IMG/VR virus record: IMGVR_UViG_3300042544_001590
Coordinates: 124,001 to 188,000 of that record
DNA length: 64,000 nt
Direction: 5' to 3' (one strand)
Below are positions 1 through 64,000 of the stretch, piece after piece (positions within the stretch are counted from its first letter, which is position 1; every line of letters starts with the position of its first letter). The translations under genes were made by a program, and so were the position numbers. The notes below the pieces were generated by a model. That model did no database searches. It was given only the letters and a program-made list of their open reading frames with translations, and had not been told where the DNA came from.

Positions 1-322
1 GCTTATATTTGATGATGCTTACAACATCATCAATGGAAATCTTTTCATTTTTCTTCTTACGCTTCAACATGAAGAACTTGAGAACCTTTTCATTCAGGGA
101 TTTCTCATAATCTTTCACAACTTGATGTTTGACTTGTTTATATTTCTCCTGAATGTTTGTCACATCTTCGGATGGAAATCCTCGTCCTCCTGACATATCC
201 CAAACAGCGTTTAGGTAATGTGTTGCCAGATGTCCAGCAATTTTTGTGGCTTCTTCTTTCTCTTCCATAGTCATCTCTTTGAGATGTTTTGCTGCGTTAT
301 TCAATTCGTTTATATTAACCAT
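1..322 (-). CDS. hypothetical protein (partial, runs off window start)
   Basis: Manual translation from ATG at 322: MVNINELNNAAKHLKEMTMEEKEE..., open to position 1; abuts stop of next ORF. Confidence 0.6.
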   Translation of the reverse strand, partial: MVNINELNNAAKHLKEMTMEEKEEATKIAGHLATHYLNAVWDMSGGRGFPSEDVTNIQEKYKQVKHQVVKDYEKSLNEKVLKFFMLKRKKKNEKISIDDVVSIIKYK

Positions 323-326
323 AATT

Positions 327-563
327 TTATCCTTCAATTACTCCCCCTTTGGGAGCAGTTCTCATATCAGCGGAATACCTCACAGCACCGCCCGTTTTCT
401 GCCCATGAAATTCGTTCAGAAGCTCTGTCATATCAATGCTCTTGGCACCAAATACATGTTGCTCGTAAATGTTTCCAATCTCTGCATTGATTCGATCCTG
501 CCCCCAAGCGTCCAAAATGGCACCAGCAGAACCCCCGTATTTTTGTGAAAAGTGTCCGCTCAT
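327..563 (-). CDS. hypothetical protein
   Basis: 78 aa ORF with TAAATA-N5-ATG motif upstream. Confidence 0.6.
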   Translation of the reverse strand: MSGHFSQKYGGSAGAILDAWGQDRINAEIGNIYEQHVFGAKSIDMTELLNEFHGQKTGGAVRYSADMRTAPKGGVIEG

Positions 564-567
564 ATTT

Positions 568-1359
568 TTATTTATTATTATTCACCAAATTTTCAATGAT
601 GTTCTTACATTCAGCCGAATAACCAGCCTCGATATCATAGATTTTAGCATCTAAATCCATCAGACAAACGAAAGGGGAATGAGTTGCCACGATGATCTGA
701 TAATCTTTAGACATGCGCTTCAGAAGAGCAAACAGTTCCATCTGCTTGGGCAACGACAATGCCCTCTCAGGCTCATCCAGAAGCAATGTAACCCTACCTG
801 TGCGTGGGAGAGAGCGAATGTAATCAACTTCTCCGACTTGGGCGGGATGGGAAGAAACATACTTGGTAAGATCGGGAGGGGTCTTGAGCATGTTGAAGAG
901 CTTATTGAGCTTTTTCATTCGATACTGGCCCGATGACGGCTTCTCAATCATGGCATCCATGTGTTCCTCTTCCGTGGTCATACCATCTTCCGATGAAATT
1001 TCCTTATGGGTAAACCAAGCCCATTGGTCAATCTTCACATCTCCCTCGTTATAGAATGTGGCAGTTCCGTCCCATCCCACGATACAATCGGATTGACCGG
1101 GAGAATATGCGCGATACACATAAGGAAAATGACTTTTCTGTTGCGCTCCCAAAGCAAGTTCAGAGGAAATCCTTGACCATCCTGCAAATCCATTGGGAAT
1201 GCCACAATATGCTTTGAGCATTTTTAGAACACTGGTCTTACCTCCCCCGTTACTCGATGATAAAATATTTAGTCCTTCCGTGAAATGAAACTCAATACCC
1301 GGATGAAAATTCGGGAGTTCCGTGGCGTATCCGTTTAGTATTTTAATACTTGAAATCAT
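568..1359 (-). CDS. ABC/SMC-type (AAA_21-like) ATPase
   Basis: Walker A-like SSNGGGKTS, signature-like PSSGQ, Walker B LLLDEPE, H-loop IIVATHSP. Confidence 0.8.
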   Translation of the reverse strand: MISSIKILNGYATELPNFHPGIEFHFTEGLNILSSSNGGGKTSVLKMLKAYCGIPNGFAGWSRISSELALGAQQKSHFPYVYRAYSPGQSDCIVGWDGTATFYNEGDVKIDQWAWFTHKEISSEDGMTTEEEHMDAMIEKPSSGQYRMKKLNKLFNMLKTPPDLTKYVSSHPAQVGEVDYIRSLPRTGRVTLLLDEPERALSLPKQMELFALLKRMSKDYQIIVATHSPFVCLMDLDAKIYDIEAGYSAECKNIIENLVNNNK

Positions 1360-1360
1360 A

Positions 1361-1756
1361 TCATTTCACTCCCCAAGATGTTCCATTAAACCACTCATGT
1401 CCCGATGGGTTATTCAGCGTTGCTTCCCTACGTTTGAAAGGTTCCGGTTGAACGGGTTGTTGCGCGATTTGTTCAGCCTTCAATCTTTCAATTGATTCTC
1501 TTTTCATTCGCTCCATTTCACTATCAATTTTATTGATTTCTTCTTGGTATTCTTCGGTTGTTAAATATTCACCAAAAAGAGGATACCAATCTCTTCCAAC
1601 CAATACATCATCATCGTCATTGTTTACAGAACTGACATGGGAATCATCTTTAAGATCATCCGTTTCGTCCGTTGTTGTAAACCTGAAATTCTCATCCTCC
1701 TGTGCTTTGATTTCCACTTGCATGATAGGATTTATGGAGACGTTTAGGAATGTCAA
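1361..1756 (-). CDS. hypothetical acidic protein
   Basis: 131 aa ORF tightly packed in minus-strand cluster. Confidence 0.55.
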   Translation of the reverse strand: MTFLNVSINPIMQVEIKAQEDENFRFTTTDETDDLKDDSHVSSVNNDDDDVLVGRDWYPLFGEYLTTEEYQEEINKIDSEMERMKRESIERLKAEQIAQQPVQPEPFKRREATLNNPSGHEWFNGTSWGVK

Positions 1757-2460
1757 GGAATTGATATTTGTTCAGTGGAAGGATTATAAATAAAATGTTG
1801 TAAAGTCCGTTGTAAAGTCCCATTATTATTAGTTAATATATATACGTCCACATTTATAGTACCATCTCGATTATTTCCAGTAATTTTAATACTTCCCACA
1901 GTATTATAACCAGCATCTTCCAATGCATACCTAATTTGGTCGGTGCTGGAAGCAAGCTGTCTGTCTGGTCCTCTAACTCTTTTAGCTGTCCTAGTTTTCG
2001 GATCAAATTTAACAATATATGTCGATTTATCAGCAGAGTATGTTCTACCCAATTTAGGATCACCCGTCTGTGGATCATTTACCAACTCCCCCACTTTAAT
2101 GGTTGCGGTATATGTCCCATCAGCGTTTCGTTTCGGATTCCAATTGAGCTTTTCACCTCGCTCTTCGTGGAATCCATCTTCATGAATGTAATCCAATGTA
2201 ATTTGATCTTTAGTCATTGAAGCCCTTTGACCTTTTTCAGCGGCATTTCTTCTCCATTCCGTTCCTTTCCTTATAGGATTCATTATTTCCGGTGCTACCG
2301 TATCAGCAATGGAACCAGCCCAAGATAATGCTTTAGTAGTATTTGGAAATTTTTTTATTAATTTTTCCTTCCCCTTTCCGATATTATCCATAATACCGCT
2401 TGCAGTAAAATTATTCCAAAATCCCTCGGAAAGTAAATCTTTTTGACTGATTTTATGCAT
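1753..2460 (-). CDS. hypothetical protein, putative head-internal
   Basis: 235 aa ORF; N-terminus ...DLLSE-G resembles prohead-protease processed leader. Confidence 0.65.
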   Translation of the reverse strand: MHKISQKDLLSEGFWNNFTASGIMDNIGKGKEKLIKKFPNTTKALSWAGSIADTVAPEIMNPIRKGTEWRRNAAEKGQRASMTKDQITLDYIHEDGFHEERGEKLNWNPKRNADGTYTATIKVGELVNDPQTGDPKLGRTYSADKSTYIVKFDPKTRTAKRVRGPDRQLASSTDQIRYALEDAGYNTVGSIKITGNNRDGTINVDVYILTNNNGTLQRTLQHFIYNPSTEQISIP

Positions 2461-2911
2461 CGGTTGCTAGGTGTTGGTCTGCCACATTTCGCAATGCAAC
2501 GTCGATGAGAGCATCAAGCTCATTTTTTATAAATCCCTTCCCAATTAAAACCTTATGATCGTTGTCCGCTCTATTACCAATTGAAAATGGTGTGTTTGGA
2601 AATTTCTTACCGCCAATCATACAATCAAATAAACAGATTGGACGTTCCTCCGTATTACCAGCCCCGAGATTGATGGTGATGGTATCTTTGACTGGTTTTT
2701 CTAAGCGTATGGAATTCATGGTTGTAAATCTTACTATGGGTTGGTTTGTTTGGCGATCTTTTCCGAATTCAAGGTCTTCCCCGTGTAAAACATTGTAAGC
2801 ACCATTACCCGTATCCAATTTGGCGGATATGGTTCCAACACCATCAACTATGATGTCCTCTTCCAAACCGAGGATGTTTTTTTCCACAAAGAATTGCTTG
2901 AAACTTCTCAT
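2453..2911 (-). CDS. retropepsin-like aspartic protease (RimK-associated 'ATP-dependent zinc protease' type)
   Basis: Catalytic-type AKLDTG motif and C-terminal FSIGNR...VLIGKGF pattern typical of this family. Confidence 0.75.
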   Translation of the reverse strand: MRSFKQFFVEKNILGLEEDIIVDGVGTISAKLDTGNGAYNVLHGEDLEFGKDRQTNQPIVRFTTMNSIRLEKPVKDTITINLGAGNTEERPICLFDCMIGGKKFPNTPFSIGNRADNDHKVLIGKGFIKNELDALIDVALRNVADQHLATDA

Positions 2912-2915
2912 TCAT

Positions 2916-3182
2916 TTAAATTACTGGTTTTTCATTAACATCAACACCCATGCTTTCGTAAATTCGTTTCACGTTTCTATGTGCGGATGAAATCTCCCCA
3001 ATGTTTGGGAATTTTGGTTTAGGTTTATCAGGAGTGCTATGGAACATTGAATAATTATTAATTGTTTTTATCATATGTTCAATCATGTGTTTGGAATCCA
3101 TTAGAAGAGACAAATGATCTTGAGAAGAATCTGTTTTCAAAGATTCCCACATGATTTCATTTTCTTCTAATTTTGATATCAT
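2916..3182 (-). CDS. hypothetical protein
   Basis: Likely start MISKLEENEIMWES at 3182 within tracked ORF 2916..3320; N-terminus resembles the neighbour's EENAVLWES. Confidence 0.55.
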   Translation of the reverse strand: MISKLEENEIMWESLKTDSSQDHLSLLMDSKHMIEHMIKTINNYSMFHSTPDKPKPKFPNIGEISSAHRNVKRIYESMGVDVNEKPVI

Positions 3183-3192
3183 ATTAAAATTG

Positions 3193-3645
3193 TTAGTAGT
3201 CGTCGGCTTGTTCAAAACCAGTGTTGGCGAAATCTGCCTTGGCATCCAGACGATGCCAAACATCGGAAACATATGTGGATGCAATCGTGATGGCGGAAAC
3301 CATCCAATCCTCAAATTCACATTCGTTTTTCATGTCATACAAACGATCTGCGTATTCAGCGAGTTTTTTCAACTCTGCCACAAGAACTTCATTAACTTCA
3401 TGCTTCTCGACATGACCAACTGGTTCAATTTCCATAACCATTCCATGTGCTTCAGGCTCATCGTCGTCACCGAAGTCATCGTCGTCACCAAAATCTGGCA
3501 TCATTCCATAATCATCATCGTCATCAAAATCATCACCCATATCATCACCAAAGTCATCATCCATCTCGTCATCGAATCTTTTGTTCATAACTCCACTACG
3601 GAAAGATTCCCAAAGCACGGCATTTTCTTCTCCTTTGAATTTCAT
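3193..3645 (-). CDS. acidic hypothetical protein, putative head-internal
   Basis: Asp-rich; C-terminal EDWMVSAITIASTYVSDVWHRLD recalls a segment common in large myovirus proteins; TAAATA-N5-ATG. Confidence 0.7.
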   Translation of the reverse strand: MKFKGEENAVLWESFRSGVMNKRFDDEMDDDFGDDMGDDFDDDDDYGMMPDFGDDDDFGDDDEPEAHGMVMEIEPVGHVEKHEVNEVLVAELKKLAEYADRLYDMKNECEFEDWMVSAITIASTYVSDVWHRLDAKADFANTGFEQADDY

Positions 3646-3653
3646 AGTAATAT

Positions 3654-4055
3654 TTAGTCCATCTGATCTAAATTATCCCGAATGTCCTGTCCTTGTTGTG
3701 CGGGACGGATGATTGGGAGGACTTTTGATTGATATAAATCCTTGGCGGTCTGTCCCGATGCTTGGATTTTCTTGATATTATCAGGTCTGCGTAGTAAATC
3801 TAAGATGTTTTCCAGAGCGATGCGATCAGTGCCGCTAGGAGGTTCCATGAGAGCCGCCAGAACCACATCCTCCATGTATCGGATTTCAGCGGGAGAACTC
3901 AGGGGGATCGTCTCCGCTGGCTCTTCTGGGGGCATCTCAGGTGCAGGAGCTTGACCTTCTTGGGGTGCCTGTTCCATACCAGCTTCAGGATTTTGTTCAT
4001 CCTGTTCCAGAATGGATTGATATCTTTCGATAAGTTGTAAGGTTTTTGATTTCAT
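3654..4055 (-). CDS. hypothetical protein
   Basis: ORF MKSKTLQLIERYQSILEQ...; packed cluster. Confidence 0.65.
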   Translation of the reverse strand: MKSKTLQLIERYQSILEQDEQNPEAGMEQAPQEGQAPAPEMPPEEPAETIPLSSPAEIRYMEDVVLAALMEPPSGTDRIALENILDLLRRPDNIKKIQASGQTAKDLYQSKVLPIIRPAQQGQDIRDNLDQMD

Positions 4056-4056
4056 A

Positions 4057-4503
4057 TTAAACAACGTTAAATTTCTTCGTTTTGGATTTTTGAACTGCTT
4101 TTTTCAAGCTATCAGTATTTCTTTTATATGCGTCAATCGCTTGTCCAGCAACATTTTCACGTTCTTTTGCAACCCTTTTGGCTTTTTGAGCTTTGGTCAT
4201 AGCAAGTGGCCCAAGATTCGGTAATGAAGACTTGGCACCAAGTTTTTCAACTTCAGAATCAATATCATATGAACCAACCGTTTGTTGTTCTTCCTCTGGG
4301 AGATCACCCATATCTTGACGGGCTTGCATACCCACAGCTTCCAGAATGATATCCCCTTGTTCAGCATGAAGGATGATTTGGGAACCTTTGGAACTGAATG
4401 GAACTTCCTGTTCATATAGGAAGAATTTTGCCTGAAATGCGGCATCCATCTTGGATTGGTTCGCAGGATCGTGTTGTTCAAGAATCTCAAGAAATTTGCT
4501 CAT
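4057..4503 (-). CDS. hypothetical protein
   Basis: 148 aa ORF with TAAATA-N5-ATG. Confidence 0.7.
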   Translation of the reverse strand: MSKFLEILEQHDPANQSKMDAAFQAKFFLYEQEVPFSSKGSQIILHAEQGDIILEAVGMQARQDMGDLPEEEQQTVGSYDIDSEVEKLGAKSSLPNLGPLAMTKAQKAKRVAKERENVAGQAIDAYKRNTDSLKKAVQKSKTKKFNVV

Positions 4504-4507
4504 GACA

Positions 4508-5008
4508 TTATTTAGTGAAAATTATCATTTTGTTCACCACATCCTGAAAGTATTTCTCATTTAGGAATGTAAGACCTTCTTTTTCCAAATATTTGTAAAT
4601 CTTGCGAAATGATGGTGGTTTGCGATTGAGGAAAGCCATCTCCAATCCAGAGATGGTTGAGCATTCCCTAATATCGATCAGGTATTCCAGATGTTCCAAA
4701 TCATAATTGGCATCCCAAATCCTGATCTTGAAGATTCGCCGGATTTTAGCCAAAAGCTGGTTGCGGAACTTATCCTTGGTAAGAGCATTGGAAAAGAAAA
4801 TGAAATCCGTGTGGGTATTGTATTTCAGGAATTGTGTCGTGGTCTTTATGAACTCATGGGTGTAGAGTTTCTTGTTATTCCGCTTGGAGAAATCAAAGGT
4901 GGTGATCAATCCAAGGGATTCCAAAAGGATTGCGAAGTTGGTATTCGTATCCCGAAATATCTCATCAATATCGATGATCTTTCTATTTTCAAATTGAATC
5001 CTTGTCAC
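4508..5008 (-). CDS. hypothetical protein
   Basis: 166 aa ORF, 4-nt overlap with upstream gene. Confidence 0.65.
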   Translation of the reverse strand: MTRIQFENRKIIDIDEIFRDTNTNFAILLESLGLITTFDFSKRNNKKLYTHEFIKTTTQFLKYNTHTDFIFFSNALTKDKFRNQLLAKIRRIFKIRIWDANYDLEHLEYLIDIRECSTISGLEMAFLNRKPPSFRKIYKYLEKEGLTFLNEKYFQDVVNKMIIFTK

Positions 5009-5466
5009 AGTTTCAAAATAGCAGGATCACGTTCAATGTCAACAAATCCTTTTGGGATTACGCCAATGCGACAATTTAAAATGCCATTGTAAAATCTCTT
5101 GTCCAGTAAAGCATTACATTTGATCTGCCAAATTAGCTCACTGTATGTCATATGGAATTTTGAGTGACACACCTCTATCACTTCCCTTGAAAAATGCTCA
5201 ATCCCGTATTTCTCAATATCCGATAGCAATTCCTTGGACGATCCCCAATACTTCTCCACATCATTATCCACAAATGAAATGCGATTGCGTGTCTTACCTT
5301 TCAATGGTTTGCGCTTCACGCGCTTCAACAATTGCTTTTTCCCAATGTAAAAACGTCTGCTTCCTTTGTTTTGGATCACATCTGGATGATTGTTGCGGAT
5401 GAGGTAAACGAAGCCCACAACACCTTCCGTATCGGCTGGGAAATTTTTCCATGTGGTTTGCTCCAT
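5005..5466 (-). CDS. GIY-YIG (Seg-like) endonuclease family protein
   Basis: GFVYLI...FYIGKK and YWGSSKEL motifs; start at 5466 supported by TAAATA-N5-ATG. Confidence 0.75.
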   Translation of the reverse strand: MEQTTWKNFPADTEGVVGFVYLIRNNHPDVIQNKGSRRFYIGKKQLLKRVKRKPLKGKTRNRISFVDNDVEKYWGSSKELLSDIEKYGIEHFSREVIEVCHSKFHMTYSELIWQIKCNALLDKRFYNGILNCRIGVIPKGFVDIERDPAILKL

Positions 5467-5729
5467 TTTCCTATTTAGTGGCACGAATCCAGCTATAAAG
5501 CTTATCATAAGCTTTGGTGAGAAAATTAATTTGATTGATTTGTTATCTTGTAATGTTTCTATTTTTATTCTCTTAACAAGTATTAATTATAACGATTTCT
5601 AATTAATATCTGATAATAAGCTGATTGATTTCAATTAATTTTTATTTCTTTTGTTTCTTTCTTTAGTTATCTTTAATCATAGTTAATATCTAATCAAAAA
5701 CTAATAGTAAGAAAATTAATTATAAGGTA

Positions 5730-5757
5730 TTGACTTTTGAAATAGTCGAGTTAAAGT
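5730..5757 (+). promoter_or_regulatory. sigma70-like promoter TTGACT-N16-TAAAGT
   Basis: Direct motif match. Confidence 0.55.
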
Positions 5758-5832
5758 AACAGGGTGGAGGGAGGGCTATGGTCTTATGTACAAACAATAA
5801 TAAGAAAATTGAAAATAATTCATATTACACTA

Positions 5833-5859
5833 TTGACAAACTAATATGGCGAGTATAAT
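5833..5859 (+). promoter_or_regulatory. sigma70-like promoter TTGACA-N15-TATAAT
   Basis: Perfect consensus hexamers, short spacer. Confidence 0.6.
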
Positions 5860-5894
5860 TAAGGGTGGCGGGTGGGCTTGGTGTACAAACTTTA

Positions 5895-6140
5895 TTACTT
5901 CCGAACACGCTTTTTCTTCCGCTTTTTACCCGATTTCGCGCTCAGTCGCCCACTTCTCGTGCTGATTCCCAACCCATACGGATTTCTGGCATCCCCCGGA
6001 GCAAACCAATCCGTGTTTTCAATTCCAGCATGTCCAGCAATATCACCCCCGAACGCACCTCCGCTTGTCATATCCTCATTCAACATGGTTTGATAAATAT
6101 TAGCAATTTCAATCTTGTCATTGACAAAGGGATGGTTCAT
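5895..6140 (-). CDS. small protein with basic C-terminal tail
   Basis: Start MNHPFVND at 6140 (TAAATA-N5-ATG); ends KSGKKRKKKRVRK. Confidence 0.65.
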   Translation of the reverse strand: MNHPFVNDKIEIANIYQTMLNEDMTSGGAFGGDIAGHAGIENTDWFAPGDARNPYGLGISTRSGRLSAKSGKKRKKKRVRK

Positions 6141-6155
6141 GTTATTATTTAGTAA

Positions 6156-6512
6156 ATGATCCGAGTAGTGAACAAATCCAAACATAAACCAACTCCCGAT
6201 GATTTCTACATCGGGCGCGGTTCCGTCATGGGTAATCCTTATCACCACAAGGAATCCAATCATCCCCAAGCCCTGTATAAGGTGGATACGGTGGAAGAAG
6301 CGATTGAGGGATATGAATCATATTTTCAAAATTGTTACTTTTCCACAGATGAAGGATTCAGGCGACAAGTTCAAAAATTGATTGATCGGGAATCAAACGA
6401 TCAAAACACTAATCTCGTCTGTTATTGCGCTCCCGATAAATGTCATGGGGATGTTATCAAAAAATTTGTAGAGGACGCAGCAAGCCAAATTAAGTGGGGA
6501 GCTTTCATGTAA
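6156..6512 (+). CDS. DUF4326-like protein
   Basis: IGRGSVMGNPY and LVCYCAPDKCHGDV motifs. Confidence 0.8.
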   Translation: MIRVVNKSKHKPTPDDFYIGRGSVMGNPYHHKESNHPQALYKVDTVEEAIEGYESYFQNCYFSTDEGFRRQVQKLIDRESNDQNTNLVCYCAPDKCHGDVIKKFVEDAASQIKWGAFM

Positions 6513-6516
6513 AATT

Positions 6517-6915
6517 ATGAGTTTAGAATTAATTAAAAGATATCAAATACAGTTTGAAGAGTTCACCAAAATAACGGACTTCAACCTTGAGGAAATTACG
6601 AAGAGAGTTCCAGCAGAGAAGCATTTCTGGGTATGCCGTCTGATTGATGCGAAGATCGAGAAGGACAAGCTTTACAAGATCAAGGCATCCACCAAGCATA
6701 CCTTACAGAAGAAGCTGATGGAAGAGTCTCCCGTGGCTCTCAACAAGCAAGTGATGGACGATCTGGACAAGACCCCCTCGCTGGAGAACATCAACCAGAA
6801 GATCAAGGAACAAGAGTATCTGGTAGAATATCTGGATCGCGTGGTAGGATTAATCACTTTTATTTCCCAAGATATTAAAAATATTTTAAGTCTTAAACAA
6901 TTGGAGGAGCATTAA
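6517..6915 (+). CDS. uvsY: UvsY-like recombination mediator (putative)
   Basis: Helical 132 aa protein just upstream of UvsW, T4-like synteny. Confidence 0.5.
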   Translation: MSLELIKRYQIQFEEFTKITDFNLEEITKRVPAEKHFWVCRLIDAKIEKDKLYKIKASTKHTLQKKLMEESPVALNKQVMDDLDKTPSLENINQKIKEQEYLVEYLDRVVGLITFISQDIKNILSLKQLEEH

Positions 6916-6918
6916 ATT

Positions 6919-7170
6919 ATGAAAATTAAACCAAAATTTGATTATGTTACAGGGGAATTTGATACTGATATTAATAAATTAATATGCGTCAAATCCCCAA
7001 AATATGGTATTGTTGATTTATGTTTTGATAATGAGGGTGGATTTAATCTACCATTCGCAAGAATCAAATTACATTCCAGCGATAAAGCGGTGGATGCTAA
7101 AAATGTTGTAGAAGATGCGTATGCGTTAGGTGAAGAAATAGCGAGAAGATGGAATGAATTTAAAGAATGA
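6919..7170 (+). CDS. small AT-rich accessory protein
   Basis: 83 aa ORF coupled to UvsW start. Confidence 0.6.
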   Translation: MKIKPKFDYVTGEFDTDINKLICVKSPKYGIVDLCFDNEGGFNLPFARIKLHSSDKAVDAKNVVEDAYALGEEIARRWNEFKE

Positions 7171-8579
7171 TTATTTTTGACTATAAACCATCCAAACGAC
7201 AAGGACAGATCATTACCGATTCTGAAACCCTTGGTATGATTCGTAGTCATTTTTCAGTCAAGAATGACGGGGCATTTTTCGCCAAGAAGAAAGGACATAG
7301 ATTTGTCAAGGATCGAAAGTATGCCATCACTGCCACCGGATTGTTTGATTTTGGATTTCATGGGGAGATTCTGAAATATCTCAGAGACAATCAGATCACC
7401 GACATATCCCTAACGGATGCTTTCAAAAAGAGATTGAAATGTGGTGTGGGAATCGAGGAATTTTGGAATGATTTGAAATATGATGCGCGGTATTACCAGA
7501 AAGATTCAGTGATTGCTGGTCTGAAAAAAGGATTCGGGACATTTCTATTAGCCACATCTGCTGGGAAAAGTTTGGCTCAAGCCTTACTCATTGAAAATTA
7601 CACTCGAAACGTATCATTTGATACTTTCAAATGTCTCATAGTAGTCCCCGGTTTGTCTCTTGTGAACCAATTACAGGGGGATTTTGAGGATTATGGCGTG
7701 ACATTCACGTATTCAGGATGGACGGGGGGAACAGAACCTCAAGATACTCAAGTTGTGATATGCAATTCTGAGAACCTTCTTTCTCAATTTACCAACAATC
7801 CGTGGATTTTGAGCGTGAATCTGCTCATAACAGATGAGTGTCACAAGGTAGCAAGCGAGAATCAGATTTCCAAAATCATAAACAAAATCCACACACCCAA
7901 CAAATTCGGATTCACGGGAACGCTTTCCGATAAACCCATCGACCAATGGAAAACAATCGGGACATTTGGCTCCGTTATATATGAGAAGAAATCCAAGGAA
8001 CTTAGGGATGAGGGTTATATTTCCGATGTGGAAATCACAGCCCTGCAACTCAATCATCCCAAAACGATAAAATTTAAATATAAAGATGAACTGGAATATC
8101 TATACAAACACGAAAAAAGAAATCAGATCATCGCTAAATTGGCTGATTCAATCAGTGGTAATGTCCTTATCATGGTTAATCATCTTGATCACGGAGATAG
8201 TCTATTATCTCTTATGTCTTCCCGATCTGATAAAAGAGTGTTCTTTGTTAAAGGGGAAATGGAAGTGGAAAAAAGGAAAGAAATAATTGACATGATGGAA
8301 AAGAATGATAACATCATTTGTATTGCCATGGCATCCATCTTTTCAACTGGTATCAATATCAAGAATCTCCCCAATATCATATTTGCGGGACTTGGGAAGT
8401 CATTCATTCGGGTTGTACAATCCATTGGTCGGGGACTCCGGTTGCATGATAACAAATCCAAGCTACGCATCATTGATGTTTCGGATAATTTGAAGTATTC
8501 CATGTCCCATGCGTTACACAGGCAGGAAATATACGATCAAGAGCAAATTTTATGGAAAATTAAGGAGGTGTCGCTGTGA
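7167..8579 (+). CDS. uvsW: SF2 DNA helicase UvsW
   Basis: LATSAGKS Walker A, DECH box, QSIGRGLR motif VI; T4-like synteny. Confidence 0.92.
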   Translation: MIIFDYKPSKRQGQIITDSETLGMIRSHFSVKNDGAFFAKKKGHRFVKDRKYAITATGLFDFGFHGEILKYLRDNQITDISLTDAFKKRLKCGVGIEEFWNDLKYDARYYQKDSVIAGLKKGFGTFLLATSAGKSLAQALLIENYTRNVSFDTFKCLIVVPGLSLVNQLQGDFEDYGVTFTYSGWTGGTEPQDTQVVICNSENLLSQFTNNPWILSVNLLITDECHKVASENQISKIINKIHTPNKFGFTGTLSDKPIDQWKTIGTFGSVIYEKKSKELRDEGYISDVEITALQLNHPKTIKFKYKDELEYLYKHEKRNQIIAKLADSISGNVLIMVNHLDHGDSLLSLMSSRSDKRVFFVKGEMEVEKRKEIIDMMEKNDNIICIAMASIFSTGINIKNLPNIIFAGLGKSFIRVVQSIGRGLRLHDNKSKLRIIDVSDNLKYSMSHALHRQEIYDQEQILWKIKEVSL

Positions 8580-8845
8580 TCGAACGTAGTAAGGAAGACA
8601 TTCAAAAGATCGTTGAAAAGTGGAGTTATCTTTTAAATGCACCGTTATCTGGTAACAAAACAGCAATGTTGATTGAATCACAAGAAAAAACATATACGCT
8701 GGATCAGGTAATAGAAAGTATTGAAGATAAAGTGTTTAAACAATATGTTGAAAATTTCAAGCACGACAATGATCATTATAATCCCGATGGATATATTTCG
8801 GTTTTAGTCAAACATCACATTAACAAACACAATATCAATTTATGA
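8576..8845 (+). CDS. small accessory protein
   Basis: GTG start with AAGGAGGT upstream; coupled on both sides. Confidence 0.6.
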   Translation: MIERSKEDIQKIVEKWSYLLNAPLSGNKTAMLIESQEKTYTLDQVIESIEDKVFKQYVENFKHDNDHYNPDGYISVLVKHHINKHNINL

Positions 8846-9291
8846 CAGAAAAAAATGCCAAGAAACCACATTATGTTAATTCCAAGCTGTTCAAACAGCA
8901 ATTGGTGGAATACTATGAGACGGGAGCAAATCTGGACGAATTGGGAGTTCATCTGATGAACATTGCAGAGGGTTTGTCATATAAAATTAACTTTATTAGA
9001 TATTCTCAAAGCTGGAAATCTGAAATGATCGGGGATGCAGTTCTGAAAATGTATGCGGCTCTGGAAAAGAAATTGTATAACATCGAATCAGACTTCAACC
9101 CATTCTCATATTTCAACCGCATTGCTTGGAATGCTTTCTGCAACCGCATCAAGAAGGAGAACGGACAACACAAGGGTCTGGAGGACTACAAGGAGATGGT
9201 GTATATGGAAAGCATGAGTGGGCCAGATTCCATGGGACATGTTTACGTGAAACCGAATTTGGAGGGGGATGAATATGATGACAATGATTAA
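8842..9291 (+). CDS. gp55: late-transcription sigma factor (T4 gp55-like)
   Basis: HYVN...NIAEGLS..NFIRYS..EMIGDA...NPFSYF..IAWNAF.NRIKKE pattern; position between UvsW and gp47. Confidence 0.88.
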   Translation: MTEKNAKKPHYVNSKLFKQQLVEYYETGANLDELGVHLMNIAEGLSYKINFIRYSQSWKSEMIGDAVLKMYAALEKKLYNIESDFNPFSYFNRIAWNAFCNRIKKENGQHKGLEDYKEMVYMESMSGPDSMGHVYVKPNLEGDEYDDND

Positions 9292-10303
9292 GAAACCTAA
9301 AATAGCACTATTTTCAGACCTTCATTTGGGTCTGTATGGAAATTCGACAGAGTGGCATGAAATCGCCTTGAAATGGGCTGATTGGATTGTGTCTGATCTG
9401 AAGAAAAAGAAGATTACGGATATATTTTTCCTTGGTGATTTCTTCCACAATCGTTCGGAGATTTCAGTCCAGACAATACATGTTGCATCAGAATTGATTG
9501 CCAAGTTCAAGGATTTCAACCTCTTGATGGTGATAGGAAACCACGATGCGTTCTACAAGAACCGTTCCGATGTCCATAGCTTGGGATTCCTCAAGGGACA
9601 TGATAACATCACCATCATTGATCAGAACTTGGAATTTGATGCATTTAATAAGAAATTGCTATTTGTCCCATGGAATCACGAATTACCCGAAGGTAAATTT
9701 GACTACATCTTTGGTCATTTTGAAATTCAAACATTCCAAATGAACAATTATAAGGTATGTGATCACGGATTCCAAGTCATGGATTTTCTAGCATCCCGAA
9801 CGACTAATGTTTGGAGCGGTCACTTCCACACCAAGAGCATCAAGAAATACAATGAAGGAACGATTCGATATATTGGCAACACATTCCACCACGATTTCAA
9901 CGATTGTGGAGATGACAAGGGTTATCACATTCTGAATCTGGAAGATGATTCCGTCGAATTTGTGAAAAATACGGTGTCTCCTGAATTTATTAAGATTCCC
10001 CTGTCCAAGATCAAGGACTACAAAGCGGAGGATGTGGAAGGAAACATAATCAAGCTAATCATTGACAAAGATGTGGAAGATGATAAGGTGGAGAAGTTCA
10101 AGATTTACCTGTCCAACTTTGCTCCTTTCCGTCTTACCACGGAATACAACGTGGCAACAAAGACAATTGGGGATGTTGAACAGGTGGATTCCATTGATAT
10201 TGTTGGTATGTTTGACGAATTTTATGAACAACTCAAGCTGGACGACGAACAATTAGTAAGAGTGAAGAAAATTAACGATGAATTGTATGACAAATGTAAG
10301 TAA
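9284..10303 (+). CDS. gp47: recombination endonuclease subunit gp47 (Mre11/SbcD-like)
   Basis: Metallophosphoesterase motifs SDLHLG, GDFFH, GNHD, GHFH. Confidence 0.92.
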   Translation: MIKKPKIALFSDLHLGLYGNSTEWHEIALKWADWIVSDLKKKKITDIFFLGDFFHNRSEISVQTIHVASELIAKFKDFNLLMVIGNHDAFYKNRSDVHSLGFLKGHDNITIIDQNLEFDAFNKKLLFVPWNHELPEGKFDYIFGHFEIQTFQMNNYKVCDHGFQVMDFLASRTTNVWSGHFHTKSIKKYNEGTIRYIGNTFHHDFNDCGDDKGYHILNLEDDSVEFVKNTVSPEFIKIPLSKIKDYKAEDVEGNIIKLIIDKDVEDDKVEKFKIYLSNFAPFRLTTEYNVATKTIGDVEQVDSIDIVGMFDEFYEQLKLDDEQLVRVKKINDELYDKCK

Positions 10304-10541
10304 TCCCCTGTTAAGAGCTTTCAAACATACAATAAAAATATCGGAACGCGAAAGAGATGTTCCCATGGAGGAATATATACACAAATATATATTAATGCAT
10401 GGAAGTTGTCTCATAATGGATAGAATCTTGAAAAGAGTTGGCGATAAGGATTCATTAACATTTGATGTTACATATATTTTCAATGATAATCCAACAGATG
10501 ATAAAATTGTCGAAGCTTTGATAAAAATAAACGCATTATAA
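10287..10541 (+). CDS. small accessory protein
   Basis: Starts at the ATG inside junction copy 1. Confidence 0.55.
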   Translation: MTNVSNPLLRAFKHTIKISERERDVPMEEYIHKYILMHGSCLIMDRILKRVGDKDSLTFDVTYIFNDNPTDDKIVEALIKINAL

Positions 10542-10554
10542 TGAAACGAATTGT

Positions 10555-10791
10555 ATGAAAAGTGTAAGTGATTTTGATTTGAAAAAGGTTTTTGTCGAAG
10601 AGGTCACTGAGCGTATTGGTCAACATGTTTTGGCAAGTAAGGTCAGAGATGCTACGATAGAAGATATTGAAAAAGAATTGGAAAATCATAAAAATGGTAA
10701 ATGTGGACATTCTATTGTTGAAGACACATATGGGTGGTTGTATGATTTTAGGGGGTGTGCTATTTGTGGAAAGGGACTTGGAACTGTATGA
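10555..10791 (+). CDS. small Cys/His (Zn-binding-like) accessory protein
   Basis: CGH...CAICGKG; starts at the ATG inside junction copy 2. Confidence 0.6.
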   Translation: MKSVSDFDLKKVFVEEVTERIGQHVLASKVRDATIEDIEKELENHKNGKCGHSIVEDTYGWLYDFRGCAICGKGLGTV

Positions 10792-11708
10792 AAAAAATAA
10801 TTTATAAAAAATTAAAAGGTCAAAATTTCCTTAGCATTGGCAACGATCAGATTGTGATTGATTTTCAATCTGGTTTCAATCTGATCACTGCTAAGAATAT
10901 CGACAACCCTGATCGCCAAAACGGGGGAGGCAAGTCAACATTGGCGGAACTTTTCTATTTCGCCCAATTTGGTAAAACCATCCGTGAAATTAAAAAGGAT
11001 TTCATCATCAACAATATCACCAAAGGAAAAGGTGCTATTGAATTGACGTTTGACGTAGAGACTGATAATGACACTCAGACATACACAATCAAGCGACAAC
11101 TCAAACCAAGCTCTGTAACTCTCTTAAAAGGAGATGAAGATATCACTAAGGATTCAATTGCCAATACTGATAAATTCATCTGTGATCTGATCGGTTCCAA
11201 TCCTGTGATCTGCCGTAGTTGTGATATTCTATCTCTTTCCGATAACATCCCGTTCATGGCGAAGAAACCAGAGGAGAAGCGCAAGTTTATCAATGATATT
11301 TTCTCTTTGGAAGTCTTTGGTAAGATGAGTAATGAATTGAAGAATCTGATTCGTGATAATAAAGGGGAGATGAACATTTCCACTGCAAGATTGGAAGAAC
11401 TTAACCACACTCTGGAAACGCTGAATGATCAGCAAGCGGATTATCTGAAGAAAGTCCAAGAACGGGAAGCAATCCTCGAACAAAAGCGTAAGGAGATCCA
11501 AGAGAAGATCGACGAAACGGAGGAAAAGATTGCTAAAATATCCATAACGGATGTCTCAACAATACAATTGGAGCAAGAGAAGTATCATGAAGCTTGGAGA
11601 AAATTGGATGGGAAGATCGGTCATGTGAACGATGCGATTTCATCCAAGGAGACTTTGAGAAAGTTGAAGGTGAAAGAAATTGAACAAATTGAGAAAGTAA
11701 CAAAATGA
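10788..11708 (+). CDS. gp46: gp46 (Rad50/SbcC-like) N-terminal half
   Basis: GQNFLSIG, Walker A QNGGGKS, Q-loop region then coiled coil; ends EKVTK-stop. Confidence 0.9.
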   Translation: MKKIIYKKLKGQNFLSIGNDQIVIDFQSGFNLITAKNIDNPDRQNGGGKSTLAELFYFAQFGKTIREIKKDFIINNITKGKGAIELTFDVETDNDTQTYTIKRQLKPSSVTLLKGDEDITKDSIANTDKFICDLIGSNPVICRSCDILSLSDNIPFMAKKPEEKRKFINDIFSLEVFGKMSNELKNLIRDNKGEMNISTARLEELNHTLETLNDQQADYLKKVQEREAILEQKRKEIQEKIDETEEKIAKISITDVSTIQLEQEKYHEAWRKLDGKIGHVNDAISSKETLRKLKVKEIEQIEKVTK

Positions 11709-12031
11709 ACACGGAATGTGAAAATTTATCTGGAAGTATAGATATTGGAGAATACCAGAAAATGTTGGCAAGTGTCCCCAAAGCAGCTAAAGAATGTGGG
11801 ATGATTCAACATGAGGATGGATTGTATAAAATGTGGGTTGATTGTAAAGTGATTGATAAATTCACCAAAAACAAATTGTTTGGGGGTAGAAAATATTATT
11901 TTGTTCTCAATATCATGGGAATAACCAAAGAAATTCAAGTGGATGAAAATAATTACTACAATCAATCAGAGATGAATAGAATACATATGTATTCTGAAGA
12001 CCGTAAAACATGGTTCCCAACCAGACAATAA
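11705..12031 (+). CDS. inserted ORF splitting gp46; paralogue of 18603..18935
   Basis: 61 of 72 C-terminal residues identical to the 18603 protein; many DNA differences are synonymous. Confidence 0.8.
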   Translation: MNTECENLSGSIDIGEYQKMLASVPKAAKECGMIQHEDGLYKMWVDCKVIDKFTKNKLFGGRKYYFVLNIMGITKEIQVDENNYYNQSEMNRIHMYSEDRKTWFPTRQ

Positions 12032-12033
12032 AA

Positions 12034-12906
12034 ATGATTAAATGCGACAAATGCCTCCAAGATATTCCCCATACTCATGTGGAACATCTGGAGAAGATGA
12101 AAGAACAATATCAATCGGAATTGGATGATATTGTCAAGGAAATTGATGAATTGAAAGAACAAAAATCTCAATTCCATTCGAAAAAAGAAAAGGTTCAAGC
12201 TAAGGTAGCTGAGTTTCAGGATCAAATCAATGAATCGAAAGTCACCAAACAAAAATTGGAAGGTCTGGAAAACAGTCTCAAGCAATACAAAGATTCTTTG
12301 AACAACTTGAAGCTGGAAGAATTACCTAAACCAAATTTTGAGGAAAGTATTCAAAATACTTGGGTGAGACAAAATACTGAGAATGATAATTTCCGAATGC
12401 TTAAACAGAAATCAGATGATTATGAAATCTGTAAGTTCGTTCTTGGTGAAGAAGGTGTTCGTAGCTTTGTGGTGAAGAGACTTCTTTCCATGATGAACGC
12501 AAGCATTCAGCAATACATCAACGATCTTGGTATGTCCATCCGTTGTAAATTTGACGAATACTTTGATGAGCAGCTTTCCAATGACAAAGGTAAGGAGATT
12601 TCCTACTGGAACTTGAGCGGTGGTGAACGTAGAACAGTTGACCTCGCGTGTGCGTGGGCGTTCAAGGACTTGAAAAGGAAGATTTCGGGAGTGTCATCCA
12701 ATGTGGAATTTTTTGATGAATACCTCGATTCCACCCTAGATTCCACAGGAATTGATAAGTTGATCGAACAAATCAAACAACGAATTGATAGATTTGATCT
12801 TTCTGTTTATGTGATTTCCCATAGAACAGAAACCGCCAAACATGTTACAGGATCAGTAATTGAACTCGCTAAAGAAGGTGGAGTTACTAGGAGAATTTAT
12901 AATTGA
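12034..12906 (+). CDS. gp46: gp46 (Rad50/SbcC-like) C-terminal half
   Basis: Begins MIK-CDKC (zinc hook), coiled coil, LSGGE signature, FFDE Walker B, VISH H-loop. Confidence 0.9.
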   Translation: MIKCDKCLQDIPHTHVEHLEKMKEQYQSELDDIVKEIDELKEQKSQFHSKKEKVQAKVAEFQDQINESKVTKQKLEGLENSLKQYKDSLNNLKLEELPKPNFEESIQNTWVRQNTENDNFRMLKQKSDDYEICKFVLGEEGVRSFVVKRLLSMMNASIQQYINDLGMSIRCKFDEYFDEQLSNDKGKEISYWNLSGGERRTVDLACAWAFKDLKRKISGVSSNVEFFDEYLDSTLDSTGIDKLIEQIKQRIDRFDLSVYVISHRTETAKHVTGSVIELAKEGGVTRRIYN

Positions 12907-12930
12907 CAAATGGAAAAACATGAATAAATC
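12903..12930 (+). promoter_or_regulatory. TTGACA-N16-TAAATC promoter, 5 nt before ATG
   Basis: Direct motif match. Confidence 0.55.
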
Positions 12931-12935
12931 TCTTC

Positions 12936-14129
12936 ATGTTTCAAAAGTCTCCGTTTCCATCTCCTTTTGCTAAGAATCCCTATGCTGTAAAAAACACCAC
13001 CCAAGAACCCCCTAAAAAGGGCAACACTTATTTAAACTTCGGAGCCGATAGAGGGGGTTGTGGACAATGGCGCATAGGTTGGCCTGAATTACATATCAAT
13101 ATGTGTGGATTGGGGGATTCTTCCACCATTACCAAGATGGTTCTCAACAAGGATTGGTATCGGGATGTGAAAACCATCAAGCTCCAACGCCAATGTTCGA
13201 CTCAACAGAAAGAATTCTTTAAATTTCTCAAGAGTATCCAACCAGAATGCGGTTTCAAAATCATCTATGAAGTGGATGATGTGGTATTCCACGAAGAGAT
13301 TCCCGATTACAATTCCTACAAACACGCATTTGCTTCCGATGAGATTCGCCAGAACTGCGTGGACATGATGAACATGGCAGATGAGGTGACGGTGACATGT
13401 AAATACATGCGCGATCTTTTCATTGAGAAAACAGGACAACAAAAGACTTCCGTGATTCCCAACTTCCCTCCCGAATGGTGGATTGGTTCTCATTACAATT
13501 ATGGGAAGGTTATCCAGAACTTTGATAGGAACAAGAAAAAGCCGCGCATCCTCTATTCAGGATCGGGAGCGCACTTTGATGTGAAGAATGTCACGGGACA
13601 GCAAGATGATTTTTCCCATGTCCTGAAATTCATCATCGATAACCGTCATAAATATCAGTTCATTTTCATTGGTGCTTACCCACCTCCCCTGCATCCATAT
13701 ATCGAAAGTAAGGAAATAGAATTTCATCCATGGCAATCCCTGATGGATTATCCGAAGTTCATTGCTTCTTTGAATCCCCAATTGCTTCTTGCACCCCTGA
13801 AGGATATTCCGTTCAACAGGTCAAAGTCTGATATCAAATATATTGAGGGAGCTTGTTTGGGTATCCCCTGTATGGTTCAGGATATGGTGACGTATCAGGA
13901 TGCTCCCGATTTCCTAAAATTCACGGATTCCACCGATTTGGAACAGAAAGTGGAGACAATTCTGAATTGGAAGAACCGTTTCAAGTATTACAAGCTGGTT
14001 CCCGAGTTGAGAAAGCTTGGGGAAAGCAGATTCCTTGAAAGACCGGAGAATATCGGAGCGTTTATGGAAGCCCTGAATACACCATTCGGTGATCCTTCTC
14101 GCAGATTCATGAAATATTGGAATGATTAA
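12936..14129 (+). CDS. glycosyltransferase (GT-B-like, phage type)
   Basis: IIYEVDD, ADEVTVT, LAPLKDIPFNRSKSDIKYIEG patterns. Confidence 0.75.
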   Translation: MFQKSPFPSPFAKNPYAVKNTTQEPPKKGNTYLNFGADRGGCGQWRIGWPELHINMCGLGDSSTITKMVLNKDWYRDVKTIKLQRQCSTQQKEFFKFLKSIQPECGFKIIYEVDDVVFHEEIPDYNSYKHAFASDEIRQNCVDMMNMADEVTVTCKYMRDLFIEKTGQQKTSVIPNFPPEWWIGSHYNYGKVIQNFDRNKKKPRILYSGSGAHFDVKNVTGQQDDFSHVLKFIIDNRHKYQFIFIGAYPPPLHPYIESKEIEFHPWQSLMDYPKFIASLNPQLLLAPLKDIPFNRSKSDIKYIEGACLGIPCMVQDMVTYQDAPDFLKFTDSTDLEQKVETILNWKNRFKYYKLVPELRKLGESRFLERPENIGAFMEALNTPFGDPSRRFMKYWND

Positions 14130-14407
14130 TTCTTACCAAATTGGGAATATTGAGCGAGCGTTGGGCGGAGCCTTTCAAACATACCTTTTAAGTTTTCAAA
14201 GCTATTCATATTCGAAGGATTATTGAAAAAGGCTTTTTTATTGTTTTGGTAAAAATTGATAGTTCCTTTTAGATAATTTTCAATATACGAACAAAGTTCA
14301 TGCGCCTTTGCCTTGACTTTTTCTGTCTGTGGGTCATAATCATCGTAGGATGATTCCATATCAAGATTTTCGTAAATCATACTCAAGTCTTTGAAATAAT
14401 TATCCAT
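14126..14407 (-). CDS. hypothetical late protein
   Basis: TAAATA-N5-ATG; N-terminus YFKDLSMIYEN. Confidence 0.65.
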   Translation of the reverse strand: MDNYFKDLSMIYENLDMESSYDDYDPQTEKVKAKAHELCSYIENYLKGTINFYQNNKKAFFNNPSNMNSFENLKGMFERLRPTLAQYSQFGKN

Positions 14408-14442
14408 AACAATATTTAGTGAATGATGTGGTGAATTATAAT

Positions 14443-15843
14443 TTATCTACTTATTTCTTCCCAGTCTATTGAGCCATGAACAAATTCTGTGTTTGTGCTT
14501 GCTGTTACAGCTAATGTTAATTCATAAGGTGTGCTTGTAAAGCTATTTCTCTCAAGTTGAAACTTGAACAGAGCTTCTTTAAGAATGTCTATCGATGTTG
14601 CTCCCTGAGCATTGGAAGTAAAATATCCTGATGCTAATACTCTACCTCCCGATAGACTGGTTCCATCTAGTTTATATTCCACGGAGGAATTAACTCCTGC
14701 ATCAGTCCATGTACCGCCAGAAGTCGTTCCAGATGCAACCACTTGCCACTTGTAGATACCCGTATTGACCCCCATTAGCGACAACGCAGTTAGAATTACA
14801 ATACCATCTAATCTTGTTGATTTTAACCGTATGGAAACGATAGGATAAAAGGTTCCTGCTGTTGTAAGAGCTTTGGGAGCAGTTATTGTCGTACCTGCTG
14901 CTTGTTGCAATCCTCTTAACTCATAACCACCCTCCGAAATAACTGTACTACAAACTTGTTTTAATTTACTTGAACCTGAAGTTGCAGCTTTATTTTCAAT
15001 TTCATATCTAAGCGGCAGTGACCCCGTTGTAATGTATGTCGTGTCAATCAAGTTAGCGTGATGGAAGTAATGACAAGGTACAAACTGACCATTGATAACA
15101 AATCCTGTTCTCACAGAGCCTAATCCGAGCCATTCGATGTCAATCCATAGAATTTGAGCCTTTGTAATATCAAGTGTGATACCAGATGAACCCGACCCAT
15201 CCAAGCGATCTACATTCCATTGCGATTGTGGGACACGAGTTTCAGTGAGCGAGCCTGATGTAATGCTACGTTCAACCACGTAAAGGGTATTGTCATCCAA
15301 TTCCAAGTAGATACCATTATCAGTGCCAAAATACCCAACACGTTGTCTAAGATTTGTTTTAGCTTGGTTAAAAGTAAATGTGCTTAAAATTTGTAAACTT
15401 TTACCGGGTTGATAAGCAAACACTTTTGTGGTTTCACGATATATTTTAGAACCGCTTAGAGCATCAACTTTCAATTCAACAATACCTTGCGTTTGGATAA
15501 ATTGTGCAGAAGCGGAGGTTGTTGTAGTTCCTCCTGATAATGTTGACCAGAGATTATTATCTGCATACCTATGAGACGAATCGAAAAGAGTCAAAGGACT
15601 TGATGTTCTCGTTCTTCCAAATGCATCACTCGCCATGTTGTAATTACCGCTAAAGTTGGTCGAAGTGTCATCGATATTTTTCACCAAAACCGCATATTTC
15701 GGATATTCGACTATTTGAGTAGAGCCAAAAGATGGATCGGACACTGCCGATGTTGCTGGGAATCTGGCATCATTTACGATCTCAACAAATTTTCCGCTTT
15801 CGGTATTTGCGGCATTTGTCCACACTTTAGTATTAATTGCCAT
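14443..15843 (-). CDS. probable virion structural protein (beta-rich)
   Basis: DAFGRTRTSSPLTLFDSSHRYADN pattern of a family recurrent in large myoviruses; Ser/Thr/Gly-rich; TAAATA-N5-ATG. Confidence 0.65.
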   Translation of the reverse strand: MAINTKVWTNAANTESGKFVEIVNDARFPATSAVSDPSFGSTQIVEYPKYAVLVKNIDDTSTNFSGNYNMASDAFGRTRTSSPLTLFDSSHRYADNNLWSTLSGGTTTTSASAQFIQTQGIVELKVDALSGSKIYRETTKVFAYQPGKSLQILSTFTFNQAKTNLRQRVGYFGTDNGIYLELDDNTLYVVERSITSGSLTETRVPQSQWNVDRLDGSGSSGITLDITKAQILWIDIEWLGLGSVRTGFVINGQFVPCHYFHHANLIDTTYITTGSLPLRYEIENKAATSGSSKLKQVCSTVISEGGYELRGLQQAAGTTITAPKALTTAGTFYPIVSIRLKSTRLDGIVILTALSLMGVNTGIYKWQVVASGTTSGGTWTDAGVNSSVEYKLDGTSLSGGRVLASGYFTSNAQGATSIDILKEALFKFQLERNSFTSTPYELTLAVTASTNTEFVHGSIDWEEISR

Positions 15844-15879
15844 ATTTTTATTTAATCATTCGATGAAGTTAATATTGTA

Positions 15880-15907
15880 TTGACTTTGGCATTTTATGGT
15901 TTATCAT
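15880..15907 (+). promoter_or_regulatory. TTGACT-N16-TATCAT promoter, 6 nt before polymerase ATG
   Basis: Direct motif match. Confidence 0.6.
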
Positions 15908-15913
15908 TTTTTT

Positions 15914-18418
15914 ATGTATAGAAATTGTGTGTATGATCAAAAAAATCGTAAAATTTTTATTTGGACTTGGGACGAAAACGGGGAGCGAATCCGCGAAGAA
16001 CATGATTTCAAGCCATACATCCTTTTGGAAGATAAAAAGGGAACGGAGAAGTCCATTTATGGCACGGCTCTCAAAAAACGCGAATTTCAATCCAGCTATG
16101 ACAGGAATAATTTCGTCAAGGATAGTAATATCAAGCGAATTTACGAGAACCTACCACCATATCAACAATTCCTAATTGACAATTATTGGTCGGTTTGTGA
16201 GAATGATAATTTCTCCCAATATCCCCTGAAGGTGGCTTTTTTTGATATTGAATGTCCCGGAATATCCTTTCCAGAACCAGAATTGGCGGAATCAGTGATT
16301 AACCTGATCACGATCTATAATTCTGAGTCCAAGATGTATCATGTATTTGGTTTGAAAGATTTCCACACCATGAGAGATGATGTGAAGTATTATCGGTGTA
16401 AATCCGAAGAGGACTTGTTGAAATCGTTTATCAAATACCTTCAAAAGGAAGGTTTTGATGTTCTCAGTGGATGGAACATAGCAGCATTTGATGTTCCTTA
16501 TCTTGTAAATCGAATCACTTTCCAATTGGGAAAGGAATGGGCTGATAAGCTGTCCCCAACGGGTAGGATTTACGAAAAGACCAATCCAAATGGTAAATTT
16601 GGGATGCCTTCCAAGGAGTATGTGATTGAAGGGCTATCAATTTTGGATTATTATGTGATTTATCAGAAGTTCAATTTGGAGAAACAGGAATCGTATAAAT
16701 TGGATAATATTGGGGAAGTTGAATTGGGAATCAATAAGATTCAACACGAAGGCAATCTATGGGAACTCATGAAAAATGATTGGAACACTTACACGGATTA
16801 CAATATACGTGATGTGGAAATCGTTGTGGGGTTAGATCAGAAAAAGGGGTATATTAATCTAATCCGATTCCTTGCATATACTGGATTATGTGATCTGGAA
16901 AGCGCGATTAGAACACTCCCGGCAATGAACGGGGCAATTGCCATACGCGCCCGTATGCGGGGGGAATACATTCCTACGTTCATTCGTCCCGTGACGGACT
17001 ACCGCGCCCCCGGTGGGTATGTGGCAGAGCCAAAAATAGGTTTTGCGGAGAATATCGTATCCTTTGATGCCAACTCTCTGTATCCATCGGTTATGATTTC
17101 CCTGAATCTCTCCCCCGAAACGAAAATCGGAAGGGTTGAGAAGGATGGAGATAAAGTGAAAATCCATCATGTATCAGGTAGATTGTTTGAGATGACTCCT
17201 GAGAACTTCAAGAAATTTATTGATGAGGAGCAAGCGGCATTAACTAAAGCAGGATTTCTCTTCTCTCAGAAGAAACGTGGTCTGGTTCCCGAATTCCTTG
17301 ACAATCTTTACACCAAACGGAAGGAAATGAAGAGTAAGATGATGGAATGCCGCAAGAAGGGGGATAAAGAAGGGGAGCAGAAATTCGACAGCATCCAATA
17401 TGCTTACAAAATCCATCTCAATTCCCTCTATGGATATATGCTCAACAAATACGCTCCCCTTGGAGATGAGGATATTGGAACATCGGTGACACTGACGGGA
17501 CAAGCGGTAATCAAGAAGAGTAATGATCTGTTTCAGGATTATGTGAGGGAAAATCTACCGGATTTGTCAGAGTCCTTATTGCAACAAAGTTGTGTTTACG
17601 GTGATACGGATAGCTTTTTCGTTTCCTTGAAAATGTTTGGCATGGATGCTAAATCTGATGAATTTTATGAATTATGTGAAGATATTGAAAATTATATCAA
17701 TGAACGAATCATTGAATGGGCTAGAAAAGCTCTGAGAAGCACTGATCCTCGCTTCGTATTCAAGCGGGAAACCATCTGTGACGCGGGAATCTTCATTGGT
17801 AAGAAATATTATGTCCTTCATGTTCTGGACGATGAGGGAACCAAGGTGGATAAGTTCAAGTATCGGGGGGTTGATGTCGTAAAAACCACAATGCCCAAGA
17901 AGGTGAAGCCTTATGTCAAGAAAGTCATTGAACATATGATCATGTCCCAATCTTTGAAGGAAACCAATGACATGTTCAACGAGGCTTACGAGGAATTCAA
18001 GAATCTGTCCATTGCGGAGATTTCCAAGATTTCGGGTATGAACAACTTTGCGGAATATTCGGCTAGGTGTAATGGTATGAACACCGTGAAAGGTATGCCA
18101 TCCCATCTCAAAGCTGCTTATTTTCATGACATGATCATGGAACAGAACGGATGGGGTTCCAAATACGAGAAATTCAAGACGGGGGATAAGGTTCGCATGG
18201 TTTATGTTAAGAAACCCAACAAATACAATTTGGAAATGATCGGATTCAAGGGTGGTTGGCCGGAAGAATTTGATAACATTTTCACTGTTGACTTTGAAAA
18301 GATGTTTAGTAAAGTCTTCTATGCAGCGATTGAGAGATTTTACGAAGCGGTCGGTTGGAAACTCAGAAAACCTAGCGAAAATCTCACCGTAGAATTGGAC
18401 GACTTGTTTGGCGAATGA
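15914..18418 (+). CDS. gp43: family B DNA polymerase (T4 gp43-like)
   Basis: Exo I FFDIE, FDANSLYPS, KIHLNSLYG, YGDTDS motifs; uninterrupted. Confidence 0.96.
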   Translation: MYRNCVYDQKNRKIFIWTWDENGERIREEHDFKPYILLEDKKGTEKSIYGTALKKREFQSSYDRNNFVKDSNIKRIYENLPPYQQFLIDNYWSVCENDNFSQYPLKVAFFDIECPGISFPEPELAESVINLITIYNSESKMYHVFGLKDFHTMRDDVKYYRCKSEEDLLKSFIKYLQKEGFDVLSGWNIAAFDVPYLVNRITFQLGKEWADKLSPTGRIYEKTNPNGKFGMPSKEYVIEGLSILDYYVIYQKFNLEKQESYKLDNIGEVELGINKIQHEGNLWELMKNDWNTYTDYNIRDVEIVVGLDQKKGYINLIRFLAYTGLCDLESAIRTLPAMNGAIAIRARMRGEYIPTFIRPVTDYRAPGGYVAEPKIGFAENIVSFDANSLYPSVMISLNLSPETKIGRVEKDGDKVKIHHVSGRLFEMTPENFKKFIDEEQAALTKAGFLFSQKKRGLVPEFLDNLYTKRKEMKSKMMECRKKGDKEGEQKFDSIQYAYKIHLNSLYGYMLNKYAPLGDEDIGTSVTLTGQAVIKKSNDLFQDYVRENLPDLSESLLQQSCVYGDTDSFFVSLKMFGMDAKSDEFYELCEDIENYINERIIEWARKALRSTDPRFVFKRETICDAGIFIGKKYYVLHVLDDEGTKVDKFKYRGVDVVKTTMPKKVKPYVKKVIEHMIMSQSLKETNDMFNEAYEEFKNLSIAEISKISGMNNFAEYSARCNGMNTVKGMPSHLKAAYFHDMIMEQNGWGSKYEKFKTGDKVRMVYVKKPNKYNLEMIGFKGGWPEEFDNIFTVDFEKMFSKVFYAAIERFYEAVGWKLRKPSENLTVELDDLFGE

Positions 18419-18606
18419 TAACACAATTAAATCCCACGATACCAGTAGTCACCCCAAAAGGGAAGGGTTACGCACATCTGGTCATAGATTATTCCCAAGA
18501 ACATGATTTATATTGGGTTTGTTTTATAAATGATACGAAAGAATGCTGGACATTTGGGAATTCTGAGATAAGAATAGATGACAACATAACATTACAGAGA
18601 AAATGA
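18415..18606 (+). CDS. small conserved phage protein
   Basis: QLNP.IP..TPKG.G.AH..IDY..EH.L.WVCF pattern recurrent in phages. Confidence 0.7.
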   Translation: MITQLNPTIPVVTPKGKGYAHLVIDYSQEHDLYWVCFINDTKECWTFGNSEIRIDDNITLQRK

Positions 18607-18935
18607 AAATTGAAACGAATTATCAGTGCATTTCTGGAGTATGTGATGCAAGTCATTTTGATCACTATTCCAAAGACTCAATCCAATTGGCACAAGAACG
18701 AGGACATTGGCCATACGAAGATGGTCTATATAAAATGTGGGTTGATTGTAAAGTGATTGATAAATTCACTAAGAACAAATTGTTCGGGGGTAGAAAATAT
18801 TATTTCGTTTTGAATCTTATGGGAACGACGAAAGAACTTCAAGTCAATCAAAGCAATTACTATAATCAATCTGAGGTGAATGAGATACATGTGTATTCCG
18901 AAGACGGTAAAACATGGTTCCCAACCAGAATATAA
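18603..18935 (+). CDS. hypothetical protein, paralogue of the gp46 insert
   Basis: Shared 72-aa C-terminal core with 11705..12031. Confidence 0.8.
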   Translation: MKIETNYQCISGVCDASHFDHYSKDSIQLAQERGHWPYEDGLYKMWVDCKVIDKFTKNKLFGGRKYYFVLNLMGTTKELQVNQSNYYNQSEVNEIHVYSEDGKTWFPTRI

Positions 18936-18938
18936 ATT

Positions 18939-19475
18939 ATGATGAACGAATATAAAATAATGTGGGAGCAATTCTTGAAAGAATCTCCATGGGCGACTTC
19001 ACCGACACCCAATTCATTCAATGATAGAATGGAAAATTTCGACACCAATATTATCGGATCATATGATAATATTGGTAATTTTGAAGATTATGAGGTTTAT
19101 CAAAATGATAACGGGAACGAATTATTCTTCATGCTTGGGGATGATTTTGTTGCTTATTATCGATACGAGATTGATGATAGAAATGTTTGTCACACTAAAA
19201 TGACTTGGAATCACAAGAACCACCAAGGAACGTTTCTCAAGTTGTTTGGGGAATACTTGATACCGAAATTTAAAATAATTGAATCTGATGATATGATGAC
19301 ACCTCAAGCATTTTCCATGTGGCAGAAGTTGATCGGACATTATACGGATTATAAATATTACGTTAAAACCGGAGACGAACTTATACCAATTGACAATCCA
19401 TATGAAGTGCATAATTATTCAGAGAAATTGGCGATAAACGGAAAATCAAACTCAACATTTTTAGTAACTGTATGA
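18939..19475 (+). CDS. hypothetical protein
   Basis: 178 aa; N-terminus MWEQFLKE-SP. Confidence 0.65.
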   Translation: MMNEYKIMWEQFLKESPWATSPTPNSFNDRMENFDTNIIGSYDNIGNFEDYEVYQNDNGNELFFMLGDDFVAYYRYEIDDRNVCHTKMTWNHKNHQGTFLKLFGEYLIPKFKIIESDDMMTPQAFSMWQKLIGHYTDYKYYVKTGDELIPIDNPYEVHNYSEKLAINGKSNSTFLVTV

Positions 19476-19729
19476 ATATTACACCACAGCAAGCATATTT
19501 AAAAGGGTTGACGGATGCCGAAGACCGAATCATCGACAACCTGATCAATCTCCTAAATGATTCCAAATATGACGTTCCGTTTCCCAACCCCAAGTTGGAA
19601 ATCGTGAGACATATCATCAAGGATCGCTCGGATTATTATCACAATCTTGCCAAGAGAATTAATAATATGGGTGGATCATTTAGAAAAAAATTGGCACAAC
19701 AAAAGGATTATCTTGACAACGCCAGATAA
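19472..19729 (+). CDS. hypothetical protein
   Basis: 85 aa coupled ORF. Confidence 0.65.
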   Translation: MNITPQQAYLKGLTDAEDRIIDNLINLLNDSKYDVPFPNPKLEIVRHIIKDRSDYYHNLAKRINNMGGSFRKKLAQQKDYLDNAR

Positions 19730-19740
19730 ACAATTAAATC
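19713..19740 (+). promoter_or_regulatory. TTGACA-N16-TAAATC promoter, 7 nt before ATG
   Basis: Direct motif match. Confidence 0.55.
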
Positions 19741-19747
19741 TACACAT

Positions 19748-20104
19748 ATGAAAGAAAACAAGCACATCGTAATCATCGACAATATTGGGCGCAACATCAT
19801 CGGCAAGCTGGTGAACGAAACCGACACCACCCTGACACTCCATAATCCGGTGATCGTATTTGTCCAGCCAGAACAAAGCGGACAGATTCAGGTTCAGAGC
19901 TTCCCCGTATTCTTCTTTGAGTTCATCAACAAGGACTTCAGGGGGCAAAACAATTGGACTTATCAGAAGGCTAATATCACCACAAGTGATGTTGTTCTAG
20001 ATGATAGGATTCTCATTCAATATGAGAAGATCAACACTCCTCCGGAGGAACCACAGGCGGCTCCAAGCGCATCGCCTAAAATTATTTCAATCGATTCTCT
20101 GTAA
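19748..20104 (+). CDS. hypothetical protein
   Basis: 118 aa, core-like codon usage, own promoter. Confidence 0.7.
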   Translation: MKENKHIVIIDNIGRNIIGKLVNETDTTLTLHNPVIVFVQPEQSGQIQVQSFPVFFFEFINKDFRGQNNWTYQKANITTSDVVLDDRILIQYEKINTPPEEPQAAPSASPKIISIDSL

Positions 20105-20370
20105 TGTCACCTTCTGATTTCGCATACTGGTTGACCGGATACTTTGAAATCTCCGATAGTAATAATCTGAGTCCTCAACAGGTTCAGATTATTCGGGATC
20201 ATCTGGCTTTGGTATTTGAAAAGGTTACACCCGATAGAAAGGGATATGAACCGTTGGATACCAGATCTACCGGATTATCAGCTATAGGATTGTGTGGACA
20301 ACCGCAAGAGATTGATTGGACGAAATTACCGAAAATGAAATCATATAAAGTAGAAACAAGATACTGTTAA
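20104..20370 (+). CDS. hypothetical protein
   Basis: 88 aa, FAYWLTGYFE N-terminus. Confidence 0.65.
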   Translation: MSPSDFAYWLTGYFEISDSNNLSPQQVQIIRDHLALVFEKVTPDRKGYEPLDTRSTGLSAIGLCGQPQEIDWTKLPKMKSYKVETRYC

Positions 20371-20373
20371 ATT

Positions 20374-21498
20374 ATGTCAAAAGAAATAGATAAAGAATTA
20401 TTCGCCTCCCTGAAATCGTTGGATGATGTGGTGCCTTATGCATCGTTCCTAAGTGAATCCACGCTGTCATCGGTTGATGATTGGATTGATACGGGAAGTA
20501 TGGTGTTGAATGCCCTGATTTCCGGTTCTCTATATGGGGGTGTCCCCAAGGGACGATTGGTGCAATTTGCGGGTCCATCAATGTGTGGAAAATCATACTT
20601 CGCATTGCAAATCGCCGCAAATGCCCAAAAGAAAGGTATGATTCCCGTCATCTTTGATTCGGAAGGTGCCATTGATCCTGAGACTGCCAAGAACTTCGGT
20701 TTGGATACCACCAAGGTCAAGTATGTGGGCTGTGAATCGGCGGAACAAACAAGAAACGCTATTTTCAAGTTCCTGACAAGTGTTAGGGAGAAGAAACAGA
20801 ATGGTAAGTTTATTATCATCATTGACTCTCTGGCAAACCTCAATTCTGAGATGGAATTGAAGAGGATGGATAAGGATTCCACTTCTGCTGACATGGGAAC
20901 CTTCGCCAAATCGGTGAAGAGTCTGTTGAAGACTTGCACCAATATGGGAACCTTAACAAAGACTCCGATCATCATCACCAACCATGTGTATGATGATCCT
21001 AGCCAAATGTATCCATCATTGGAGAAGAACATGTCGGGTGGTAAGTCCGCTGTTTATCTTCCATCGGTGAACGTGCAGCTTGCCAGAGAATTGGTTCGGG
21101 ATGAGAAAAATACCCAAGTTGTGGATAAGCTTTCCGCTTCCCAGAAGAATTACTCCGGTGTCGTGCTACACGCTCTGATCACCAAGAACCGCTTTGCCAA
21201 ACAATATCTGGAAGGTAAGATTTATCTCTCCTTTAGCAAGGGTCTGGACAAGTATTTCGGTCTTCTTGATATCATGAAGGGTATGGGTGTTGTCACATTG
21301 GATGGACAGACATACAGCGATTGGGAGAAGAATAAAATCGGCAAATATAAAACATGGTCGAAGGACATTGATTTATGGGAAAATAGATTGCTTCCAGAAC
21401 TTGAGAAGCGCATCAAAATCCATTGGGCATATGGTTCTTCTCCTGAAGACGATGATCTGGTGGCATTGGAAGAGGATGATGAATTAGATGCAGATTGA
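20374..21498 (+). CDS. uvsX: RecA-like recombinase UvsX
   Basis: IDTGS, GGVPKGR, AGPSMCGKS Walker A, IIIDSLA Walker B. Confidence 0.92.
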   Translation: MSKEIDKELFASLKSLDDVVPYASFLSESTLSSVDDWIDTGSMVLNALISGSLYGGVPKGRLVQFAGPSMCGKSYFALQIAANAQKKGMIPVIFDSEGAIDPETAKNFGLDTTKVKYVGCESAEQTRNAIFKFLTSVREKKQNGKFIIIIDSLANLNSEMELKRMDKDSTSADMGTFAKSVKSLLKTCTNMGTLTKTPIIITNHVYDDPSQMYPSLEKNMSGGKSAVYLPSVNVQLARELVRDEKNTQVVDKLSASQKNYSGVVLHALITKNRFAKQYLEGKIYLSFSKGLDKYFGLLDIMKGMGVVTLDGQTYSDWEKNKIGKYKTWSKDIDLWENRLLPELEKRIKIHWAYGSSPEDDDLVALEEDDELDAD

Positions 21499-21604
21499 AA
21501 AAGGTATCCACTTGTTTCATGGTGATTGCTTGGAAGTCCTCAAAAAGATTCCAAGCAATTTTTGTAATGATCACCAATCGCTATTAAGATTATCTTTCGG
21601 GTAA
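21488..21604 (+). pseudogene. truncated N-terminus of an N6/N4 DNA methyltransferase
   Basis: MQIEKGIHLFHGDCLEVLKKIPSN matches the typical GDCLEVL...IP start of beta-class MTases, then loses similarity and stops. Confidence 0.6.
21525..21563 (+). terminator. possible intrinsic terminator after uvsX
   Basis: 11-bp inverted repeat ATTGCTTGGAA/TTCCAAGCAAT followed by T run. Confidence 0.45.
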
Positions 21605-22215
21605 GGCATTGGTTTGTGTTTCAATTCACTTATTATTCTTTTACGGTCTTTTTTATGTAGAATGTAAACGTATCTATGTTTTTTCTTTATTTTGACCCTT
21701 TCATAATTGGGATCAATTTTAAGCAATTCTTCGCGTTTAATCGTGTTATATACAACACAAACACTTCTTTGATTTGTGAGTTTTCCATTTATTCTATGTA
21801 AATAACCTTGTCCAAGCGAAAGGTTATTACCTTGATATATCCAATTCGTTGCTTGATAAATAGTTCCTAAATGATTCGCCATTGGATCGGAATAACTGAC
21901 CAAAACTTTTATATTGGTATTTTTTCTCAACCAATCAAAGGTTTTGCCTATGAAATAGCTTTCACTATTTTTAGGTGCTTCATCAACAAGCCACAATCTT
22001 TTCAGTTCCAAAACATCTTTATTCTCTAAATTGGGGGTAATGGATTTAACAGTTTGTCTGCCAACGGGAAACCCATACACGGCAACACCGATCAAATTAT
22101 CCTCATCAAATAATCCCAATGAATACCTAGAAGGAGTCCAACTGTGGGAATAGTGGTTTTCCTTTATTAACTTTTTCGCCAAGTTTGTATCTATTAAATC
22201 AATCGTGTAATTCAT
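21571..22215 (-). CDS. Mom-like (GNAT-fold) DNA modification protein
   Basis: NHYSH, LIGVAVYG, LELKRLW, PKNSESYFI, VSYSD...H.GTIYQATNWIYQG motifs. Confidence 0.8.
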   Translation of the reverse strand: MNYTIDLIDTNLAKKLIKENHYSHSWTPSRYSLGLFDEDNLIGVAVYGFPVGRQTVKSITPNLENKDVLELKRLWLVDEAPKNSESYFIGKTFDWLRKNTNIKVLVSYSDPMANHLGTIYQATNWIYQGNNLSLGQGYLHRINGKLTNQRSVCVVYNTIKREELLKIDPNYERVKIKKKHRYVYILHKKDRKRIISELKHKPMPYPKDNLNSDW

Positions 22216-22226
22216 GATTCAATTTA

Positions 22227-23876
22227 TCACTCATTCAAAAACAACCAATGAGCATAATTTATGGGTTTTTTAAATCCACGATCTCTATACTCTCCGATGT
22301 TGTTGAGATGTCTGTCTTTATTGACCTGTTCGGTCATGTAACCCATGACACCTTCTTCATCTTCGGGATTATCTTTTTTGAGTTTGATTAGATATTTGGA
22401 TATGGCATCAATTTTTTCATAATCTGGATCATCATCATCCATCATTTCTCTTAATTTTTCTTCAATTTCTGGTGCCGACAATCCAGCAACTTCACCTTCA
22501 ATATTAATCTTCGGTTTCTTTACACCCTTTTCCTTTAATTTTTTTTCAGCTTCCCATTTCTTACCTCGTTTTTCATATTCTCCTTGACGAATCATTCTCG
22601 CGTCTTCTCTAGATTGAGCTTTTTCAGCCTTTTCATCATCTCTTGAAGATTTACTCACTATTGATAGTTTAAGTTTCGATAGAATATTTCTCCAGTTTGA
22701 TAATATTCCACTTTCTTCGTCAGTTATAATCCCCTCATTAACCAAATCATCCAGAAGACCATCATCCAAAGTATCATATACAGATTGATATCTGTCTTTC
22801 TTGAGTAGCATTTCCGCTTCGTTTTGGTATGAAGAAGTCTTTAAATTTCTTTTATAATATTTTAAAACCACTCCACCCGCATTACCCATAACATTAATTA
22901 TAAATTTTTGAATTTTTTCATCGGTGATGTCTTGATTAGATTCAATACGAGCCTCAATATTTCTCAGTACTTCATTAAATGTTGCTTGGGGGGTATTCTT
23001 CAACAAGTCTCTTTCATATTTGATGTTTTCTTGAGTGTCTAAACCCACACCTCTCATCTCTTCATCATTATCTTTATTCAAATTTGCAATTTGTTGTTTA
23101 TATGAAATCAACTGTTTTAGAGTATCCCTAAATATAGTAAGGGGAGTGTTGTTATCAACATCGAGTTCTGGTTGAACGAAATTTGTATCGGCATGATAGA
23201 TAGACGAAGTTATACCTTTTGGTAATTTTTTAGATTTTTTAAGTTTTTGAATTATTGAACGGGCTTTATTTTGAATAATATAAGCCTCTTCCATACTCAT
23301 ACCAAACATTTCTTCTTTTTTTGCTGTTGTTCCATATGCGAAATTGGAGCTTCCTCTTTTTTGGAAGTGCTTATCAGCATAATCATAAATATTTTTTTGA
23401 TTTAATAATTTTTTTGCAAATTGCTGGGACAACGCAATTTCTGGATACGCTTTCACTATCAATCTCAACATAAATTCTTGTTGTAATTGTGTATTATCTG
23501 CATTTTTTGGAGCAAATTTAGCATATTCGGGTGTATATGCTCTTGTTTTTCTACTTCCTATTCTTTCTTCCGGCGTGAGTGGTCTGATTGCTAAATCTTG
23601 AACACTTTGGTCAAACCCAACACTTTTATTAATTCCAATCTTTGCAAGATTCTCCGCAGATAAAAAATTGAATAAAGATTTGGTCACGTATTCCAACCTT
23701 CTATGTCCGAGAGTTGGGCTAGGTGGTGCTTTTGGGTGTCCTTTCATTATTCCCTGCACCTGTAAATATAAATTTTCAAAGTCTGGAAATTCATTTCTCC
23801 AAAAGGGACTAAATCGAGCCATTTCGTTCAATACCTGCACTTTTTCCACTAGATAATCAAAGCCGTAATTTCTCAT
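22227..23876 (-). CDS. large hypothetical late protein, putative head-internal
   Basis: TAAATA-N5-ATG; N-terminus ...VLNE-MAR. Confidence 0.7.
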   Translation of the reverse strand: MRNYGFDYLVEKVQVLNEMARFSPFWRNEFPDFENLYLQVQGIMKGHPKAPPSPTLGHRRLEYVTKSLFNFLSAENLAKIGINKSVGFDQSVQDLAIRPLTPEERIGSRKTRAYTPEYAKFAPKNADNTQLQQEFMLRLIVKAYPEIALSQQFAKKLLNQKNIYDYADKHFQKRGSSNFAYGTTAKKEEMFGMSMEEAYIIQNKARSIIQKLKKSKKLPKGITSSIYHADTNFVQPELDVDNNTPLTIFRDTLKQLISYKQQIANLNKDNDEEMRGVGLDTQENIKYERDLLKNTPQATFNEVLRNIEARIESNQDITDEKIQKFIINVMGNAGGVVLKYYKRNLKTSSYQNEAEMLLKKDRYQSVYDTLDDGLLDDLVNEGIITDEESGILSNWRNILSKLKLSIVSKSSRDDEKAEKAQSREDARMIRQGEYEKRGKKWEAEKKLKEKGVKKPKINIEGEVAGLSAPEIEEKLREMMDDDDPDYEKIDAISKYLIKLKKDNPEDEEGVMGYMTEQVNKDRHLNNIGEYRDRGFKKPINYAHWLFLNE

Positions 23877-23912
23877 ACTGTTATTTAGTCATAATAATTA
23901 AATAATGTTATG
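23874..23912. promoter_or_regulatory. bidirectional late promoter cassette CAT-N5-TATTTA-N11-TAAATA-N5-ATG
   Basis: Direct reading; same geometry recurs at 40374, 60227 and nearly at 56590. Confidence 0.7.
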
Positions 23913-24641
23913 ATTTCATTCTCACAATACTTTCTAATCAAAGAAGCGTTTGATACTGTCACCGAATTCATGTTAAATCCTGAAAATTCAGATAAGGATT
24001 ATGATGAACTTATTGCAGAATTCGAGGCATCAGGTGGGGAGGTCATCGGTTCCGGTTCGTTTGGTATCGTGTATTCCCATCCTAAGTGGCCGTATGTTCT
24101 AAAGGTTTTCTCTTGGGATGATCCTTACTTAAAATTCGCTAGATATGCTCACGATAATCCTCATCCATCTTTTCCCAAATTCTTCGGCAAACCACAAAGA
24201 GTAGTCCCCCAATTCACACGATACAAGGACGAAGCAAAACAATATTTGGCTAGAATTGAAAGGCTTAATCCGACTCCTGTTAATGTTTTGGGACTAATAG
24301 ATAATAATCTGATGCTTTATTTTCATTTGAAAGAAAATCCTAAATTAATACAAGATAGGACACAATTCATGAAATTGTCTTCCAAAGTTAAATCTTTACC
24401 AAAAGCTGTTTATAATCTGTTGGAAGGATGGTATCTGCTCCGCAGAGATTTACCTGATCTGAATCCCGATTTACACGGAGATAATGTGATGATGCGAGAT
24501 GATGGTCAATATGTTTGGGTTGATCCGGTCTGGACAGGAGATGAGAATATTGATAATCCTCTGACTGCCGCTATGACATCCAAGGATTACGAACCTAGTA
24601 ACATGCTTAAAGGAGGGAGAACAAAGTTGACTTCCCGATAA
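23910..24641 (+). CDS. protein kinase-like protein
   Basis: Gly loop IGSGSFGIVY, VLKVF lysine, catalytic DLHGDN, WVDP. Confidence 0.8.
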   Translation: MISFSQYFLIKEAFDTVTEFMLNPENSDKDYDELIAEFEASGGEVIGSGSFGIVYSHPKWPYVLKVFSWDDPYLKFARYAHDNPHPSFPKFFGKPQRVVPQFTRYKDEAKQYLARIERLNPTPVNVLGLIDNNLMLYFHLKENPKLIQDRTQFMKLSSKVKSLPKAVYNLLEGWYLLRRDLPDLNPDLHGDNVMMRDDGQYVWVDPVWTGDENIDNPLTAAMTSKDYEPSNMLKGGRTKLTSR

Positions 24642-24654
24642 GACATGGTAAGGT
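24627..24654 (+). promoter_or_regulatory. TTGACT-N16-TAAGGT promoter, 6 nt before ATG
   Basis: Direct motif match. Confidence 0.55.
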
Positions 24655-24660
24655 AATTCC

Positions 24661-25341
24661 ATGGAAAATACTAACGTCTCGTCCAACATCGCCATTTTTA
24701 CGGCAACAAAAGGTAATAACGGACAATTCCCATTAGCCCAAACAGCGTTGAAATTGAATCTGGATGAATTTATTCACCCAAAATTCAACAATCGCCAAGG
24801 ATTACCCAAGGTTTACAACGAATTCCTAGACTTGGCTATTAGGGAGAAATTTGAATACGTCATGTTCATCCACGATGATGTCCATCTGGAACACGATCCC
24901 CGCCCAAAGCTGGAGAAGCTGTTTCAGGAATACGATATCGTAGGTGTGGCAGGATGTTCCAAAGCAGAAATAGAGTCCCCCGCACTTTGGCACATCATGG
25001 GTGGGGGGTTTGGAGGTGGCTTTCTACATGGTGCGGTAGCTCACGGCAACGCTGATAGGAAGCACATGACGAGCTTTGGTGTATATCCCCATCGCGTGGT
25101 GATGATTGATGGTGTTTTCATGGCATTTAATCGGAAAGCGATTGAAACGGTGAGATTTGACGAGGCTTGCCCATCAAGCTTTCATTTTTACGATCTTTGC
25201 ATGTGTGCTTCAGCTTTAGAAAGAGGCTTGAAAATTGGGGTGGGGGATGTTATGATAACTCACGAGTCACCGGGATTGCGAGAATTTACAGAGGATTGGA
25301 AAGCTGGGGAGTCTTACTACCTAAACAAATATGGAAAATAA
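24661..25341 (+). CDS. GT-A (family 2-like) glycosyltransferase
   Basis: MFIHDDV, IVGVAG, IDGVFMA, RFDE...FHFYD pattern. Confidence 0.78.
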   Translation: MENTNVSSNIAIFTATKGNNGQFPLAQTALKLNLDEFIHPKFNNRQGLPKVYNEFLDLAIREKFEYVMFIHDDVHLEHDPRPKLEKLFQEYDIVGVAGCSKAEIESPALWHIMGGGFGGGFLHGAVAHGNADRKHMTSFGVYPHRVVMIDGVFMAFNRKAIETVRFDEACPSSFHFYDLCMCASALERGLKIGVGDVMITHESPGLREFTEDWKAGESYYLNKYGK

Positions 25342-25711
25342 AGAAGAAATAGTCCTCATTAAAGGAGAAGAGTGGAAGATGACGATGATTGATGCTCCTG
25401 ATTATACCGGAAAGTCTGATAGACTCAACCCCAAGTATAATTTTGAATACAAATCGGATTTTTCGTGGGGGGATTACACGAAAGTTATTTACGATTTTAT
25501 TAATGATAATTTGAAATCCGCACTGAAGAAGGATAATGTTGAAGACCTGACAGATGATGAGAAATTTGCCATTGCCCAATCAGCGGGAGTTCGTATGAAT
25601 AATTTGATGGTTGATGATAAATTCAAATTGCAAACAGAAAAATGTGGCATCATTAAGGATGGTGATAAGTGGGTGGTATTAACTGAAAATGAAGGATGGA
25701 TAATGAGATGA
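25331..25711 (+). CDS. hypothetical accessory protein
   Basis: 126 aa coupled ORF. Confidence 0.6.
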   Translation: MENKEEIVLIKGEEWKMTMIDAPDYTGKSDRLNPKYNFEYKSDFSWGDYTKVIYDFINDNLKSALKKDNVEDLTDDEKFAIAQSAGVRMNNLMVDDKFKLQTEKCGIIKDGDKWVVLTENEGWIMR

Positions 25712-25920
25712 GTGAAAAATTTGAAGAACCGGAATGGTCGAAGGAAGCATCGAAAGAATTTTCTAAAGAATATTGTGAAAAAGTTGACAAGTCATTTGTA
25801 GAAGCCATTAATCATTATTACAATATTCTCGGAGAAACTGATAAAATTGACATCAAAAGGTGTTTACAACAGTGTATAGATAATACCACCAAGAGTTACG
25901 GATTTAAAGTGAATGAGTGA
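25708..25920 (+). CDS. small accessory protein
   Basis: ATGA overlap start MSEKFEE; overlaps helicase start. Confidence 0.55.
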   Translation: MSEKFEEPEWSKEASKEFSKEYCEKVDKSFVEAINHYYNILGETDKIDIKRCLQQCIDNTTKSYGFKVNE

Positions 25921-27229
25921 AATTGATTTTGATTATTTTGAGAAAGTTCTGGTGAAGAACGCGATCACAAATGGGTCTTATCTCGCTTCCATCGCTGATT
26001 ACGTCCAACCAAAATATTTTACTGATAAAAATATCGCAAAATATTTTGAGATTGTCGCGGATTTCTATGAGAAACGGCAAGCTCTTCCCACATTTTCAGA
26101 GGTTAAAACGTATCTCACCACTGATGAACTCAAGACCAACTTCAAAAAGCTGATTGAGTCTTTCAAGGAGATTGATTCCAACCACAATGAGGATGAATTA
26201 TACGAGAATACGGAAAGATTTCTCAAGGAACGGGGGATGTATCACTCCATTTTGGAGTCAGCGGAAGAAATATCGGAAGGAGAAGCTGATACTGCCAAGA
26301 TCGTGGAGAAATTTGAGAAGATTGCGGGTATTAATCTCAATGTTGACAAGGGAATTGAGCTTTATGGTGATGTTGAGAAGGTTATTGATGACATTCTGAG
26401 TGATGAAGCTACCATTTCTTCCAAATGGCCATGGTTGGATGAGGCTCTTGGTGGAGGATTTCAAGAAGCTGGTAAGGCTCTGTATGTGTTTGCTGGACAA
26501 TCCAACATTGGTAAGAGTATCTTCCTTGGTAACGTTGCTGCAAACATGGCATCCCAAGGTAAGCATGTGCTTGTGGTGACTTTGGAGATGAGTGAAACGC
26601 TCTATGCCAAGAGAATTGCGTCCAATGTGACGAAGATTCCCATGAAGGAGTTCCGAAATTGTGTTCCCACGCTTAGACATGCTCTGGAAGAGGAACATAA
26701 GAACACTGATGGTAGAATTTACATCAAGGAATTTCCCCCATCAACGATTACTCCCAAGCAATTGGGAGCGTTCATCAAGAAGATGAAGGATTCTGGTATT
26801 AGGATTGATGCTATTGTTCTTGACTACATCACCTTGATGACTGCTGCTGGTGTAAATTCCTATGAGAAAGGCAAGAACATCTGTGAACAGATCAGAGCGT
26901 TGACGTATGTATTTAAATGCCCTATAATTAGCGCATGTCAGCTAAATCGATCTGCTGTGGGGCAAAATAACCCTGATATGTCGGGTGTTGCAGAGAGTTT
27001 GGCAATTGTCATGACTGCTGACGTTATCACATCCATCTTCCAGAACGAGGAAGATCAGGAAATGGGTATTATCCGTCTGGGAATGATGAAAAACCGATTT
27101 GGTATGCGGGGAATGGTTCAAGCCATGAGGATTGACTACCAAACGCTCACCGTTTATCAATCGGAGGAAGATGAGGAAGAGTTGATGAACGATGAAGAAC
27201 TTAGTCTGCTTGAGAAGCTTTCGGAATAA
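25913..27229 (+). CDS. gp41: replicative DnaB-like helicase (gp41)
   Basis: AGQSNIGKS Walker A, VTLEMSE, IVLDY, SACQLNR, MKNRFG. Confidence 0.92.
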   Translation: MSEIDFDYFEKVLVKNAITNGSYLASIADYVQPKYFTDKNIAKYFEIVADFYEKRQALPTFSEVKTYLTTDELKTNFKKLIESFKEIDSNHNEDELYENTERFLKERGMYHSILESAEEISEGEADTAKIVEKFEKIAGINLNVDKGIELYGDVEKVIDDILSDEATISSKWPWLDEALGGGFQEAGKALYVFAGQSNIGKSIFLGNVAANMASQGKHVLVVTLEMSETLYAKRIASNVTKIPMKEFRNCVPTLRHALEEEHKNTDGRIYIKEFPPSTITPKQLGAFIKKMKDSGIRIDAIVLDYITLMTAAGVNSYEKGKNICEQIRALTYVFKCPIISACQLNRSAVGQNNPDMSGVAESLAIVMTADVITSIFQNEEDQEMGIIRLGMMKNRFGMRGMVQAMRIDYQTLTVYQSEEDEEELMNDEELSLLEKLSE

Positions 27230-27253
27230 AAAACAATTTTACTAAATAATTAA

Positions 27254-27751
27254 ATGAATAATTATTTCAAAGAATTGGGTTTAATTTATGAAAATATTTT
27301 ATTAGAGGCAAATTTATCAAATAAAAATCTTTTTTATGGCTTAAAAAGTATGCTGGATGGTGGAGATGATTTTGTATTGTTGACTGATAGAAACATCGAC
27401 ACGGACAACCAACAAACTATGAGTTGTCAATTTATTTATAAAGGAACTAGACATATTAAAGTTTTCACAGGAGCATTTTTTGAAAATAAAAATTATAATA
27501 ATGTTTCACATATTACTGTTACTATATTTGAAGTAACCCCAGAGGGTAAAACAATATCTAAATTGGATACTAATGTATTCTATAATAAAGGTGGACACCT
27601 TGATCTTTCACACGATCCAGTAATATCTACGGTTGAGAATTTTGTAAAATATGTAAAATCAGTATTGGATAGGTCTGATAGGGATGGTGATGATGAAATA
27701 TTACCACCGAAATCTCCAAGCCCGATGAGTAAAAAATTGTTATCAGTTTGA
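27254..27751 (+). CDS. hypothetical late protein
   Basis: TAAATA-N5-ATG; N-terminus ...IYENILLE-A. Confidence 0.65.
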   Translation: MNNYFKELGLIYENILLEANLSNKNLFYGLKSMLDGGDDFVLLTDRNIDTDNQQTMSCQFIYKGTRHIKVFTGAFFENKNYNNVSHITVTIFEVTPEGKTISKLDTNVFYNKGGHLDLSHDPVISTVENFVKYVKSVLDRSDRDGDDEILPPKSPSPMSKKLLSV

Positions 27752-27765
27752 TAGTGTCCTTTGTA

Positions 27766-27793
27766 TTGATTTGTCCTGATCCCATGCTAAGAT
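27766..27793 (+). promoter_or_regulatory. TTGATT-N16-TAAGAT promoter, 6 nt before ATG
   Basis: Direct motif match. Confidence 0.5.
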
Positions 27794-27799
27794 TCCTAC

Positions 27800-28699
27800 A
27801 TGGAATCACCCCTTGACAAATTCATAGAGAATACTAATTATAGTATGTCTCGCGTATTTGCTTGGGTCAACTCAGATTTAGATGGAATTGGATCAACAAT
27901 TCTATTGGGAAACCTTTTCAAAAATTTTGAGTATCGCCACTGTTTCTTCGGTAAATTTGAGGAGCAATACCTACCATGGGCGAAGGAAAACGCGGATGAT
28001 TATGATAAAATCTTCATCGTTGGCATGGTCTTGGATCAAAATCTAATCAAAAAGATTGATGATCACCGTGTCGTGTTCGTTTCAGACCGTCCCGATGACT
28101 TCAAAACATGGGATTCCACCAAGATTCAGGAAGAATGTTCATCTTGCACCAAGATGTTATATAAAAAATTCAAGGAAAAGGTGGAATTTACTAAAGATTT
28201 GAAGAAATTTTTCCTTTACGTTGACGATTATAATTCATATGATCTGAAACATGAGGAAACCAAGTATCTTAATGCTCTTTACCGCAAATCAGGGGGAAAT
28301 CGCTTTATTAATTTTGTAAATCGCTTCTGGAACGGGTTTGATGGGTTCACCACTACCGAAGTTAAGCTTGCTGAAGATTTTTTTGAGAGATTAGACGATG
28401 AATTGGTTGATATTACATTATATTCAGGAGAGTGGGAAGGATATAAGGTCATCTCCACGATTTCCAAGTTCTCCGTGAATGAATTATCCCATGCCATCAT
28501 GGAAAATTACCAAGGAGACGCTGTGATTGTAATGAATGCGGATACTCAATTTGTATCTTTTAGGAAATACAAAGGATCAGAGGTTGACATTGCGAAAATG
28601 GCTGGTAATCTGTGTGACGGTGGTGGCGGCGAATGGGCTGCTGGTGGAAAAATCACCAAGGAATTTTTGAAATTTAGTGAAACATTGAGAGAAATATAA
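27800..28699 (+). CDS. DHH/DHHA1-like phosphoesterase-fold protein (degenerate motifs)
   Basis: SDLDGIGS motif I, DDYNSYD, C-terminal GGGGEWAAGG (cf. GGGHxxAAG). Confidence 0.65.
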   Translation: MESPLDKFIENTNYSMSRVFAWVNSDLDGIGSTILLGNLFKNFEYRHCFFGKFEEQYLPWAKENADDYDKIFIVGMVLDQNLIKKIDDHRVVFVSDRPDDFKTWDSTKIQEECSSCTKMLYKKFKEKVEFTKDLKKFFLYVDDYNSYDLKHEETKYLNALYRKSGGNRFINFVNRFWNGFDGFTTTEVKLAEDFFERLDDELVDITLYSGEWEGYKVISTISKFSVNELSHAIMENYQGDAVIVMNADTQFVSFRKYKGSEVDIAKMAGNLCDGGGGEWAAGGKITKEFLKFSETLREI

Positions 28700-29088
28700 A
28701 TTATGGAACAGATACAATACCCAATTAAAGTTTATGGTTATACTATAAAAGGATTTAATATTGATGGATTTAATATATTTGAAAGAATTTTTGATCATCC
28801 ATCAGATGGAATCGTAGATGAAATAGATGATGGTAAATTTATTAGAAAAACACCAGAGGATGTTGTAAAATTTAAATCTGATAATATGTTTAATTATAAA
28901 AGTTATTGGGTGAATTTTGACGAATTTAAATTATTTATGTGTGAACAAATTAAAGATTTTAAATTGAAGGCTGATGTAGAGTATAAAAATAAAATTGAAA
29001 ATATGAATGAATGTATGGTGGAATTGGAAAAAATAACACCAAGGAATTTTTGAAATTTAGCGAAACACTGAACGAAATTTAAATTATG
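28654..29088 (+). repeat. 52-bp imperfect direct repeat (28654-28705, 29037-29088) flanking ORF 28703..29053
   Basis: 47/52 identical; both copies encode TKEFLKFSETL(R/N)EI-stop-ATT-ATG. Confidence 0.85.
28703..29053 (+). CDS. AT-rich accessory protein between direct repeats
   Basis: 116 aa ORF, AAA/TTT-rich codons. Confidence 0.6.
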   Translation: MEQIQYPIKVYGYTIKGFNIDGFNIFERIFDHPSDGIVDEIDDGKFIRKTPEDVVKFKSDNMFNYKSYWVNFDEFKLFMCEQIKDFKLKADVEYKNKIENMNECMVELEKITPRNF

Positions 29089-29373
29089 AGTAATCCTTCT
29101 CCATCTTCTGCAATTATAGAAAGCGAAAGCGATCACCTATTCCTTTGCTATTGTTCCTTCGTGAACCATCTCAAGGGCAAGAAATTGTCCATCCAGAACG
29201 TTTTCGTGACCACTCTCCAAGAGGAGAAGCTGAAAACGATCCTGAAAACGATATTGTCTCTTGACTCTGATCAGGAACTTGTTAAGGTTTTCCTAGACCA
29301 AGACAACGCTCTTGCAAAGTCGAAATACGTTACGAAATTTATCAGGGGGGAACAGAAGAAGAAAAAGAAATGA
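29086..29373 (+). CDS. hypothetical protein
   Basis: 95 aa, core-like codon usage. Confidence 0.65.
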   Translation: MSNPSPSSAIIESESDHLFLCYCSFVNHLKGKKLSIQNVFVTTLQEEKLKTILKTILSLDSDQELVKVFLDQDNALAKSKYVTKFIRGEQKKKKK

Positions 29374-29669
29374 AATACACATACTCAATCCAATGCCCAT
29401 GTCTAAACGATTGGAACTCTTTCATCAAAGACGAAATCAAATCTTATTGCGATGGCTACATGGATGCCATGAAAGGAGAGATGCCACGGATTCACCTGAG
29501 AATGGTTCGTTCAGATGGTAAGATCATCAGAGAAATAACAGAACACGATGATGTGGGTATTGGCATGATCGCTGGATTTCCCACTGCCGAACAATATGAA
29601 CGGGCTGCGGAGAGGGCATTGGAGAGAGCAAGGAAAATTAGGGAAAATCAAGAGAAGAACAGACGATGA
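29370..29669 (+). CDS. hypothetical protein
   Basis: 99 aa coupled ORF. Confidence 0.6.
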   Translation: MKYTYSIQCPCLNDWNSFIKDEIKSYCDGYMDAMKGEMPRIHLRMVRSDGKIIREITEHDDVGIGMIAGFPTAEQYERAAERALERARKIRENQEKNRR

Positions 29670-29986
29670 TTACTAATTTAGGCGATACTGGTTCACAACA
29701 TTCCCATCGCAATTATTATTGTCCAACATGTAAATGTTTTGGTTGGAGAACACCACACGAAGAAGGCTGCGTTGGGGAGAAGGTTATGATTTCAGCCACC
29801 GCTAGAATACCGAGAAAAAATGCTTCTAAAAAGACATGGGATGAATTTTATGATAAGTTCGTCCTCCAGAAAGATTTGAAAGAATTTTTATCAAAACCTA
29901 AAAAAGAATCCAAATCAATGAAGACTTGGAGAATACGGAGAAAGTTGAAATCATTCGACGTTAAAACCAATAAATGGTATGACTGA
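29666..29986 (+). CDS. hypothetical protein with CxxCxC motif
   Basis: CPTCKC...H..C. Confidence 0.6.
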   Translation: MITNLGDTGSQHSHRNYYCPTCKCFGWRTPHEEGCVGEKVMISATARIPRKNASKKTWDEFYDKFVLQKDLKEFLSKPKKESKSMKTWRIRRKLKSFDVKTNKWYD

Positions 29987-30605
29987 TTTTCAAAAAAGAA
30001 TATATAACTCCCATCTCGCCATCTCCCGCAAGATGCGTGACAAACCATTTCGGATTAGAAAAGATTTCTCCGATATGGATCAAACCAAGCTGGATTACCT
30101 TGCTTCTCTGGAAAGGTTCTTCAATAGTTATAATAATATTAAAATTGATGATTACTTCTCTGCTCCTTATAGGATTTTTGAGGACACTGATTATTTTGAT
30201 TTGGAATTCTACTTGACTTCCAAGGCGAAGAAGGCATACTCCCAATATATGAAGAAGATTGAGATGGACGATCCCGATTCCGAAAGCTCTCTCAAGCGAT
30301 TGGCAGATAGTCTCAAATTTGTCAAAAATTTCTGCAAAGAAAAGGGCTTGACTTTGGAAGAATATCCACTATATATAGAGGTATCGCTGCCGAACATGAT
30401 TGAGCATCTAAAGAACCATCACATTAATATGTATTGTTTGCATTCTTTGGGTGTCTCAAAAATCGAGGTGGATAATCGGATTTTGGATTTCATATTCTCG
30501 GATTTTTGGATTACATTCCAGAAGACGAAGAATAAATACTTTCTCAGTAAGAAAATGAAGGATTTTGGGAAAAAAGCAATAACAAAAATACGAACACAAT
30601 TATGA
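29979..30605 (+). CDS. hypothetical protein (possibly gp59-like helicase loader)
   Basis: 208 aa basic helical protein just upstream of gp32; function from synteny only. Confidence 0.5.
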   Translation: MTDFQKRIYNSHLAISRKMRDKPFRIRKDFSDMDQTKLDYLASLERFFNSYNNIKIDDYFSAPYRIFEDTDYFDLEFYLTSKAKKAYSQYMKKIEMDDPDSESSLKRLADSLKFVKNFCKEKGLTLEEYPLYIEVSLPNMIEHLKNHHINMYCLHSLGVSKIEVDNRILDFIFSDFWITFQKTKNKYFLSKKMKDFGKKAITKIRTQL

Positions 30606-30844
30606 ACATGCGAGCTAAATTCAGAGTAACAGAAGTTAAAACACCATACGAAGGTCAGGAAGAATTACATTGGGTTCCCGTGACGGAATCTCCATTTAAT
30701 GAGCATGGTATTAGTGAAGATAATACTTATTCAAAATGGACACCCAGCGGTGAACTTAGAATGGTAATCACTAATCCAGCACTACTTGGAAAATATGAAG
30801 TCGGGGATAAATATTATCTCGACTTCATAAAAGCAGAACAATAA
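30602..30844 (+). CDS. small conserved phage protein
   Basis: RAKFRV...SKWTPSGELRMVITNP...YYLDF pattern. Confidence 0.65.
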   Translation: MNMRAKFRVTEVKTPYEGQEELHWVPVTESPFNEHGISEDNTYSKWTPSGELRMVITNPALLGKYEVGDKYYLDFIKAEQ

Positions 30845-30877
30845 TCTCACAACAAAAACAAACAAAATAACTAAAAT

Positions 30878-31792
30878 ATGAGCAATACAAAAACAAAAAG
30901 CAAATTCGGCGCAGCTATGTTCGATTCGATCAAAGCAGCATTAAACAAGAGCAACGATTCATCGGGAGGTCAATTCTCCAATATCATGAGTTTCCCCGCA
31001 GGACACACCTACACGCTTAGGTTGATCCCCAACGTGGAAAACTTTGAGAAGAGCGTCTTTGCTCATTGGGTGCATGGATTTACCAGCAAGGCGAGTGGTA
31101 AATACATGAGCTTTCTTGGTCTTCAAACCATGGGAGATCGTGATCCGATTTCAGATCTTCGTTGGAAGCTTTTCAAAAGCTGGAAAGAAGCAAATCCCAA
31201 GGCTGAAAACAAAGAATACAAGGCGGAAATCTCTCAAAAGGAGCAATGGCTTGTGAATGTCTATGTGATCAACGATCCCGCAAAGCCTGAGAACAATGGC
31301 ACGGTGAAGATTCTTCGCATGGGTCCACAACTCAAGAAGATCATTGACGATGCTACCGAAGGGGAGCGTTCCGATGAACTTGGATGGGATATCTTTGATC
31401 CTACCAAGGGACATGATTTCAAGATCGTGGCAGAGAAGAAAGGTGATTACACCACGTTTGAATCTTCGTTCATCACCACCAAATCCAAGACTGTTCTGGA
31501 TGAGGAAGAGATTGAAAAGATTTGTTCGGAAATCCATGATCTGGAAGCTGTGTATTCCGTGAAGACTTATGATGAGCTTCAGGAAGTTCTCAATGAACAC
31601 TTCTTCGTTGGCGAGGAAAAGGAAGAGCGTAAGCCTCTTAAACAAGCCAAGCAGGAAGCAGCTAAAGTTGAGGACGACGATGACGACATTCCCATGGTTC
31701 ACGAAGAAAAGAAATCAGCGGCAAAACCCAAGAAAGTGGAAAAGCAAGAGGACGATGAAATTGACGAACTCCTTGCAGGACTAGATGACTAA
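30878..31792 (+). CDS. gp32: single-stranded DNA-binding protein (gp32-like)
   Basis: LRLIP, NVYVINDPAKPENNGTVKI, FDPTKGHDFKI; acidic C-terminal tail. Confidence 0.88.
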   Translation: MSNTKTKSKFGAAMFDSIKAALNKSNDSSGGQFSNIMSFPAGHTYTLRLIPNVENFEKSVFAHWVHGFTSKASGKYMSFLGLQTMGDRDPISDLRWKLFKSWKEANPKAENKEYKAEISQKEQWLVNVYVINDPAKPENNGTVKILRMGPQLKKIIDDATEGERSDELGWDIFDPTKGHDFKIVAEKKGDYTTFESSFITTKSKTVLDEEEIEKICSEIHDLEAVYSVKTYDELQEVLNEHFFVGEEKEERKPLKQAKQEAAKVEDDDDDIPMVHEEKKSAAKPKKVEKQEDDEIDELLAGLDD

Positions 31793-31799
31793 CCCGATT

Positions 31800-31836
31800 C
31801 CCTCCCCATCAAGTCGGTGGGGAGGGTTTCCTTTTT
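31800..31836 (+). terminator. intrinsic terminator after gp32
   Basis: CCCTCCCCA/TGGGGAGGG stem followed by TTTCCTTTTT. Confidence 0.8.
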
Positions 31837-31842
31837 AATAAT

Positions 31843-32259
31843 ATGAATCCAGAAATTCCAGAAGAATACAAAACGATGGCTGCTCTGCTTGGGGAGAGTG
31901 CTGCCATTGATTCGTTGATGATTAATAATCCAACGACATTGGCTACCAATACCAACACCCTCAAACGAGGCATTGCTGAATACCAAGAGCAACAGAAGCG
32001 GGAACGTATGCAACCACAACAACCCGTTCCAACCCATTATTATGGTGAAACTGCAACAGCGGTTCCCGTTTATATCCCACCCCAACCTCTTCCACAAGCT
32101 CCCCAATATGCTCCCATGCCCCAAAAAGTGGATGATGGACAATTGGAACTGAATCTGGAACCATCCAAGGCGGATATCATCATCAATCTGTTGAAAGAGA
32201 TTTCCGTAAAGTTGACAAAACAAAATAGTATGTTAGAAAAAAAACAAACCGGAAAATAA
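31843..32259 (+). CDS. Pro/Gln-rich hypothetical protein
   Basis: 138 aa ORF. Confidence 0.65.
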   Translation: MNPEIPEEYKTMAALLGESAAIDSLMINNPTTLATNTNTLKRGIAEYQEQQKRERMQPQQPVPTHYYGETATAVPVYIPPQPLPQAPQYAPMPQKVDDGQLELNLEPSKADIIINLLKEISVKLTKQNSMLEKKQTGK

Positions 32260-32261
32260 TT

Positions 32262-32390
32262 ATGGGTGATTGGATAGCTTTTATTTCATTTTGGGTGGTT
32301 TTCACAGTTGGATTGATAGTATCAATTTGTGGTATTTTATCATTTTTAATTAAAATTTTAAACAAATTTACTGATTGGGAGAGACGATGA
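32262..32390 (+). CDS. small single-pass membrane peptide (42 aa)
   Basis: Manual translation MGDWIAFISFWVVFTVGLIVSICGILSFLIKILNKFTDWERR; ATGA overlap with clamp gene. Confidence 0.55.
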   Translation: MGDWIAFISFWVVFTVGLIVSICGILSFLIKILNKFTDWERR

Positions 32391-33094
32391 ATTTAAATCT
32401 AAAGAAAAAAGAATTTCAATATCTCCTTCAAAGCCTCGCCCAAATCCATGACACGTGTGTTCTGGAACTGAGGGAAGATGGTATCCACGGGATTGCCTCC
32501 AGCGAGGATAATTCCATGTTTGCCCATGCTTATCTGTCAGGAGAGTATGAGGATCAGAATCTCAATCTACCTTCTCTGAAGAAGCTTTCCAAAGCTTTGG
32601 ATATGATTTCTTCCGATGATATCAAGCTCAAGCTGAATAATAATCATCTGGAATACAAGAACAAGTCTCTGAAGTTCAAGTATCATCTCCATGAAGATGG
32701 GGTGATCACCAAACCGAAGTTGTCTCTGGAAAAGATTCGTAATTTTGAATACAATCTCCAATTTGATCTGGATTTTGAGTTCCTTTCCAATGTTCTCCAA
32801 AAATCATCCATCACAAATACCAACAAGCTCTATCTATTTACTGAGAACGATTCTCTGGTGTGGAAGCTGGGGGATGAGACGGTTCCCAATAGTGATACTC
32901 TGAGCATCGTGGGAGATGAGGTGGATTTTGAATTGGAATCTTTTATTCTAAAGATCGATAATCTAAAGCTGCTGTCCAAGGTATCCAAGACGGGAAACAT
33001 TTTCAAGATCAATTCCAAGCTTGGGGTCGGCTGCATCATCACGAAGAGTGGAGATTTTGAGATGGAATACATTTTATCGAGCCTTAAAAACTAG
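32387..33094 (+). CDS. gp45: sliding clamp (gp45/PCNA-like)
   Basis: About 235 aa with alternating beta/alpha clamp pattern; replication cluster context. Confidence 0.7.
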   Translation: MNLNLKKKEFQYLLQSLAQIHDTCVLELREDGIHGIASSEDNSMFAHAYLSGEYEDQNLNLPSLKKLSKALDMISSDDIKLKLNNNHLEYKNKSLKFKYHLHEDGVITKPKLSLEKIRNFEYNLQFDLDFEFLSNVLQKSSITNTNKLYLFTENDSLVWKLGDETVPNSDTLSIVGDEVDFELESFILKIDNLKLLSKVSKTGNIFKINSKLGVGCIITKSGDFEMEYILSSLKN

Positions 33095-33102
33095 AATACA
33101 AT
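33084..33102 (+). promoter_or_regulatory. TTAAAAACTAGA-N-TA(C/T)(A/C)(A/C)T motif, copy 1
   Basis: Identical 12-mer at 33084, 34269, 38162, 39609, 40757. Confidence 0.65.
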
Positions 33103-33223
33103 GAATGACCTTGAAAAAATATTGGATGATATTTTGGAAATTACCGAAAGGAAATATATCATTCCTGAAATTGAAGATTATTACAACGATTTGAAAGAAA
33201 TTAAACAACGAATTGAAAATTAA
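33101..33223 (+). CDS. small helical protein (40 aa)
   Basis: Manual translation MNDLEKILDDILEITERKYIIPEIEDYYNDLKEIKQRIEN. Confidence 0.45.
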   Translation: MNDLEKILDDILEITERKYIIPEIEDYYNDLKEIKQRIEN

Positions 33224-33224
33224 C

Positions 33225-33437
33225 ATGCAACAACACAGATTCAGGATTGAGGAGACTAAAGCAGTCATTGAACAGCTTCAACAAGCACAGAATAATCTCT
33301 ATGATGCGCTAATCGATATGATCGAACCAACAGAAGAACAAGAGCCTTGGTTATGGGATTACGTGTTCAACACATACCCCAAGGACAATTCGGAATACAA
33401 CCAGATGGTGGAAAGGGGAATTTACGGTGAGCTATAA
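33225..33437 (+). CDS. hypothetical protein
   Basis: MQQHRFRIEE... coupled ORF. Confidence 0.6.
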   Translation: MQQHRFRIEETKAVIEQLQQAQNNLYDALIDMIEPTEEQEPWLWDYVFNTYPKDNSEYNQMVERGIYGEL

Positions 33438-33675
33438 CGATATAACTTTGAAAGCAATAAAGACTGGCATCCAGAACAAAGCCTATGATGAGGGTTGGGA
33501 GCGCATCTTCGCCAAGAAGACCGCTCATGAATGGCTTGAAACAATGCCCGATATTCGGCTGCTTGATCCTGATGGATGGAGATGGGATGATGGGGTGACT
33601 ATGGATACTCCTATCAAATGGTCGGATTTCAATAATCGTTTGAACCACTCAACGCTCACTGGATTGATTAAATAA
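33427..33675 (+). CDS. hypothetical protein
   Basis: 82 aa, LLDPDGW motif. Confidence 0.6.
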   Translation: MSYNDITLKAIKTGIQNKAYDEGWERIFAKKTAHEWLETMPDIRLLDPDGWRWDDGVTMDTPIKWSDFNNRLNHSTLTGLIK

Positions 33676-33679
33676 GTAA

Positions 33680-34279
33680 ATGCGTCCGTTTTACGATTTT
33701 TATCTAGAGAAATTTTCTGATTTGGGTAAATTATCCCCCGAACAATTGAGAAAAGGTCAGAGACTTGATCCAAACAACCCCGATAACTTCCAACAGGTGA
33801 GCGGGAGGGTGTTTTCTCAAGCCCTTACCAACATCACAAAGAATGATGAATTTCGCCGAACGGTAAATCCAAAGTTTTTCAAGAATATCAAGAACAATCT
33901 CAGTGTTTATAAAGTTGAAGAATATCAGCGCATGAAATGTTTCCTTGGAAAGAACAATTCCAGTGGTTTTGCCATCAAGGATGGGGATGAATTGGTGTCA
34001 GTATTCTCTTCTCAAGAATCTTCTGGTAATGCGCTGGTTCAGGAAGCGATTCGGCAAGGTGCCACACGATTGGATTGTTTTGCCACACAAGATGAAAACG
34101 GTAATATCAAGGATGAGGGTTTATACAGGCTTTATAGTAGGAATGGGTTTGTGATTGACAAAACGCTGAACATGGACGGAGAATATCCTGTCAAGAATGG
34201 GATATCCTACTTCGTGGACGAAAATGGAAATGTTGATCCCACCAATCCTACCGTGGTGATCTTCATGGTTAAAAACTAG
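33680..34279 (+). CDS. GNAT-fold-like late protein
   Basis: GFAIKDGDELVSVFS...GNALVQEAIRQGATRLDCF...LYRLYSRNGF; TAAATA-N5-ATG. Confidence 0.6.
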   Translation: MRPFYDFYLEKFSDLGKLSPEQLRKGQRLDPNNPDNFQQVSGRVFSQALTNITKNDEFRRTVNPKFFKNIKNNLSVYKVEEYQRMKCFLGKNNSSGFAIKDGDELVSVFSSQESSGNALVQEAIRQGATRLDCFATQDENGNIKDEGLYRLYSRNGFVIDKTLNMDGEYPVKNGISYFVDENGNVDPTNPTVVIFMVKN

Positions 34280-34287
34280 AATACAAT
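34269..34287 (+). promoter_or_regulatory. TTAAAAACTAGA motif, copy 2
   Basis: 19/19 identical to copy 1; TACAAT ends 7 nt before ATG 34295. Confidence 0.65.
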
Positions 34288-34294
34288 TTAATCA

Positions 34295-34591
34295 ATGAAG
34301 ATACTTTATCCTGAAAAATATCAAGAAAACGCGCCAAAATCAGAAGATGTTGATTTTGATAATATCGTCAATTTTCACATTGGAAATAATTTGTCTGGTT
34401 TTTTAGATACTGTTGTGATTGTGGTGGAACACTGTGTAAATGTTCATTATTTGAATTTTGAATCTTGGATTGAAGGAAGGGCGAATACCATTTATGTGAA
34501 AACATTGGTTGATTGTAGATATCACTCTGATAATCTCAAGTTCTTGATTGAGAAATTTAGAAAAATTGAGGAGGTTTGGAATGAAGGATGA
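34295..34591 (+). CDS. hypothetical accessory protein
   Basis: 98 aa ORF. Confidence 0.55.
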   Translation: MKILYPEKYQENAPKSEDVDFDNIVNFHIGNNLSGFLDTVVIVVEHCVNVHYLNFESWIEGRANTIYVKTLVDCRYHSDNLKFLIEKFRKIEEVWNEG

Positions 34592-35399
34592 TTTAAACAT
34601 ACGGGAGCTTTACCAAAAGATAATTGAGGAGAGGGCGGCAGCTAGAGGCGTGATCTTGATGGAAAATGTGAAGATTCCTTCCAATAATTCCAGTCCCGAT
34701 CAGGTCAATTTTGATGGAAAGTCATATTCTTATGAATTGGGGGACGCTTTTTCCCTCATAGGAGACACACTTTACCATACGGAGAACACCCACCCATACA
34801 TTTTCAATTCACTTTTAAAAATTAAAAACGATCCAAAGGATTTTAAGAGGATATTAAAATCGTATTATGTGGAAATATGTGGAAAATTCAACAAATCCGA
34901 TTTGGAATACTTTTTCAATAACCAGAAAGCGGAAAGCATGGGAGATACCAGAATCAACACTCAATCTGGAAGAATCTGGAAAGATATCACCTCAACATCC
35001 GCTAAAAAGGATGTGTCGGTGGTGGTGTTTTGGTGTAGGGAGAAAGATATCCAACCGGACACGCTTAAAAAAATCAAGAAGTGTTTTACTAAAAATGATA
35101 TTTTTTGGGCTGCAACCGATTCCAAGAATTTCAACCATTTTGGGGATTCTTATCAAGACACTCCATCTGGAGAAATCAAGGAATTGAAAAGTAAAATATA
35201 TCCAGAGCTTTCTCACGAAGATATTGTGGATATCCTGATGAGAGCGCATTCAAATTTCAAGATATCTCCCTTTGAGAAGAAGGTGGTGTGGGAATTCCGA
35301 GGAATCAACCCAGAAGATTTGAAAGTTATTGATGGAGGATACCCATCGGTGGCGGAATTCAGGGATAAACAAAAATTTAGCGAAAATTATGAAAAATAA
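34581..35399 (+). CDS. hypothetical protein, putative head-internal
   Basis: Start MKDDLNIRELYQKIIEE at 34581. Confidence 0.65.
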   Translation: MKDDLNIRELYQKIIEERAAARGVILMENVKIPSNNSSPDQVNFDGKSYSYELGDAFSLIGDTLYHTENTHPYIFNSLLKIKNDPKDFKRILKSYYVEICGKFNKSDLEYFFNNQKAESMGDTRINTQSGRIWKDITSTSAKKDVSVVVFWCREKDIQPDTLKKIKKCFTKNDIFWAATDSKNFNHFGDSYQDTPSGEIKELKSKIYPELSHEDIVDILMRAHSNFKISPFEKKVVWEFRGINPEDLKVIDGGYPSVAEFRDKQKFSENYEK

Positions 35400-36048
35400 A
35401 TTTGATGAATTGTATGAACAGGTGATTATTGAAAGTGGTCTTTCAAGAGTATGGAGAAAGATTCAAAATCATTCTTCTGGCACCATCACGGCTTTTAGGG
35501 GTGATGTCCCATATCAGCAGAATATTAGAAATAATAAAAAGATACTTGCTTATCTACAATCTAAAGGATATTCGGTGACATCTATTATGGGGACATACAT
35601 TGAAAATTTTAGAGATGAAGAAAAAAAGGAGGAGATTCACGCTAGAAATGCTGGAGGTGATCCATATGATCCCGAAGAAAGACATGTTCAAGAAAGATCA
35701 TTTTTAGTAGTAAATGATAGGGTGGAAGGTGATGATGGTGGTAAATTGGCGCACGATCTTTTTAAATTGGGGGTAGCTTTTGATCAGGATTCGGTTATGA
35801 TTATTCCCGTTGGTGGTAATAACGCATATCTGTGGGGAACATCCAAAAGAGAAGAATCGTATCCCGGTTACAATATCAAAGCTCCAGTTGGTAGTGGTAA
35901 ATATGGAAAAACATCAGGAGCATTTTTATCTAAGATTAAGGGGCGAGAATTCGCGTTTGAGGCTATCAAATCACCACAAACCATAAATGGCAAGCGTGGT
36001 CAAATGATTTCGTTGAAAGAAGTTAAGAAACAACTCAATGAAATATAA
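35389..36048 (+). CDS. hypothetical protein, putative head-internal
   Basis: MKNKFDELYEQVIIE-SGLSRV...ITAFRG...E.SFLV...DQDSV pattern. Confidence 0.65.
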   Translation: MKNKFDELYEQVIIESGLSRVWRKIQNHSSGTITAFRGDVPYQQNIRNNKKILAYLQSKGYSVTSIMGTYIENFRDEEKKEEIHARNAGGDPYDPEERHVQERSFLVVNDRVEGDDGGKLAHDLFKLGVAFDQDSVMIIPVGGNNAYLWGTSKREESYPGYNIKAPVGSGKYGKTSGAFLSKIKGREFAFEAIKSPQTINGKRGQMISLKEVKKQLNEI

Positions 36049-36439
36049 TATTTTTCTGGACGACATTCGGTTTCCCAAGGATGCTTTTCTCCAAAAAGAA
36101 TTGGCATATCTCACGGAATATTCTAAAATTCCTGAAAACGAATGGGTGATCGTGAGGAATTATGAGGATTTTGTGAAAACGATTGAAGAACGCGGTATTC
36201 CAGCGGCAGCGAGTTTTGATTGTGATTTAAATTCTGAACATTTTAGACATTATGTTAAGGATAGTATTAATTCCGGTATTTATGAATGGGAAAATTTCAA
36301 ATCTAAATGTGGAATTCATTGTGCTTTATATTTGAAATCTTTATTGTGTGATGGAGATGACACAAAAGTTTTTATACATAGTGCTAATATTATTGGTAGT
36401 ATGATTATTAGAGAAATGATGAGGGCATATTTATTTTAA
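36038..36439 (+). CDS. cyclic-phosphate-processing receiver-domain-like protein
   Basis: IFLDDIR.P, WVIVRNYEDF, SFDCDL, IHSAN..G motifs. Confidence 0.75.
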   Translation: MKYNIFLDDIRFPKDAFLQKELAYLTEYSKIPENEWVIVRNYEDFVKTIEERGIPAAASFDCDLNSEHFRHYVKDSINSGIYEWENFKSKCGIHCALYLKSLLCDGDDTKVFIHSANIIGSMIIREMMRAYLF

Positions 36440-37398
36440 ATATTTTTATTTTTTGGGATTAAAATCCATCCTTTATGTATTCCTGTTTTTGATGGTTTGT
36501 TTTCTTTTCCAGCTTTTGCTAAAAAATTAAAATCCAAATTTTTTTCTCTACAAAATTCCGCGACATTATGTATTAAATATTCCTCTCCAGTGTAAATATT
36601 TTTAATAATTCTTTTAGTTTCTTGAAAAGAATCAATATTTTTTATAAATTTTTCATATTTTCTATCTAATCTAATAGATTTTGTAGAATCTTTATAAATC
36701 CATTCCAAAAATTTGAATGCATCTTTTTGAATTGATATACTACAAAGGTTTACATATTTAGTATAATATATTTCTTGAGTTGTTATCTCTATGGTTTTTA
36801 GATAATCTTTAATAAAAATTAGACATTCTGAAGTGCTTAGAAGATTTATTCTGTATCTGTTATTGATAATAGTAACATTACCATCTCCATCAAATATACC
36901 CCTAACGAAGTGTGAATAATATTTTTCTTCGATAATTGGAAATTTAAAAGATTTTGATTTATTTTCATCAACACCGTGATTTTTTATATATTGGCAAAAT
37001 TCTTTAGAATTGACTTGTAAAAATTCTATATCATAGGTTTTTCCTGTACGTTTGTCATATCTATTGATACTTGAAATTGGACTTCCAGAATCTATAGCCT
37101 TTTTAAATTTTGGTAAAACATCTTTATCCTTTACACCAATAGTTAATTTATAGCCAGATTTTTGAATACATCCATCTGCAACAATAAAACCCAACCAGTA
37201 AGCTTTTTCGGCAGAATCAATTTTTTCGAAATATTTTATATCTAATGATCTTTTTCTCATAGGTGTTGGAATTCCATTAGAATCTAATATTTTTTTGATA
37301 TGTCTAACTGTTATGTTTAAATTCTTAGAAACCTTACTCAAACTTTGGAGCTTGAGGTATTCATCTATAACTGTTTGATGTTTTATAAATTCTTTCAT
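36436..37398 (-). CDS. free-standing LAGLIDADG homing endonuclease with N-terminal HTH
   Basis: AYWLGFIVADG and FVRGIFDGDG; very AT-rich; inverted relative to neighbours. Confidence 0.85.
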   Translation of the reverse strand: MKEFIKHQTVIDEYLKLQSLSKVSKNLNITVRHIKKILDSNGIPTPMRKRSLDIKYFEKIDSAEKAYWLGFIVADGCIQKSGYKLTIGVKDKDVLPKFKKAIDSGSPISSINRYDKRTGKTYDIEFLQVNSKEFCQYIKNHGVDENKSKSFKFPIIEEKYYSHFVRGIFDGDGNVTIINNRYRINLLSTSECLIFIKDYLKTIEITTQEIYYTKYVNLCSISIQKDAFKFLEWIYKDSTKSIRLDRKYEKFIKNIDSFQETKRIIKNIYTGEEYLIHNVAEFCREKNLDFNFLAKAGKENKPSKTGIHKGWILIPKNKNI

Positions 37399-37513
37399 AA
37401 TTATTCGGGTGTATGTTTATACTTAGTCTCCTAATCTAAAAAAACGCGTATTATCCGTGATATTATGAAAGAATATCTTGCTTGACATCCAAAATTCTTC
37501 ATTAAGTATTAAC

Positions 37514-37864
37514 ATGAAGAACAACGTAAGCACACAGGGGTATTTCATCAAGAGACTTAGAGATTCTGGATTCGCTACCATCAAGCTGTTTGACAATTAT
37601 GCACAACACGATCCTCGCAAGTGGTCGATCATGGTCGATCCCAATAATACTTCCGTGATCATCACTTGTTACCAGAACAAGGAAGCTGTGGGTGATGTGA
37701 TGTTTGAGTTCAATGATGGGGGTAATCGCTTCATTAAGAACTTTAATCTCAAGACGCAGAGCATGGAAATCGTTGTCACCACCCTGATTGAAAAAGGGGT
37801 GGAGCAAATGAATATCAACTCTGAGTATGTAAAGTCTAAGTATGAATATGGCCAAGAAGGATGA
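37514..37864 (+). CDS. hypothetical protein
   Basis: MKNNVSTQGYFIKRLRDSG; TTGACA at 37482 and TAAGTA-N5-ATG. Confidence 0.7.
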   Translation: MKNNVSTQGYFIKRLRDSGFATIKLFDNYAQHDPRKWSIMVDPNNTSVIITCYQNKEAVGDVMFEFNDGGNRFIKNFNLKTQSMEIVVTTLIEKGVEQMNINSEYVKSKYEYGQEG

Positions 37865-38165
37865 TGATCAACCGGAGGAAATCTTCAAGGATGAGCAGGT
37901 TTTGGAAGTTCTTCGGGAATCCCTGAAAAAGAAGCTTAGGAATGAGCGTAAGAAAGGTTCTCCACCACTGACAAATGATGCTCTGAAGGCTATTTTAAAG
38001 GAGTTCATGGTTTGTGGGAAACTTTTCGGATATGATCTGGATGGGAATGTCGTGGAAATCGCATTCCACGACAATAAGATGGAGGATAATGCCATGCAGA
38101 ACCTTTTTATTCAGAAATTTGGAGAGTTCATGGCTGGTAGGATGAATATTTTGGATGATTTTTAA
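37842..38165 (+). CDS. hypothetical protein
   Basis: 107 aa ORF. Confidence 0.65.
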   Translation: MNMAKKDDDQPEEIFKDEQVLEVLRESLKKKLRNERKKGSPPLTNDALKAILKEFMVCGKLFGYDLDGNVVEIAFHDNKMEDNAMQNLFIQKFGEFMAGRMNILDDF

Positions 38166-38180
38166 AAACTAGATTACCAT
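38162..38180 (+). promoter_or_regulatory. TTAAAAACTAGA motif, copy 3
   Basis: TACCAT ends 6 nt before ATG 38187. Confidence 0.6.
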
Positions 38181-38186
38181 CCACGT

Positions 38187-38345
38187 ATGGGAAATTACAA
38201 CATATACGAAATCGAAACATTTGACGATAAGTGTCCGAATTGTGGATTGGATATTTACCAATTATTACACGTTGAAGAGTGGGGTAGGACTTTTTGTGTC
38301 GATTGTTTGGACAGAGAACTTGAAAAATATGATAAACATTTTTAA
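38187..38345 (+). CDS. small CxxC...CxxC zinc-finger protein (52 aa)
   Basis: Manual translation ...KCPNCG...FCVDCL... Confidence 0.6.
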   Translation: MGNYNIYEIETFDDKCPNCGLDIYQLLHVEEWGRTFCVDCLDRELEKYDKHF

Positions 38346-38604
38346 AAAACAAAAGATCAAAAAAGGTGACGTTTACGCAGTCCAAACTGGTGATTTCGTT
38401 GGGCAGCTATTCAATTTCATTAAAAAAGATGGGGATGATTACGTGTTTCTCTCCGTTCCAGATATAAAAATCCAAAGGGTTCCGATAGAAAAATTTGACT
38501 TTGGCAAAGAACATGAGATTATCGAATTCGTTGAACATCTCCCAAAAAATATCCGCCGCGTTATCGAAGCCCAATACGAAGTCCTTGCAAAAGAGGATGA
38601 TTGA
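38329..38604 (+). CDS. hypothetical protein
   Basis: MINIFKKQKIKKGDVYAV... Confidence 0.6.
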   Translation: MINIFKKQKIKKGDVYAVQTGDFVGQLFNFIKKDGDDYVFLSVPDIKIQRVPIEKFDFGKEHEIIEFVEHLPKNIRRVIEAQYEVLAKEDD

Positions 38605-39619
38605 GTTTCCCACGGATTATGTGGTGTCCAAATTCTACGAATATGGATATAAAGTTTCTTTTAGCTCCCATAATGGAAATTATAATTGCTGTTGCCCCAT
38701 ATGCAGAGAGGGTAAAAGCTGGGGCAAAAAGAAAAGATGTTTCTACATTCCCGAAAATGACAATATCTTCTGTCATAATTGCGGTTGGTCGTCCAAACCT
38801 TTCAAATGGATTAAGGAAGTGTCGGGACTGTCATTCAATCAGATGGTGGATGAAATCGAGAAAGGTAATTACGGGATGATAAATGTCATGGACATGGAGG
38901 ATAAGCAGGAAAAGCCCAAATCAGCATCCCTACCCATTGATAGTATCAACTTATTTGATAAAACCCAGACGGATTACTACAAGAACAATAAGATCGTCCA
39001 AAAAGCTCTGGCTTACATCAAGGAAAGACGGCTGGATACCGCTGTAAATCGACCAGATGCCTTCTACATCTCTTTGAAGGATGAGAAGCATGATAAGCGT
39101 CTGGTGATCCCCTTCAAGGACGAGACGGGCAAGATTGTTTATTACCAAAGCAGACGATTGATGGATGATGAATCTCCTTCTTATCTCTCAAAAGATGGGG
39201 GTGACAAGAGTATCTTTGGAATTGAGCGCATATCCCCCGATCTGGATAAGGTTTTCCTTATTGAAGGTCCATTGGATGCCTGTTTTGTTAAAAATGGGCT
39301 TGGTCTGGGGGGTATTACTAAGGGAGATCAGCTTTTCACCGCATATCAACAGGAACAGATGGATGGTCTGAAGTTCTTTGAGCGTATTTGGGTGTTGGAC
39401 TCGCAGTGGATAGATGAAACGGCGCGAAAGAAGACCCTAAAGCTCATAGAAATGGGGGAAAAGGTGTTTATCTGGCCTGAATACGATGGTAAACGCTTTA
39501 AAGACATAAATGCCGTGTGTATGGCTTATGAAATGAACGAATATCCCACAGATTTGATTTTAAAAAATAGCTGCAAAGGTTTGGCAGCTACGGTAAAAAT
39601 GAAAATGATTAAAAACTAG
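38597..39619 (+). CDS. gp61: DNA primase (gp61-like)
   Basis: Zn-binding CPIC...CHNC, IPF.D..G.IVYYQSR, TOPRIM IEGPLDA. Confidence 0.9.
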   Translation: MIEFPTDYVVSKFYEYGYKVSFSSHNGNYNCCCPICREGKSWGKKKRCFYIPENDNIFCHNCGWSSKPFKWIKEVSGLSFNQMVDEIEKGNYGMINVMDMEDKQEKPKSASLPIDSINLFDKTQTDYYKNNKIVQKALAYIKERRLDTAVNRPDAFYISLKDEKHDKRLVIPFKDETGKIVYYQSRRLMDDESPSYLSKDGGDKSIFGIERISPDLDKVFLIEGPLDACFVKNGLGLGGITKGDQLFTAYQQEQMDGLKFFERIWVLDSQWIDETARKKTLKLIEMGEKVFIWPEYDGKRFKDINAVCMAYEMNEYPTDLILKNSCKGLAATVKMKMIKN

Positions 39620-39627
39620 AATATACT
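39609..39627 (+). promoter_or_regulatory. TTAAAAACTAGA motif, copy 4
   Basis: TATACT ends 6 nt before ATG 39634. Confidence 0.65.
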
Positions 39628-39633
39628 ACGATT

Positions 39634-39966
39634 ATGGAAATTGAAATTTTTGACCAACAAATTATTCAAAAAAAGTGGAAAAATTATGATGCTCATACGC
39701 AAGATTATTTACCACATATTGGTTACGGTGCGTCTGGTACATATGACTCTATAACAAAAAAGGGAACGATTAGATCGTATATGAAAAAATGTAAGGAACT
39801 TGAAAAGGCAGGTTACAAAAATTTAAAATTTTGTAACGGGGGCGATGACGACTGGTTGGTGGTAGATCACGATGCCAAAGAATTTGGATTTTTTGAAGAT
39901 TACGCTCCCTCTTTAGAAAGGGCTGTGAAATTTGACAACCTCACCACACTTTGGAATAATCATTGA
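39634..39966 (+). CDS. hypothetical accessory protein
   Basis: 110 aa ORF. Confidence 0.6.
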   Translation: MEIEIFDQQIIQKKWKNYDAHTQDYLPHIGYGASGTYDSITKKGTIRSYMKKCKELEKAGYKNLKFCNGGDDDWLVVDHDAKEFGFFEDYAPSLERAVKFDNLTTLWNNH

Positions 39967-40376
39967 GACTTTTTAGCAGTCATAAACGATTGTTGAAGAG
40001 CAGCAAGATCAGAAGCAATGCGACCAATCTTCACTTGTTGATTCTTCAGATTGCCCAACATCGACTCAGGATTGGCGGTAGCCAGAACGCTCTGAATGCT
40101 GTTTGGTTGATCACCATTGAGATAACCAAGGAACTTATCAATATTTGCATTCCACTTATCAACAACACTAACCATTTGCTCATTCTGACGAGCCATAGCA
40201 TCCCCAATCTCATCAACAGCGGATGGATCAACTTCCATATCCACATCATAATCATCCATGGCAACATCGTCGTCTAAGGACATCTCAGCAGCATCGCGCT
40301 CCAAATCAGGATCGATGTCAAGTTGGGGAGCTTCTTGGAGAATACGGAGGAATTTAGCGTGGAATTTATTAGCCAT
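39960..40376 (-). CDS. acidic late protein, putative head-internal
   Basis: TAAATA-N5-ATG; N-terminus ...ILQE-A. Confidence 0.7.
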   Translation of the reverse strand: MANKFHAKFLRILQEAPQLDIDPDLERDAAEMSLDDDVAMDDYDVDMEVDPSAVDEIGDAMARQNEQMVSVVDKWNANIDKFLGYLNGDQPNSIQSVLATANPESMLGNLKNQQVKIGRIASDLAALQQSFMTAKKSQ

Positions 40377-40412
40377 ACCTTTATTTAGTCAAAAGTGTTA
40401 AATATCTATATG
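40374..40412. promoter_or_regulatory. bidirectional late promoter cassette
   Basis: CAT-N5-TATTTA-N11-TAAATA-N5-ATG. Confidence 0.7.
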
Positions 40413-40760
40413 TCTGCTTCAAATTCTCCCTATTCCACCGCAATCGCCTCTGGTGCCATTGATTTCGACTTTGAAAGTTCGTTGAATCCTTCGGAACAGA
40501 TGCGAAAATACAAGACGGATGAGAAAGAAGCCAAGGCTCCCCACACTTTACCGTTTGAATTCGGAGAATTGCCCCAACAAATGGCAAATATCGTGGATAA
40601 TGCGTTTGCAGCGTCCAAAAATCTGGAAAATCTCCTGAAAATGGAGGAATTCCAGAAAAACGGGGAACTCATCAAGCTCAAGGGTAATCTGGAGAAGATG
40701 ATCATGTATTTGATGCAGAACGGGGATAAAACGCTTGAGAAATTCACGATTGGTGTTTAA
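40410..40760 (+). CDS. hypothetical late protein
   Basis: Start MSASNSPY at 40410 by promoter rule. Confidence 0.65.
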   Translation: MSASNSPYSTAIASGAIDFDFESSLNPSEQMRKYKTDEKEAKAPHTLPFEFGELPQQMANIVDNAFAASKNLENLLKMEEFQKNGELIKLKGNLEKMIMYLMQNGDKTLEKFTIGV

Positions 40761-40775
40761 AAACTAGACTACAAT
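40757..40775 (+). promoter_or_regulatory. TTAAAAACTAGA motif, copy 5
   Basis: TACAAT ends 5 nt before ATG 40781. Confidence 0.65.
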
Positions 40776-40780
40776 AGGGT

Positions 40781-40951
40781 ATGACTTCAAAAACACTTCA
40801 AGACTTCCCCAGAGATGAGCAACTTGCGATTCTGAAAGATATCTGTAACAAAATTTATATCGCTCGGAACATTTCAATGTCTCCTGACACGATTATTGAG
40901 AATCTGGAAGAGATTGATAGGCTTTTTCGAGATAACGAAAATTATAATTGA
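40781..40951 (+). CDS. small hypothetical protein (56 aa)
   Basis: Manual translation MTSKTLQDFPRDEQLAILKDICNKIYIARN... Confidence 0.55.
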   Translation: MTSKTLQDFPRDEQLAILKDICNKIYIARNISMSPDTIIENLEEIDRLFRDNENYN

Positions 40952-40960
40952 TGGTAATAA

Positions 40961-41368
40961 GTGGCACATATCCAAGGTAAAATAATGAAAAATCAGCAAA
41001 AATGGCTAACATCCAAGCTCAAAGGTTCTTGGGTGGACAAGGATGGACTATTGGAAATATGTATTTTTGAATCTCTTGTTCATTTTGTGGAGAAAGAGCG
41101 TGGTCTTTGTGATAATCTTGATGAATTATACAAAGAACAACTTGAGAAAGGGTATGTGACGCAAGAGACTGTTGATCTAATCAAGACCAGAGAAGGATTA
41201 CTCAAACATTGCTACGATTGGATTAAAGTGGAGCGGGTTGAAATACAAAAATTGCTTGACTCTATTGAGGATTGGAGAGAATATGAGCGGATTGAACAAG
41301 AACTTTATGATGAGGATTCAGCGGTAATGAAAATTATCATTGAACAGCGCGGATACCTCTGGACATGA
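40961..41368 (+). CDS. hypothetical protein
   Basis: 135 aa ORF; start uncertain. Confidence 0.6.
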   Translation: MAHIQGKIMKNQQKWLTSKLKGSWVDKDGLLEICIFESLVHFVEKERGLCDNLDELYKEQLEKGYVTQETVDLIKTREGLLKHCYDWIKVERVEIQKLLDSIEDWREYERIEQELYDEDSAVMKIIIEQRGYLWT

Positions 41369-41907
41369 AAATTATGAACGAAAAAACAAAAAGAATAGGA
41401 TTGCAAATATTGGGAGGAATTGGCATTTCCCTCGGATTGGCATTCGGGTTGACTACAAATGAGACAGATTTCCTACGGTATTTCGTATTATCTATGATTG
41501 GATGTGTAGTGGGAATGTTCTGGTGGGACAACCGCAAGCAAAAGGATGACAGGGTTGCCGATTTAGAGAACCAGCTTGAGAAAAAGCAGACTGATGAGCG
41601 TGTGATTGCTCTGGAAAAGATGCTTCAGGAAGCGGATGGCGTGATGGTTGAACAGGAGGATGTGATTAAAAACTACGAGAGTATGTTGGACGAAGCGACT
41701 GTTAGATTTCCCTGCAATTGTGGACAGAACATGTTTGAGGGGATATTCAAACCGGAGGAGGAATATGAAGTGAAATGTGATGCCTGTAACAACACGTATT
41801 CCGTCACTCTAAAGATTGATAGCATACTAATTACCGAACCAATTGAAGACTTGAACATAGATAATCTAATTAAAACAAAACTGAATGATAACAATAAAAA
41901 CAAATAA
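41365..41907 (+). CDS. membrane protein with coiled coil and C-terminal Zn ribbon
   Basis: Two hydrophobic helices, heptad region, CNC...CDAC. Confidence 0.65.
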   Translation: MKIMNEKTKRIGLQILGGIGISLGLAFGLTTNETDFLRYFVLSMIGCVVGMFWWDNRKQKDDRVADLENQLEKKQTDERVIALEKMLQEADGVMVEQEDVIKNYESMLDEATVRFPCNCGQNMFEGIFKPEEEYEVKCDACNNTYSVTLKIDSILITEPIEDLNIDNLIKTKLNDNNKNK

Positions 41908-42115
41908 AAAGGGGTTGGTCAAAATGACCATGGAGGAATTTGCAAAATGGGCTTGCTTGGTGGAAGCATTCCATTTCATTCAACAGAGGGCGGAAGAGCT
42001 TGAAGTGAATCCAATCAACATGATCAAACCAGCAGCAATCGAAAAGTATATTGAGGAAAGATTTGAGGCAATGCTTTGGGACACTCGGATTGAACATCAA
42101 TTAGGAAATATTTGA
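41885..42115 (+). CDS. hypothetical protein
   Basis: 76 aa ORF; start uncertain. Confidence 0.55.
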   Translation: MITIKTNKKGLVKMTMEEFAKWACLVEAFHFIQQRAEELEVNPINMIKPAAIEKYIEERFEAMLWDTRIEHQLGNI

Positions 42116-42940
42116 TAACATAACAGCTTCCACTTCAATCTTGTTCATATCATCCACGGATACAACACTTTTGAACTGTTCCTTGAGAACTTTGGTATCC
42201 TGTCCCAATTCGTGGTGTCCAATCATGTAATTGCGGAAGCGATCCTTTAGGTCGTTCTTGTATGGAATGCCAGCGGGACGTTCAAAGCGGTGTAGCCAGC
42301 GCAGGAAGGGCAAGCAGAGCGTCTTCTTACCGTGTTGGCGATACTTCTCATGGATATACTTCTCCTCGCCTCCAAAGCCCCGAAACGCCTTGTTAAAGCC
42401 CAACCATGAGTCTGTTCTACAAGAGAACAATCCCATGCCTTGGGCTGGTATTTCAAATGGGGGAGCATCAACATCCTTTCCTCTTTCATCTGTTTGCCAA
42501 GTTCCCCACATGTGGGAACTCCAAGTGTCGTCAAAGTGGGTGGAATAATGATGGAAATCGTCATATAGTAATGGACCTTGTAAAAGATTTCCAGCATCTC
42601 CCCCACAATCATACAAATGAATCAGCTTTTTCAAAGCACCGGGGACGATCATCACATGACTGTCCATGCAAAGGGTGTATGGGGTATCGGACAGGGAAAA
42701 AACCTTATTTTTAACGGTTGATGCGTTGTATTTGGTGAATGGTAGATACTGATAGGGTTCCTTGATCCAATTTGTCAGATTTCTATTTGATTGTCCATGG
42801 GGGGAATCTGGATTATTATCAATGATAATAAATTCAATATTATTTAGGACTTCTCGATGATATGTTCTAATGGCTTGAATGCTGAAATATAATCCGTCGT
42901 AATCATTGTAGGTGGGAATACCAATCGTGAGTTTTCGCAT
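42101..42940 (-). CDS. GT-A glycosyltransferase with ppGalNAc-T-like motifs
   Basis: LTIGIPTYN, MDSHV (DxH), GFGGEE...PFLRWLHRF. Confidence 0.8.
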   Translation of the reverse strand: MRKLTIGIPTYNDYDGLYFSIQAIRTYHREVLNNIEFIIIDNNPDSPHGQSNRNLTNWIKEPYQYLPFTKYNASTVKNKVFSLSDTPYTLCMDSHVMIVPGALKKLIHLYDCGGDAGNLLQGPLLYDDFHHYSTHFDDTWSSHMWGTWQTDERGKDVDAPPFEIPAQGMGLFSCRTDSWLGFNKAFRGFGGEEKYIHEKYRQHGKKTLCLPFLRWLHRFERPAGIPYKNDLKDRFRNYMIGHHELGQDTKVLKEQFKSVVSVDDMNKIEVEAVMLSNIS

Positions 42941-42951
42941 GTGAATAATTA

Positions 42952-43437
42952 TCAGAACCCAAGCTTTTTACAATAACTTTCACATTCAATAGGCACAACT
43001 GTTCCAGTTCTTGGAACAGTTGTTGTGGTCGTTGTGGTCGTAGTCGTTGTTGTGGTGGTCGTAGTTATTTGAATGGTGAATGGATTGAGAGATGTCGGGG
43101 GTATTAGATCAATAACTAACGGGGGAATGGTTCGTGTTGTAAAGTTCGGAATGACGGGGGAATTGATTACTGGTGGGTTTGGAGGGGGCGCACAGCAATC
43201 ACTTAAAGATGGTGTCGTGGAAGAACCTGATGGTGTTGTTCCAGTGGTGCTTGTGGGGGGTTCTGGCGTGGTGGTGCCTGAGAGAGTAGTGGTGGTGCTT
43301 GTGGGGGGTTCTGTAGTGATGGGGGGTTCTGGCGTGGTGCTGGTAGTACTCGTGGTGCCTGAGAGAGTAGTGCTGGTGCTTGTGGTGGGTTCTGGCGTGG
43401 TGGTGCCTGAGAGAGTAGTGGTGGTGCTTGTGGGCAT
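42952..43437 (-). CDS. mucin-like Thr/Pro/Ser-rich protein
   Basis: Repeats of TSTTTTLSGTTTPEP, long poly-Thr run, Cys-containing segments. Confidence 0.7.
   Translation of the reverse strand: MPTSTTTTLSGTTTPEPTTSTSTTLSGTTSTTSTTPEPPITTEPPTSTTTTLSGTTTPEPPTSTTGTTPSGSSTTPSLSDCCAPPPNPPVINSPVIPNFTTRTIPPLVIDLIPPTSLNPFTIQITTTTTTTTTTTTTTTTVPRTGTVVPIECESYCKKLGF
43258..43433 (-). repeat. coding tandem repeats in the mucin-like gene
   Basis: Three near copies of ggttctggcgtggtg...gtgcctgagagagtagt...gtgcttgtgg. Confidence 0.8.
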
Positions 43438-43460
43438 TACAGTGTCAAAGTATATTTACA

Positions 43461-43928
43461 TTATACGATCATATAATTTACATCGGAAACGATGTAAAAA
43501 GTGTTGGAATCGTTGGAAGCCGATAGTGTTGACCACTCAACCGAAGTGACCCGAACCAGATTATCAATCTGAACACCCCCCAGAGCTTGGTTTGTATCAC
43601 TAATCACACCAGAACCTCCAATTTTTTCCCAATCGGATAATAGAGAACCATCATTTACAGATAGGCGATATAATACATTCGCATCACTATTATATGCTAG
43701 ATCGCCAATTTCAGCAGGGGCAAAGATAGTAACATCTGGATTCGATCCTTTAAACACATTACCTGTCAACACTCCCCCATTATCAGCACCATTCCCGATG
43801 AAAAGACGTTCGGTATCGGTGGTGAATGCGAATTCCCCGGAATTTAAAAGGACATTTAAACGTTCTGCGTTAGTTCCTTGACGGGCAAGCAACTTTAAAA
43901 GGGTGTCGTTGGTGATTGATATTGACAT
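43461..43928 (-). CDS. tail-fibre N-terminal (Mtd_N-like) module protein
   Basis: RQGT.AER......GEFAFTTDTERLFIGNG motif. Confidence 0.65.
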   Translation of the reverse strand: MSISITNDTLLKLLARQGTNAERLNVLLNSGEFAFTTDTERLFIGNGADNGGVLTGNVFKGSNPDVTIFAPAEIGDLAYNSDANVLYRLSVNDGSLLSDWEKIGGSGVISDTNQALGGVQIDNLVRVTSVEWSTLSASNDSNTFYIVSDVNYMIV

Positions 43929-43929
43929 A

Positions 43930-44988
43930 TTAGTATGTGAAGATTGGGATTGCGAATCTATTTACCGTTTTTCCGGTTTCGGATGTATTCCCCGCAAATG
44001 TGATGAATCCAGCGGAAGATAAGGTGATTGATATGGAAGAAAGACCATTGGAAGACAGTGCTGTGAAACTTGTCAATTGTATTCCGGGAACCACACCATC
44101 CGTGAGTTGTGATGGACTACCATTGAATAGTGTGGATAGGGAATTATTGGTGGAATTTCCAGTCAGAGTATCATAAATTGTCAGCGCGTCCTTGGAAATG
44201 GCTTCCCAATTTGATAATGCCGTGGATGGCAATGATTGTAATTGGTAGATTACTTTATCAACCGATGCAGTGTTCCCTACTTTGGCGGGAAGTCCACTGA
44301 GGGCATTATAGGCAGACACGGGGAGGTGTGATTGGGTGTTTAGACCATAAGCTGAAATTCTGGCGTAATTTGCCGAAAGTATTCCAGACTGGAATGTGAA
44401 ATCGGTGGGGGAAACGGTCAGAGATATCGGTCTTCCATTACCACCACTCAATCCATTGCTAAATGAAGACGATAAAAGTTCTCTTGTAGTGATTCCACCA
44501 GTCTTGATTGAAAGTTGGTTGGATGATATTTCAAAAAAGTTTGTTCTATAATTTAGTTGGATTTTTCCATCAATGATATTGACACCATTTGTAACGGTGT
44601 TTGGGTTAATTTTGGAAGCGGATAATCCACTAACAGCCATATTAACGGTGGAAGACGAATCATATATAAATTCGGAAGAGAATTTGGTTCTCATGTCCCC
44701 CCAATTTGTTATGACACTATAAGGGGATGCTGTAAGCTGATACCAGATGGAATTAACGGAAACTAAGTCTCCAACTTCAGCCAAAGTGGTGCTAAGGCTA
44801 TAATAATTATTCAGAGGGGGGTGAATTTTGCTGGAAACTGGATTACCCCCACTCAACACTCCATTACCAACGAATAGACGTTTGGAATCTGTTGCGTGAA
44901 CAAGTTCTCCTTGGTCGAAACGGGTTGAATTGATCTCAGCGTTTGTTCCTCTACGAACTTTGATTTTTGAAATGTAAATGTCTGCCAT
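43930..44988 (-). CDS. tail-fibre-like protein with Mtd_N-like N-terminus
   Basis: IKVRRGT...QGELVHATDSKRLFVGNG; Ser/Thr/Asn-rich beta body. Confidence 0.65.
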   Translation of the reverse strand: MADIYISKIKVRRGTNAEINSTRFDQGELVHATDSKRLFVGNGVLSGGNPVSSKIHPPLNNYYSLSTTLAEVGDLVSVNSIWYQLTASPYSVITNWGDMRTKFSSEFIYDSSSTVNMAVSGLSASKINPNTVTNGVNIIDGKIQLNYRTNFFEISSNQLSIKTGGITTRELLSSSFSNGLSGGNGRPISLTVSPTDFTFQSGILSANYARISAYGLNTQSHLPVSAYNALSGLPAKVGNTASVDKVIYQLQSLPSTALSNWEAISKDALTIYDTLTGNSTNNSLSTLFNGSPSQLTDGVVPGIQLTSFTALSSNGLSSISITLSSAGFITFAGNTSETGKTVNRFAIPIFTY

Positions 44989-45000
44989 GGTTCTATTTTA

Positions 45001-45630
45001 TTATGTTAAGCGTTTCCATATATAAACACCAAAAGACGGTGGGGTGATGTTATGTGCTAATGATCCACCCGTTTCTTCTATAATATTACTGTAAGAACCA
45101 TATTCCAAAATGCTGTCCATACCAGAAAAACCGTTTCCGTCTCTGAGTGTGTCGGTGTTTTCTCCCCCGGTGCCGTTCCTTACTCTGTGGCTATGTGCTG
45201 GAATTTCATTTGTTGTTAATGTGTGTTGATATTCTCCAGCATTTGATCCGGGAGATATCGTTTTATTTACCCCGTTGGTATCCGTTCCAGTGCCAACTCC
45301 CGCCAAGAATACACCATCAGAAATTTTAACCCAAGTGGTTCCCACAAATCGAGTTTGGGGATTGACATCTAAAGTATCAAGATAAACTGCCCCGACCGGA
45401 TAAAGATAATCGATAATACTGGGATAACCAGTCAATGTGAGACAATCCGCTGATAAACACCCACTAACAGATGCACCGTTTCCAGCAGAACCCAACCTTA
45501 AAGAAGATTTGTTACCCAATCCATCATAAACAGGGGGTAAATTTGCTTCAGATAGTGGAACATTTGCAGTGTGTAGAACACCTTTGTAACTATCAGCGAC
45601 GAATAAATTGGTTAAATCTGGTAAAGCCAT
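45001..45630 (-). CDS. baseplate/tail-collar protein (gp10 C-terminal-like domain)
   Basis: YPVGAVY...NP...GTTWVKI...HTLT.NEIPAHSH...HNITPP..VYIWKR. Confidence 0.7.
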   Translation of the reverse strand: MALPDLTNLFVADSYKGVLHTANVPLSEANLPPVYDGLGNKSSLRLGSAGNGASVSGCLSADCLTLTGYPSIIDYLYPVGAVYLDTLDVNPQTRFVGTTWVKISDGVFLAGVGTGTDTNGVNKTISPGSNAGEYQHTLTTNEIPAHSHRVRNGTGGENTDTLRDGNGFSGMDSILEYGSYSNIIEETGGSLAHNITPPSFGVYIWKRLT

Positions 45631-45638
45631 ATTGTTAT

Positions 45639-47417
45639 TTATTCGGTGGATGTTAAGTTGGCAACTAATTGTTTTTGCAAGTTTGTCAATAATGTTAAAA
45701 TTCTTTGTAACATTAAAACGTTGATTGTTTCATTACCATTCATATAAAGATTGTTAGTGTCATATGTGATTTCCTGAATTTTGTTCAAAAACACATCATT
45801 TTTACCAATTGAATAGGAATTGGTGGCTTTGGTGTAAAGGGTTAATACATCTTTTAAAATATATGAGATGGTTTTATTTAAAAACAGACCAAAAGATGTG
45901 TCTGAACAACGGATACCGTCATATGTTTTCACCAAATCCAATGAAACGGATGCAAGATATGAATTTAATATATTTTGACGAATTGGATAGATTCTACCGG
46001 AATTTAGAAGAAACAAATAATTTTTATCTGATTTAGTAATACTATCAAACATATAATTAGTGAAAAAATTGGAATCCGTTGTTTCGGTGTTCCATTTTAA
46101 TACTCCATCACCGAATTTTTGTAAATAATTCTTGAATGTCTCTTTCTTCACATATTTTAGATTGTTTTCTCTCATTTGTCCCACTGGATATGTGGGGTTA
46201 GATATCATACGAGTGTGAGATTGCATAGTGCTATTCAAATAAAACACGTTTGAATCATAGGTTGAAAACGAAATTCTATAATTATCACTATCATTAAACT
46301 CGAAAATTTCCTGATCCAATAAACTGTTCTCTATATCAAGAGGGTCAAAAAATGTCACATGGAATTTTTCAGATTTTTTATGCAGGATGAGAACACAATC
46401 ATCAATAACCCTAATATTAACGTCCAATAGTTGATTAATACCAAGGGATTCTAAATTAAAGTCAACAATTTTATCAGTTGAATACTTATTTCTAAGAGTG
46501 AGGTTATCCCCTTCAATGGATGTTCTGTAATTATTGCCAAACCGTATGAATTCCGTGGAATATTCTGTGAGGTTATAAAATTTACGATTCCATTTACCAA
46601 TTAAATTTTTATATGCTTTTTGAGTTCCCCAAGTGAGAATTTCAGAATCAACATCCCCCAATTTAATACTGTCAATCAATACCAGAGTATCACATGTGAT
46701 ATAATTGATTGAATCATACACCAACAATTCCCCAAGAATGATGATTGTTATTTTATTTTCAAATTCATCATAATCAATCCCATATATCTCTTGCCCAAAT
46801 TCCAATTCTTGAATGGAATATTCAATATACCCCTCATCTGTAAATGATCCTTTAAGTGTATATAATTCAAATCCGGTGGAACAGAGGTATTTGAAAGTTT
46901 GATCCGAGCTAACGAATAATGCACCATATTTAATTTTTTCCAGAAATGCCCATTCCGGGGAATATCGAAATGGATCAATGTGGGAGATGTTTTTCTTCCC
47001 AAGCATGAGATCGTCATTTCTCATGTCAACGATGGTGGATGACAACCCGTAATAATGGGAGTCGTTTTCCGTGAAATTGATGATTTGAGGATTATTAACA
47101 ATCAGAGATTTGAAAACAATTAGATTATTCTGGTTGATGATGGATAATAATCTTTCCATCTCAACCTTGTTGAGAACATCAAAAACATTGGCTGTTATAT
47201 CGGATGTTTCCGTGATTGAATCAAATTGATTGTCAAATTCCATTTTATTGAGATAGAAATCTGAAATGAAAGTGTTCTTCGGAGTAAGTTGCTCAGAAGT
47301 CTCGCTTTTTTTGCGTTCCGTATATGCAACCCCTTCTTCAACGTGGAAGAATCCAGAGTAATCGGCACCATTTAAGGTAAATGCTTCACCGGATGTAAAT
47401 TTGAAATAGGAAATCAT
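45639..47417 (-). CDS. large structural (baseplate-region) protein
   Basis: 592 aa in tail operon. Confidence 0.65.
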   Translation of the reverse strand: MISYFKFTSGEAFTLNGADYSGFFHVEEGVAYTERKKSETSEQLTPKNTFISDFYLNKMEFDNQFDSITETSDITANVFDVLNKVEMERLLSIINQNNLIVFKSLIVNNPQIINFTENDSHYYGLSSTIVDMRNDDLMLGKKNISHIDPFRYSPEWAFLEKIKYGALFVSSDQTFKYLCSTGFELYTLKGSFTDEGYIEYSIQELEFGQEIYGIDYDEFENKITIIILGELLVYDSINYITCDTLVLIDSIKLGDVDSEILTWGTQKAYKNLIGKWNRKFYNLTEYSTEFIRFGNNYRTSIEGDNLTLRNKYSTDKIVDFNLESLGINQLLDVNIRVIDDCVLILHKKSEKFHVTFFDPLDIENSLLDQEIFEFNDSDNYRISFSTYDSNVFYLNSTMQSHTRMISNPTYPVGQMRENNLKYVKKETFKNYLQKFGDGVLKWNTETTDSNFFTNYMFDSITKSDKNYLFLLNSGRIYPIRQNILNSYLASVSLDLVKTYDGIRCSDTSFGLFLNKTISYILKDVLTLYTKATNSYSIGKNDVFLNKIQEITYDTNNLYMNGNETINVLMLQRILTLLTNLQKQLVANLTSTE

Positions 47418-49639
47418 GGAATTGTTAAATTATTTATCTCTGTTGTAATCGGAGAACGATCAACAATCTCTGAAGATATACGATTATGAAGTCCAACCAT
47501 ATCAGAATCTTCCAATTCAACATTTTTGATGAATATATTAACAAAATTCGATTTATAAGCTTGATTGCTGCACACGCTTTGAAGGTATTCAACCGTGTCG
47601 GTGCTGTTCCTCATACCGCAAGGTAAAGTAATTGTAATTGGGTCTATTTTAGATTCCCCATCAAGCATTGGAGTGATAAATGCGAGATTTTCTGATGTAT
47701 ATTCTGTGGTTACACCAACTTTCAACAAGGTATTTTGGTTAAAAATGTCCTCATCATTCACCACAAAATCTCCAAACACCAATCTTTTCCCATAAAATTG
47801 GTAAATATCAAAAGTGTAATACCCCACAATTTGATTATTGAGAAAGAAATATAATTGTCCGGTCACAGTATCAATTGAAACACAAACAAAATTGCGCTGG
47901 GATGGTTTATACACAACCGTTTCCGTGAAAGTGGTGGTTTCAACGAATCCGGGATTATAAAGGTTCATTTCAAATATCAGATTATCACCTCTTTTTTCAA
48001 TGGTGAGTCCTCCATTGGTATTATTTCGTTTGCTTTTGAATTTCCAATTTTGTCTATTACCATCAAAATAAAATTTTACGGTGAATTTACCAGCATCATT
48101 CAATTGTTTGAAATAATTAATATTATTTCCGGTTGTTATTAGGGATTGACAGGGTGTTATCACCACCGGATCGGTTATAGATTCTTCCGCTTTAATTCTT
48201 TCATATGTATATTTTCCATTTGGAATGAATACCATATCGCTTTTTTTATCAAACACTGTGAAAGATGAGAGACTGTCTTGTATCGAGGTGTTTGCCGCCA
48301 CCAATTCCTCCACCACATCATCATATGTAGGATTGAATGAATTATCTCCCATCAGTGCTAAGGATTTTTCAATCAAATCGGGGTAATAGTAACGATCCAC
48401 CCAAACTTTTTCACTACCAAGGGGGGAACCGGACAACCAAGTGCATAGATATGTTTGCCCATCATCATAGCTCACTGAAACATCGGAGCGATATACCTTA
48501 TCTGCATATTCGGGCGTTGGATATCCAAATGCCCCCGATTCCACGAATTTTGTATCATTGATATTGATCCTGCTGAATGGGGACATGTTATCCGGCGCAG
48601 TAAAACGATTCAGTCCGGGAAGAATTTCATATGATTTGTTGTAAAGAACATAATTTAGAGCTAAAGTCTCATCTTTTTCAGTGTCAATATCATTGAAAAT
48701 GGATGTATAATTTCGCATACCATCAACGAAAAATTTCAGGTCTTGAGAAGATAGTAATGTGTTGCCCGATGTGAACGTATTGTCTTGGGTGAGTTGATTC
48801 TTTAGAACAATGATATCAGTTGAATCGTTTTCACGGTGTAACAGATAGTTATTCTCCAAATCCTTTAGTATTCCGTTTTCCGATATGGTATTATCGTCCT
48901 CATATTCGACATAAGAAGTATTTGGATTGATATTGAAATCGGAATATATGTCTTTGCTCAGATAAATGGGATTGGCATACACACTCGCTTTATTTGCGGA
49001 TGTAGATGGGGATAGTGTGAGGAGGTTTCCGGTTTTTCTGACAAAATGAGTAATCCCTGATAAGGTTTGAAATAGAAATATTGCCTTATTTGGGCGAGAA
49101 TATATGTATTTGAAATTAGATGCAGTTAATCCCAGATTTTGAGTGTAAAAATTTAATTCATCATTAGCATTTCTAGTCAAATAATACTTTTTGTAATCGT
49201 AATATTGGTAAATATCGCAGACATTATCAGATTTTAGTGTGATGACGAAATTGGTTGACAAAGTATCACCGTTGGTTGTGAAATTATAATTGCCATAGTA
49301 TTCACTCTCATTGTAAATACCCAATAATCCCAATTGTCTATTATCAGCATTTTGAAACGCCAAAAAATTACCCCCAAAGTTCAGATTGGTCAACAACGAA
49401 TCGGATTTCAGAATTTGATCTTCCTTTTCGAGAATGTTCGATACTTTGGTGTTTCTAGTCAGTAAGAAATTGGTATAATTCTTATTTTTGACATCAACGA
49501 TACCCGAAAGAGCGTTGTAAAACGTCAGAGTATAATCTCCTTGATAATATCTTGAAAAATTCTGAAACCTTACATCCTCCAAATTTGAGGAAAGGGGAAC
49601 AGATTCACAGGATGATAATTTATCAAACAAAATAGCCAC
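47414..49639 (-). CDS. large baseplate-region protein with C-terminal LamG/ConA-like segment
   Basis: GTG start at 49639 predicted by TAAATA-N5 rule; FTVKFYF...FVCVSID..TGQLYFFLN pattern. Confidence 0.65.
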   Translation of the reverse strand: MAILFDKLSSCESVPLSSNLEDVRFQNFSRYYQGDYTLTFYNALSGIVDVKNKNYTNFLLTRNTKVSNILEKEDQILKSDSLLTNLNFGGNFLAFQNADNRQLGLLGIYNESEYYGNYNFTTNGDTLSTNFVITLKSDNVCDIYQYYDYKKYYLTRNANDELNFYTQNLGLTASNFKYIYSRPNKAIFLFQTLSGITHFVRKTGNLLTLSPSTSANKASVYANPIYLSKDIYSDFNINPNTSYVEYEDDNTISENGILKDLENNYLLHRENDSTDIIVLKNQLTQDNTFTSGNTLLSSQDLKFFVDGMRNYTSIFNDIDTEKDETLALNYVLYNKSYEILPGLNRFTAPDNMSPFSRININDTKFVESGAFGYPTPEYADKVYRSDVSVSYDDGQTYLCTWLSGSPLGSEKVWVDRYYYPDLIEKSLALMGDNSFNPTYDDVVEELVAANTSIQDSLSSFTVFDKKSDMVFIPNGKYTYERIKAEESITDPVVITPCQSLITTGNNINYFKQLNDAGKFTVKFYFDGNRQNWKFKSKRNNTNGGLTIEKRGDNLIFEMNLYNPGFVETTTFTETVVYKPSQRNFVCVSIDTVTGQLYFFLNNQIVGYYTFDIYQFYGKRLVFGDFVVNDEDIFNQNTLLKVGVTTEYTSENLAFITPMLDGESKIDPITITLPCGMRNSTDTVEYLQSVCSNQAYKSNFVNIFIKNVELEDSDMVGLHNRISSEIVDRSPITTEINNLTIP

Positions 49640-49643
49640 AAGA

Positions 49644-50129
49644 TTATTTAATGAGTAATTCCAATAGATAACCACCTTCATCAGTCACCAACTGATGAAT
49701 CTTTGAACCGCTCTGTAAATAATCTGTATTTACAAGCTTAACATCTCTCACTGATGTCGCATAATCATAGTTGGTGATGGATAAAGGTAATGTAAAAGTT
49801 GATATATCAGTATTGGTATAATATAAGGAAACCGTCGCTGTCAGTGTTTGGCTTGTGGAGATGGCAGATGGGAAGTATTCGTGTGTGTAGGTGGTCATCA
49901 GAAGAGATGAAAACACGTTGGATGCAATGTTTTGATTCTGTAGTATATCATTTTCAAAGAAATCTTCCACATTATCTCCCCAATCAATGGTTAGGTGTGT
50001 GGGAAAAATTCGTTCAGTGGCTCCCGATAACGATAATGTCAACAAGGTATGATCAACCACACCTATTGTTGAATAGGTGGTGGTTTGATTGGTGTTTGTT
50101 GAAGACAAGGATAGGAATTTGGTGTTCAT
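49644..50129 (-). CDS. Ig/PKD-like structural protein
   Basis: LTIDWGD motif, beta-rich. Confidence 0.6.
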   Translation of the reverse strand: MNTKFLSLSSTNTNQTTTYSTIGVVDHTLLTLSLSGATERIFPTHLTIDWGDNVEDFFENDILQNQNIASNVFSSLLMTTYTHEYFPSAISTSQTLTATVSLYYTNTDISTFTLPLSITNYDYATSVRDVKLVNTDYLQSGSKIHQLVTDEGGYLLELLIK

Positions 50130-52690
50130 CGTTGTTTGATTTGCTTATGGTTAATCATGGAGAACGGATTCAATTTGAAATCGAATTCCTGAATGATGAA
50201 TTGATTGTCCACGGTTTTCATGAGGAATGATATATTATATTGATCGGAGCGATTATCATAGGTGAACATGGGTTCTTCCGCCTTGATGTATGCTTCCGAT
50301 CCTCCCGACACAGCATAGAAGTTGGTCAAACCTCCCACTAAATGAATTTTTCTAATATGTTTGGTAGTATCAATTTCATAAATTGTTGGATATATTTTGA
50401 AATCGTTACCCACCACTGGATAAGTCTCAACATCCAATCTTGCGTAATACACCTTATCTTTTTTCTTATATCTCTTGGATATCTTTTGGTAAGGATTATC
50501 GTTGAACGATGTGACATATGTAGATTCTTTGGGATTTACAAATTCCCCGTTCTCGAAAAGGATTTTTTGGACGATTAGATTGTTATCGGTTTGGATAAAC
50601 ATGGTGTCACCCACCACTTCAAACGATAAAACACCTGACAATTCATTGTAAACGGAACTCAACAAGGTTGTTGAGAGATAACCGAATGTTGTTTGGAGTG
50701 GTTTCACTTCTTTGGTGTATGCATTTCTAACATACATGGTGCCAGTAGATGACAATCTTGTGAAATAATTCTCAGTGGGGGAAGATGAAAGATTGTAAAC
50801 GCTGGTTTGCAGCACTGTAGGATCGTAGTAGATGGATGGAAGCTGGAATTGTATATCACATAGCGAATTTGTTACTTTACCACCATCAATCATGAAAGTC
50901 GTTGTTTCATCGGGAACAATTTCTTGGGTAGCGTTTGCAGTCAGGGTTGGATACGAAGGATCAACCAAGGCTCTTTGCAGGGGGGACGAGTCATGAACAC
51001 CCCCTTCGATCAAACGGGAGTAATAGTAAGTGCCACTGAGAGGATAGCCACTCAAATCAGATGAAATGGTATCGGTCGCGGGAACTCCATTGCGGAAAAC
51101 ATTATAACCTTCCAGAATTTGACAACTTGGATAAAAATCGGGAGGATATACGAACTCATCAGTGAATTTACCACCAAAGAGGATATAATGACGGGAGAAA
51201 TCCGTGGTGAAACCTCCAGTGTATGAGGATAACCCCGATCTTGTGGTGTATGGGAAGGTGGAATCATCAACTGTTGAATAATCGAAGGCATATCCTTCCC
51301 CATATTTGAAATCGTAAAATGTGTGACCATCCAGAATGATATATTGTTTTTCCGTTTCGGGAATTACCTTGATGGTTTGCTTGAAGCTTCCATCATTTTT
51401 AAACAAACCATAGAGATTGTTATAGATATCCTCCTTGGCATCCTGAATGTAACCCGATTCAAACACCTTATCCAGATATTTGGAAGGTGTCGTCTCCGTT
51501 TGGGATATATAACCGTAATATTGGGAATCGCTTTTATTACTAATCGGTTGATTTTTGGCTTTTCCCGAAGAATCATTGCGTTTCAGGAACAAATCGTTGT
51601 TCACAAACGTGAGAACACCATCATTATTACCTCTGATATCAGGATCAGGAAAATAATAGATGGTATTTGGTTCCAAATTATTAAAATTGAAGGAATATGA
51701 AGGTCTTTCCCCATCAATTAAAATAATGGATAGCTTGTGGGGGCGAAAGAACCCCATTTCCATGGGTGTTTTGAACTCTTTTCTCTGCGTGGAGGCTGTT
51801 GTGGGGTATTTGGTATTGAAAAAAGAAGCTGCCGGATTATCAGCGTCCAACATCTTACCAGAAATAAAATCATATACAGTGGAACCCGTGGAAAGATAAT
51901 AATAATTGGAGGAAATATATTTTTCCGTCAATTTTCTTTTATTATCCAATAAGGAATCCCCTTCTTTCAGTTCTATCAGGGGAGCGGATACACCCGCGAA
52001 GATTTCAGGAATGAGTTCCGCATTGGTTTTGAGGAAAATATCCAACCCATAATCCAAATCCTTGTTGTCATATATCTGATCATTGGGAGTCTGATTGAAG
52101 TATTCAGGATATGTTTCATACAATTCTTCAATTTCAACTTCCAAATTGTTTTTCAGATTGGAAAAGTCATAATTGATCTTTCTGTTATCAATATTTTCCA
52201 GATAATTTATGGTGATATCCTTGATATCCTTGGTCAATCCAAAATTTGTTCCTGAAATTCGCTTCTTGGTGATCTGAAATTTGGCTTCTTCCCGTTTTTT
52301 ATTGTAATATTCCGAAATTTCAATCAATTTACGGGAATAAAACGGAATGGCAATATCAAGGTCAAGCGGATCATTGAAATCTAGCTTGGAAAGGAATTTC
52401 TGTTCCTCCAAAGTGGTGTATTCCAGATTGACATCCTGAATGAATTCCCGATAACGCTCAATGATTACGGAATTAGCATCAACAGTCTTGGTATTCTTTA
52501 CAAAATTCCATACCTTGAGATATGCTGTGTAATAATCCTGATTCTTGGAAGGATTGAACGACGCATCCATCGTTTTGATGAATTGTAGGAAAGAAAGGGG
52601 AGTATTCGCATCCAGAGCATCACGAACCATCACATTTGGATTGGTGATGGACTTGGGAATGTTCGGATAACCTAATGATGTTAGAGTCAT
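50126..52690 (-). CDS. large structural (baseplate-region) protein
   Basis: 854 aa; TAAATA-N6-ATG. Confidence 0.7.
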   Translation of the reverse strand: MTLTSLGYPNIPKSITNPNVMVRDALDANTPLSFLQFIKTMDASFNPSKNQDYYTAYLKVWNFVKNTKTVDANSVIIERYREFIQDVNLEYTTLEEQKFLSKLDFNDPLDLDIAIPFYSRKLIEISEYYNKKREEAKFQITKKRISGTNFGLTKDIKDITINYLENIDNRKINYDFSNLKNNLEVEIEELYETYPEYFNQTPNDQIYDNKDLDYGLDIFLKTNAELIPEIFAGVSAPLIELKEGDSLLDNKRKLTEKYISSNYYYLSTGSTVYDFISGKMLDADNPAASFFNTKYPTTASTQRKEFKTPMEMGFFRPHKLSIILIDGERPSYSFNFNNLEPNTIYYFPDPDIRGNNDGVLTFVNNDLFLKRNDSSGKAKNQPISNKSDSQYYGYISQTETTPSKYLDKVFESGYIQDAKEDIYNNLYGLFKNDGSFKQTIKVIPETEKQYIILDGHTFYDFKYGEGYAFDYSTVDDSTFPYTTRSGLSSYTGGFTTDFSRHYILFGGKFTDEFVYPPDFYPSCQILEGYNVFRNGVPATDTISSDLSGYPLSGTYYYSRLIEGGVHDSSPLQRALVDPSYPTLTANATQEIVPDETTTFMIDGGKVTNSLCDIQFQLPSIYYDPTVLQTSVYNLSSSPTENYFTRLSSTGTMYVRNAYTKEVKPLQTTFGYLSTTLLSSVYNELSGVLSFEVVGDTMFIQTDNNLIVQKILFENGEFVNPKESTYVTSFNDNPYQKISKRYKKKDKVYYARLDVETYPVVGNDFKIYPTIYEIDTTKHIRKIHLVGGLTNFYAVSGGSEAYIKAEEPMFTYDNRSDQYNISFLMKTVDNQFIIQEFDFKLNPFSMINHKQIKQR

Positions 52691-52699
52691 TTATCTTAT

Positions 52700-54784
52700 T
52701 TAAGCCGAATGGAATAATGATAAAGACTGATAAAGAGTATCCCGCAAAGAAATGTTCATCATTTCCGAGTTATAATCAAAATCAAATTCCTCAAAGATCG
52801 GTTCCGATGTTTCAGTGAGAATTGGATCACCATTCTCATCCCTCAGAACATGTTTGGATGAAAGGTTATCATAGAGGGTGTAATCATACACAATGCTATT
52901 GTCAACGAGGGTGTTTTCATATCCTGATTGATATTCAAAGAACAGATAATACTTCTCCAGATCAGAATATTGGTATGTATCGGGAAGAACCAAAGGCCAA
53001 CCCCAATTTGCATTGTATCCAGATAGCATGTAAGCACTCAGTCCGGTTGATTCCGTGGGTTGCTCGGTGTTTAACAACACATAGCGGTTGGAGAATTTTT
53101 CGAGGGCTACAATGGGAGTTCCCGCTGATATGATGTAGGTATCAGTGTTTATCTCATCCCCCAGATTGGTTCCAAAGATTTCTTTGGAGGAGAATCCCTT
53201 GATATCAAAATTCTCCTTAAATTTGTTATTATATCCAATCAACTTGTTCTTGCTGATTGATCCCAAGTCCAGAATACGCTTGATTTTCTCAGGATATGTG
53301 AAAAGGTTGGATTCAAACACATCATTGTCAACTCCCGTCATTTTCATTTGGGAAATCAGGGAGAATATTTCTCCTCTATCCACATCTTGGGTGTTTTCCA
53401 CGAAATTGGTGATCTTTTCATAGATTTTCTTACCAAGGGTGTCATAAGAAGAACTAAGTGTTCCAAACGCCGATCCCATAAAATCATCAAACAATACCGT
53501 CTTATCCAAAAGGAATTCTTGGAATCTCAAACCCTTAAATGTCTCTTGGGCATCAAAATCTTCATTTCTCTTTTCAATGGAAATATAATTTTTAGGATAT
53601 ACGTCGAAATAATCGGTGACACCAGCCAAGGAATAAGAAGTTCCCTGATCGTTAGTGGTAGTGAGGGAAGCACTCAACTGGACATAATGAACAACACTAT
53701 CGATGTTGAATTTCACCTTACCTCTGGCCGAACCGTAATAAGCTCCCACATCTTCCAATTCATAATAGGAAGAATTCATAACATCGCCGCTTGACAATAC
53801 TATAACATTGACATCAGAAGCGGAAAGCAAGGGGAAGTTCTTGACGCTGAAATTCTCCGAATCCTTGATCTTGACTACAAATGGGATATCAACTTGAGCA
53901 AATTTTCTCCCATCAATGTTGAAAGAATCAATCTCATAGAATTCCCCATCCAGACCATTGCTGGTGATGGACAAATCTTCAACTTCATCATTATCCACGA
54001 TAAGAGCCGATAGAGAAATCTTGGCATTATTCCGATTGTTGAGATATTCCACACTTCTATCGAAAAACAGGTCAATGTTGATTCGGTTGATGGAATCATC
54101 CTTGAAATGGATATCCTTGGTTCCCGATACCCCCACAAAAAATGAATTGTTGTCGCTTTCCGTGGCATTTATCAGATTGGTTCCCGATATCTTGGCATAG
54201 ACGGAAGTATTTTCAGTGGTAATGCGATCAATCTCCTGATATTGGTAGCTTGAGAGATAATTATTATAAATTTTCTCGTGGAAAGCATAGGTCTTATCCA
54301 AATGACGGAATTTATCCACATCATCGAAGTAATAATCGCTGTTGCTGCCACTGATACGATAGAATAGGCTTGTGATGGGAATGGTGGGGGGATAATATGC
54401 TCGTATTGTGATAGGATCACTAATTTGCCCCAATTTCCATGAAATATTATCATAATAGGTGGGACTATCAAAATCTACGGTGAACGTGTGCTTGAGATAA
54501 TCAATGATGTGGATGATCTTGTATTCTGTGGAAATCACAGCATTGGAATAGCAATCATAGAGGGTGAAATTGACGACATATTTACCCGGATTTTCCCAAT
54601 ACTTCTGAGCAGTCAGAGAAGAGGAAATCGTACCATCTCCAAAGTCCCATAAGACCCGAACATAGCTGAAATCATCCAGATCGGGAATGAACCGAAGCGG
54701 TGTCTGTTCCAAAGCATAGGAACTCAATACATTTTCGTTCTTCCAATCCAGAACATCAAATTCAATATCGCTAAAAATGCTCAT
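52700..54784 (-). CDS. PKD-domain baseplate-region protein
   Basis: VLWDFGDGT...H.W.NPGKY.V PKD-like motif; follows gp6. Confidence 0.7.
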   Translation of the reverse strand: MSIFSDIEFDVLDWKNENVLSSYALEQTPLRFIPDLDDFSYVRVLWDFGDGTISSSLTAQKYWENPGKYVVNFTLYDCYSNAVISTEYKIIHIIDYLKHTFTVDFDSPTYYDNISWKLGQISDPITIRAYYPPTIPITSLFYRISGSNSDYYFDDVDKFRHLDKTYAFHEKIYNNYLSSYQYQEIDRITTENTSVYAKISGTNLINATESDNNSFFVGVSGTKDIHFKDDSINRINIDLFFDRSVEYLNNRNNAKISLSALIVDNDEVEDLSITSNGLDGEFYEIDSFNIDGRKFAQVDIPFVVKIKDSENFSVKNFPLLSASDVNVIVLSSGDVMNSSYYELEDVGAYYGSARGKVKFNIDSVVHYVQLSASLTTTNDQGTSYSLAGVTDYFDVYPKNYISIEKRNEDFDAQETFKGLRFQEFLLDKTVLFDDFMGSAFGTLSSSYDTLGKKIYEKITNFVENTQDVDRGEIFSLISQMKMTGVDNDVFESNLFTYPEKIKRILDLGSISKNKLIGYNNKFKENFDIKGFSSKEIFGTNLGDEINTDTYIISAGTPIVALEKFSNRYVLLNTEQPTESTGLSAYMLSGYNANWGWPLVLPDTYQYSDLEKYYLFFEYQSGYENTLVDNSIVYDYTLYDNLSSKHVLRDENGDPILTETSEPIFEEFDFDYNSEMMNISLRDTLYQSLSLFHSA

Positions 54785-56592
54785 TATTCGCTATCCGTGA
54801 TTAGGATTCTATCTCCGATTGTTTGTGGTCTATAAAAATATGGGAACTTGAAAAATGGAAGTGTTGTGGTTTGGTTCACAAATTCCTCATCAACCCCCTC
54901 ATAGACAGGATTCCAGCTTATGAAGGAGATTCCGTTGAAAATCTCGTTTCCGTTGCGGGTTCTGATCTTGTCAACACCTTCCAATCCAAGAATTGTGGAT
55001 GTCAGGTCTGATAGATCAAGTCTTTGTCCCAGAGAATTGTTGAGAGGATTGAAGAAATCCAGAATAATATTAATAATTCTCTTTTTCAGGTTTTCCTTGT
55101 TGATCTTGGAATTGGATGTGCGAACGATTTCCAGCTTGGATGTCAAATACACATCCTTATCAGCAGCTTGAGCCGAATATCCAATATCAAATGCCGTGTA
55201 GATCGGATCACGGGGAACAACTTCATGACTAAGCATCTTTTTATCGGAAGTGGAGTCGATGATTAGGTTTTTCAGGCTGTTTGAAAGGAATGGGGGATAC
55301 TCCGCATCCGTTTGAACCACGAATTTGGGAACCACGAAGATATTCACATTGTTGAAGTCACAAGAATCCGCAAAATTCACCTGATTTAGTATAACCCTGT
55401 TCGATTTGTTGGGGTCAACGCAGATACGATAAAAATAATCAATATATTCCCCAATGAATCGCTTGTTATTCACCACTTCCACCGATTGGAGAACATTGGA
55501 AAGGTTTTTGGTGAGATATGTATCATAATCCACCTCAGTCACAAGCCTAAGCTGGGAACTGAGATACTTGGGAACATTCTGGCGAATCTGATCCACTGTC
55601 TCCCCATCGGAGATTGCCGTGGAATTGGCAGTATTGGAGAAATTCAGGGTAGCATTGTTTGTCAGGTCAATTATGGATGAAGGATCGACGGTAATCACAT
55701 CATTGTAGATTGCCGTGAATTGGGAAGTGTTGAAATTGAACAATTTGTTACCATTGATGACGTTCTTGCTGATAATACCCTTGTTATTATCACTCAGGAT
55801 ATAATAAACGGCAACCTGATCACCTTCGGCAAGTTTCTTACCAAACACATCATTACCGAACTTGATTTCATAATGACCATTCTCATTGAGACGAACGCTG
55901 TAATATCTATCGGAATCGGGAGTGAGGAACAGATTGTCAATCTCTTCCCATTCATACCAAGTGGCATCTCCGATTTCTTTCACATAAACACTGAGAGTTC
56001 CATGGGCAATGAAACGGTCATCGTTCTCATCCACCAGATTATCCACAACAACAGGGAACGTTTCAAATTCCTTACCTTCCGCTGTGTAGATGGGGTATTC
56101 CTGAACGGTTCCCTGATACAGAATGAGATTATTTTCAATGGAATCAATTTTCTCCGATCCGCTTGTGGTTTTCTCAAAGGAGAAATCGTTCAGGACGGTG
56201 TATTGGATGTTATTGACAAGGAAATAGGAATACTTGCGGAGAGTGTAGTTCCCCGCTGCTAGAGAGGCACTGGCGGTGCAAGTAACGGGAACAAGGGACG
56301 TTTGCTTGCCCGTAGGATTGTAACCCACAAGGTTCACAATCTTGTTCATGTTTTCATAGAGCGATGTCTGGGAGAAAAGGGCTTCCGATCCCGTCTGGTT
56401 CAAATAGAAAAGCAGGGTGTGGTAGCTGTAAGCGATAATGTCGATGAAAGAAGCCAGATTACTCCCCTCGTAATTCTGATCCGTGAATTTGGGATTCTCA
56501 TTCAACCGTTGAATGATGAAATCTTTCAGGGACAACGCATCAAAGTTGATATAGGCGTTTTTGGGCAGGTTATACTCAAGAGAATCATTCAT
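54784..56592 (-). CDS. gp6: baseplate wedge protein (T4 gp6-like)
   Basis: FDALSLK..I..RL....FTDQNYEGSNLASFIDIIAY; KFGNDVFGKK; ETVDQIR...RLVT..DY. Confidence 0.85.
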   Translation of the reverse strand: MNDSLEYNLPKNAYINFDALSLKDFIIQRLNENPKFTDQNYEGSNLASFIDIIAYSYHTLLFYLNQTGSEALFSQTSLYENMNKIVNLVGYNPTGKQTSLVPVTCTASASLAAGNYTLRKYSYFLVNNIQYTVLNDFSFEKTTSGSEKIDSIENNLILYQGTVQEYPIYTAEGKEFETFPVVVDNLVDENDDRFIAHGTLSVYVKEIGDATWYEWEEIDNLFLTPDSDRYYSVRLNENGHYEIKFGNDVFGKKLAEGDQVAVYYILSDNNKGIISKNVINGNKLFNFNTSQFTAIYNDVITVDPSSIIDLTNNATLNFSNTANSTAISDGETVDQIRQNVPKYLSSQLRLVTEVDYDTYLTKNLSNVLQSVEVVNNKRFIGEYIDYFYRICVDPNKSNRVILNQVNFADSCDFNNVNIFVVPKFVVQTDAEYPPFLSNSLKNLIIDSTSDKKMLSHEVVPRDPIYTAFDIGYSAQAADKDVYLTSKLEIVRTSNSKINKENLKKRIINIILDFFNPLNNSLGQRLDLSDLTSTILGLEGVDKIRTRNGNEIFNGISFISWNPVYEGVDEEFVNQTTTLPFFKFPYFYRPQTIGDRILITDSE

Positions 56593-56630
56593 TGTTATTA
56601 TTTAGGAGGATGATATTAAATAATCATATG
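56590..56630. promoter_or_regulatory. bidirectional late promoter cassette (variant spacing)
   Basis: CAT-N6-TATTTA-N12-TAAATA-N5-ATG. Confidence 0.6.
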
Positions 56631-57908
56631 GAATTTGATAAGCTGTATCGTGAATTGATGTTGGAGTTCTCGGAAGGAGCGATCCGTAACATTGTGAAGA
56701 AATTCCAAAACGATGCCACGGAACAAGAAATCCGTAGAGAGGTTCAGGATTTTGAAAAGTATAAGAACGCTTTACAAAAGAAAGACCCTTTCCAATATAA
56801 ATCGTGGATAGAGTTCACGGAAGCGATCCATGCTGCAAAGGGTAAGGCTGAATTTAAAAGGAAAAAAGCACCAACCCAAGATGTTGTTGCCAATCAGGAT
56901 GATATCATAGCCGATGATGAGAACGTGACCATCTATCGGGGAGATTCCCAAGACAAGTGCGTGTTATATGGAAAGGGTTATTCTTTCTGTATCTCAAGAC
57001 AGGTTGGAGGTAATATGTTCTCTAACTATCGTTTGGGTAAAGAATCTACATTCTATTTCATATATTTCAAGAAGAAACCGAAGAGTGCGGTTGACCATAT
57101 TATGGTGTTGGATCATACCAAGCATGGGTATGAATGGACTTTTGCCGATAATGATACTAAAAAGGTGAATGGTGGGTGGGATGAGGTGGTGGGTAAATAT
57201 CCAGAATTAAAGAAATATGAAAAATTATTAGTTAATAAAAAGTTGGATGATGAAGAGAGTGAATTTATAAAAGTGTTAAAGAATTTTTCTAAAAATCCAA
57301 GATTAGAAAATTTTAATAAATTCTCTTATGAACAAAAAGCACAAGCTCTTAAAAGTGTTGTTGATTTAAGTGATCAAATATGGAACGCTTTAGATTCTAC
57401 TTTGAGAAATGAATTTTTGAGCATAGGTCCAAATTTAACAAAACATCAAGCATTTAATCTTAAACCTAATGAAATTGAACGGTATAAAAAAACAAGAAAT
57501 CTTTCCAGACAACATTTAATTGATGATTATAAATATAAGGAAAATATATTTGATTTTTCAGATGATGAAAGATTGGCATTGGAGTATATGGAAAAAGTTG
57601 GAAGTTCAAAATTTTTCAAAGATGATAGATTATCTAATAAAAAATTAAAGTTTGAAACATCTAATGATTATGAAAGGTCTATTTATGACTTGGTTTTTGA
57701 TGAAAACGGTGCATTAGTGACATATCAAAATATTGTAAGAGATGTTTTTGGGGGGAATCCAGATGATGTTTTATACATAAAGTATGATACGAATGGAAAT
57801 ATTATTAATATTGAATCAAGCTATGATGATATTGAAGATACTTCAAATTATAATGAATCTATCCATTTTGATAAATATTATCAAAAGATAATGTCAAGTC
57901 TCTTTTAA
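56628..57908 (+). CDS. hypothetical late protein, putative head-internal
   Basis: MEFDKLYRELMLE; KCVLYGKGYSFCISR recalls a PcfJ-like motif; AT-rich 3' half. Confidence 0.65.
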   Translation: MEFDKLYRELMLEFSEGAIRNIVKKFQNDATEQEIRREVQDFEKYKNALQKKDPFQYKSWIEFTEAIHAAKGKAEFKRKKAPTQDVVANQDDIIADDENVTIYRGDSQDKCVLYGKGYSFCISRQVGGNMFSNYRLGKESTFYFIYFKKKPKSAVDHIMVLDHTKHGYEWTFADNDTKKVNGGWDEVVGKYPELKKYEKLLVNKKLDDEESEFIKVLKNFSKNPRLENFNKFSYEQKAQALKSVVDLSDQIWNALDSTLRNEFLSIGPNLTKHQAFNLKPNEIERYKKTRNLSRQHLIDDYKYKENIFDFSDDERLALEYMEKVGSSKFFKDDRLSNKKLKFETSNDYERSIYDLVFDENGALVTYQNIVRDVFGGNPDDVLYIKYDTNGNIINIESSYDDIEDTSNYNESIHFDKYYQKIMSSLF

Positions 57909-58390
57909 ATAATTGAATAACCCGTGGAATTCAGCTTCGATTTCAGGGAAAGCCCCTTGACACCCAGAGATGGAACATCAATTTGCAGAGACACATCATA
58001 TTCCTGCGCGTCCTCATTACCCACAACACTCACGTTTCTCACGACAATGCGTGGTTCCGAACGGGGTAATTTCCGTTCAATGTCATCCTGAATGTCTTCC
58101 GCTGTGAATTCATCCACTGGTTCAAACAGATAGCGTCTCAGATCAATGCCAAAGGTTGGATTGAGTATCTTTTGACCGGGAGATGTAAGGAAAGCATTGG
58201 AAATGCTTGTCTTGATGGCTTCCACATCGAAAATAGCCTGAATATCCTTCAGTTGCTCTTTGCGATTGAGTTGGTTGTTGAAAGAATACGAAGGTTCCAG
58301 ATCAAACGACACATCCTTGTAGAGATAATCGTTTTTCAGGGATACTTCATCAATCTTGGATGCTTGAAGTGATTTGATTTTGATGTTCAT
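57905..58390 (-). CDS. gp25: baseplate wedge subunit gp25-like
   Basis: AIKTSISN.FLT.PG.KILNPTFG.DL..YLFEP...EPRI. Confidence 0.88.
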   Translation of the reverse strand: MNIKIKSLQASKIDEVSLKNDYLYKDVSFDLEPSYSFNNQLNRKEQLKDIQAIFDVEAIKTSISNAFLTSPGQKILNPTFGIDLRRYLFEPVDEFTAEDIQDDIERKLPRSEPRIVVRNVSVVGNEDAQEYDVSLQIDVPSLGVKGLSLKSKLNSTGYSII

Positions 58391-60229
58391 TTACCAATTC
58401 TTGCAGCTTTCGGCTTTGGGGGTTCCGGGTTTCGCTTTATCGCAACCATGTCTTGCTCGAAATGCTTTCTTTCTATCAGTGTTTCCACTATCACCAGTTG
58501 CTTTCACACCTTTTTGTCCAAAATGGATTCTTTTATAACCCGAACCATCGGGGTCTTTTACACATTTAGTATATTTTTTACCCTTACGATCACTGGATGC
58601 TTTTTGAGTAACTTTGGTGCATTTCTTGGATTTTTCTAAGAACACGGCAACTTCCTGAAGATCAATCATGAAGTCGTTGATATCAACATTGAAAGATGAT
58701 GCGTATTTGTTTGCCAATTCATCAAAGGATTCGTTCACCGTTCCTTCATCTCTCATTCCTTGCACGGTGGACAACAATTGCGTTGCACTGTTAGCACCAC
58801 TTCTGGTTATAGACCAAAATCCCTTGAGTCGTGAATTGATAATATCCTTGGATGTTTTATTAAATGGTAAATTCTTGACAAGTTTCTTTAATTCTGGGAT
58901 GGCGGCATTCCATTGATCCTTTGACTTGATTTCTTCCAATTTCTTGATGAACTCTTCCATTGCCATATAACGGGGATCAACATCCAAATTCTCCAAAGGA
59001 ATGGTTTTTCTTTCCATACCTCGACCCGCAATGGAATTGAAGAATTTTTGTAATGATTGTGCTGGAAGTTCTCCGACTCTCCGCATCACTCCAATGTTTA
59101 TGTTGCGATTCAATGTGCGGGGATCAAAATTTTCCAATCCTCTATCGAATCGATTTACATGATAATCAATAAATGAAAATATGGGATTATCATCAGTTGT
59201 TAATTTTTTCAATAATCCCAATTTATAAAGAAAATCTGTTTTATTAACATTTAAAAAATCAACCCCGGTGGGTATTTCACTATCTGATATTCCATGCTCT
59301 ATTTTTAACATATCCAATATCCCTGCTGCTTTGTTGTTGATTAAACTTTTCACCTTCGCCAATACAGTATCATTGGATTTCATATTGTTGGATGTTTTTG
59401 TTTCTATTTTTGAATTTATTTCTTCAAATCGTTCATCCGCAGCGTTTGAAGCCTTTATAGCATTTATCAATTTTTTTTCAGCATCTTCTAATTTACTTTG
59501 AACGGAAGATAATTTTTTAACATCTTGTAAAAGAATAGATAATTCTATCTCCGCTTGCTGGATTTGACCGCTTAGGGTTTCCTTTTTTTCTTTAATCCTA
59601 GTATTCTTTTTTTCGGTTTTTTTTCTTTGGATAAAGGATTTGATTTGATCGATTCTATCACTACCATATAAAGAACTATCAAGAATTTCTTTGAGTCTAT
59701 TCACTTCGTCTCTCGCATCCGAAGCTTGTCCCGCTCTTTTTTGTTGAGAGACGAGAGCATTATTCCACTCTTTTTCATTATCATCATTTATAGTATCTAT
59801 TCTTAATCCTCCTACCAGTTTAATTTTACCATCTATATCTTCTTTCTTTTCACCGCTGTATATTTTTTTAAAATCTTCAAAGAATGTTTTGGAATTGAAT
59901 AGGATTGCAAAAGCATTAGCCATTTCTCTATCTCGCGCAGCTTTCAATTCATAGGTATCCTGTTGACTAACACCTTTGGAGGTGTCATAAAGATATTTTT
60001 TCATCTGATCTATTGGTTTTTGCTTTTCAAAATTGTCAACTTTGCCAACAGGACTGGACGAATAACCAGAGGAAGTTGATGCTCCAGCAACTCCCCCATC
60101 GGCTGTAATACCAGCTTGTTGCCCACTGATATTCTGTGGTCCTATATTTCGTTGCGCCCTAAAATACGCATCTCCCCCGCGAGTTCCCTTTGCTTCCAGC
60201 GCCAAATTATATAAATCATCAAAGTTCAT
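58391..60229 (-). CDS. large late protein with basic Cys-containing C-terminal domain
   Basis: TAAATA-N5-ATG; C-terminal KRIHFGQKG...RKKAFRARHGC...SCKNW. Confidence 0.7.
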   Translation of the reverse strand: MNFDDLYNLALEAKGTRGGDAYFRAQRNIGPQNISGQQAGITADGGVAGASTSSGYSSSPVGKVDNFEKQKPIDQMKKYLYDTSKGVSQQDTYELKAARDREMANAFAILFNSKTFFEDFKKIYSGEKKEDIDGKIKLVGGLRIDTINDDNEKEWNNALVSQQKRAGQASDARDEVNRLKEILDSSLYGSDRIDQIKSFIQRKKTEKKNTRIKEKKETLSGQIQQAEIELSILLQDVKKLSSVQSKLEDAEKKLINAIKASNAADERFEEINSKIETKTSNNMKSNDTVLAKVKSLINNKAAGILDMLKIEHGISDSEIPTGVDFLNVNKTDFLYKLGLLKKLTTDDNPIFSFIDYHVNRFDRGLENFDPRTLNRNINIGVMRRVGELPAQSLQKFFNSIAGRGMERKTIPLENLDVDPRYMAMEEFIKKLEEIKSKDQWNAAIPELKKLVKNLPFNKTSKDIINSRLKGFWSITRSGANSATQLLSTVQGMRDEGTVNESFDELANKYASSFNVDINDFMIDLQEVAVFLEKSKKCTKVTQKASSDRKGKKYTKCVKDPDGSGYKRIHFGQKGVKATGDSGNTDRKKAFRARHGCDKAKPGTPKAESCKNW

Positions 60230-60265
60230 ACTATTATTTAGAACAAATGACTAAATAATCCTATG
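60227..60265. promoter_or_regulatory. bidirectional late promoter cassette
   Basis: CAT-N5-TATTTA-N11-TAAATA-N5-ATG. Confidence 0.7.
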
Positions 60266-61030
60266 GGCAAGAAATTTGATGCTATCTATGAAGCTGTTGT
60301 GAGTCGTTCCGAAGTGGGGGGTTATCTTCCCGGCGATATCATAAAATTTAGGGATGGATATAAAAACACGGAAACTTACAAGTATATGCCATTCACTCTC
60401 AGGAAAGAAGTGGATGAATTGGCGACTTGCGGATTGAACATCAAAGTCGTTCAGGTTGGAGACAAACAATCAGGATATTCCATTGGAAATCAATTCAAAC
60501 CAGCATCCCAGATCGTTCTCACCATTGCTGCTGATCATGGTGGTGGTAGAACTTATGGTAGAGTGGTTGTCTGTCCCGCCATGGTTGATATGGTGGATGT
60601 GAGCGCAGGAGTTCCGGTTCCCGATCAATTCAAGCGCAAGGATACTGTCATCATCAAGCCCAAACCCTTAAAAATTGATCCAAAGATCATCACCAATGTC
60701 ACTGACAAGGGAAATGGTAAGAATACCCCCACCGATCTGAAATTGGCGGGAGAATCCAAGGCTTGGGAATCCACCAAGGAATTGGCTGATTTGTATATGG
60801 AATCTTTGGGGGAGGTTCCCCTGAGAAATATGCCTCCAGAAAAATCTTTAGGGGAGGTTCCTCGGCGTGATCCGAACACACAACCCCCAACAAAAAACAG
60901 ATTGAATTTGCTTTATGATAGATTACCAGAACTTAAAAAAGCTATAGAAGATGTGAGGTATGGTTCTTTTAAAGAGTTCTATAACAAAATTTCAGAGTTT
61001 AAGGATTTTCTTGATAACGAGTTTGTTTAA
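60263..61030 (+). CDS. hypothetical late protein
   Basis: 255 aa; internal duplication SLGEVP x2. Confidence 0.7.
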   Translation: MGKKFDAIYEAVVSRSEVGGYLPGDIIKFRDGYKNTETYKYMPFTLRKEVDELATCGLNIKVVQVGDKQSGYSIGNQFKPASQIVLTIAADHGGGRTYGRVVVCPAMVDMVDVSAGVPVPDQFKRKDTVIIKPKPLKIDPKIITNVTDKGNGKNTPTDLKLAGESKAWESTKELADLYMESLGEVPLRNMPPEKSLGEVPRRDPNTQPPTKNRLNLLYDRLPELKKAIEDVRYGSFKEFYNKISEFKDFLDNEFV

Positions 61031-61058
61031 AAATAACAATCAAATAATAAATAACATC

Positions 61059-61775
61059 ATGGCACAATATAATAACAAAGATCAGCGCAATCTGGAAGAA
61101 CTCCTTGAAGAAGGGTGGATGGATCGTCTCAAGGCACGGGGAGCCGAAGCTTTGGGTTCCGTCAAAGGAGTGGGGCAACAAATCAAAGGTGGCTTTCAAC
61201 AAGCTGCTGGCAGTGGCTTGAGTAAGGCTGGAGATTGGCTTGAAAGCGATAAGATTTCTCGTAAAGGGGATAAATACACGCAACAAGGTCAAAAAAGTGA
61301 GCGAGAAGGAAGCGTCTCTGGTCACAATGCCAAAGTCCAGTATCTTCAGAAGAATATTGACAAACGTATTGACTCATTTGTTGCCGATATCAAAAATGAT
61401 ATTAAAAAGCTTGGTCTGGACATTGGTAACATTGAAATCGTGTCTGGTATCAATGCTGCTCTTGGACAACTCAAGAAAAGCGTGAGCGGTGCAACACCTC
61501 CTCCTTTACCACAACAATCTGGCGCAACACCTCCTCCTTTACCCCAACAATCTGGCGCAACACCCCCACCACTTCCAAAACAACAAACACCGGAGCCAGA
61601 AGAGGATGAGCCGGAAAATCCCGTGGAATACTCTTACAGAAAAGCTATTAGTAGGAAGAAAAAAACACAACCAAACACTAATCCCCGTAAAAGTAAGGTG
61701 AGAAAAGACCCATTTGCAAAATATGCCGCTCCCGAACAGGAAGAGGATTTGGACAAGATGTTTTGGGAACGCTAA
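61059..61775 (+). CDS. hypothetical late protein with Pro-rich repeats
   Basis: Start MAQYNNKD by TAAATA-N5 rule; GATPPPLP(Q/K)Q x3. Confidence 0.7.
   Translation: MAQYNNKDQRNLEELLEEGWMDRLKARGAEALGSVKGVGQQIKGGFQQAAGSGLSKAGDWLESDKISRKGDKYTQQGQKSEREGSVSGHNAKVQYLQKNIDKRIDSFVADIKNDIKKLGLDIGNIEIVSGINAALGQLKKSVSGATPPPLPQQSGATPPPLPQQSGATPPPLPKQQTPEPEEDEPENPVEYSYRKAISRKKKTQPNTNPRKSKVRKDPFAKYAAPEQEEDLDKMFWER
61488..61586 (+). repeat. 33-bp coding tandem repeat x3
   Basis: gg(t/c)gcaacacc...ccacaacaatct units. Confidence 0.8.
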
Positions 61776-62686
61776 AACAATTCCTCAAGCTGTAACAAGC
61801 AAGCAATACCACAAATCTCCCTGTCCGTAACGGATATCATCTTAAACAGGTTCTCCGCAATGATAAGGATAGCCTGTTTTTTTGTGGTATCATCCAAGGA
61901 TAAATCATAAAAATAGTTCAACAGGTCTTTCAGAAGGGATTCGTGATCGGAATCGAACAATTCCTCGTTCTCAATCAGAAATTTGCGTGTTTTCAGGGTA
62001 TCTCCCGATTTGAGATTGGTGTAAATCAAATCCATCACCTGATTGGTGTCTTTTTTCGTCTCAATGGAGAGAATCCCTGATTTTGAATATTTTTCCAATT
62101 CATTGATACATTTCCTGATATCGGGATAATGGCTTTTGATCAGGGCAACCAATGGTTTCTTCTGATCATCAGGAATCTCAATTTCCTCTTTTTTCAGAAT
62201 CTCCAGACACCTACGAGTAACATCTTTCAGGGATGTGTGGAGTGTGAGACTCTGGCAACGCGATTGGAGGGCGGGAATGATGCGATGCTTGTAATTGCCC
62301 GTGAGAATGAAACGTGTGGTGGATGAATAGGATTCCATGACATTCCTCAAAATTGCCATGGAACTTTTTGATAGATAATCAGCCTCATCCAAAATGACAA
62401 TTTTCAATCCCCCGTCAAAGCTCTTCGTTTGGGAGAATCCGATAACTTTATCCCTGATCGTATCCACCCCATTCTCATCGGAAGCGTTAATGTAAAGATA
62501 ATCACAATTTAGGATATCCTTTGCCAATATTTTGGCCAATGTTGTTTTACCAACACCACAAACCCCCGTCAATAATAGATTTGGAACATCTTTACCAAAA
62601 TCTTCGATGATTTTTCTGGTGGTGTCATCCACCATTAAATCGTCTAGCGTCTGTGGTCTGTAACGTTCTGTCCAAGGATTGCTCAT
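61772..62686 (-). CDS. gp44: clamp loader AAA+ subunit (gp44/RFC-small-like)
   Basis: WTERYRPQTL, GVCGVGKTT, INASDENGVDTIR, ILDEAD, ALQSRC. Confidence 0.92.
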   Translation of the reverse strand: MSNPWTERYRPQTLDDLMVDDTTRKIIEDFGKDVPNLLLTGVCGVGKTTLAKILAKDILNCDYLYINASDENGVDTIRDKVIGFSQTKSFDGGLKIVILDEADYLSKSSMAILRNVMESYSSTTRFILTGNYKHRIIPALQSRCQSLTLHTSLKDVTRRCLEILKKEEIEIPDDQKKPLVALIKSHYPDIRKCINELEKYSKSGILSIETKKDTNQVMDLIYTNLKSGDTLKTRKFLIENEELFDSDHESLLKDLLNYFYDLSLDDTTKKQAILIIAENLFKMISVTDREICGIACLLQLEELF

Positions 62687-63435
62687 ATGCCTACCAAACC
62701 AATAGCATGGTTTGAGCGATTGTCAATAGTCCGAACCAAATTTGCACAATCCAATAGACTGTCATATGTGCCAACGTCGAACCAAAATCCATCCAATTTC
62801 TCAACACCAACACCTTCTTTATCATTCATCATGCGAATCAGGTCAACAATTTCCAGTTCTCCTCTAGCAGATGGTTTGACTTTTTTAGCCATTTCCACAA
62901 CTTCATTGGAAAACACATAAAGACCAATCACTGCATCTTCGGAAATAAATTCTTTCGGTTTCTCCACAATTTGAATAATATTGCCATCTTCATCTGTTTC
63001 AACCACACCATAGGCGGATGGGTCTTTCACTTTATATGTGTAGATGGTGTTCGGTTGTGGTTGTATTGGGGAATTACCAATAATAACATTATCACCAAGA
63101 ATCAGGCAGATTTCATCTGCATCTTTGACAAATTCTTCCCCAACGATAAAAGCATCGACTAATCCTTTGGGAGAATCTTGGATTGCGTATGATAGATTTA
63201 ATCCGAATTTACTCCCATCTCCAAGTAGAATCTTGAATTGTTTTTGTTGATCCTCGTCGGCATTAATGATGAGGATATCAACATATCCCATATCTTTCAG
63301 CGTTTGAAGTGGAAATGCGATGCAGGGCTTGTTGAAAATTGGTAAAAGTTGCTTTGATATAACCTTGGTAATCGGGTATAATCTCGTAGCTTTTCCGCCC
63401 GCCAAAATTAGACCACGTTTAATCGTTTCTTGCAT
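62683..63435 (-). CDS. rmlA: glucose-1-phosphate thymidylyltransferase (RmlA/RfbA)
   Basis: GLILAGGKATRLYP.T...SKQLLPIFNKP, Q..PKGL..AF, LILGDN, SARGELEI. Confidence 0.9.
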   Translation of the reverse strand: MQETIKRGLILAGGKATRLYPITKVISKQLLPIFNKPCIAFPLQTLKDMGYVDILIINADEDQQKQFKILLGDGSKFGLNLSYAIQDSPKGLVDAFIVGEEFVKDADEICLILGDNVIIGNSPIQPQPNTIYTYKVKDPSAYGVVETDEDGNIIQIVEKPKEFISEDAVIGLYVFSNEVVEMAKKVKPSARGELEIVDLIRMMNDKEGVGVEKLDGFWFDVGTYDSLLDCANLVRTIDNRSNHAIGLVGI

Positions 63436-64000
63436 ATTTCTCCTCTATTTCGTTTTTAATTCTCTTATCTTCCGCTTGTTTCTCAAGCATTTTCTCAAAA
63501 CATTCCTTCATCACATCCTTCTCAAATCGCATCTCATAGATTTCCTTTGATTTGGAGCCATCCAGAACACAATTGCTTCTTCCAGTGGCAATGGGAAGAT
63601 CGGCAAGATATACGAATTTCCAATTATCGTTGTGGAATCCGTATTCTTTCATGACATCACACACTTCCTGTGTGGTTAATGCCTGTGGATTGATGACATT
63701 GTAGATGTTCTGTCCTTTCCATTTACCGACTTTTTTAATCAAAAGATTCTTCACAAATTCGCAGAAATCGGGGATATATGTCTTGGAGTTCTTGAAATTG
63801 ATCAAATCGTCGTATTGTCTAATTTTGTTCAAATAATTCCTATTAGATGATTCGTAATGGAATGGCATACGAACCCTCAGAATGATATTATCCATATTTT
63901 TTGATAAATTTTCAAAAGCGTGTTTTGATTTGGAATAAAATGAAGCCCTATTACAGAATAATCCATAATTTGGGGAATCTTCCTCGTTCCACACTTTCTC
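63419..64000 (-). CDS. RmlD-like SDR reductase/epimerase (partial, 5' end outside window)
   Basis: YSKSK (YxxxK), IILRVRMPF, IYNVINP; adjacent to rmlA; frame open to window edge. Confidence 0.7.
   Translation of the reverse strand, partial: EKVWNEEDSPNYGLFCNRASFYSKSKHAFENLSKNMDNIILRVRMPFHYESSNRNYLNKIRQYDDLINFKNSKTYIPDFCEFVKNLLIKKVGKWKGQNIYNVINPQALTTQEVCDVMKEYGFHNDNWKFVYLADLPIATGRSNCVLDGSKSKEIYEMRFEKDVMKECFEKMLEKQAEDKRIKNEIEEKYARND

What the first reader, a model, noticed from the sequence alone, without database searches (positions are those of the whole stretch)
10280..10800. gp47/gp46 junction iterated three times, each copy supplying the start codon of the next gene
Seen: GAATTGT-ATG-ACAAATGTAAGTAA (gp47 end, ELYDKCK-stop, and start of ORF 10287) recurs as GAATTGT-ATG-AAAAGTGTAAGTGA (reads ELYEKCK-stop in the old frame; start of ORF 10555; 21/24 identical) and as GAACTGT-ATG-AAAA (gp46 start). 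Inference: two accessory genes were inserted one after another at the coupled gp47/gp46 junction, each time duplicating the junction so translational coupling was preserved. This suggests a junction-targeted gene-capture mechanism.
Basis: partly seen in the sequence, partly recalled or inferred. Interest (0 to 1): 0.6.

Follow-up and report, generated by a model that had tools for sequence, protein, structure and literature searches.

The report
Duplicated gene junction from cassette stacking
In a T4-like lake phage, two small accessory genes were stacked between the recombination-nuclease genes gp47 and gp46 by out-of-register recombination at a few shared bases. This left a second copy of the end of gp47 behind: a very clean natural example of a known way phage genomes gain genes, not a new dedicated machine.

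Summary
The sequences are as described. Copy 1 (10280-10303, end of gp47) and copy 2 (10548-10571) are true homologues: 21/24 identical, against 0 expected matches in shuffles. Copy 3 (10781-10794) is not a copy by descent. It is the conserved C-terminal coding end of orfB (GLGTV-stop, present in orfB relatives in unrelated contexts) abutting the conserved gp46 start.

Seventy-eight related viral contigs show that gp47|gp46 is a hyperplastic junction. Some relatives have a direct ATGA overlap, one has orfA alone, some have orfB plus other ORFs, and at least ten other unrelated cassettes occur, including HNH endonuclease-like ORFs.

The window's joint is chimeric. The orfA stop is followed by the first 11 nt of a gp46 gene. 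The sequence then switches, at a 6-7 nt microhomology (ACGAAT), into a gp47 tail plus orfB. Independent lake metagenomes contain this joint. One also contains the parental orfA-to-gp46 form, which diverges exactly at the predicted breakpoint.

Two further junction duplications were found:
- 62 nt at window 28647/29030.
- A perfect 31 nt in a relative, with the matching empty site also recovered.

Best reading: a scar of microhomology-mediated recombination, filtered by selection for an intact upstream stop and downstream start. A dedicated capture mechanism is not supported, but not fully excluded.

The parts
8842..9291 (+). gp55-like late sigma factor. Its acidic 3' tail holds the embedded ATG (9269) that starts gp47 (23-nt overlap).
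   Evidence: ORF list; relatives use the same embedded ATGs for gp47 or for inserted ORFs.
9269..10303 (+). gp47 (Mre11/SbcD-like recombination nuclease subunit).
   Evidence: Weak Pfam Metallophos_2 hit; tblastn to gp47 of T4-like phages.
10280..10303 (+). Copy 1: the functional gp47 3' tail (ELYDKCK-stop), with embedded ATG at 10287.
   Evidence: the tail is conserved across the clade.
10287..10541 (+). orfA, an 84-aa accessory cassette of unknown function. Its start codon and first codons are donated by the gp47 tail.
   Evidence: Occurs alone in L010 and in other contexts in L091 and L092; no family match.
10541..10551 (+). Remnant of the first 11 nt of a gp46 gene, left after orfA.
   Evidence: Matches the gp46 starts of L003 and L010; alignment; a variant contig in X5 continues as gp46 from 10552.
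10541..10558 (+). 5-codon relay ORF (MKRIV-stop). It overlaps the orfA stop (TAATG) and the orfB start (ATGA).
   Evidence: Read directly from the sequence; any function is inferred.
10546..10551 (+). Crossover microhomology ACGAAT, shared by the gp46 5' end and the gp47 tail.
10548..10571 (+). Copy 2: non-functional remnant of a second gp47 tail allele. It supplies the ATG (10555) and first 6 codons of orfB.
   Evidence: identical downstream continuation to the L004 gp47>orfB junction.
10555..10791 (+). orfB, a 78-aa Cys/His-containing accessory cassette of unknown function.
   Evidence: Homologues have invariant C50, H52, C68, C71 and a GLGTV end but differing N-termini; an 81%-identical homologue lies in a DnaB-primase-HIRAN context.
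10781..10794 (+). 'Copy 3': the native orfB 3' coding end plus the gp46 ATGA start. A look-alike, not a duplicate.
10788..11708 (+). gp46 N-terminal half (Rad50-like ATPase head and ascending coiled coil).
   Evidence: Pfam AAA_23 and SMC_N; contiguous with the C-terminal half in relatives.
11705..12031 (+). orfC, a 108-aa cassette that splits gp46 just before its CxxC hook.
12034..12906 (+). gp46 C-terminal half, starting MIKCDKC.
28647..28708 (+). Second case, copy 1: 3' tail of a 299-aa DHH-like gene, plus TAA, a 3-nt spacer and the ATG of an inserted 116-aa ORF.
28703..29053 (+). Second case: the inserted 116-aa ORF, absent from relatives with the empty site.
   Evidence: L118, L124, L139, L140 have the 299-aa gene followed directly by the 95-aa ORF.
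29030..29091 (+). Second case, copy 2 (51/62 identical). It supplies the stop of the insert (frame-shifted) and the ATG of the 95-aa ORF at 29086.

Best explanation
The repeated junction is a recombination scar in a hyperplastic gene junction of a T4-like freshwater phage.

In this clade the last codons of gp47 (ELYEKCK-stop) contain an out-of-frame ATG (tATGa in the Leu-Tyr-Glu codons). Whatever gene comes next starts there, so unrelated cassettes share a donated start and first few codons.

The window's arrangement arose when two versions of the interval were joined out of register. One was a gp47-orfA-gp46 version. The other had orfB directly after gp47; L004 keeps that left junction, but an orfB-to-gp46 parent has not been seen. 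The crossover fell in a 6-7 nt microhomology (ACGAAT) between codons 2-4 of gp46 and codons -8/-7 of gp47. The product keeps 11 nt of gp46, then a second gp47 tail, then orfB.

Shown: the chimeric joint, the natural parental-type junctions, co-occurrence of one parent in the same lake, and the physical reality of the joint.

Inferred: the enzymology (template switching or break-join during recombination-dependent replication of co-infecting genomes). Also inferred: only products that keep the upstream stop and recreate a downstream start survive, which makes junction duplications the typical visible outcome.

The third 'copy' is the native end of orfB next to the native start of gp46. At most it served as microhomology.
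For: - Relatives show every intermediate: direct ATGA junction (L006, L011, L015, L025, L028-30, L034, L035), orfA only (L010), orfB plus other ORFs (L004/5/8), and at least 10 other unrelated cassettes.
- The base-by-base alignment shows the window following L010 (orfA>gp46) up to 10551, and L004/L012 (gp47 tail>orfB) from 10546-10548 onward.
- Copy 1 ends in TAA like the orfA-linked tail of L010. Copy 2 ends in AAGTGA followed by the orfB sequence, exactly as in L004.
- Run X5 holds both the stacked joint and a diverged contig that leaves the window right after 10551 and continues with the 12 letters of the L010 gp46 start.
- X4, X5 and X7 each span the joint in independent assemblies.
- The orfB N-terminus is donated: homologues elsewhere have different N-termini, and one has its own start after a spacer.
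- Independent parallels exist. L091 has a 238-nt orfA insert with a perfect 31-nt target duplication relative to the empty site L099, with microhomologies of 8 and 5 nt. Window 28647/29030 has a 62-nt junction duplication around a 116-aa ORF, with empty sites in four relatives.
- No promoter or terminator enrichment at the locus, and no recombinase domain in orfA, orfB or orfC.
- Insert presence changes at least 10 times on a tree of 35 gp47 sequences, including between near-identical gp47 bodies.
Against: - A gp47-orfB-gp46 parent was not found in the collections searched. orfB relatives at this site are followed by two other ORFs.
- The perfect 31-nt duplication in L091 cannot come from a two-parent unequal crossover. 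It needs two staggered joints in one recipient, so a process that intrinsically duplicates its target (for example repair of staggered breaks) is not excluded.
- HNH endonuclease-like ORFs occupy the same site in three relatives, so break-induced events may be involved.
- The resemblance of the orfB end to the gp47 tail is rarer than chance (about 0.4%).
- The 3' end of orfA in L010 also resembles the gp47 region upstream of the tail (13/15, post hoc). Older decayed junction copies therefore cannot be ruled out.
- The association between the embedded ATG and presence of an insert is strong in raw counts, but the phylogenetically independent test is underpowered.
Confidence: 0.78

Rival explanations
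1. A dedicated junction-targeted capture mechanism: some enzyme recognises coupled stop/start junctions, cuts them with a stagger and inserts ORF cassettes, duplicating the junction each time.
For: Three independent junction duplications flank inserted ORFs. orfA was caught in two different junctions that both contain TATGAAAAG. All first cassettes dock at the same embedded ATG.
Against: Duplication lengths vary (24 nt plus an 11-nt gp46 remnant, 31 and 62 nt), and single-cassette relatives show only 3-6 nt. The two copies in the window differ at 3/24 positions in the way their cassette-linked alleles differ in relatives. No recombinase, transposase or nuclease domain was found in orfA, orfB or orfC. 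The third copy is native to orfB.
Confidence: 0.1
2. Break-induced event caused by a free-standing homing endonuclease. HNH ORFs that live at this junction in relatives cut endonuclease-free genomes during co-infection, and sloppy repair from a diverged donor created the stack.
For: HNH(+HTH)-like ORFs start at or near the same embedded ATG in L007, L026 and L048, in both subclades. RB49 has an HNH ORF next to gene 47. This reading is compatible with the microhomology joint.
Against: No nuclease gene is present in the window's interval. The Pfam HNH scores are below the curated cut-offs. Nothing ties this particular joint to a cut site. This rival concerns the trigger, not the outcome, and does not exclude the best explanation.
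Confidence: 0.15
3. PeSL-like shuffling: orfA excised as a mini-circle by recombination between flanking repeats and re-integrated by homologous recombination at another copy of the repeat, which duplicates the repeat.
For: Repeats containing the downstream start codon flank ORFan cassettes, as in PeSL shuffling in RB49/phi1 (PMC2839356). The 24-nt repeats could now support excision of orfA.
Against: No promoter or stem-loop terminator lies in or near the repeat. The repeat is coding sequence. The 11-nt gp46 remnant and the 31-nt duplication of the recipient's own sequence in L091 are not what circle integration through a shared repeat gives. This genome's own promoter-type repeat (TAAAAACTAG...) is absent from the locus.
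Confidence: 0.07
4. Assembly chimera of two co-occurring strains, or chance similarity in AT-rich DNA.
For: Strains with different cassettes do co-occur in one sample.
Against: The only shared sequence at the joint is 6-7 nt, far below assembler word sizes. Contigs of four runs from different studies span the joint with 0 differences. A 15-kb IMG/VR contig is identical. Shuffles give 0.00 expected matches.
Confidence: 0.01

Closest known systems
PeSL-mediated modular shuffling in hyperplastic regions of T4-type phages (Arbiol et al. 2010, PMC2839356; Comeau et al. 2014, PMC4122927)
   Same: Small ORFan cassettes between conserved core genes differ between close relatives. Short repeated sequences that include the start codon of the downstream gene flank the cassettes. 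No dedicated recombinase is involved, so the phage's own recombination machinery is assumed.
   Different: PeSLs are intergenic promoter plus stem-loop terminator units. Here the repeated unit is the coding 3' tail of the upstream core gene with an embedded out-of-frame ATG. The cassettes have no promoter or terminator and are chained by overlapping stops and starts. The joint shows an out-of-register microhomology crossover rather than exchange between equivalent repeats.
Illegitimate or homeologous recombination as the source of phage mosaicism, including 'morons' (framework discussed in PMC2327257, PMC3945230 and PMC1524935; Hendrix/Hatfull literature cited from my own knowledge)
   Same: A gene is present between two genes that are adjacent in relatives. 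The boundaries lie at gene ends. Short or no homology is found at the joints, and selection filters the survivors.
   Different: Morons carry their own promoter and terminator, and these cassettes do not. Here both parental-type junctions and the product are recovered from nature, and the event duplicated the junction.
Free-standing homing endonuclease genes of T-even phages (seg/mob; intronless homing; from my own knowledge and PMC1524935)
   Same: Insertion sits between conserved genes, with presence/absence polymorphism among relatives. HNH-like ORFs occupy this very site in L007, L026 and L048.
   Different: orfA, orfB and orfC show no nuclease domain, and no cleavage site is known.
Integron gene-cassette arrays
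   Same: Promoter-less ORF cassettes are stacked in series at one docking site and expressed from upstream signals.
   Different: There is no integrase and no attC-like folded site. Docking is translational (an embedded start codon) and the joints are idiosyncratic.
Target-site duplications of transposable elements
   Same: Direct repeats of recipient sequence flank an insert (31 nt perfect in L091).
   Different: No transposase, no fixed duplication length, microhomology at both joints. In the window the two copies come from diverged alleles.

Membership tests
Hyperplastic region of a T4-like genome | Variable, lineage-specific ORFs located between conserved core genes in otherwise collinear relatives. 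| tested here: met
   gp47 and gp46 are conserved in 78 loci, while the interval holds 0 to 1.6 kb of unrelated ORFs. RB49 has four ORFs between genes 47 and 46.
Product of microhomology-mediated (illegitimate) recombination | A chimeric joint in which each side matches a different natural junction, with a few shared bases at the switch. | tested here: met
   The window follows L010 up to 10551 and L004/L012 from 10546-10548. The shared bases are ACGAAT.
Product of microhomology-mediated (illegitimate) recombination | A parental form exists in the same population. | tested here: met
   A variant contig in X5 continues as the orfA>gp46 junction exactly after 10551. An orfB-side parent with orfB followed directly by gp46 was not found.
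PeSL cassette | The repeat contains a sigma-70-type early promoter. | tested here: not met
   18 promoter-like sites against 15.3 expected in 8500-13200, none associated with the repeats. The genome's own promoter-like repeat is absent from genome 130-138 kb.
PeSL cassette | The repeat contains a stem-loop terminator or attenuator. | tested here: not met
   No terminator-like site on the + strand in 8500-13200.
PeSL cassette | Repeats flank ORFans and end at the start codon of the downstream gene. | tested here: met
   Copies 1 and 2 flank orfA, and each holds the next start codon.
Free-standing homing endonuclease gene | The inserted ORF encodes a nuclease (HNH, GIY-YIG, LAGLIDADG and so on). 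| tested here: not met
   orfA, orfB and orfC have no Pfam or PHROG family. The orfB model has no significant PDB match. Relatives L007, L026 and L048 do carry HNH-like ORFs at the site, but below the Pfam cut-offs.
Transposon-type insertion | A transposase or integrase is encoded, and the target-site duplication has a fixed length. | tested here: not met
   No such domain was found. Duplications are 24, 31 and 62 nt, and 3-6 nt in single-cassette relatives.
Moron | The insert has its own promoter and terminator flanking the ORF. | tested here: not met
   the ORFs overlap or abut their neighbours' stops and starts.
Integron cassette array | An integron integrase and attC recombination sites. 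| not tested
   No integrase-like ORF lies in 8-13.5 kb of the window. attC models were not searched.
Translationally coupled operon | Expression of the downstream ORF depends on translation of the upstream ORF. | not testable with these tools
   Only the geometry is seen: overlaps of 17, 1, 4 and 4 nt, and no Shine-Dalgarno-like motif noted by eye. No RNA or ribosome data are available.

The most novel reading that the evidence does not exclude
The embedded start codons in the 3' coding tails of core genes (gp55, gp47, the DHH-like gene) may be a selected 'translational docking' architecture. Together with the conserved tail and head sequences acting as linkers, they would form a recombinase-free, promoter-free gene-cassette platform, integron-like in logic. 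Cassettes would be plugged in, stacked and swapped by microhomology template switching that duplicates the junction, so that every newcomer inherits a coupled start. The platform may be fed by breaks from resident HNH endonucleases.
Probability: 0.18. Interest if true: 0.65.

Novelty: new variant of a known kind. Interest (0 to 1): 0.42.

Why it matters
It gives a base-pair-resolved natural record of how a T4-like phage adds genes inside a tightly overlapping operon without breaking it. One parental form and the product coexist in lake metagenomes, and an empty site and its filled site were recovered for a second event.

It also has practical consequences:
- The first few residues of many phage ORFans here are not their own; they are the upstream gene's tail read in another frame.
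- Short 'conserved N-terminal motifs' and small bridging ORFs at such sites can be recombination by-products.
- Embedded start codons mark positions where foreign genes are tolerated, which is useful for annotation and for choosing insertion sites in phage engineering.

Tried and rejected
- Megablast of the region against GenBank phages found nothing. Cultured relatives are only 25-37% identical in gp47.
- Pfam and PHROGs gave no family for orfA, orfB or orfC.
- AlphaFold models were moderate for orfB (pLDDT 77.5; the other four models were poor) and poor for orfA (59.3).
- Foldseek against the PDB gave no match with E of 0.001 or better for orfB.
- ESM Atlas gave only sub-threshold leads: Zn-ribbon-like clusters for orfB, and a ferredoxin-fold FDX-ACB resemblance for a low-confidence orfA model. 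I make no functional claim from these.
- A search for extra gp47-tail copies (up to 6 mismatches) at the right ends of single-cassette relatives found none. Long duplication is therefore not a universal mark of insertion here.
- The idea that orfA is a decayed duplicate of the gp47 C-terminus rests on a 13/15 post-hoc match only and is left open.
- The phylogenetically independent test of 'embedded ATG goes with insert' was underpowered: 5 starred pairs, median p 0.5.
- Mosig et al. 2001 (PMC37436), on T4 join-copy recombination and horizontal transfer, is not held. I cite it from memory only.
- Assembly chimera and chance similarity were tested and rejected.
- No alternative genetic code was used.
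Full report
CONTEXT. The window is bases 124001-188000 of a complete 207,489-bp IMG/VR virus record with terminal repeats. It is a divergent T4-like phage from lake water. The genes around the finding, all on the + strand, are:
- gp55-like sigma factor, 8842-9291.
- gp47 (Mre11/SbcD-like), 9269-10303.
- orfA, 10287-10541.
- orfB, 10555-10791.
- gp46 (Rad50-like), present in two pieces (10788-11708 and 12034-12906) separated by orfC (11705-12031).

OBSERVATION.
- Copy 1 (10280-10303) and copy 2 (10548-10571) share 21/24 bases. With up to 3 mismatches the 24-mer matches only these two places in the window, against 0.00 expected in shuffles.
- In a whole-genome scan for local near-repeats, this pair is one of very few that are neither promoter motifs nor tandem coding repeats.
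- The 14-mer common to copies 2 and 3 occurs only twice in the genome, both times here.
- Contigs assembled independently from other lake-water runs span the joint without a difference (X4, X5, X7). It is therefore not an assembly artefact.

WHAT RELATIVES SHOW. A scan with gp47 returned 78 related loci at 58-100% identity. Mapping gp55, gp47, orfA, orfB and gp46 on them shows that gp47|gp46 is a hyperplastic junction.
- Many relatives have a direct junction in which the gp46 ATG overlaps the gp47 stop (L006, L011, L015, L025, L028-30, L034, L035).
- L010 has orfA alone.
- L004, L005 and L008 have orfB followed by two other ORFs.
- Other relatives carry unrelated cassettes of 55-226 aa. These include HNH(+HTH) endonuclease-like ORFs (L007, L026, L048; weak Pfam hits) and a Phage_zn_bind protein (L039).

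The gp47 C-terminus (ELYEKCK-stop) is conserved whether or not an insert is present. How the embedded ATG is used:
- In 15 of 18 insert-bearing architectures (inserts of 40 nt or more) the Tyr codon is TAT. This creates an out-of-frame ATG at which the first inserted ORF starts.
- In three distant relatives (L047, L053, L054) gp46 itself starts at that ATG.
- All 12 direct junctions lack it (TAC or TTT).

On a gp47 tree, insert presence changes at least 10 times, even between almost identical gp47 bodies. The formal independent-pairs test is underpowered.

THE JOINT.
- Aligned base by base, the window follows L010 (orfA end, TAATG, gp46 start) up to 10551.
- From 10546-10548 onward it follows the gp47 tail>orfB sequence of L004/L012.
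- Bases 10541-10551 are therefore the first 11 nt of a gp46 gene.
- Bases 10548-10571 are a second gp47 tail.
- The two overlap in a 6-7 nt microhomology (ACGAAT).
- Copy 1 carries the TAA ending seen with orfA in L010. Copy 2 carries the AAGTGA ending and downstream sequence seen with orfB in L004.
- In run X5 a diverged contig matches orfA up to 10551 and then continues with the twelve letters that follow ACGAAT in the L010 gp46. The orfA-only parent therefore coexists with the stacked form, and it diverges exactly at the predicted breakpoint.
- A by-product is a 5-codon ORF (10541-10558) that overlaps the orfA stop and the orfB start. The chain of overlaps from gp47 to gp46 is thus unbroken. 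Whether this matters for expression is inferred, not shown.

THE THIRD COPY.
- orfB homologues down to 50-60% identity, in unrelated contexts, all end with the invariant GLGTV-stop, encoded by GGAAC-N-GTA plus a stop.
- In L004 the same ending is followed by a different gene.
- The bases after the ATG are the conserved gp46 N-terminus.
- Copy 3 is therefore a look-alike produced by two independent coding constraints. At most it offered microhomology.
- By contrast, the N-termini of orfB homologues elsewhere differ. The window's first six codons are the gp47 tail read in another frame, so the start codon is donated.

GENERALITY. Junction duplication on insertion recurs.
(i) L091 and L099.
- In L091 an orfA homologue sits in a ligase-region junction unrelated to gp47. 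It is flanked by a perfect 31-nt direct repeat made of the upstream gene's stop and the first 24 nt of the downstream gene.
- L099 is the empty site.
- The joints show 8-nt and 5-nt microhomologies. The left one is the TATGAAAA shared with the gp47 tail.
(ii) Window 28647-28708 and 29030-29091.
- These positions hold a 62-nt repeat (51/62 identical). It comprises the tail of a DHH-like gene, its stop, a 3-nt spacer and an ATG.
- The repeat flanks a 116-aa ORF that is absent from four relatives, where the flanking genes abut.
(iii) gp55|gp47.
- This junction uses embedded ATGs in the gp55 tail in the same way.
Single-cassette relatives show only 3-6 nt repeated at their ends.

MECHANISM.
- The variable duplication lengths, the idiosyncratic microhomologies and the allele-specific differences between the copies all point the same way.
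- So does the absence of any recombinase or nuclease domain in orfA, orfB and orfC, and of promoter/terminator units.
- Together they indicate illegitimate recombination, either template switching or break-join, during recombination-dependent replication of co-infecting relatives.
- Selection for an intact upstream stop and a recreated downstream start then filters the products.
- Because the junction has no spare bases, surviving insertions tend to duplicate it.
- HNH-like ORFs at the same site in relatives could supply breaks, but this is untested.
- The perfect 31-nt case needs two staggered joints in one recipient. A process that intrinsically duplicates its target is therefore not excluded.

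COMPARISON.
- The closest described system is PeSL-mediated shuffling in RB49/phi1 (PMC2839356; PMC4122927). The logic is the same, but the defining promoter and stem-loop are absent here and the repeat is coding.
- This genome has its own promoter-like repeat (TAAAAACTAG..., 114 copies on the + strand). It is concentrated at 0-70 kb and is absent from this locus.
- RB49 also has ORFs between genes 47 and 46.
- I file the finding as a new variant of a known kind of phage genome plasticity.

Noticed in passing
window 10788-12906: gp46 (Rad50-like) is split into two ORFs just before its CxxC zinc-hook motif; the C-terminal half starts MIKCDKC. A 108-aa ORF (orfC, 11705-12031) lies between the halves. 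The gene is contiguous (596 aa) in L015, L025, L034 and L035. Other relatives carry different cassettes at the same split point: L004, L006, a GNAT acetyltransferase in L024, and a short remnant in L027. A Rad50 split at the coiled-coil apex may still work as two chains.
   Followed up: partly
window 28647-28708 and 29030-29091: A 62-nt direct repeat (51/62 identical) consists of the 3' tail of a 299-aa DHH-like gene, plus stop, spacer and ATG. It flanks a 116-aa ORF that is absent from relatives L118, L124, L139 and L140. The same p299|o95 junction holds other inserts of 0.5-1.1 kb in further relatives.
   Followed up: yes
window 9255-9291 (gp55 tail / gp47 start): The acidic tail of gp55 holds several out-of-frame ATGs. 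gp47 starts at one of them (23-nt overlap). In relatives L011, L012, L015, L021, L024, L029 and L031, inserted ORFs of 51-236 aa start there instead and gp47 starts later.
   Followed up: partly
window 33085, 34270, 38163, 39610, 40758; mostly genome 0-70 kb, outside the window: The motif TAAAAACTA[GA], followed by a TACAAT-like box, occurs 114 times on the + strand and once on the - strand of the genome. In 74 of 114 copies an ATG lies exactly 24 nt after the motif start. It looks like this phage's early-promoter cassette with very short or no leaders, and is the likely PeSL counterpart.
   Followed up: partly
L007:3015-3401, L026:4362-4721, L048:5986-6372: Small HNH-like ORFs with a C-terminal HTH occupy the gp47|gp46 junction in three relatives from both subclades. 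They are candidate free-standing homing endonucleases. Their Pfam scores are just below the cut-offs.
   Followed up: partly
L027:3976-3999 and L031:4488-4520: Relatives with only 6-15 nt between gp47 and gp46 keep the embedded ATG. It opens 6-9 codon ORFs that stop 2-3 nt before the gp46 ATG. These may be scars of cassette loss, or relay ORFs.
   Followed up: no
window 10515-10543 vs 10262-10290; L010:4625-4648: The 3' end of orfA (LKKINAL-stop) resembles the gp47 region just upstream of the tail (VKKIND). The match is 13/15 nt in L010 and 12/15 in the window, against about 1.75 chance hits per genome at 2 mismatches or fewer. It could be an older, decayed junction copy or a coincidence.
   Followed up: partly
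genome 1-189 and 207365-207432 (outside the window): A 57-nt unit is tandemly repeated at both ends of the record. It is part of, or the cause of, the reported direct terminal repeat.
   Followed up: no

What the first reader, a model, noticed from the sequence alone, without database searches (positions are those of the whole stretch)
10788..12906. gp46 (Rad50/SbcC) split at the first cysteine codon of its zinc hook by an intact inserted gene
Seen: the N-half (Walker A plus coiled coil) ends GTA ACA AAA TG|A. The C-half starts ATG ATT AAA TG|C GAC AAA TGC (CDKC). Removing 11706-12042 (337 nt) restores ...EKVTK-CDKC-LQDIP as one ORF of about 593 aa. AAATG is duplicated at both ends. The left copy simultaneously makes the stop of the N-half and the ATG of the inserted ORF, and the C-half has its own ATG two nt after the insert's stop. 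Established: Rad50/gp46 folds as an antiparallel coiled coil with the CXXC hook at the apex, and gp46/47 is needed for T4 recombination-dependent replication. Inference: a naturally two-piece Rad50 broken at the one tolerable position. A less likely alternative is rejoining by splicing or ribosomal bypass (take-off AAA + stop, landing AAA).
Basis: partly seen in the sequence, partly recalled or inferred. Interest (0 to 1): 0.85.

Follow-up and report, generated by a model that had tools for sequence, protein, structure and literature searches.

The report
Two-piece phage Rad50 with swappable gene slot
In this uncultured T4-like phage and many relatives, the DNA-repair ATPase Rad50 (gp46) is encoded as two separate proteins broken just before its zinc hook, both halves stay under strong selection, and the gap holds a different small gene in different phages.

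Summary
The gp46 N-half (10788-11708) stops at a TGA that overlaps the ATG of an intact 108-aa ORF (11705-12031). The C-half (12034-12906) starts M-I-K and runs straight into the CDKC hook.

The 108-aa gene did not cause the split. The same break occurs in about half of the close relatives and in about 39 protein clusters of stand-alone C-halves, some only 57% identical to the window's. The gap holds at least nine unrelated contents, including a GNAT acetyltransferase, several ORFans and a 42-nt near-empty spacer.

Both halves keep 56 of 57 family-invariant residues. Their dN/dS is about 0.08, the same as for intact alleles. In a confident model of an intact relative, the break falls in the disordered apex loop.

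I found no intron, intein, bypass signals, inverted repeats or second gp46 copy. The AAATG "duplication" comes from the stop/start overlap and the Lys-Cys codons, not from insertion.

Best reading: a functional, non-covalently assembled two-piece Rad50 whose break has become a translationally coupled slot for accessory genes, spread among phages by recombination. I found no published natural precedent. It is a new variant of the T4-type "genes in pieces".

The parts
9269..10303 (+). gp47 (Mre11/SbcD-like nuclease), partner of gp46
   Evidence: Pfam Metallophos_2 E=3e-5, 24.4 bits, below the 27-bit cutoff. Orthologues in relatives carry PF00149 Metallophos. It sits between a gp55-like ORF (8842-9291) and gp46, in the T4 gene order.
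10278..10791 (+). Two small ORFs (87 aa at 10278-10541; 78 aa at 10555-10791) between gp47 and gp46. The second ends in an ATGA overlap with the gp46 start.
   Evidence: No Pfam or PHROG match. In relatives L043 and L047 this same interval holds a homologue of the window's cassette ORF.
10788..11708 (+). gp46/Rad50 N-half, 306 aa: ATPase N-lobe with Walker A plus the ascending coiled-coil helix. It ends ...EQIEKVTK, then TGA.
   Evidence: It aligns to residues 1-304 of an intact 596-aa relative. dN/dS among split alleles is 0.077.
11703..11708 (+). Left junction AAATGA: last Lys codon, N-half stop TGA and cassette ATG overlapping
   Evidence: The same AAATGA type occurs in L108, L109 and L112. 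Most other split alleles have ATATGA.
11705..12031 (+). Cassette ORF, 108 aa, small beta-rich protein of unknown function. It is the current occupant of the slot.
   Evidence: No Pfam, PHROG or phage-GenBank match. There are 6 close homologues and 19 remote ones. Family dN/dS is 0.04-0.34. AF2 pLDDT is 66 with no significant PDB fold match. There is weak fn3-like sequence similarity.
12029..12042 (+). Right junction: cassette stop TAA, two nt, then ATG ATT AAA, the C-half start conserved across split alleles
   Evidence: The ATGATTAAATG motif carries stops in both other frames, so cassettes in any frame terminate at the C-half start.
12034..12906 (+). gp46/Rad50 C-half, 290 aa: MIK, CDKC zinc hook, descending coiled-coil helix, then the ATPase C-lobe (LSGGE signature, Walker B FFDE, D-loop, H-loop SHR)
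   Evidence: It aligns to residues 308-594 of the intact relative. dN/dS is 0.087. An alternative in-frame ATG at 12010 is not conserved.
12043..12054 (+). CDKC zinc-hook codons, wholly on the C-half
   Evidence: Both Cys columns are invariant in 24 intact relatives (C310 and C313) and in 11 stand-alone C-halves.
18603..18935 (+). Paralogue of the cassette ORF (110 aa), lying downstream of DNA polymerase gp43
   Evidence: The 3' two-thirds are 77-93% identical in DNA to 11705-12031, while the 5' third is unrelated.

Best explanation
Shown:
- gp46, the phage Rad50/SbcC ATPase, is encoded as two genes. The break lies in the short unstructured loop between the end of the ascending coiled-coil helix and the first cysteine of the CxxC zinc hook.
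- The break is an old allele shared by many related uncultured T4-like phages.
- The gap between the halves is a variable slot. The window's 108-aa ORF is one occupant.
- Both halves are under purifying selection.

Inferred:
- The N-half (Walker A lobe plus one helix) and the C-half (intact hook, the other helix, signature/Walker B lobe) are translated separately. The gene chain N-half, cassette, C-half is tightly coupled by stop/start overlaps.
- The two halves assemble without a covalent link, through the antiparallel coiled coil and the two-lobe ATPase head. They then work with gp47 like an ordinary Mre11-Rad50 complex.
- Hook-mediated dimerisation is made by the C-halves alone, because each C-half carries a complete CxxC.
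- The break has been co-opted as a permissive intergenic slot inside an essential early operon, where unrelated small accessory genes are gained and exchanged.
- The junction with its flanks moves between phage backbones by homologous recombination.
For: 1. Same break, many contents.
- In IMG/VR relatives with 72-90% identical N-halves, about half are split at the same point and half are intact at 596 aa.
- Slot contents: the 108/110-aa family (window, L001, L048, L044-46); a 102-aa ORF (L004, L006, L009-13, L028, L030, L116); a 156-aa GNAT acetyltransferase (L008, Pfam E=6e-9); a ~70-aa in-frame extension (L003); 89-aa (L106/107), 69-aa (L108-113), 92-aa (L117) and 77-aa (L118) ORFs; and a 42-nt spacer (L015).

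2. Census. About 39 of 62 protein clusters found with the C-half are stand-alone proteins of 288-302 aa that start with a Met 3-5 residues before CxxC. Their identity to the window falls as low as 57%. One cluster is seen on 59 contigs of up to 203 kb.

3. Selection. dN/dS is 0.077 (N-halves) and 0.087 (C-halves) among split alleles, at dS of about 1. Intact alleles give 0.105 and 0.099. The window's halves keep 56 of 57 columns invariant across 24 intact relatives, including Walker A, signature, Walker B, D-loop, H-loop and both hook Cys.

4. Position. In the AF2 model of an intact relative (pLDDT 85) the helices span 174-300 and 320-443, and the loop between them has pLDDT below 50 at 303-309. 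The window's halves align to 1-304 and 308-594.

5. Coupling. There are ATGA or near-adjacent stop/start arrangements at both junctions in every allele. No promoter or terminator signal exceeds chance.

6. Recombination. Split and intact alleles are intermixed on the N-half tree, needing at least 2 changes even on starred branches. All split alleles nevertheless share the ...EQI[ED]KV ending, against ...DKFSSVEDGIQ in intact ones. Divergent split backbones (53-58% overall) are 67-73% identical to the window in the 60 residues on each side of the junction. An equally divergent intact relative gives 30-48%.

7. No second gp46 in the window or the source contig.

Established knowledge, from my own memory: Rad50 ATPase heads are routinely reconstituted in vitro from separately expressed N and C segments (Hopfner et al. 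2000, Cell 101:789).
Against: - There is no biochemical evidence that the halves associate or that the complex is active.
- No multimer structure prediction could be run.
- The C-half has no recognisable Shine-Dalgarno sequence. That is uninformative here, because most genes of this phage lack one.
- The non-covalent apex could weaken coiled-coil registry or hook function. Selection data show that the halves are useful, not that they do exactly what intact gp46 does.
- The single-origin-plus-recombination scenario rests on short shared junction signatures and on identity contrasts, not on a formal recombination test.
Confidence: 0.85

Rival explanations
1. A recent insertion: the 108-aa gene is a mobile element that jumped into an intact gp46, duplicated AAATG as its target site, and thereby created the split.
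For: AAATG is present at both borders, 337 nt apart. A 65%-identical paralogue lies elsewhere in the same genome. Family members occupy different positions in relatives.
Against: - The same break is found with at least eight other gap contents and with a near-empty gap.
- Most split alleles have ATATGA on the left, so they carry no repeat.
- AAATG occurs 146 times in the window. Here it is forced by the Lys codon plus ATGA overlap on the left and by the Lys-Cys codons on the right.
- The borders have no inverted repeats, and the ORF has no transposase, integrase or endonuclease domain.
- The intact allele reads DKFSSVEDGIQ-CDKC, not EKVTK-CDKC.
Confidence: 0.04
2. The halves are rejoined into one polypeptide or one mRNA by ribosomal bypassing (T4 gene 60 type), a self-splicing intron, or protein trans-splicing.
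For: - In the window the take-off codon AAA plus a stop is matched by a possible landing codon AAA just before TGC. The same match exists in L108 and L112.
- In L015 the gap between the Ile codons is 48 nt, close to the 50 nt of gene 60.
- A true split intein does exist elsewhere in gp46 of some relatives.
Against: - The gap is 337 nt here and 218-477 nt in most alleles. It contains genes under purifying selection.
- Take-off and landing codons do not match in the ATATGA-type alleles, L106 or L109.
- Every split allele keeps its own ATG 3-5 codons before the hook, which rejoining would not require.
- RNA structure at the junctions is no better than in shuffled sequence: z = -0.04 and +0.25, and +1.98 for L015.
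- No Rfam intron or any other family matches. The gap contents are mutually unrelated, so there is no conserved ribozyme core.
- Neither half has a Hint/intein domain, and the halves add up to the intact length with only 3 residues unaccounted for.
Confidence: 0.03
3. gp46 is a decaying pseudogene in these phages. The function has been lost or is supplied by the host SbcCD.
For: An essential single-chain enzyme interrupted by a stop codon is the usual signature of inactivation.
Against: - dN/dS is about 0.08 in both halves over dS of about 1, equal to intact alleles.
- Among split alleles that have diverged to 57% identity there are no further stops or frameshifts.
- 56 of 57 invariant residues are kept.
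- The start codon and the stop/start coupling are conserved.
Confidence: 0.02
4. Assembly or sequencing artefact (a chimeric contig or a frameshift error).
For: The source is a metagenomic contig.
Against: The arrangement is identical in independent samples and assemblers (L001, L048). Dozens of related contigs show the same break.
Confidence: 0.01

Closest known systems
Split DNA polymerase gene 43 (43A/43B) of T4-related Aeromonas phages 25 and 44RR (reviewed in PMC2988022)
   Same: It is an essential replication/recombination enzyme of T4-like phages, contiguous in relatives and encoded as two cistrons. The gap content differs between related phages (an untranslated spacer in one, a seg-like gene in another). 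The review therefore suggests that the inserted gene may have invaded a gene that was already split. According to the review, the pieces co-purify and are active.
   Different: It is a different protein and fold. Here the break is at the apex of a coiled coil, next to a metal-binding hook. The gap contents are far more diverse (at least nine), and in the window the occupant is not a homing endonuclease. The split and intact alleles also coexist as a polymorphism within one clade.
Genes in pieces made by homing endonuclease insertion: nrdA-mobE of phage Aeh1, and topoisomerase genes 39/60 with mobA in T4 (PMC2988022)
   Same: A contiguous gene is cut within a functionally critical region into two polypeptides that must reassemble. 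The downstream genes are translationally coupled.
   Different: The intervening gene here has no endonuclease domain. HNH-like/DUF7487 genes are found only next to gp46, downstream of the C-half, and only in some relatives.
Laboratory two-chain Rad50 catalytic domains (N and C segments co-expressed; Hopfner et al. 2000, from my own memory) and hook-replacement studies (PMC6969161)
   Same: They show that Rad50 N and C lobes can assemble without a covalent connection through the coiled coil. They also show that the hook acts as a dimerisation module (title and abstract of PMC6969161).
   Different: Those are engineered truncations lacking most of the coiled coil and the hook. Here full-length arms and an intact hook are kept, and the arrangement is natural and under selection.
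Split inteins in ATPase P-loops, including atypically split inteins with a very short N-fragment
   Same: In relatives L047 and L109-111, gp46 is also cut at Walker A (GK|C...HN|S). There is a 28-residue intein N-piece, an intervening 362-aa ORF, and an intein C-piece fused to the rest of gp46. This is another way of encoding this same protein in pieces.
   Different: The hook break in the window has no intein residues on either side, so it cannot be healed by trans-splicing.

Membership tests
Rad50 / SbcC / T4 gp46 (SMC-like ABC ATPase) | Walker A (P-loop) in an N-terminal lobe | tested here: met
   NGGGKST in the N-half. Pfam AAA_23 E=3e-13. The invariant N45, G48 and K49 are kept.
Rad50 / SbcC / T4 gp46 (SMC-like ABC ATPase) | Signature motif, Walker B, D-loop and H-loop in a C-terminal lobe | tested here: met
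   LSGGE, FFDE, D-loop and SHR are all present in the C-half and invariant across the family.
Rad50 / SbcC / T4 gp46 (SMC-like ABC ATPase) | Long antiparallel coiled coil with a CxxC zinc hook at its apex | tested here: met
   CDKC lies at C-half residues 4-7. In the AF2 model of an intact relative, helices 174-300 and 320-443 flank a loop that holds C310 and C313. The window's halves align collinearly with that relative.
Rad50 / SbcC / T4 gp46 (SMC-like ABC ATPase) | Single polypeptide carrying both lobes | tested here: not met
   Stop at 11706-11708, with a separate ATG at 12034. This is the feature that makes it a variant.
Rad50 / SbcC / T4 gp46 (SMC-like ABC ATPase) | Adjacent Mre11/SbcD/gp47 nuclease partner | tested here: met
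   The ORF at 9269-10303 matches Metallophos_2 weakly (24.4 bits against a 27-bit cutoff). Orthologues in relatives carry PF00149. The gene order gp55-gp47-gp46 matches T4.
Rad50 / SbcC / T4 gp46 (SMC-like ABC ATPase) | Zn-dependent dimerisation, ATPase activity, stimulation of Mre11 nuclease | not testable with these tools
   Needs biochemistry.
T4-type genes in pieces created by a homing endonuclease | Gene contiguous in relatives and split here, with both pieces retained | tested here: met
   Relatives have intact 596-aa alleles. dN/dS is about 0.08 in both pieces.
T4-type genes in pieces created by a homing endonuclease | Intervening gene is a homing endonuclease (GIY-YIG, HNH, etc.) | tested here: not met
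   Neither the window's cassette nor any other slot occupant has an endonuclease domain. HNH-like genes lie downstream of gp46 only in some relatives.
T4-type genes in pieces created by a homing endonuclease | Pieces reassemble into an active enzyme | not testable with these tools
   Inferred from selection only.
Intein / split intein | Hint-domain blocks flanking the break, with a nucleophile at +1 | tested here: not met
   Neither half has Hint or intein matches. The halves cover 1-304 and 308-594 of the intact protein, leaving no room for intein residues. The +1 residue is Cys, but that alone does not define an intein.
Group I/II intron | Conserved ribozyme core between the exons | tested here: not met
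   No Rfam match at E<=1 other than two chance snoRNA hits. The gap contents are unrelated between alleles and one is only 42 nt. No structure exceeds shuffles.
Programmed translational bypass (T4 gene 60 type) | Matched take-off and landing codons, a stop after take-off, a gap of about 50 nt, and a take-off stem-loop | tested here: not met
   The gap is 337 nt here. The codons match in the window, L108 and L112, but not in the ATATGA-type alleles, L106 or L109. There is no stem-loop.
Transposable element with target-site duplication | Terminal inverted repeats, a transposase, and a consistent target-site duplication | tested here: not met
   There are no border inverted repeats and no transposase. 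The AAATG repeat is absent from most alleles with the same break.

The most novel reading that the evidence does not exclude
The break is positively useful, not merely tolerated. Opening gp46 at the hook loop creates an expression slot that is translationally chained to an essential early recombination gene, and phages use it to carry and exchange small accessory genes, possibly host-takeover or counter-defence genes. On this reading the split junction behaves as a semi-mobile allele, copied with its flanks into divergent phage backbones by gene conversion. The HNH-like endonuclease genes found directly downstream of gp46 in several split lineages may drive that copying. A further possibility is that a Rad50 arm with a nick at the apex has altered mechanics, such as easier ring opening, that the phage exploits.
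Probability: 0.25. Interest if true: 0.8.

Novelty: new variant of a known kind. Interest (0 to 1): 0.68.

Why it matters
**For Mre11-Rad50 research.** This is a natural experiment on a long-discussed point: whether the covalent continuity of the coiled-coil arm through the zinc hook is needed for function. Here evolution has kept, under strong selection and over large divergence, a Rad50 whose ascending helix ends free, 3-5 residues before the hook. The hook itself belongs entirely to the other chain. The intact and split alleles coexist in close relatives, which provides matched pairs for biochemistry.

**For phage genomics.** This adds a fourth core enzyme to the T4-type "genes in pieces", after topoisomerase, NrdA and DNA polymerase. 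It shows more clearly than those cases that a break inside an essential gene can become a hot spot for accessory-gene turnover. It also warns annotators that roughly 300-aa "SbcC" fragments in such phages are not truncations.

Tried and rejected
- **DNA search against GenBank phages.** No match. tblastn of the cassette ORF also found nothing. The phage is only about 30% identical to cultured phages in DNA polymerase, so no cultured reference exists.
- **Two-feature GenBank hits.** Alishewanella and Ochrobactrum phages showed two annotated features under the match. These proved to be adjacent gp47 and an intact gp46, not splits. Listeria phage A511 gp115 is also intact.
- **Function of the 108-aa cassette.**
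  - Pfam and PHROGs gave nothing.
  - A profile search found only 19 small relatives, plus weak matches inside fn3 repeats of giant proteins.
  - The AF2 model is mediocre (pLDDT 66) and its best PDB fold matches have E>=0.09.
  - The function stays unknown.
- **Frameshift origin.** This idea predicts a minimal allele with the N-half stop and C-half start overlapping directly (ATATGATTAAATG...). No such sequence exists in IMG/VR, so the origin remains open.
- **L015 spacer as a relic of the original hook codons.** The alignment to intact alleles was ambiguous, so I make no claim.
- **Literature.** Four searches for a natural hook-split Rad50/SbcC/gp46 found none. Barfoot et al. 2015 on the T4 gp46 coiled coil is not held in the library.
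Full report
**1. Observation**

- An ORF starting at 10788 encodes 306 residues with an AAA_23/SMC_N match and the Walker A motif NGGGKST. It ends GTA ACA AAA TGA at 11708.
- The ATG at 11705 overlaps that stop and opens a 108-codon ORF ending TAA at 12031.
- Two bases later, at 12034, ATG ATT AAA TGC GAC AAA TGC opens a 290-codon ORF. It carries the CDKC hook at residues 4-7 and then the signature, Walker B, D-loop and H-loop motifs.
- The upstream neighbour (9269-10303) is the gp47/Mre11-like phosphoesterase.
- A gp55-like ORF precedes gp47, and a polymerase and a RecA-like gene follow further downstream. The context is therefore a T4-like replication/recombination module.
- The window is positions 124001-188000 of a 207-kb IMG/VR contig.
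- The arrangement is identical in a contig from another sample (L001) and 99% identical in an independent assembly (L048), so it is not an assembly error.

**2. The break is shared; the insert is not**

Scanning IMG/VR with the N-half returned 37 loci. Among relatives 72-90% identical, about half have one 596-aa gp46 reading ...KEIDKFSSVEDGIQ-CDKC. The other half stop after 305-306 residues (...EQIEKVI or ...EKVTK) and restart with M-I-K-CDKC.

What lies between the halves differs from contig to contig:

| Slot content | Loci |
|---|---|
| 108-aa ORF (window's form) | window, L001, L048 |
| Full-length 110-aa member of the same family | L044-46 |
| 102-aa ORF | ten or more contigs |
| 156-aa GNAT acetyltransferase | L008 |
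| ~70-codon extension in frame with the C-half | L003 |
| 89-aa ORF | L106/107 |
| 69-aa ORF | L108-L113 |
| 92-aa ORF in a 477-nt gap | L117 |
| 77-aa ORF | L118 |
| 42-nt spacer | L015 |

A search of 5.8 billion proteins with the C-half gave further evidence. That search's length window excludes intact proteins. It found about 39 clusters of stand-alone proteins of 288-302 aa that begin with a Met 3-5 residues before CxxC (MIKC, MSVKC, MSVIKC, MNIHC, MKVKC). Their identity to the window falls as low as 57%, and one cluster is seen on 59 contigs.

More distant IMG/VR relatives (39-55% identity) are all intact.

The break is therefore an allele of long standing in one clade, and the window's ORF is only its present occupant.

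**3. The AAATG repeat**

The repeat exists, at 11703 and 12040, but it does not mark an insertion.

- It occurs 146 times on this strand of the window, and a third copy lies at 12032.
- On the left it is the Lys codon plus the ATGA stop/start overlap. On the right it is the Lys-Cys codons.
- Most alleles with the same break have ATATGA on the left and therefore no repeat.
- There are no border inverted repeats, and no mobility gene lies in the gap.

**4. Both halves are functional genes**

- Pairwise dN/dS among split alleles is 0.077 for N-halves and 0.087 for C-halves, at a median dS of about 1. Intact alleles give 0.105 and 0.099.
- The window's halves keep 56 of the 57 columns that are invariant in 24 intact relatives. 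The exception is G35A.
- The window has no other gp46 homologue. Both scans found a single gp46 locus in the 207-kb contig.

**5. Where the break falls**

An AlphaFold2 model of a naturally intact relative (L056, 596 aa, mean pLDDT 85) shows the following layout:

- N-lobe
- Ascending helix, residues 174-300
- Non-helical stretch, residues 301-319, holding C310 and C313, with pLDDT below 50 at 303-309
- Descending helix, residues 320-443
- C-lobe

The window's N-half aligns to residues 1-304 and the C-half to 308-594. The chain is thus cut in the flexible loop just before the hook, and the whole CxxC stays on the C-half.

From established knowledge, one Zn is bound by the CxxC motifs of two Rad50 chains, and the N and C lobes of Rad50 can be reconstituted from separate chains. 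It follows that hook dimerisation would be made by two C-halves, and that the N-half would be held by the coiled coil and the head. That assembly is inferred, not shown.

**6. Expression**

- In every allele the N-half stop overlaps the next ATG (ATGA).
- The motif ATGATTAAATG at the C-half start carries stops in both other frames. Cassettes in any frame therefore end at or within a few bases of the C-half ATG.
- Promoter-like and terminator-like sites do not exceed chance across 8700-14300.
- Shine-Dalgarno motifs are rare in this phage generally.

A chain of termination-reinitiation events (N-half, cassette, C-half) is the likely mode of expression. This is an inference.

**7. Rejoining mechanisms rejected**

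- No Rfam family matches. The gap contents are mutually unrelated, and one is only 42 nt.
- RNA folding at the junctions is no better than in shuffled sequence.
- Neither half has a Hint domain, and no residues are left over for an intein.
- Bypassing would need a 337-nt hop over a translated gene. The take-off and landing codons match in some alleles but not in others, and all alleles keep their own ATG.

**8. How the allele spreads**

- On an N-half tree, split and intact alleles are intermixed. One split allele is sister to an intact one with 95/97 support.
- All split alleles nevertheless share the ...EQI[ED]KV ending.
- Two split backbones only 53-58% identical to the window overall are 67-73% identical in the 60 residues on each side of the junction. 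An equally distant intact relative is 30-48% identical there.
- This mosaic pattern suggests a single origin followed by transfer of the junction and its flanks by homologous recombination.
- HNH-like/DUF7487 genes lie directly downstream of the C-half in L003, L106 and L112/113 and could promote such conversion. The window has none; its next gene is glycosyltransferase-like.

**9. The cassette ORF**

- It belongs to a tiny family: 6 close homologues and 19 remote ones among 1.84 billion representatives.
- The family is under purifying selection, with dN/dS of 0.04-0.34.
- Members sit in the hook slot (window, L044-46), between gp47 and an intact gp46 (L043), just after gp47 (L047), and after gp43 in the window itself (18603-18935).
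- The window's copy is chimeric. Its 3' two-thirds are 77-93% identical in DNA to the paralogue, while its 5' third is unrelated.
- The model is beta-rich but of modest confidence, and it has no significant fold match. Weak sequence similarity to fn3 repeats is the only hint.
- The function is unknown. The diversity of slot occupants argues that they are accessory genes rather than gp46 cofactors.

**10. Comparison with known systems, and novelty**

The closest precedents are the T4-type genes in pieces reviewed in PMC2988022.

- Gene 43A/43B of Aeromonas phages is the nearest. There the gap content also differs between relatives, and an endonuclease gene may have invaded an already split gene.
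- The others are nrdA-mobE and genes 39/60-mobA.

Four literature searches found no report of a naturally hook-split Rad50/SbcC/gp46. I therefore rate this a new variant of a known kind. It is surprising for Rad50 mechanics and useful as a natural matched pair of split and intact alleles, but it is mechanistically in line with what is known of gene splitting in T4-like phages.

Noticed in passing
L047:4009-7348 and L109:820-4370: In some relatives gp46 is also cut at Walker A by what looks like an atypically split intein. A 77-aa ORF ends ...NGIGK followed by a 28-residue piece that starts with Cys. A 362-aa ORF of unknown function follows. Next comes an ORF that begins with an Intein_splicing match, ends its intein part in ...SHN, and resumes with Ser and the rest of gp46. 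L109-111 carry both this intein split and the hook split, so gp46 is encoded there in three coding pieces with two intervening genes.
   Followed up: partly
window 18603-18935: A 110-aa paralogue of the cassette ORF lies just downstream of DNA polymerase gp43. Only the 3' two-thirds of the two copies are similar (77-93% DNA identity). This points to a recombination breakpoint inside the gene.
   Followed up: partly
L003:6017-7030; L106:4402-5550; L112:2233-3273: A 337-382-aa gene lies directly downstream of the gp46 C-half in several split-allele relatives. It has multiple HTH motifs, Pfam DUF7487 and PHROG matches to HNH endonuclease, and is likely a free-standing homing endonuclease. In L003 its C-terminal residues resemble the C-terminus of gp46. 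The window has no such gene.
   Followed up: partly
L003:4915-5991: In this relative the slot sequence is in frame with the C-half. The result is a 358-codon ORF made of a ~70-residue extension followed by MIK-CDKC. The C-half may therefore be made with or without an N-terminal extension in front of the hook.
   Followed up: no
L015:4911-4970: This is the near-empty allele. Its 42-nt spacer contains a 13-codon mini-ORF, is flanked by similar ~10-nt stretches (ATGATTCAAT and ATGATCAAAT), and holds an out-of-frame TGC GAT GGC TGT. It may be a relic of duplicated hook codons or the footprint of a lost cassette. The alignment was ambiguous.
   Followed up: partly
window 12010-12033: The C-half reading frame is open from an ATG at 12010, which overlaps the end of the cassette ORF by 22 nt. 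That start would add eight residues (MVPNQTIK). It is not conserved in relatives.
   Followed up: yes
window 10555-10791: The 78-aa ORF immediately upstream of gp46 has two Cys pairs (..GKCGHS.. and ..CAICGKG..), suggesting a small zinc-ribbon protein. It ends in an ATGA overlap with the gp46 start. It has no family match.
   Followed up: no
L078:2496-4451 and L098: One distant relative has a 652-aa gp46, about 55 residues longer than usual. In another, the open frame upstream of the hook is only 197 codons, so the N-terminal part may be interrupted there too.
   Followed up: no
window, whole: Few genes have a Shine-Dalgarno-like motif upstream (13 of 47 long plus-strand ORFs, on a loose definition). 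The best cultured-phage matches to the DNA polymerase are only about 30% identical (Pelagibacter and Synechococcus myophages). This is a deep-branching uncultured T4-like lineage with an unknown host.
   Followed up: partly

What the first reader, a model, noticed from the sequence alone, without database searches (positions are those of the whole stretch)
11705..18935. Mobile mini-gene family: constant 72-aa C-terminal core with variable N-terminus, at two unrelated loci
Seen: 11813-12031 and 18717-18935 are collinear 219-nt segments with a 41-nt perfect match, 61/72 identical residues (first 33 identical) and many synonymous changes. The roughly 36-38 aa N-termini are barely alignable. One copy sits inside gp46 and the other downstream of DNA polymerase. 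No transposase, nuclease or RT motif is visible. Inference: both copies are under selection, and the gene spreads by an unknown route into replication/recombination loci. It may be an anti-defence or exclusion factor, or a minimal selfish element.
Basis: partly seen in the sequence, partly recalled or inferred. Interest (0 to 1): 0.6.

Follow-up and report, generated by a model that had tools for sequence, protein, structure and literature searches.

The report
Small phage gene splitting Rad50-like gp46
A small, previously undescribed gene family of uncultured T4-like phages, predicted to fold as a small OB-type beta-barrel, occurs twice in this genome. One copy sits in the middle of the Rad50-like repair gene gp46 and cuts it into two pieces that both still look functional, but nothing shows that the gene can move by itself.

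Summary
Window 11813-12032 and 18717-18936 are 85% identical in DNA. They form the C-terminal 72 codons of two ORFs, 11705-12031 (108 aa) and 18603-18935 (110 aa), and evolve under strong purifying selection (core dN/dS about 0.12).

The window belongs to a complete 207-kb T4-like phage that has exactly these two copies. The family is rare and metagenome-only: about 15 clusters at 50% identity among 1.8 billion representatives, with no Pfam, PHROG, PADLOC, PDB-sequence or GenBank-phage match.

AlphaFold models (pLDDT 82 and 86) give an N-terminal helix followed by an OB-like barrel. The core is basic and rich in aromatics, and the N-terminal tail is acidic.

In relatives the gene occupies several different slots: gp47|gene|gp46, inside gp46, after NAMPT, and others.

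Copy 1 splits gp46 two residues before its CxxC zinc hook. The same split occurs in three diverged lineages, and both halves stay under selection.

At sites B and C the gene's ATG overlaps the upstream stop (ATGA), and at all three sites a downstream ATG follows its stop within 2-3 nt. It encodes no nuclease, transposase or end repeats.

I read it as a non-autonomous accessory gene cassette. Its function (nucleic-acid binding, an Mre11-Rad50 partner, or anti-defence) remains inferred.

The parts
9269..10303 (+). gp47 (Mre11/SbcD-like nuclease subunit). In relatives the mini-gene starts inside its 3' end (site A).
   Evidence: 82-88% identical to the 339-340-aa genes of L009 and L004. The L009 gene carries Pfam Metallophos, as does the 339-aa gene of the Logan contig, and in all three relatives this gene directly precedes the mini-gene.
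10278..10791 (+). Two small ORFs (87 aa at 10278-10541; 78 aa at 10555-10791) that fill the gp47-gp46 gap in this genome, where relatives carry the mini-gene.
   Evidence: No homologue in L004, L005 or L009. No Pfam family. Very low GC3, 0.24-0.25.
10788..11708 (+). gp46 N half: Walker-A ATPase lobe plus the ascending coiled coil. The longest ORF starts at GTG 10755; ATG 10788 aligns with the start of intact gp46.
   Evidence: AAA_23 E 3.8e-13; phrog_77 (SbcC-like) positions 291-561, E 6e-44. 81% identical to residues 1-304 of the intact 598-aa gp46 of L009. dN/dS 0.055 against L007.
11705..12031 (+). Mini-gene copy 1 (108 aa), inside gp46. Its ATG overlaps the gp46N stop (ATGA). Its N-terminal 36 aa are aberrant for the family.
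   Evidence: AlphaFold pLDDT 85.6: helix 14-30 plus an OB-like barrel.
12034..12906 (+). gp46 C half. It begins MIKCDKC, that is, with the CxxC zinc hook, followed by the descending coiled coil and the signature/Walker-B lobe. An alternative upstream ATG at 12010 lies inside the mini-gene.
   Evidence: phrog_77 positions 626-951, E 5e-38. The relatives L005 and L015 start at the same MIKCDKC. dN/dS 0.10 against L005.
11813..12032 (+). Conserved core repeat, copy 1.
   Evidence: Repeat family D1; codon analysis.
15896..18418 (+). Family-B DNA polymerase (gp43), upstream neighbour of the copy-2 block.
   Evidence: 77-84% identical to the polymerases of L004 and L005, which carry DNA_pol_B_exo1 and DNA_pol_B.
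18415..18606 (+). 63-aa ORF between the polymerase and copy 2. Its stop overlaps the copy-2 ATG.
   Evidence: 87% identical to the 65-aa ORF of L005, where it is followed by tRNA-Asn instead of the mini-gene. Homology between the two genomes breaks at the copy-2 ATG.
18603..18935 (+). Mini-gene copy 2 (110 aa), with the family-typical N-terminus.
   Evidence: AlphaFold pLDDT 82.3. A 4-nt deletion allele (window 18696-18699) exists in an otherwise identical NCBI contig.
18717..18936 (+). Conserved core repeat, copy 2.
   Evidence: Repeat family D1.
18939..19475 (+). 178-aa ORF directly after copy 2. Together with orf63 and copy 2 it is absent from L004 (polymerase followed by the orf85 homologue).
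   Evidence: Only a weak phrog_25121 match. Low GC3, 0.35.

Best explanation
The two segments are paralogues of a small accessory gene family restricted, as far as public data show, to uncultured T4-like phages.

The protein: it has an acidic, poorly conserved N-terminal tail with a helix, followed by a 70-aa basic, aromatic-rich five-strand barrel with OB-fold topology (predicted). It has no enzyme motif. I infer that it binds nucleic acid, most likely single-stranded DNA, or another phage or host protein, with the variable tail setting partner specificity.

Mobility: the gene does not move by itself. It behaves as a single-gene cassette embedded in operons. In the gp46-internal and polymerase-downstream contexts its ATG overlaps the stop of the upstream gene (ATGA), and in all three contexts its stop is followed within 2-3 nt by an ATG that starts the downstream gene. 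The phage's own recombination machinery can therefore insert it without polar effects (inferred).

History: in an ancestor of the window's lineage the cassette landed inside gp46, two residues before the CxxC zinc hook. This converted gp46 into two genes whose products must reassemble through their antiparallel coiled coils. The arrangement was then inherited and kept under selection. Later the gene was duplicated, or re-acquired from a close relative, downstream of the DNA polymerase. The N-terminal 36 codons of the gp46-internal copy then diverged almost to randomness, or were swapped with those of a distant allele.
For: Shown:
- Two copies only in the complete genome.
- Core dN/dS of 0.01-0.12 in the pairs whose dS could be estimated.
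- The family is about 15 small-protein clusters among 1.84 billion representatives, with no hit in Pfam, PHROGs, PADLOC, PDB sequences or GenBank phages.
- AlphaFold pLDDT 82 and 86, with the order b1-b2-b3-helix-b4-b5.
- Fold searches return almost only OB proteins: DUF2500 (3rd4/3q6c), LEF-3 ssDNA-binding OB, SSBs, PriB, S12/S17, polymerase III alpha OB. The best VIA Z is 5.8.
- Core pI is 8-9.4 in 15 of the 19 aligned members (range 5.3-9.4), with 11-16 aromatic residues. In 14 of the 15 members that have one, the N tail has pI 4-6.
- Contexts: gp47|gene|gp46 in L009/L010; gp47|gene|orf|gp46 in L004 and a Logan contig; gp46N|gene|gp46C in the window, L005-L008 and L015; NAMPT|gene in three diverged clusters; others.
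- Junctions: ATGA overlap at sites B and C, and stop + 2-3 nt + ATGAT. The string AGAAAATAAAATATGAT is shared between site A (L004) and site B (L005).
- The split conserves gp46 length exactly: 13 residues lie between KLK and KCDKC, with G-A replaced by M-I.
- Both gp46 halves have dN/dS of 0.06-0.13 with dS above 1, the same as intact gp46 at 0.12.
- Copy 2 versus L005 is uniformly 77-78% identical along the whole gene. Copy 1 versus copy 2 is 85% in the core and about 40% in the N-terminus.
- The small ORFs have lower GC3 (0.24-0.35) than most core genes (0.43-0.49; gp46C 0.375).
- No intron or RNA family, and no promoter or terminator at the flanks.

Precedent for split but working genes in T4-like phages: nrdA/mobE, 39-60/mobA, 43A/43B (PMC2988022).
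Against: - The OB assignment rests on predicted models and weak structural scores (Z 5.8, Foldseek E at least 0.007), so a generic small barrel cannot be excluded.
- Nucleic-acid binding is inferred from composition only.
- No donor or recipient pair, and no empty-site versus filled-site polymorphism within one population, was seen, so the mechanism of movement is wholly inferred.
- Whether genomes with the gp46-internal copy other than the window's also keep a gp47-proximal copy is unknown, because the contigs are too short. The order of events is therefore not fixed.
- Reassembly of split gp46 is untested.
Confidence: 0.55

Rival explanations
1. The protein is a third, OB-fold subunit or regulator of the phage Mre11-Rad50 (gp47/gp46) complex. 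Its gene belongs between, or inside, the genes of its partners so that the proteins are made in fixed ratios.
For: In six diverged lineages the gene lies between gp47 and gp46 or between the two gp46 halves. Where DNA was held, the start and stop signals overlap or abut those of its neighbours. The fold is OB-like, as in ssDNA-binding partners of end-resection machines. T4 itself keeps two small coupled ORFs, 46.1 and 46.2, in the same gap.
Against: Three other diverged clusters sit after NAMPT, one sits in a SprT-like region, and two sit before a DegT aminotransferase. Copy 2, which carries the canonical N-terminus in this genome, lies after the polymerase. There is no similarity to T4 46.1 or 46.2. 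Neighbourhood alone is weak evidence.
Confidence: 0.17
2. The protein is an anti-defence or superinfection-exclusion factor. The variable acidic N-tail targets different host or competitor proteins, and the two paralogues cover two targets.
For: It is small, AT-rich, patchily distributed, relocating, and has a fast-evolving N-terminus. Relatives place it beside NAD-salvage genes and Gad2, or near Acb3 and NADAR. A frameshifted allele of copy 2 in an otherwise identical genome shows that the gene is dispensable in the short term.
Against: No similarity to any PADLOC model or any known anti-defence family. The conserved part is the basic barrel, not the tail. Gene neighbourhood in plastic regions of T4-like genomes is weak evidence.
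Confidence: 0.18
3. It is a minimal autonomous selfish element (a new kind of homing gene) that promotes its own insertion.
For: It is inserted precisely into a conserved, essential gene at a functionally critical motif, as the homing endonucleases mobE and mobA are (PMC2988022). It occupies three sites within one narrow clade.
Against: No nuclease, recombinase or RT domain or motif, and the predicted OB-like fold is not a known nuclease fold. The positions are stable over saturated synonymous divergence. Only two copies exist in 207 kb. There are no terminal repeats. A SegE-like GIY-YIG gene exists 6 kb away and could supply breaks in trans.
Confidence: 0.06

Closest known systems
Genes-in-pieces made by free-standing homing endonuclease genes in T4-like phages: nrdA split by mobE in Aeh1, topoisomerase 39/60 split by mobA in T4, gene 43A/43B in phage 25 and 44RR (PMC2988022)
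   Same: A conserved replication or repair gene is cut into two ORFs at a functionally critical place by an inserted small ORF. No coding sequence is lost, both halves are kept under selection, and the inserted ORF overlaps the upstream half.
   Different: The inserted ORF here has no GIY-YIG, HNH or other nuclease domain and is predicted to be an OB-like barrel. The gene that is split is gp46 (Rad50/SbcC-like), cut two residues before the zinc hook. I found no paper describing such a split in two full-text searches.
PeSL-flanked mobile cassettes that shuffle small ORFs in the hyperplastic regions of T4-type phages (PMC2839356, PMC4122927)
   Same: Single small ORFs of unknown function, AT-rich, present or absent or relocated between close relatives without any transposase.
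   Different: No early promoter plus stem-loop flanks the gene. It is instead joined to its neighbours by overlapping or abutting stop and start codons, and it lies inside core-gene operons.
Small OB-fold proteins: DUF2500 (3q6c, 3rd4), baculovirus LEF-3 OB domain, bacterial and phage SSBs, PriB
   Same: Predicted b1-b2-b3-helix-b4-b5 barrel of about 70 residues with a basic, aromatic-rich surface. An acidic flexible tail accompanies it, as in SSB, gp32 and gp2.5.
   Different: No sequence similarity. Structural scores are only Z 4-5.8. The tail is N-terminal, not C-terminal. No binding data exist.
T4 genes 46.1 (DUF5487) and 46.2
   Same: Small ORFs of unknown function in the gp47-gp46 gap, overlapping both neighbours. 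This is the same slot as the family's commonest position in the window's clade.
   Different: No detectable homology (hhalign probability below 1%).

Membership tests
Free-standing homing endonuclease gene | Encodes a nuclease domain (GIY-YIG, HNH, LAGLIDADG, PD-(D/E)XK, EDxHD) | tested here: not met
   No Pfam, PHROG or PADLOC hit for any of 19 members. The predicted fold is OB-like.
Free-standing homing endonuclease gene | Inserted in or next to a conserved gene, with presence/absence differences between close relatives | tested here: met
   Inside gp46 in three lineages and absent from gp46 in three others. After the polymerase only in the window's strain.
Intein or group I intron | In-frame insertion with splicing blocks, or a structured self-splicing RNA | tested here: not met
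   The three ORFs use three different frames, with a stop after gp46N. No Rfam match at E up to 1 apart from one chance snoRNA-like hit.
Transposon or IS element | Transposase, terminal inverted repeats, target-site duplication | tested here: not met
   No transposase. No inverted or direct repeats at the ends beyond the ATGA/ATGAT start-stop contexts.
PeSL mobile cassette | Flanking early promoter plus stem-loop terminator | tested here: not met
   No terminator-like site, and no promoter-like site on the coding strand, at 11705, 12031, 18603 or 18935.
Gene-in-pieces (split gene retaining function) | Two ORFs collinear with the halves of an intact homologue, with no loss of sequence | tested here: met
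   Alignment to the intact 598-aa gp46 of L004 and L009; the junction lies two residues before CDKC.
Gene-in-pieces (split gene retaining function) | Both halves maintained by purifying selection | tested here: met
   dN/dS 0.055-0.13 with dS above 1.
Gene-in-pieces (split gene retaining function) | The halves assemble into an active enzyme | not testable with these tools
   Needs co-expression and an ATPase/nuclease assay.
OB-fold nucleic-acid-binding proteins | Five-strand closed barrel with a helix between strands 3 and 4 | tested here: inconclusive
   The predicted topology fits and the hit lists are dominated by OB proteins. The best scores, however, are Z 5.8 and Foldseek E 0.007-0.012, below the level the tool calls trustworthy.
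OB-fold nucleic-acid-binding proteins | Binds ssDNA, RNA or oligosaccharide | not testable with these tools
   Only composition is available: a basic, aromatic-rich core.

The most novel reading that the evidence does not exclude
The OB-like protein is a dedicated partner of the phage Mre11-Rad50 machine. Insertion of its gene at the zinc hook created a natural three-piece complex (gp46N + gp46C + OB protein, with gp47). This would be the first natural Rad50 split at the hook and a new accessory subunit. Alternatively, the cassette is a new kind of selfish insert that survives inside essential genes because it carries its own stop and restart signals.
Probability: 0.12. Interest if true: 0.75.

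Novelty: new variant of a known kind. Interest (0 to 1): 0.45.

Why it matters
- It adds an undescribed small-protein family, with a confident predicted fold, to the dark matter of T4-like phages.
- It gives a clean natural example of an essential SMC-like repair ATPase (Rad50/SbcC-type gp46) cut exactly at its zinc hook by a gene that is not a homing endonuclease. The arrangement has been stable through long divergence.
- It is a ready-made natural experiment on whether covalent continuity through the Rad50 hook matters.
- It shows that gene splitting in phages does not need an endonuclease in the insert itself.
- The stop/restart architecture of the cassette suggests how small genes can colonise operons, and even the interior of coding regions, without polar damage.

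Tried and rejected
- **Complex prediction.** gp47 plus copy 2 gave no answer (score 0.00, controls not run). This is no evidence either way.
- **Gene conversion behind the 41-nt perfect match.** Rejected as unnecessary: shuffling gives P = 0.18.
- **Group I intron or other RNA.** Nothing found.
- **PeSL-type flanks.** None found.
- **PD-(D/E)XK reading of 'EDG...DCK'.** I considered this from the sequence and dropped it after the models showed an all-beta OB-like barrel and no nuclease-fold hits.
- **Homology to T4 46.1, 46.2 or to the window's own orf87.** None.
- **Three long repeat proteins in the profile search** (RTX, fn3, RHS; 1424-2697 aa). Treated as spurious multi-stretch matches.
- **Wider collections.** The IMG/VR scans returned only a contig identical to the window across the shared proteins. 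The scan of JGI metagenome contigs returned nothing.
- **Sequencing runs.** I did not try it another way, so no read-level test of empty-site variants or of expression was made.
- No genetic code other than table 11 was needed.


Full report
**Setting.** The window is bases 124001-188000 of a 207,489-bp virus record with direct terminal repeats, rated complete. The genes around the finding are those of a T4-like replication/recombination module, in this order:
- a helicase;
- gp47 (Mre11/SbcD-like);
- gp46 (Rad50/SbcC-like, phrog_77);
- a 397-aa glycosyltransferase-like gene;
- a family-B DNA polymerase;
- UvsX.

No cultured phage is close: the best GenBank match of the gp46 C half is 27% identical.

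**The observation.**
- The repeat finder returns one long family, 11813-12032 and 18717-18936, at 85% identity.
- These are the last 72 codons of two ORFs, 11705-12031 (108 aa) and 18603-18935 (110 aa).
- Codon by codon there are 13 synonymous and 11 replacement differences. The first 33 residues are identical, and the longest perfect run is 41 nt.
- That run is not unusual once codon degeneracy is allowed for (P = 0.18).
- A six-frame search of the whole genome finds these two copies and no third.

**Selection.**
- Nei-Gojobori estimates for the core give dN/dS 0.12 between the two window copies (0.014 in the first 33 codons) and 0.04-0.10 against the relatives L005 and L004. Synonymous sites are near saturation.
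- The N-terminal 36-38 codons behave differently. Copy 2 against L005 has dN 0.12 with saturated synonymous sites, so it is constrained.
- Copy 1 against every other member has pN about 0.6, near random. It still keeps the invariant T, SG, E and G positions of the close family.
- In the core the two window copies are each other's nearest relatives (85% nt, against 78-80% to L005).
- In the N-terminus copy 2 groups with L005 and L015, and copy 1 is the outlier.
- The simplest history is a duplication, or re-acquisition from a close relative, followed by release or replacement of the N-terminus of the gp46-internal copy.

**The family.**
- The word-indexed search finds six close proteins of 104-114 aa.
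- A profile search of 1.84 billion representatives finds 18 hits. Three are long RTX, fn3 or RHS repeat proteins that I treat as spurious. One is a frameshifted fragment of copy 2 itself (P0019). That leaves 14 small-protein clusters of 68-149 aa.
- Four of these consist of the core alone. The others carry N-terminal extensions of 17-77 residues.
- No member matches any Pfam, PHROG or PADLOC model or any PDB sequence.
- tblastn of three members against 50,697 GenBank phage records finds nothing.
- IMG/VR holds only a contig identical to the window across the shared proteins.

**Fold.**
- AlphaFold2 with the 19-sequence alignment gives pLDDT 82.3 for copy 2 and 85.6 for copy 1, and 88-94 through the core.
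- The order of elements is a disordered N-terminus, a helix, then a long bent strand, two strands, a short helix, and two further strands (the last only 2 residues). This is the OB-fold order.
- Foldseek against the PDB and BFVD, VIA-align against 48,161 chains, and the ESM Atlas all return lists dominated by OB domains: DUF2500, LEF-3, SSBs, PriB, ribosomal S12/S17, and the OB domains of polymerase III alpha and of ligases.
- The scores are only weak: best Z 5.8, best Foldseek E 0.007.
- In most members the core is basic (pI 8-9.4) and has 11-16 aromatic residues, and the N tail is acidic (pI 4-6).
- I take the fold as OB-like with moderate confidence. Nucleic-acid binding is an inference.

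**Where the gene sits.**
- Site A: immediately after gp47 and before an intact 598-602-aa gp46. This is seen in L009/L010 directly, and in L004 and a Logan contig with one extra small ORF.
- Site B: inside gp46, in the window, in L005-L008 and in L015.
- Site C: after the polymerase and a 63-aa ORF, only in the window's strain (L003, L025).
  - L005 has the 63-aa homologue followed by tRNA-Asn, with homology breaking at the copy-2 ATG.
  - L004 goes from the polymerase straight to the homologue of orf85.
- In more distant clusters the gene follows NAMPT in three diverged lineages, lies in a SprT-like accessory region, or precedes a DegT aminotransferase.
- In the window, site A is filled by two unrelated ORFs with very low GC3.
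- In T4 itself the same gap holds 46.2 and 46.1, both overlapping their neighbours and unrelated to this family.
- The gene has therefore relocated several times, but each position is stable within its clade.

**The split of gp46.**
- Intact gp46 reads ...KLKQNEIKAISSVDGAKCDKCLQ (L004).
- The split versions read ...KLKTKEIEQIEKVI-stop and MIKCDKCLQ... (L005). The spacing between KLK and KCDKC is 13 residues in both.
- The cut therefore falls two residues before the CxxC zinc hook at the apex of the coiled coil, and nothing is lost.
- The same junction is present in three lineages whose gp46 halves are only 58-86% identical, with saturated synonymous sites and dN/dS 0.055-0.13. Intact gp46 has 0.12.
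- The split is thus old, inherited and compatible with function.
- That the two halves reassemble through the antiparallel coiled coil is an inference, drawn from the general architecture of Rad50/SMC proteins.

**Cassette ends.**
- At sites B and C the ATG of the mini-gene overlaps the stop of the upstream ORF (ATGA). At site A the start lies inside the 3' end of gp47.
- At all three sites the stop is followed after 2-3 nt by ATGAT, the start of the next ORF.
- The string AGAAAATAAAATATGAT is shared between L004 (site A, followed by an unrelated 93-aa ORF) and L005 (site B, followed by gp46C).
- The unit that moved therefore seems to include the restart codon. This explains how an insertion in mid-gene could leave a translatable C half.
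- The ends carry no inverted or direct repeats beyond these start-stop contexts, and no promoter or terminator. There is no RNA family.
- The small ORFs have lower GC3 than most of the core genes, as is usual for laterally exchanged accessory genes.
- One SegE-like GIY-YIG gene lies 6 kb upstream (window 5005-5508, minus strand). It could in principle provide breaks, but nothing links it to these sites.

**Dispensability.** An NCBI contig (L025) is identical to the window over 5.5 kb, apart from a run of N, except for a 4-nt deletion at window 18696-18699. The deletion frameshifts copy 2 after codon 31. If real, it shows that copy 2 can be lost in the short term. That fits an accessory role, or redundancy with copy 1.

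**Verdict.**
- The sequence observation is confirmed.
It is not supported in calling the gene a self-mobile element.
- The most noteworthy result is the ancient, clean split of the Rad50-like gp46 at its zinc hook by an insert that is not an endonuclease. This is a new variant of the genes-in-pieces arrangements known from T4-like phages (PMC2988022).
- Function remains open. My ranking is:
  - a nucleic-acid-binding accessory protein of unspecified partner, within the best explanation (0.55);
  - an anti-defence factor (0.18);
  - an Mre11-Rad50 partner (0.17);
  - an autonomous selfish element (0.06).

**Not done.** The one complex prediction gave no verdict.

Noticed in passing
window 14443-15843 (-): A 466-aa virion structural protein gene (phrog_1645, E 6.5e-141) lies on the opposite strand between the glycosyltransferase-like gene and the DNA polymerase. 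The relatives L004, L005 and L009 lack it at this place. A structural gene inside the replication module is unusual.
   Followed up: partly
window 5005-5508 (-): A SegE-like GIY-YIG homing endonuclease gene (PF19835, E 3e-19). A second GIY-YIG gene lies outside the window at genome 15395-15679. L009/L010 carry two SegE-like fragments at the corresponding place.
   Followed up: partly
window 18696-18699; L025 3001-3329: An NCBI assembly contig (GCA_046463975.1) is identical over 5.5 kb, apart from a run of N, except for a 4-nt deletion (GAAC) that frameshifts mini-gene copy 2. It is either a natural null allele or an assembly error.
   Followed up: yes
L005 6697-6769: A tRNA-Asn (GTT) follows the homologue of orf63 in the relative L005, exactly where the window has copy 2. 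The 64-kb window has no tRNA at all.
   Followed up: yes
window 10278-10791: Two ORFs (87 and 78 aa) with GC3 of only 0.24-0.25 fill the gp47-gp46 gap. They have no homologue in the relatives fetched and no family match. T4 has two unrelated small ORFs (87 and 68 aa) in the same gap.
   Followed up: partly
L004 399-4107; L012 2238-7659: Relatives carry known or suspected counter-defence genes near the family members: NADAR/DUF4326 and Acb3 in L004, and NAMPT plus an NMNAT-Nudix-like pair and Gad2 in L012-L014.
   Followed up: no
window 18939-19475: The 178-aa ORF after copy 2 has only a weak match to a 'virion structural protein' PHROG (E 1.6e-4). It is absent from L004, so it appears to have arrived with, or next to, copy 2.
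   Followed up: no
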